From: Nitrospinota bacterium
GTDB taxonomy: Bacteria; UBA8248
Direction: 5' to 3'
Length of the DNA: 15,577 nt
NCBI GenBank assembly: GCA_046581755.1
Contig: JAYGFR010000272.1
Location: 1-15,577 of the forward strand
This document shows positions 1 through 15,577 of this stretch, piece by piece; within the stretch, counting starts at the first letter, position 1; each line of letters opens with the position of its first letter. Under the pieces are notes generated by a model. The model made no database searches and had not been told where the DNA came from. It saw nothing but the letters and a program-made list of their open reading frames with translations. The position numbers were made by a program, and so were the translations under genes.

Positions 1-5
1 CAGTA

Positions 6-18
6 TAAATAATTGATA
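6..18 (-). promoter_or_regulatory. IHF-like binding site within an AT-rich patch (1-45)
   Basis: The minus strand reads TATCAATTATTTA, an exact match to the E. coli IHF consensus WATCAANNNNTTR, inside a strongly AT-rich stretch of otherwise GC-rich DNA. Function is inferred, and context is cut by the window edge. Confidence 0.35.
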
Positions 19-170
19 TTAAATATTTTATATCCTTTTTTAACACCCTCCCCGTTCTCTTTTATTCTTCCCCCGGCGGTATGTACCCCGGTTCCGGGCA
101 GGCGCCGCACGGAACCAGGAAGCCGAAAAACCTTCCAGATCCTCCTCCCCCTTTTTTTGGGCAATCCCCA

Positions 171-199
171 TTGACAATTCAGGTGGACAGGCATATATC
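171..199 (+). promoter_or_regulatory. Putative sigma70 promoter of the isc operon
   Basis: Perfect TTGACA (171-176), 17-nt spacer, TATATC (194-199, 4/6 match to TATAAT), about 90 nt upstream of the Rrf2 ATG at 291. Confidence 0.6.
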
Positions 200-201
200 T
201 A

Positions 202-241
202 CGACAGTATTTATCGGCGACCCAATTGGTCGCCTTAAATA
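202..241. promoter_or_regulatory. Tandem palindromic operator, probably bound by the Rrf2 regulator
   Basis: Perfect inverted repeat GGCGACC-CAATT-GGTCGCC (216-234) flanked by TATTTA (208-213)/TAAATA (236-241). An abutting degenerate copy reads CGAC-AGTATTT-ATCG (202-216). Both have the GAC-N7-GTC spacing of IscR type-1 sites. Confidence 0.6.
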
Positions 242-290
242 TCCGGCAAAGGGGAGTGCTGTTCCGCCTTTTCGTGGATGGGTTCAGGCG

Positions 291-716
291 ATGATAACCT
301 TTTCAAAAAGAACGGATTACGGACTTATCGCCCTCTCCCATCTGGCTGCCCAGGAAGAAGGAGAGGCGACGAACGCCAAAGCCATTGCCGCGGCCTATGG
401 AATTCCGCCCGAGCTCCTGGCCAAGACCCTGCAGATTCTGGCTAAAAAGGGAATCGTGGAATCCCGCAACGGCCCCAAGGGAGGCTACGTCCTCTCGCGG
501 CGCCCCGAGACCATTTCCGTTTTTGATGTGATTCAGGCGATTGAGGGACACGTCGCCATGGCGAACTGCCAGGTCGGGGACGCCTCCGATTGTGACCAGT
601 TCGCGTATTGTCCACTACTTCGGCCAATGGAACGTATTCAGCATAGGGTTGTCGATGTGTTGAAAGAAATGACCCTCCTGGATATGTCCGACGTACCCGT
701 GGGAGAAATTTTATGA
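291..716 (+). CDS. Rrf2-family Fe-S transcriptional regulator in the iscR position (141 aa)
   Basis: Starts [15 protein letters not shown]; wing motif [21 protein letters not shown]-x7-C-x5-C. ATG 291 was chosen because Rrf2 similarity starts there. The stop overlaps the iscS start (ATGA). Confidence 0.93.
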
Positions 717-1933
717 CCGTTAAGTTTCCGATTTACATGGACTATCAAGCCACAACGCCGATGGATCCGCGCATACTCGAGGAGATGCTTCCCTACTTCG
801 CGGAAACCTTCGGCAACGCGGCGAGCCGCAATCACAGCTACGGCTGGGAGGCGGAAAAAGCCGTGGACGACGCTCGCGAGCGGCTGGCCAACGTCATCGG
901 GGCCGATCCCCGCGAGATAGTTTTCACGAGCGGCGCGACCGAGTCCGACAACATGGCGCTCAAAGGCGTCGCCGAAATGTACAAGACCAAAGGCAAACAC
1001 ATCATCACCTCGATGATCGAACACAAGGCCATCATCGACTCGGCCAAGCGCCTCGAAACCTGGGGTTTCGATGTGACCTACCTCATGCCCGGCGAGGACG
1101 GCATCACCACCACTCAGATGGTGGAAGATGCCATCACCGAAGAAACTATCCTGGTTTCCATCATGGCCGCCAACAACGAGATCGGAGTCATCAACCCCAT
1201 CCGGGAAATCGGCCAGCTTTGCCGCTCCCGCAAAATTCTTTTTCACACCGACGCCACCCAGGCCTACGGCAAGGTTCCCATCGACGTGAATGAAGATTTT
1301 ATCGATCTACTGTCGTTTACCGCCCACAAGATATACGGCCCCAAAGGCGTCGGCGCCCTCTACGTGCGGCGGCGCAAGCCCCGCGTCCGCCTTGCGGCGA
1401 TCATCGACGGCGGCGGCCACGAACGCGGAATGCGTTCGGGCACGCTCAACGTCAGCGGCATCGTGGGCTTCGGCAAGGCGGCCCAGCTTTGTCAAGAAGA
1501 GATGGAGGAAGAGTGCGTCCGCCTCACCAACATGCGCAAAAAATTCAAGGCCACGATGATGGAGAGCCTCGAAGAGGTGTATCTCAACGGCGATGAGGAC
1601 AAGCGCATTCCGGGCAATATCAACCTGAGCTTTCCCTACGTCGAGGGTGAGTCCCTCATCATGGGGCTCAAGGACGTAGCCGTGTCGTCCGGTTCGGCCT
1701 GTACATCGGCCAGCCTGGAGCCGAGCTACGTTCTGAAGGCGATGGGCCGCGGAGACGAGTTGGCTCACTCCTCAATCCGGTTTGGCTTTGGCAGGTTCAC
1801 CACCCAAGAAGAGATCGATTTCGTGGCCGAAAAGACGGTCGAGGTCGTCAACCGAATGCGCGACATGAGCCCGCTCTACGAGATGGTCAAGGAAGGCGTC
1901 GATCTCTCGAAGGTGGAATGGGCGCATCATTAA
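713..1933 (+). CDS. iscS: Cysteine desulfurase IscS (406 aa)
   Basis: [21 protein letters not shown]-lysine motif AHKIYGPKG, catalytic loop [17 protein letters not shown], and the IscS-type C-terminus [21 protein letters not shown]. Confidence 0.98.
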
Positions 1934-2030
1934 AAGAGGGACGGAAGTCTCATTGACGGTATCGTGAATGTGTTTTCACTTGATTGCCGGAGAAATTTTC
2001 CGGTAAATAGAAAAGGGAGAGAAATCAGAA

Positions 2031-2444
2031 ATGGCCTATAGCGAAAAAGTCGTGGACCATTACAACAATCCGCGAAACGTCGGGTCGCTCGACAAAAAAG
2101 ACGATGGCGTGGGAACCGGCATCGTCGGCGCTCCGGAGTGCGGCGATGTGATGAAGCTCCAGGTGAAAGTCAACAGTGAAGGCGTCATCGAGGACGCCAA
2201 ATTCAAAACATTCGGCTGCGGCAGCGCGATCGCTTCGAGTTCGCTGGCGACCGAGTGGCTGAAGGGAAAAACCGTTGACGAGGCGCAGGAGATCAAGAAT
2301 ACGCAGATCGTGGAGGAGCTGAACCTTCCCCCCGTTAAAATTCACTGTTCGGTGCTCGCCGAGGACGCCATCAAGGCGGCTCTGAACGATTACCGGGAAA
2401 AGCAAGGCATTCCGGTTGTGGGAACCGCAAAGTCGGCCCTATAA
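2031..2444 (+). CDS. iscU: Fe-S scaffold IscU (137 aa)
   Basis: MAYSEKVVDHYNNPRNVG, APECGDVM, FKTFGCGSAIASSS and LPPVKIHCSVLAEDAIKAA (includes the HscA-recognition motif LPPVK). RBS-like AAGGGAG upstream. Confidence 0.98.
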   Translation: MAYSEKVVDHYNNPRNVGSLDKKDDGVGTGIVGAPECGDVMKLQVKVNSEGVIEDAKFKTFGCGSAIASSSLATEWLKGKTVDEAQEIKNTQIVEELNLPPVKIHCSVLAEDAIKAALNDYREKQGIPVVGTAKSAL

Positions 2445-2527
2445 GTCCGGTGCCCCGTTTGGCCCGACGCCGCCCCGACCGGAATGGCGGCTCCGCATAA
2501 AATAGCGGTTAATAAAGGGTGAAAATC

Positions 2528-2881
2528 GTGGAACTTGCAGAGAAAAAACGATCTATTGAAGTGACCGATAAGGCCGTCGAGAACATCACGCGATTCCTGG
2601 AAAACGATAGCAAGACCGATTCGATTGTCCGTGTCGGGGTCCGGGGAGGCGGATGTTCGGGTCTTTCGTATGTCCTCCAGTTTGAGGACGCCAGCACCAT
2701 CGGTATGATGGATACCGTGATCGAAAAGGGCGGCGTACGAATCGTTGTCGATAAAAAAAGCATTCTTTTTCTGGCGGGAACCACCCTCGATTACGAAGAC
2801 GGCCTTTCGGGGAAGGGTTTCACCTTCAAGAACCCCAACGCCCGTCAGGCTTGCGGCTGCGGAGAGAGTTTTTCGATCTAG
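2528..2881 (+). CDS. iscA: A-type Fe-S carrier IscA/HesB family
   Basis: RVGVRGGGCSGLSY, GTTLDY and NPNARQACGCGESF. GTG 2528 is preferred (AAGGGTG upstream); GTG 2519 is an alternative start. Confidence 0.95.
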   Translation: MELAEKKRSIEVTDKAVENITRFLENDSKTDSIVRVGVRGGGCSGLSYVLQFEDASTIGMMDTVIEKGGVRIVVDKKSILFLAGTTLDYEDGLSGKGFTFKNPNARQACGCGESFSI

Positions 2882-2894
2882 CGGTTGGGTTTTT

Positions 2895-2946
2895 AAACGC
2901 GCTTCGCCCCCGTCGATGGGACGGGTGTGCGAGACGCGTTTTTTTT
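2895..2946 (+). terminator. Intrinsic terminator-like hairpin between iscA and hscB
   Basis: Interrupted stem AAACGCG/CGCGTTT, TTCGC/GCGAG and CCCGTC/GACGGG with loop GATGG, ending in T8 (2939-2946). Confidence 0.65.
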
Positions 2947-3002
2947 GAGACCGGACGCCTTGTTCGGTTTACGCACCCCGGGGCCTTTTGCCGGCATGGA
3001 AA

Positions 3003-3653
3003 ATGGATCAGACAGGAACCAAAAATAACGCGGCTTTCTCGGTATTCGGCGAAAACGGGGAAATACATCCAATCCCCGCTGGGTTGGATCATTTCGCCTT
3101 TTTTGGCCTGCCGAGAAAAATGACGCTCGATGGAGCCGCCCTCGAAACCAGGTATTACGATCTCAGCCGGAGGCTTCATCCCGATTTTTTCATGAACGCC
3201 CCTGCCTCCAAGCGGATTCTCAGCCTCGAAGCCTCCGCCCGCCTCAACGGCGCTTACAAAACACTGAAAGACCCGATTATAAGGGCGGTATATCTCGTCG
3301 AACTGGAAAGCGGAAAGCTGGAGGAAAACGACTCCCGCCCGCCCGTGGACCTGCTGGAGGAAATATTCGAAGCCCAGGAGGCGGCCGACGAGTACAAGTG
3401 TTGCGAGGACGACGCGGAGGAGGTAAAAAATATCCGGCTGCGTCTCGAGGCGGCGAAAGAATGCTTCGATGCGCAGCGGGCCGGCCAGCGCGCGGCCCTG
3501 GAGGATTTGGGAGAGCGCTGGGACCGGGCGGTCGATGCCGGCGACGAGCCTCCCGCCGAGGTAATCGACAAACTGCGGTCCGTCCTGGGGCTTCGGAATT
3601 ATATCGACAATATTCTCAGAAGCGTGAACCAAGCGCTGGAAGAAGTGCCATGA
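3003..3653 (+). CDS. hscB: Fe-S co-chaperone HscB (J-domain)
   Basis: [16 protein letters not shown] (HPD motif) and [21 protein letters not shown], followed by an acidic helical C-domain. Lies between iscA and hscA with an ATGA overlap to hscA. Start is uncertain (ATG 3003 or TTG 2988). Confidence 0.93.
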
Positions 3654-5485
3654 GCGACATCATCGGAATCGATCTCGGAACGACGAACAGCCTGGTCGCC
3701 GTCATGAAAGAGGGCAGTCCGTCGGTGATCGCTCCCGAAGGGGAGAGCGGGCTGCTTCCTTCGGTGGTGAGCTTTCACTCCGGCCGGGTGCTGCTGGGCG
3801 GAAAGGCCCGCGCTGATCGCGCCAAAAACGCCCGCGATACGGTTTTTTCGATCAAAAGGTTCATGGGCCAGAGCTACGAAGACGTTCAGGATGAGTTTCG
3901 GCACCTTCCGTTCGAAGCGGATCCGGATCACAAAGAGGCCGTCTATGTAAAGGCGCGGGGACGCTCCTACAGCGCTCCCGAGATCAGCGCTTTGATATTG
4001 CGCGAGCTCAAAAACCGTGCCGAGCGGGAGCTGGGGTATTCCGTCCAGCGGGCGGTCATCACCGTTCCGGCGTATTTCAACGACGCTCAGCGGCAGGCGA
4101 CGAAGGATGCCGGACTGCTGGCGGGGCTCGATGTACTCCGCATCGTCAACGAGCCAACGGCGGCCTCCCTGGCCTACGGGCTGCACGAGCGCAACCGGGG
4201 CATCGTTGCCGTCTACGATTTGGGCGGCGGGACCTTCGACATTTCGGTTCTCCGGGTGAAGGACGGCATTTTCGAGGTTCTGGCGACAGGCGGGGACACC
4301 CACCTGGGCGGCGACGATTTCGACCGCGCGATTGCGGATTATCTGATCGAGCTGGCGGACGCCGAATCGGGGACCGATCCGGGAACCGACCTGTTGGCGG
4401 TGGGGCAGTTTGTGCTGGCGGCGGAAAAGGCCAAGTGCGAGCTGACCGCCGGGGAAGAAACCGAAATTATCCTGGAAAATCCGGGCGGTATCCCGCTTTC
4501 GTTCCGGAGAAAAATGACCCGCGAGGAGATGGAGGGGATTCTCTCTCCCATCGTGGATCGCACGGCGGCGCCCTGCCGCAGGGCGCTCAAGGACGCCGGG
4601 GTGGAGGAGAGCGGGGTGGACGAGGTGGTCCTGGTGGGCGGTTCGACGCGGATGCCTCTCGTCCGGCGGCTGGTGGCCGATCTTTTCGGAAAAGAGCCGC
4701 ATTCGGACATAAATCCCGATGAGGTCGTAGCACTGGGGGCAGCGGTGCAGGCGGATATTCTCGCGGGGGGCCGCTCGGACATGCTCCTTCTCGATGTGAC
4801 CCCCCTTTCGCTCGGCATCGAGACGGTGGGGGGCGCGATGGGCTGGATCATCCCGCGCAACACCACGATCCCCACGAGCCAGCGCGAGGTGTTCACCACC
4901 TTCAAGGACAACCAGACCGGCGTCGATATTCACGTTCTCCAGGGGGAGCGCGAGCTGATCAAGGACAATCGCTCGTTGGCCCGGTTTGTTCTGGGCATCG
5001 ATCCGGCGCCGGCCGGGATGACCCGGATCGAAGTGACGTTTTTGCTCGACGCCAACGGAATCCTGAACGTCACGGCGCGCGACCTGCGGAGCGGAAAAGC
5101 GGCCACGGTCGAGGTCCGGCCCTCCTACGGGCTGACCGACGAGCAGGTGGAGCGGATGCTTCTTGAGTCCTTCGAGCATGCCGAGGCCGACATCCTCGCT
5201 CGCCAGCTTCTCGAAGCCCGCACCGAGGCGGAATCCGTTGTTGCGGTGACGCTGCGGGCGCTGGGCGGCTACGGAGAGGAGAATACCGGCGAGGACGAGC
5301 GCGCCGTGATCGAGAAAGCCATTTCGGAACTGGAGGATTTATTGGAGGGCGATGATTACCGGCTGATTCGAGACAGGATCGATGTCCTCAACGAAGTGAC
5401 CCGCCCCCTTGCAGAGCGCATGATGGATGGGGTCTTAAAAGAAGCTCTGGCCAACAAACGCCTGAGCGAGGCCATGAAGGACTGA
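3650..5485 (+). CDS. hscA: Fe-S chaperone HscA (Hsp70 family, 611 aa)
   Basis: [47 protein letters not shown] and LVGGSTRMP. HscA-type features FTTFKDNQT and [16 protein letters not shown], plus operon position. ATG 3650 overlaps the hscB stop. Confidence 0.96.
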
Positions 5486-5521
5486 TCCGCCGGAGCGGCG
5501 GTTTTCAAATCGGGGAAGGTG

Positions 5522-5872
5522 ATGGCGAAACTTCATTTTATCGACGAAGACATAACACTCGAAATTCAGGTGGGCCAGAATATTCTGGAAATTGCCCTGG
5601 ATAACAGCTTTGATCTCGACCATGCCTGCGGAGGGGTTTGCGCGTGTTCGACCTGTCATGTAAAGGTCCAGGAGGGATTCGACCTGTTTCCCGAAGCCGA
5701 GGAAGAGGAAGAGGATCAGCTCGACAACGCGCGCGATGTGGATCTGACAAGCCGCCTGGCGTGTCAGTGCGTGCTGCAGGAGGATACGGACCAGGTCATC
5801 GAGATCGAGGTGCCGTTCTGGAACGTGAATTTGGTTCAAGAGGGCCCCGACGCGGCCCACGAGGCCCATTAA
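5522..5872 (+). CDS. fdx: ISC-type [2Fe-2S] ferredoxin (adrenodoxin family)
   Basis: HACGGVCACSTCHV, acidic EEEEEDQLD and SRLACQ. ATG 5522 (or GTG 5519) follows GGGGAAGG. Confidence 0.96.
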   Translation: MAKLHFIDEDITLEIQVGQNILEIALDNSFDLDHACGGVCACSTCHVKVQEGFDLFPEAEEEEEDQLDNARDVDLTSRLACQCVLQEDTDQVIEIEVPFWNVNLVQEGPDAAHEAH

Positions 5873-5892
5873 GGCGGGTGGGGGAGCGGGTT

Positions 5893-6111
5893 TTGGAAAA
5901 ATTCAAGTGGGATGATTCCGAGGACATCGGAATCGCCCTGTCGGAGAACCATCCGGGCGTCGATCCGCTCAAAGTCCGCTTCACCGATCTTCACCAGTGG
6001 GTTATCGACCTCGAGGAGTTCGAGGACGATCCGATGATTTCCACCGAAGGCAAGCTCGAAGCGATCCAGATGGCCTGGCTCGAGGAATTTCGCGAAGAGC
6101 AGGGAGCGTAG
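5893..6111 (+). CDS. iscX: Fe-S assembly protein IscX (YfhJ), 72 aa
   Basis: KWDDSEDIGIALSENHPGVDPLKVRFTDLHQWVIDLEEFEDDP...LEAIQMAWLEE. TTG start at 5893, 6 nt after GGGGAG. This is the 3' part of ORF 5638-6111. Confidence 0.95.
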   Translation: MEKFKWDDSEDIGIALSENHPGVDPLKVRFTDLHQWVIDLEEFEDDPMISTEGKLEAIQMAWLEEFREEQGA

Positions 6112-6152
6112 CCGGGCCGAGGTCCCGGCCCTTGGATTGGGGAGGCGCATCG

Positions 6153-6965
6153 TTGACCGGGCCCCAGGAAGAATTCGCTGGCGGGAAGCTGCTGCTCCGC
6201 CGGGAGGAATCGATCGCCATCGTCACGTTCAACCATCCCGAGCGGATGAACGCCCTCGAGCTTGAGATGTGGGGAGAGCTCGCCCGCCTCGTTCCGCGCC
6301 TGGATCGGGACGAGAGCGTGCGCGTCCTGGTGTTCAAAGGGGCCGGGGACCGCGCCTTCTCCGCCGGGGCGGACATCGCCCGCTTCACCGAGGAGCGCTC
6401 GAACTCGGAGCAGGCACGTAAATACGCTGAGGGATTCCTGCCCGGCCTCGACGCCATAGGAAATTTCTCCAAGCCCACCGTTTCCTCGATCCGGGGCGCC
6501 TGCGTGGGCGGGGGGATCGAGCTCGCCGCCGCGACCGACATCCGCATCGCGGGCGAATCGAGCCGCTTCGGGGTGCCCGTGGCGAAGCTGGGCCTCGTGG
6601 CCGGATACTCCGAGCTCCGGCGCTTCGTCCAATCGATAGGGCCCGCGCGCACGCTGGACATGCTCCTGACGGCGCGCCTTTTCTCGGCCGCCGAGATGCT
6701 CGGCGCGGGATTTCTCGCCCGGGTGGTTCCGGACGATGAGGTGGAGAAAACCGCCACGGAGACCGCCGGGCGAATCGCCTCCCTCGCCCCGCTCGTCCAG
6801 CAGCTGCACAAGGAATTCGTCAAGACCATCCTCTTCGATCCCTCCCTCGCTTCGCTCACCGAGGAAGACCTCGCCAAGCAGTTCACCTGCTTCGACACCG
6901 CCGATTTCAAAGAGGGCGTGGACGCGTTCTTGACCAAGCGCGACCCGCGCTTTGAAGGGAGATAA
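6153..6965 (+). CDS. Enoyl-CoA hydratase/isomerase (crotonase superfamily), 270 aa
   Basis: VTFNHPERMNAL, AFSAGADI and CVGGGIEL oxyanion motifs, and DFKEGVDAFLTKRDPRFEG at the C-terminus. TTG 6153 follows GGAGG (6141-6145). Confidence 0.92.
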   Translation: MTGPQEEFAGGKLLLRREESIAIVTFNHPERMNALELEMWGELARLVPRLDRDESVRVLVFKGAGDRAFSAGADIARFTEERSNSEQARKYAEGFLPGLDAIGNFSKPTVSSIRGACVGGGIELAAATDIRIAGESSRFGVPVAKLGLVAGYSELRRFVQSIGPARTLDMLLTARLFSAAEMLGAGFLARVVPDDEVEKTATETAGRIASLAPLVQQLHKEFVKTILFDPSLASLTEEDLAKQFTCFDTADFKEGVDAFLTKRDPRFEGR

Positions 6966-6972
6966 GCCGCCG

Positions 6973-8175
6973 ATGATCCCGCAGCCGGGCGGTGCCCTCG
7001 AGGGCGTCCGCATTCTCGAGGTGTGCCAGATCATGGCCGGCCCGTTCTGCGGCGCCCTTCTGGGCGACATGGGGGCCGACGTCATCAAGGTCGAAAAGCC
7101 CGCCGGCGGCGACGACGCCCGCCGTATGGGCCGCTACTTCGCCGGCGGCGAGGGCTATGGCTTCATGAACCTGAACCGCAACAAGCGGAGCATCGCCCTC
7201 AACCTCAAGTCCCAAAAGGGCCGCGCCCTGCTCATCGAGCTGGCCCGGAGCGCCGACGCCCTCATCGAAAACTTCCGCCCCGGCACCATGGACCGCCTCG
7301 GCCTCGGCTACGAGGATCTCCGCAAGGCCAACTCCGGGCTGATCTACGCTTCGATCTCGGGTTACGGTCACACCGGTCCCTTCCGGGAGAAGGGCGGCTT
7401 CGACCTCGTGGCCCAGGGCCTCTCCAGCCTGATGAGCTTCACCGGCGAGCCCGGCCGCCCCCCGGTCAAGATTCCGGTTCCCCTCTGCGACCTGAACGCC
7501 GGGATATACACGGCCTTTTCCATCCTTTCCGCCTACATCCATAAACAGCGCACCGGCGAGGGACAGAAAATCGACACCTCTCTCGTGGACGCCGGCCTGG
7601 GCTACACATTCTGGCAGTCCTCCCAGTTTTTCCCCGAAGGCGAGGTTCCCGTGCCGCGCGGCTCGGCGCACGAGGTGACCGCCCCCTACCAGGCGTTTAA
7701 ATGCTCGGACGGCTACATCGTCCTGGGCGCCGCGAACCAGCCCAACTGGGAGCGCACCTGCAAAGCCATGGGCCGCGAGGATCTGATGGAGAGGGACGAA
7801 TACAAGACCGACAAGGACCGGGCGGTTAACTACCTCAAGCTCGCCGAGGAATTGGAGGAGGCGTTCGGGAGCGACACCCGCGCCAGCTGGCTCCAGCGCC
7901 TCGAGGCCGAGGGCGTGCCCTGCGGCCCCATCCTCAACATGGCTGAGACCTTCGATCATCCCCAGATCAAGGCACGCGGGATGGCCGTTGATGTGGAGCA
8001 TCCCGCAGCCGGCGCGACGCGGGTGCTCGGGTTTCCCCCCCAACTTTCCGGCACGCCCGGCATCGTTCGAAAGCCCGCGCCCACCCTGGGCCAGCACACC
8101 GACGAAGTCATGAAAGAACTCGGAAAGAGCGCCGGGGAAACCGGCCGGCTCCGGGAAGAGGGCATCGTAGGCTGA
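6973..8175 (+). CDS. Family III (CaiB/BaiF) CoA-transferase, 400 aa
   Basis: ALEGVRILE, AGPFCGALLGDMGADVIKVE, NRNKRSIALNLK, ENFRPGTMDRLGLGY, catalytic-Asp region PLCDLNAG and APTLGQHT. ATG 6973 lies 7 nt after the crotonase stop. Confidence 0.95.
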   Translation: MIPQPGGALEGVRILEVCQIMAGPFCGALLGDMGADVIKVEKPAGGDDARRMGRYFAGGEGYGFMNLNRNKRSIALNLKSQKGRALLIELARSADALIENFRPGTMDRLGLGYEDLRKANSGLIYASISGYGHTGPFREKGGFDLVAQGLSSLMSFTGEPGRPPVKIPVPLCDLNAGIYTAFSILSAYIHKQRTGEGQKIDTSLVDAGLGYTFWQSSQFFPEGEVPVPRGSAHEVTAPYQAFKCSDGYIVLGAANQPNWERTCKAMGREDLMERDEYKTDKDRAVNYLKLAEELEEAFGSDTRASWLQRLEAEGVPCGPILNMAETFDHPQIKARGMAVDVEHPAAGATRVLGFPPQLSGTPGIVRKPAPTLGQHTDEVMKELGKSAGETGRLREEGIVG

Positions 8176-8232
8176 GGGACGGACACCAGCCCGATTCGTG
8201 TTGAAGTGAACCCCCCGCCGGGAGGGCGACGG

Positions 8233-8937
8233 ATGGCGCAAGAGCCGGAAAGCCTGCCCGCCGGAATTTATCTGGTCGCCACCCCCATCGGAAACCTCGG
8301 GGACATCTCCGATCGCCAGCGGCAGATTATCGAAGCCTGCGACGTGGTGGCCTGCGAGGACACCCGCCGGACCGGGCTTCTCCTCTCCCGCCTTTCCATC
8401 AAAAAGCGGTTAATCAGCTACCACGAGCACAACGAAACCAGGCGCGCCGACCAGCTCGCCGAAAGGGCCAAGGCGGGCGAACGGATCGCGGTGGTCTCGG
8501 ACGCGGGCACGCCGGGAATTTCCGATCCTGCCTACCGGGTGGTGCGAGCGGCGCTGGACCGGGGGGTTTCTGTCGTTCCCGTGCCGGGGCCTTCGGCGGT
8601 CATGGCCGCGCTGGTGGCGTCTGGCCTTCCGACCGACCGGTTCGTGTTCGAGGGGTTTTTGCCCCAAAAGGGCGAGCGGCGCTGGCGCAGGCTGGAGGAA
8701 TTGCTCGAAGAAGATCGCACGGTGGTCCTGTTCGAATCGCCGCATCGCGCCGTCCGGCTGATCGAGGAAATATCCAAGCGCGCCCCCGCCCGGCCCCTGG
8801 TGCTGGCGCGCGAGCTCACCAAGCTGCACGAGGAATTCCTGCGCGGAACGGCCGCCGAACTCACCGAAAAATTGAAGGGAAGAACCGTCAAGGGCGAATG
8901 CGTCCTCCTGTTCGCGCCCAAGCGGTTGGAGAAATAA
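8233..8937 (+). CDS. rsmI: 16S rRNA (cytidine1402-2'-O)-methyltransferase RsmI, 234 aa
   Basis: IYLVATPIGNLGDIS, ACEDTRRT, SYHEHNE, VSDAGTPGISDP, FESPHR, RELTKLHEEF and KGECV. GGAGGG precedes ATG 8233. Confidence 0.96.
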   Translation: MAQEPESLPAGIYLVATPIGNLGDISDRQRQIIEACDVVACEDTRRTGLLLSRLSIKKRLISYHEHNETRRADQLAERAKAGERIAVVSDAGTPGISDPAYRVVRAALDRGVSVVPVPGPSAVMAALVASGLPTDRFVFEGFLPQKGERRWRRLEELLEEDRTVVLFESPHRAVRLIEEISKRAPARPLVLARELTKLHEEFLRGTAAELTEKLKGRTVKGECVLLFAPKRLEK

Positions 8938-8976
8938 TCCGGGCGGATACCCCCTGCGCCCGACCGAAAGCGGGAT

Positions 8977-10591
8977 TTACTTCCGGCGCCTCCGGCGGCT
9001 TCCTCGGCTGCGCCGCCTGCTCCGGGTCTGTTGCTGGGGCCTCGGAGGGAATTTGAAGTCGATGGCGGTCCCGAGGCACGACTTTTTCCAGCCCGCATCC
9101 CGCCATTCACCCGTATTGTTCCCGGTTTGAACCCATTTATCTCAGGTCCATTCGGTGTACCACCGCCCGGCACTGTCCTTATCTTTTTTGGGTTCGTTGA
9201 TACGAATGAGACGGAAGTCGGTAACGCCGGCTTTCGACGCGCACAATTTTTTAGAGGTTACGGCGCAGAAGCACGTATTGTCCTCGGTGCCGTTGGGATG
9301 CGGAATCAGCTGGTAGCGGAGATTGCCGCTTTTGTCTGAGGTCTTTCCGACGAGGATTTCCGTATCGAATCTGCGGATGGGAAATGGCCTTCTCCGGTTC
9401 GAATCTTTGAGGACGAACTGGAATTGCACCGTCTTGTTTTTATTTTCGAACACCCCTTCGCTGGGTTGGACTATCTCTTTGTTAACACTCAAGCCATCCC
9501 CCGCCACACCGATAACGATTCCTCTCGAATCGGTGACCTGGAACGACACCTTCCGGCCTGTCCGGATATCGACGTCCACTTTTGCGGCGGGTGCCGGCCA
9601 GGGAGGCCCGCACTGATAAATCCGGCGGGGGAGATATCCGGTCAGGGTGCGGCCTTTGTTCCCCAGGGTCCAACGAATTTTATCGCTATGCACCCTGTAC
9701 TGATATCGTATTTCCGTCCAACGGACACTGGATATTTTCGCGAGGCCCCTTCCCGTCACGAAGCGTAGGCGTCGCGAATGGCTCTCGCCACCCGCGTGGC
9801 CTTGTATCCCGCGTCTTTCAGCGCCCTCTCTGCCTGTTTTTTGCCCCGCCCGAAGGAATCTTTCAGATATCTCCCCAGCGTTATCGCCGAATTCTGGCTG
9901 GTATATCCCGCCCGGTAAATCGTCCGGGAAAAAGCGCCCGCTTTTAAATTTCCGGCAATGTATTTCAGCACGCCGATTGACCTGTTCAAGGACCACCGGA
10001 AGGTCTTCCGGCCCGCGTCCAATATCGCGTGCAGTTCCATCCTGGCTCTCTTCATGATCCGCGCGGCCCCTTTATTGCCCTGCCCCCCGGATTCTTTCAG
10101 GCACCTTAAAAGGGCCGCCGTCGACATATTCAGATTGCCCTTCGCCGTCCGGGCGATATTCTTCAGCGAGTAGCCCGCGCTTTTCAGCGCGCTCGCGATT
10201 CGGGCCTTGTTCCAGATATTGAACACGTTCTTCACGATATTCGTGGCCGGGTTCGTTGATGTGATCATTTTTTTTCGAAGGGTTTTAATCGTACTGGACG
10301 CGGAAATTTTCCACTTTTGAAAATCCTGGCGATAGAGGTCGCGCCAGCCCCGAATTTGGATTTCAACTGCCCGGCGATGTAGGGAGAGCTTTTCCCGGCG
10401 CGTCTCAAATTTTTGAACAGATCTTTTCTCGTGTGAGTGACGGCCATGCGCATTTCGGGTGCGGGGTGGATACTCTGGCCCTCGATGGTGCCCCGCGCCG
10501 TGGCCGGGCCTGGCGCCGCCATGAGAAAAATCAGGCCCGCACAAAAAAATGCCGCGAAACATTTGTTCATTCGGAAAGTCTTTTTCATCAT
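8977..10591 (-). pseudogene. Interrupted gene for an exported basic helical-repeat protein (~538 aa reconstructed; two -1 frame changes and one in-frame TGA)
   Basis: Segment A (10591-10265) carries the signal peptide MMKKTFRMNKCFAAFFCAGLIFLMAAPGPATA and the first repeats. Segment B (~10303-9756) continues the same repeats. Segment C runs ~9759-9142. Beyond TGA 9144-9142 the same frame stays open as DKWVQTGNNTGEWRDAGWKKSCLGTAIDFKFPPRPQQQTRSRRRSRGSRRRRRK to TAA 8979-8977. 1615 nt + 2 = 539 codons. Could instead be recoded or a set of coupled small genes. Confidence 0.65.
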
Positions 10592-11312
10592 CGCCGATCT
10601 CGGTGCCTTCATCGAGGGTCTGCCGGAGAAAATTCGGGGGATGGCCCGGATACGGAGAAAAGATATTTTTGACATCCTGCTCAACCGCCGGCTGATATTC
10701 CGGCAAGCCGAGAAACTCGGCGTAGGCAACCGGAAGGCCGTCTGGGATTACATCGCGTGGGCGCAGAGGGAGATTATGATTCGTGTGGTGATGAGCGATC
10801 TCAATAAAAAATGGGCGCCGACGGCCAGGGAATTGAAAGACGAGTACGAAAGGAACAAGAAAAAATTTCATCAGCTCGGCAAGGTCACCGCCTCGCACAT
10901 CATGGTGGTCTCGGAAAAAGAGGCCAAGGAGCTTTTCGAGAAGCTGAAAAAAGGGGCGAATTTCGCGAAATTGGCAAAGAAATATTCGATGGCCCCGGAG
11001 CGCCAGATGGGGGGGAGCCTCGGAGCGATGACCCGGGGCCAGCACCGGACGACCGGCCTTCCGGCCATCATCGAGGAAACGGCGTTTTCATTAAAGGCGG
11101 GATCGTTTAGCGGCGTCGTGCGGAGCCAGTTCGGATGGCACATCGTTTATACGTCCCAAAAAGAAAAGGTGCGCCAGCTATCCTTCAAGGAGGTTCATAA
11201 ATCCATCGAGGAGAGCCTGGGAAAATCGAAGCGGGCCCGCCGGTTGGAGGCCCTGCTGGCCAAACTATCGGCCGAATACAAGGTTATAAAATATCCCGAC
11301 CGGATTCCCTGA
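10590..11312 (+). CDS. PrsA/PpiC-type (parvulin) peptidyl-prolyl isomerase, apparently 5'-truncated
   Basis: VTASHIMV, GANFAKLAKKYS, GGSLG, AFSLKAGSFSGVVRSQFGWHIV and LSFKEVHKSI. The foldase-like N-domain begins at IADLGAFIEGLP (10590). There is no signal peptide or convincing start; in-frame candidates are GTG 10437 and ATG 10446, 10485, 10521 and 10641. Confidence 0.85.
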   Translation: MADLGAFIEGLPEKIRGMARIRRKDIFDILLNRRLIFRQAEKLGVGNRKAVWDYIAWAQREIMIRVVMSDLNKKWAPTARELKDEYERNKKKFHQLGKVTASHIMVVSEKEAKELFEKLKKGANFAKLAKKYSMAPERQMGGSLGAMTRGQHRTTGLPAIIEETAFSLKAGSFSGVVRSQFGWHIVYTSQKEKVRQLSFKEVHKSIEESLGKSKRARRLEALLAKLSAEYKVIKYPDRIP

Positions 11313-11378
11313 CGGCGGAAGGCGTGCCGGATACAAAATTGCGGCGGATTCGATCGAGCCAGTGCGCGGGGGTTCGGT

Positions 11379-12683
11379 TCAGCCCGCGTCTCCGGCCTGG
11401 CGCGGGCCCAAGGTCTTTTGGAGATGAAGGACCACCGGGATGGAAATCAGGATAAGAAGGATGATGAGAATAATCGGAACGACGTAACTTCCCGTGAATT
11501 GGAAGTAATACCCCGCGAACGGCGGGCCGACGACGCCGCCCATGCCGTAGGCGATTTCGGTGAATCCCACGATGACAGCGTAAGTGGGCCCCTCGAAGAT
11601 ATCGCCGCCCAGGGCGGAGCCGCACGAGCTCATGCCGCCGATCCCGATTCCGTAGATGACGGCGAAGATGTATGCTAGGAGCAGGCCGCCGCCCCAGACC
11701 GGAAGAAAGAGCAGCAGAACCAGCCCCAGGGCCACCACGGCCGCCGAGATTGCCGTGCCTGGTCCCCGGCCGATCCGGTCGCCCAGCCAGCCTCCCGAGA
11801 TGCTTCCGAAGGTTCTCAAAAAGCCCACCATGCCGATGATCAACGCCAGGGCCGCCACCGAAAACCCGATGTCCTTCAGGTAGAGCGCGATCAGGCTGAT
11901 GATCGTGTTGTTGTTTAAGCCGACGGCGAAATACACAAACATCATGCACCAAAAGCGATGGTCTCCCTTGAGGGAGAGAAAAACGGTTTTTACGCTCTTG
12001 TCCACGGGGGCCTGGCTGGAGGGGTCCCCGTTCCCTCCGGGGTCTGGCTCGGTGGCGGCGCCGTCGCGGTTTTGCCCCACGTCCCCAGGCCGGTCCCGCA
12101 TCACGAAATAACTCATCGGCGTGATGACGAGGAGGACGAACAGCCCGTATCCCACATAGGCGAGCCGCCAGCCCCACAGGGCGATCATTCTTTCGGTGAG
12201 TGGAAGGAGGACGAGAACCCCGATTCCGATTCCCGACAGGGTGATGCCGGTGGCGCGGCCCCGGAAGCGCATGAACCAGCGGGGCATGATTGCCGAGTTC
12301 GTGGCGAACCCGTTCAGCGCAAGCCCGATCCCGCCGAGAAGGCCGATCACGAGATAAACGTGCCAGATGGTGTTGATGAAATAGCCCAGCAGGGAAGCAA
12401 CGGCCACAAGGGCGCATCCCCAGGGCATGATAGCGCGGGGGCCATGCCTTTCGAGGAGCGAGCCAATGTAGGGGGACGATAGGGCGTAGATCAACAGCGA
12501 AAGCGAGAATGCCCAGCTGAGCGTGCCCCGGCTCCAGCCGAACTCGGCGATGAGCGGGATCTGGAAAATGGAAAACGAAAATCGGTAGACAACCTGAAAG
12601 GCCAGCGTGACGAAGCCCAGGCCGACAATGATCCAGCCGTAGTAGAGGCGGGGCGCCGGGCGGGGCTGCGCGGTCGAGGTCAT
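11379..12683 (-). CDS. MFS transporter (OFA/MCT-like), 434 aa
   Basis: YYGWIIV, EFGWSRG, motif A GSLLERHGPR and GWLGDRIGR, RWFMRFRGRATGI, and about 12 hydrophobic segments. ATG 12683 follows GGGAG. Confidence 0.93.
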   Translation of the reverse strand: MTSTAQPRPAPRLYYGWIIVGLGFVTLAFQVVYRFSFSIFQIPLIAEFGWSRGTLSWAFSLSLLIYALSSPYIGSLLERHGPRAIMPWGCALVAVASLLGYFINTIWHVYLVIGLLGGIGLALNGFATNSAIMPRWFMRFRGRATGITLSGIGIGVLVLLPLTERMIALWGWRLAYVGYGLFVLLVITPMSYFVMRDRPGDVGQNRDGAATEPDPGGNGDPSSQAPVDKSVKTVFLSLKGDHRFWCMMFVYFAVGLNNNTIISLIALYLKDIGFSVAALALIIGMVGFLRTFGSISGGWLGDRIGRGPGTAISAAVVALGLVLLLFLPVWGGGLLLAYIFAVIYGIGIGGMSSCGSALGGDIFEGPTYAVIVGFTEIAYGMGGVVGPPFAGYYFQFTGSYVVPIILIILLILISIPVVLHLQKTLGPRQAGDAG

Positions 12684-12738
12684 GGGTGGCGGGCTCCCGC
12701 CCCCGGCTTCGCGGGGCGACCGGTGAAGAATGAATCCG

Positions 12739-12762
12739 AAAAAAAATAGCCGGAATCCCGGC
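12739..12762 (-). terminator. Terminator-like hairpin between the deacylase and MFS genes
   Basis: The minus strand reads GCCGG-GATT-CCGGC followed by TA and T8. Confidence 0.55.
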
Positions 12763-12781
12763 AAATAAGTAAACTGGGGCT

Positions 12782-12811
12782 ATTCTAGCCCTCCCTTGCC
12801 CCGGCGCGCAA
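12782..12811 (-). promoter_or_regulatory. Putative sigma70 promoter for the MFS gene
   Basis: The minus strand reads TTGCGC (12811-12806), 18 nt, TAGAAT (12787-12782). The -10 lies within the palindrome GGGCTA-TTC-TAGCCC (12777-12791). Confidence 0.4.
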
Positions 12812-12828
12812 TGGCGCGGGTGCTTGCG

Positions 12829-13713
12829 CTAAGCCTCCCAGAAGGCCATCGCCGTCTGAACGTGGATATCCAGGGTGTCCTCGGGGTTTCTAGCGTAGCC
12901 GCCGCCGAGCGTACCGGCGGCGGGGATCGACCGCTGGCGGCATTGGGCGAGGATGAAATCGTCCCGGCGGCGGAGGCCCTCCTTGGAGAGTTTGAGCGTG
13001 CCGAGCTGATCGTCCATATAGGGGTCCGCGCCCGCCTGGTAGATGACAAGTTCGGGCCGGTGGCCGTCGAGTATCCGGGGAATGTGCGCCTCGATCTTTT
13101 CCATGTACTCGCCGTCGCTGGCCAGATCCGCGAGGCCGATGTCCAGATCGCTCCGCCGCTTGCGGGGATAAATTCTTTCCTGGTGGATGGAGAAGGTAAA
13201 CACACTTTCCTCGTTCCGGAAAATCACCGCCGTCCCGTTTCCCTGATGCAGGTCGCAGTCGATCACGGCGGCGCGGGAGATGGCCCCCTCGGCCATCAGG
13301 ACCCGTATCGCCAGGGCGAGGTCGTTGACGTAGCAGAACCCCTCGGCGCAATCGGGAAACGCGTGGTGAAACCCGCCGGAAAGATTCAGCGCCAGCCCCC
13401 TCGCCAGCGCTTCGCGGGCGGCCCGGAGAGTGCCCCCGGCCGATAGAAACACCCAGCGGATAATCTCGGGCGAAAGGGGGAGTTCGCTCGGGAGCGTGCG
13501 CTCGGTGTGCACGCCCGAGCGCATATCGGCGAGGTATTCTTTCGTGTGGATCAGGAGAACTTCCGCGTCCCCCGCCTCGGCGGGCTCAAAGAAGGCGCTC
13601 TCCGGGATCCCCCCGGCCCGCAGGCGCTCGAAAGTTTTACGGAACTTCTCTACTTGAAGAACGTGTTGGCCGATGTCGGCGCAATAGTCCGGATGATAGA
13701 TGAACGCGGCCAC
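12829..13713 (-). CDS. Zn-dependent histone deacetylase-family amidohydrolase, 294 aa
   Basis: GGFHHA, GFCYVNDLA, IDCDLHQGNGT (Zn ligands D and H), TFSIHQ, QAGAD...DQLG and GGGY (catalytic Tyr). The GTG start overlaps the upstream TAG by 1 nt. Confidence 0.95.
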   Translation of the reverse strand: MAAFIYHPDYCADIGQHVLQVEKFRKTFERLRAGGIPESAFFEPAEAGDAEVLLIHTKEYLADMRSGVHTERTLPSELPLSPEIIRWVFLSAGGTLRAAREALARGLALNLSGGFHHAFPDCAEGFCYVNDLALAIRVLMAEGAISRAAVIDCDLHQGNGTAVIFRNEESVFTFSIHQERIYPRKRRSDLDIGLADLASDGEYMEKIEAHIPRILDGHRPELVIYQAGADPYMDDQLGTLKLSKEGLRRRDDFILAQCRQRSIPAAGTLGGGYARNPEDTLDIHVQTAMAFWEA

Positions 13714-14912
13714 TAGACGATCCCGCTCTCACGGAGGCGGGAGATGTCCTCGCCGCCGTAGCCGAGGTGGCCGAGTATCTCTTCGGTGTGCTTTCCCTTC
13801 GGAGGACCCGGCCAGCGGATGCGGCCGGGCGTGTCTTTCATGATCGGATTGGGGGTCTGAATCCGGAAGGTGCCCAGCTCCTCGTCCTCCACCTCGATGA
13901 ACGTGCCCCGTTGGCGGACATGGGGGTCGTTCAATAGTTGCTCGATGTCGTAGATGGGCCCCAGCGCGCCCTCGAACTTCTGGAAACGAGCGATGGTCTC
14001 CTTCAGGGTATGCTCCCCGATCCAGGCCTGAATCGCTTCATCGAGCTCCTCCATGTGAGCGACGCGCCCCTCCTGGGTCTGCATTCTCGGGTCCTCGCCC
14101 AGGTCTTCTCTGCCGATGGCCGCCATGATGCGCTTGTAGATGCTGTGGGCGCTGCCCGAGAGAACGACGTAGCGTCCGTCCTTGCAGCGGTAGGTGTTCC
14201 GGGGCGCCACGAAGGGAAGCGTGTTGCCGGTGCGTCCCTGGATGGTTCCGAGCTGATCGTACATGAGCGATTGCGGCCCGAGGAGAGTAGTAATCGGCTC
14301 GTAGATGGCCAGGTCAATCACCTGGCCCGGCGCATCGTGCATGTCGCGGTGGTAGAGGGCCATCATGACCGCGTAGGTGCCGCACATGGCGCTGACGCCG
14401 TCCGCCAGCGCGAATCCCGGCAGCGTCGGCGGCCCCTCCGCCTCTCCGGTGATGTGCGAGTACCCGCTCATCGCCTCGGCGAGAGTGCCGAACCCCGGCC
14501 GCCGGGCGTAGGGTCCCTCCTGGCCGAAGCCGCTGCATCTGACCAGGATCAGCTTCGGGTTCAGGCGGTGGAGGACCTCCCAAGAAAGCTCCCATTTTTC
14601 GAGGGTTCCGGGCCGGAAATTCTCAATCAGGACATCCGCGTCCACAACAAGTTTCTTAAGGATTTCTTGGCCCTCGGGCGCCGAGAGGTTGCAGGTGATC
14701 GATTTTTTGTTCCGCCCCGTCAGCTTCCACCAGAGCGAGATGCCATCTTTTTGGGGCGCGAAGCTCCGGAGCGAATCCCCCCGCGGGTGCTCGACCTTGA
14801 TCGCATCGGCCCCGAAATCGGCCATGTGGGTGGCGATCATGGGCCCGGCGAAGAGGGTTCCGATATCCACGACGGTGACGCCGTCGAGGGGCATGGCGTT
14901 ATCGGCTGCCAT
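13713..14912 (-). CDS. Family III (CaiB/BaiF) CoA-transferase, 399 aa
   Basis: PLDGVTVVD, AGPMIATHMADFGADAIKVEHP, RNKKSITCNL, ENFRPGTLEKW, catalytic-Asp region ALADGVSA and GPPKGKHT. ATG 14912 follows GGGAG; the longer ORF start at 15179 is unsupported. Confidence 0.95.
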   Translation of the reverse strand: MAADNAMPLDGVTVVDIGTLFAGPMIATHMADFGADAIKVEHPRGDSLRSFAPQKDGISLWWKLTGRNKKSITCNLSAPEGQEILKKLVVDADVLIENFRPGTLEKWELSWEVLHRLNPKLILVRCSGFGQEGPYARRPGFGTLAEAMSGYSHITGEAEGPPTLPGFALADGVSAMCGTYAVMMALYHRDMHDAPGQVIDLAIYEPITTLLGPQSLMYDQLGTIQGRTGNTLPFVAPRNTYRCKDGRYVVLSGSAHSIYKRIMAAIGREDLGEDPRMQTQEGRVAHMEELDEAIQAWIGEHTLKETIARFQKFEGALGPIYDIEQLLNDPHVRQRGTFIEVEDEELGTFRIQTPNPIMKDTPGRIRWPGPPKGKHTEEILGHLGYGGEDISRLRESGIV

Positions 14913-14984
14913 CTTGCGGGCGCTCCCGGTCCGGAGAAGGTTATGCGCCGCCGGTTGCGGCGAAAGGATTGACGAATGCCCCGA

Positions 14985-15014
14985 ATGGTAGCAGAGCCCC
15001 CGCGCGCATATCAA
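14985..15014 (-). promoter_or_regulatory. Putative sigma70 promoter of the CoA-transferase/deacylase operon
   Basis: The minus strand reads TTGATA (15014-15009), 18 nt, TACCAT (14990-14985), with an extended -10 TGn. Confidence 0.5.
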
Positions 15015-15032
15015 CGCCGCCCATTTCTTGCG

Positions 15033-15067
15033 TGGACTTGCCGCCCCGTGGGGCATGGACTTGCCGC
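15033..15067. repeat. 12-bp direct repeat TGGACTTGCCGC x2 (period 23 bp)
   Basis: Exact copies at 15033-15044 and 15056-15067, between the two divergent promoter candidates. Confidence 0.7.
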
Positions 15068-15084
15068 TCCCGGGCTGGGATAAT
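15056..15084 (+). promoter_or_regulatory. Putative sigma70 promoter of the Tim44-like gene
   Basis: TGGACT (15056-15061), 17 nt, GATAAT (15079-15084) with an extended -10 TGn. Confidence 0.4.
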
Positions 15085-15179
15085 CCGTATCGTTGAAGTA
15101 TGCCGTTCACCGGCGAACCGAAATTTCCGCGCCGAAAATGCCGCGCATGAACCGATCGCCGAAACCAGGAGCTCCGCAT

Positions 15180-15577
15180 ATGTCCCGCGCCGTGAAATTT
15201 GTCTTTGTCCTCGCCCTTCTCGCCGCCTCCGTTCTTGCCGGCTTCCCGTCCTTGGGGCCGGAGGGGCTCCGCCTCGGGCCGGACCCGGCCGAGGCCCGAT
15301 TTGGCCGGATGAGAAGCTTCGGCTTCCGGGGCTCGCGGGGCATGTTCCGCCGCCGCTCCTTCCGCCCGCGCCGCCGGAGCTTCGGCTCCCAGCGTTCGCG
15401 CTTCGGCTCGCGCCGCCGGGGGTTCGGGTCCTCCGGCCGCCGCTCGATGTTCGGCGGTATGGGTGGATTCGGGGGCGGCCTCATGGGCGGCATGGCCGGA
15501 ATGCTCCTCGGCGGCATGATCGGAAGAATGATGTTCGGCGGAATGGGTGGATTCGGTGGCGGGATGGGCGGCGGCGG
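15180..15577 (+). CDS. Probable Tim44-domain membrane protein, N-terminal part (3' end outside the window; absent from the ORF track)
   Basis: AGGAG (15167-15171) then ATG 15180. Translates MSRAVKFVFVLALLAASVLAGF...PAEAR-FGRMRSFGFRGSRG...GGGLMGGMAGMLLGGMIGRMMFGG. The signal peptide + AEAR + SFGxRGSR + glycine-zipper layout is typical of bacterial Tim44-domain proteins, but the Tim44 domain itself is not visible. Confidence 0.7.
   Translation, partial: MSRAVKFVFVLALLAASVLAGFPSLGPEGLRLGPDPAEARFGRMRSFGFRGSRGMFRRRSFRPRRRSFGSQRSRFGSRRRGFGSSGRRSMFGGMGGFGGGLMGGMAGMLLGGMIGRMMFGGMGGFGGGMGGG

Follow-up and report, generated by a model that had tools for sequence, protein, structure and literature searches.

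A probable polymorphic pseudogene of a species-restricted, likely secreted 483-residue protein in an uncultured marine bacterium

Frameshift and nonsense pseudogenes that arise under relaxed selection form a general class in bacteria, and the locus described here resembles this class in that out-of-frame stops come into play through the loss of single bases, further lesions build up, and independent assemblies share identical lesions. It departs from the class in two respects: an intact or nearly intact allele persists in the same marine population, making the loss polymorphic and not fixed, and the gene is without a known family. Two other described systems show partial likenesses. The programmed -1 frameshifts of dnaX and of IS3-family elements share with this locus a -1 relation between reading frames and an A_AAA_AAA heptamer beside a stop codon. 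Contingency genes typically encode exported products, and the tracts at which they undergo slippage are usually 7-8 or more bases long.

The window analysed here is a complete contig of 15,577 bases from a metagenome-assembled genome (MAG) of 400 contigs and 4.2 Mb. On its minus strand lie four frames that an earlier note had read as a single hidden gene for an exported repeat protein of about 538 residues, split at three UGA codons. Re-reading the sequence gave the same frames, coordinates and stops. Frame A (10591-10265, 108 aa), which has a signal-peptide-like N-terminus, frame B (10268-9756, 170 aa) and frame C (9759-9142, 205 aa) each end in TGA, and segment D (8977..9141) stays open in frame for 54 codons after the last of these, up to a TAA at 8979-8977. 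Both changes of frame are indeed -1, and both stops overlap a start codon of the following frame: the premature TGA of frame A (10265..10267, minus strand), directly after a run of eight A (A8, 10275-10268), overlaps the ATG at 10268-10266, and the premature TGA of frame B (9756..9758, minus strand) overlaps the GTG at 9759-9757. Restoring the two missing bases to the window sequence yields a single frame of 483 codons that ends at the TGA at 9144-9142. The whole broken gene, delimited from the frames, the fused B+C proteins and the joined alleles described below, thereby occupies 9142..10591 on the minus strand (483 codons plus TGA) and specifies, in order, a signal peptide, a helical repeat region and a β-rich, Cys/Trp-containing C-terminal domain. 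The predicted Sec signal peptide (10496..10591, minus strand) opens with basic residues, continues as a hydrophobic core and then reads PGPATA ahead of RG; it was judged by eye on the n-, h- and c-region pattern of the translation, without a predictor.

That A, B and C are pieces of one gene is shown by natural alleles in which both junctions are read through. Searching with B among longer proteins returned P0003, which is unbroken from B into C. The 90% cluster of this protein has 16 members, 15 of them listed, and the following counts cover those listed: B and C are fused as ...DAYGFVTGRG... in five (P0003, P0005, P0014, P0015 and P0017), the broken form is represented by three (P0012, P0007 and the window's own protein, P0002) and seven do not reach the junction. 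P0012 comes from a different contig, carries three residue changes and likewise ends in DAYAS, while P0007 begins at the GTG of C. The window's exact B/C sequence is also found in L006, a separate metagenome contig, with 4 differences over 1171 bases. Two more diverged alleles, represented by P0009 and P0010 on short contigs, end in ...DSAGQGHPEWT and not in ...DSAGRWYTEWT, a clustered change near the C-terminus. In the annotations of gene callers, B (170 aa) and C (with 205 or 183 aa) stand as separate genes, and the residue changes that P0012 shares with the X3 allele, described below, tell us that B's ATG is taken as the start even in alleles with an open frame upstream of it. An exact look-up of four possible gene calls for A gave zero matches in the database and no longer protein that contains A came up when one was sought, so that A has evidently never been called as a gene.

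Public metagenomes bring both junctions into view. The stretch was found in 20 listed runs from 13 studies, labelled as marine, seawater, vent or seep metagenomes, and the contigs of eight runs were compared with it; run X2 placed no contig on it, which is not evidence that the stretch is absent there. The resulting allele data are those of assembled contigs, in which within-sample mixtures cannot show, and allele frames were rebuilt by script from the listed differences. Contigs bridging position 9763 are window-type in four of six cases (X1, X3, X5 and X6) and have an extra base in the other two (X7 and X10); across 10308-10312, four of five bridging contigs have an extra base (X3, X5, X7 and X10) and one is window-type (X1). 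On its listed differences only, the X7 allele has no stop between the ATG at 10591 and the point where its contig breaks off, 377 codons on: the reconstruction omits the 6 of 25 differences that are unlisted, among which a stop may be hidden, and the contig ends at 9460, short of the 3' end of the gene. The X10 allele is a single 483-codon frame apart from a TGG>TGA change at 10212 (2 of its 35 differences are unlisted). In the X3 allele A and B are fused (278 aa) and B/C is broken, and in both X3 and X5 the B/C lesion is the only one. The stretch across the fusion of A and B (...FKSGGISASSTIKTLRKK...) carries the repeat motif on from both sides. Of the single gene that had been proposed, then, the joining of A, B and C holds, with 483 residues in the intact form in place of about 538 and with no support for segment D.

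Comparison with the intact alleles also locates the lesions themselves. At the A/B lesion (10307..10312, minus strand) the window has GGAAAA where X3, X5, X7 and X10 have GGGGGAA; set against the window, the contigs differ by T10309C, T10310C and a C inserted behind 10310 or 10308, and the GGGGGAA form, one base longer, puts frames A and B together. The B/C lesion (9763..9764, minus strand) is the absence of one G relative to the intact alleles, with a C inserted behind 9763 in X7 and X10, and changes TAC GGC TTC GTG (...DAYGFVTG...) to TAC GCT TCG TGA. The window form of the B/C lesion recurs in L006, X1, X3, X5 and X6, and the window's A/B state recurs in X1. Since the lesions are situated upstream of the stop/start overlaps, by about 40 nt from the ATGA and by 5 nt from the GTGA, the overlaps are coincidental by-products and not, as had been supposed, the sites of the breaks.

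We considered whether the fragments might be anything other than the remains of a damaged gene. That A, B and C could be three separate genes, translationally coupled through the ATGA and GTGA overlaps, is suggested by the existence of those overlaps and by the callers' annotating B and C apart. However, the presence of all three in one frame in natural alleles largely refutes it, and the idea is further opposed by the repeat motif that crosses the A/B junction, by the replacement of B's ATG with CTG in X10 (10268 T>G), by the lack of signal peptides in B and C as separate products, and by the callers' use of B's ATG in alleles that are open upstream; contradicted by the fused alleles, coupled fragments are a very improbable reading. 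Less probable again, and close to negligible, is an assembly or sequencing error in the MAG contig that conceals an intact gene. In its favour, the source genome is a MAG in 400 contigs, but neither lesion site is a long homopolymer, and the identical B/C lesion occurs in L006 and in contigs of four runs from four studies, with the identical A/B state in X1; recurring as they do in independent assemblies, the lesions are therefore not assembly errors. Reversible on/off phase variation of an exported protein, through slipped-strand changes at short G runs, is slightly better placed than either and still most unlikely. Both lesions are single-base changes in the length of G runs (an intact G5 at A/B, GG against G at B/C), on and off forms coexist between runs, and the product would be exported, as is typical for contingency genes. 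Against this, the tracts measure 2 and 5 bases, well under the usual slippage size, with no long repeat tract at the locus; the A/B site has two further substitutions (GGAAAA against GGGGGAA) and so is not a simple change of length; the lesions travel with linked SNP haplotypes; and the locus also carries irreversible damage in the form of a nonsense codon and an 830-bp deletion. No evidence in support of the phase variation raised in the earlier note was found.

Another way to obtain the full protein from the broken gene would be recoding, by programmed -1 frameshifting or transcript slippage at the A8 run, by reading UGA as selenocysteine, or by both. The A_AAA_AAA heptamer at the end of frame A, with the stop immediately after it, speaks for this, and could give slight -1 slippage. 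Such slippage would leave the B/C break unrescued, that break having no slippery heptamer. The departures from dnaX and the IS3 family are correspondingly plain, in that the true A/B lesion is about 40 nt upstream of the heptamer, the second break is without a slippery site, no downstream structure is present and the shift is absent from some alleles. The 73 nt after each of the three TGAs fold no better than shuffled sequences (z +0.04, -0.41 and +0.26), a SECIS-like hairpin looked for after the TGAs was not found, and Rfam gave nothing there at gathering thresholds; with the limit relaxed to E 5, a snoRNA match attributable to chance (E 4.6) was all that appeared. There is no Cys motif beside the in-frame TGA; the UGA of X10 aligns with Trp, and the two upstream UGAs are out of frame in the intact alleles. 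The A run is interrupted in X10 (10272 T>A), recoding is not called for in the intact alleles, and the lesions differ from allele to allele. That all internal stops are TGA had been offered as a signal in itself, yet 7 of the 14 large window ORFs checked end in TGA (the peptidyl-prolyl isomerase (PPIase) gene among them, with an end that aligns with its orthologues), so three TGAs are to be expected in G+C-rich DNA. Recoding to give nested isoforms, put forward as an alternative to decay, is set aside by the variation of the breakpoints between alleles; we rate recoding of any kind as extremely unlikely, and the three UGAs here carry no recoding signal.

The composition of the variable sites indicates that the frames were once under constraint. 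The 43 listed variable sites in the gene comprise 19 synonymous, 22 residue-changing and 2 stop-giving changes, one of the last (10477) co-occurring with a change at 10476 that makes the codon TGG instead of a stop. The set omits 17 rows and all figures rest on the sites listed, among which 44% are synonymous against 30% expected when the 33 of 43 transitions are allowed for (P = 0.03), and codon position 3 accounts for 21 of the 43 (P = 0.025). Frames A, B and C thus bear a modest but real mark of purifying selection in the past.

Two further lesions were found at the locus. In the X10 allele, whose frame is otherwise intact, a Trp codon has become TGA (10212..10214, minus strand). In X1 and X6, contigs from two studies join 10348 directly to 11179, an 830-bp deletion (10349..11178) beyond whose edge the sequence matches 11179-11208 with 1 mismatch; an 8-bp sequence, GCGCCAGC, is present at both edges, and the deletion takes out the start of the gene, its signal peptide and most of the PPIase gene. 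The undeleted form is also there in both runs, at lower contig depth. Altogether the locus carries four different inactivating lesions, counting the X10 nonsense codon. We consider it very probable that the window gene is a polymorphic pseudogene of a species-restricted, likely secreted 483-residue protein, disabled by two single-base deletions, and the discovery of intact or differently broken alleles bears out decay as the simplest reading, as had been proposed. The alleles would form a series from intact, through the B/C frameshift and the addition of the A/B frameshift, to the addition of the deletion in X1, with the window allele at a late stage. The three TGAs would then be two out-of-frame stops exposed by the deletions together with the normal stop, and the window strain would make at most a 108-residue secreted stub. 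Two observations count against simple decay, namely the occurrence of the B/C frameshift on several diverged haplotypes and in several studies, and the continued predominance of synonymous changes in the core of B (10227 to 9831), where there are 10 against 4 other changes, one of these being the X10 nonsense codon; the A+B product of X3- and X5-type alleles, or even the pieces, might therefore still be used.

What is left of the expectation that this locus might hold an undescribed system is an orphan family. No assignment of A, B, C, D or fused B+C came from Pfam, NCBIfam, PHROGs or PADLOC, a sequence search of the PDB gave chance matches only (E 0.039 and 0.75), and the decapeptide repeat region PF25296 reached 13.2 bits (E 0.083), below its cut-off of 45. 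Among 40 relatives B had no match (0/40) and C had three chance-level matches (E 4e-4 or weaker), two of them with in-frame stops; 50 other genomes of the phylum gave no credible match, and viral contigs gave none to the gene or to a related locus. An exhaustive phmmer search of C against 1.84 billion representatives returned zero matches, in a set from which C's own cluster is absent too and close kin may have been left out. Related loci were confined to one short metagenome contig, with none in species genomes. Judged by these sequence searches, the gene is restricted to the species and falls in no known family.

Some likenesses to known proteins can nevertheless be traced. The helical region consists of degenerate repeats of about 14 residues of the LK-x-AGY type and is followed by the β-rich Cys/Trp domain of ~205 aa. 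The C-terminus of P0004 (1759 aa, labelled at source as a methyl-accepting chemotaxis protein) is an array of 14-residue 'ALK-x-AGY-xxx-QIA' repeats, to which segment B is similar in several registers at 27-35% identity, a weak likeness (E 9.5e-3 database-wide); the repeats here differ in being degenerate, and no curated family covers them. For the C domain, the nearest language-model neighbours are all clusters of β-trefoil families, ricin-type lectins (PF14200 and PF00652) among them, at 0.87-0.89, but these scores are under the tool's 0.9 line, with 93-105 of 256 features in common, and no Pfam match appears at E 10. An AlphaFold model of fused B+C from an 11-row alignment (mean pLDDT 30, pTM 0.18) is too poor to use; its secondary structure is helical over B, with short strands over C. 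Our best guess, guided by weak language-model leads, is that the original role would have been that of a binding protein, either secreted or on the cell surface, whose C-terminal domain may have been lectin-like.

Segment D had been taken as an Arg-rich tail of the protein. All 15 listed cluster members end in ...EWT, at the TGA at 9142..9144 (minus strand) that we regard as the normal stop, though a gene caller would stop at that TGA in any case, and Pfam found no family on D read through from C. D is most likely non-coding 3' flank between convergent genes. Folding of this flank gave z scores of -0.07 and +0.37, with no Rfam family and no tRNA; it did not align with the congeners' spacer between rsmI and the PPIase gene, and promoter and terminator scans found sites no more numerous than in shuffled sequence. 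Zero variable sites are listed in 8938-9214, with five strains covering, where the gene's rate would predict about 8.6. L006 shows the same lack of variation on the rsmI side, down to 8759. The pattern is most simply read as diversity that has risen within the decaying gene and not as diversity that has fallen in D. Contigs from an RNA library (run X20) cover only 8938-9178. The invariance of 8938-9214 and the X20 coverage may reflect low core-genome diversity plus carry-over of DNA in the RNA library.

The gene lies in a 1.65-kb island (8938..10583) that is absent from congeners. In G001, G002 and G004, rsmI is directly followed by an intact PPIase gene with a signal peptide; in the window, rsmI (8206-8937; TIGR00096, 2.7e-71) is convergent with the orphan gene, and the PpiC-type PPIase (10584..11312, plus strand) is divergent from it, shows homology only from residue 45 of its orthologues and is without signal peptide and linker. 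A search for mobile-element ends around the island found only short chance repeats. We rejected the idea that an inverted copy of the signal peptide lost from the PPIase had become that of the orphan gene, there being no protein match and a DNA local score of 24 against a shuffle maximum of 26. The long form of the PPIase ORF (10437-11312, plus strand) begins with 49 codons that are antisense to its neighbour's signal peptide. The PPIase has 57% identity to the G001 copy, against 80% between G001 and G002, RsmI being conserved at 79-84%, and in its 5' part five of the seven listed variable sites alter the amino acid; decay seems to be under way in this gene as well. In the congener G003 the PPIase gene is split over two contig ends (L017 1-600 and L010 1-270), both with IS5-like transposase fragments, and there too it is therefore interrupted by an insertion sequence, which makes the rsmI-PPIase locus look susceptible to damage throughout the genus. 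The G+C fraction is 0.54-0.56 over 9000-11300, which takes in the orphan gene and the PPIase, against 0.64-0.66 on either side. Elsewhere in the window, a 444-aa ORF (6907-8241, minus strand) has no Pfam match at E up to 0.1 and overlaps a 407-aa ORF on the opposite strand.

A more active version of the loss can also be envisaged, in which the gene has been knocked out repeatedly and independently across ocean populations, with selection acting against display of the protein, for example as a target of phage or grazers, and the truncated secreted A+B form kept as a working variant. We think this unlikely; if true, repeated knock-out with a retained A+B form would make this a natural contingency locus without repeat tracts. 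Under the decay that we favour, the breakage of one gene accounts for two annotation artefacts: the separate small genes, and the extension of the PPIase ORF antisense to the signal peptide. The intact allele could merit expression, for the study of the exported proteins of this lineage. The locus would provide a small, clean case of gene loss in progress in an uncultured marine bacterium, in which intact, frameshifted, nonsense and deleted alleles coexist.
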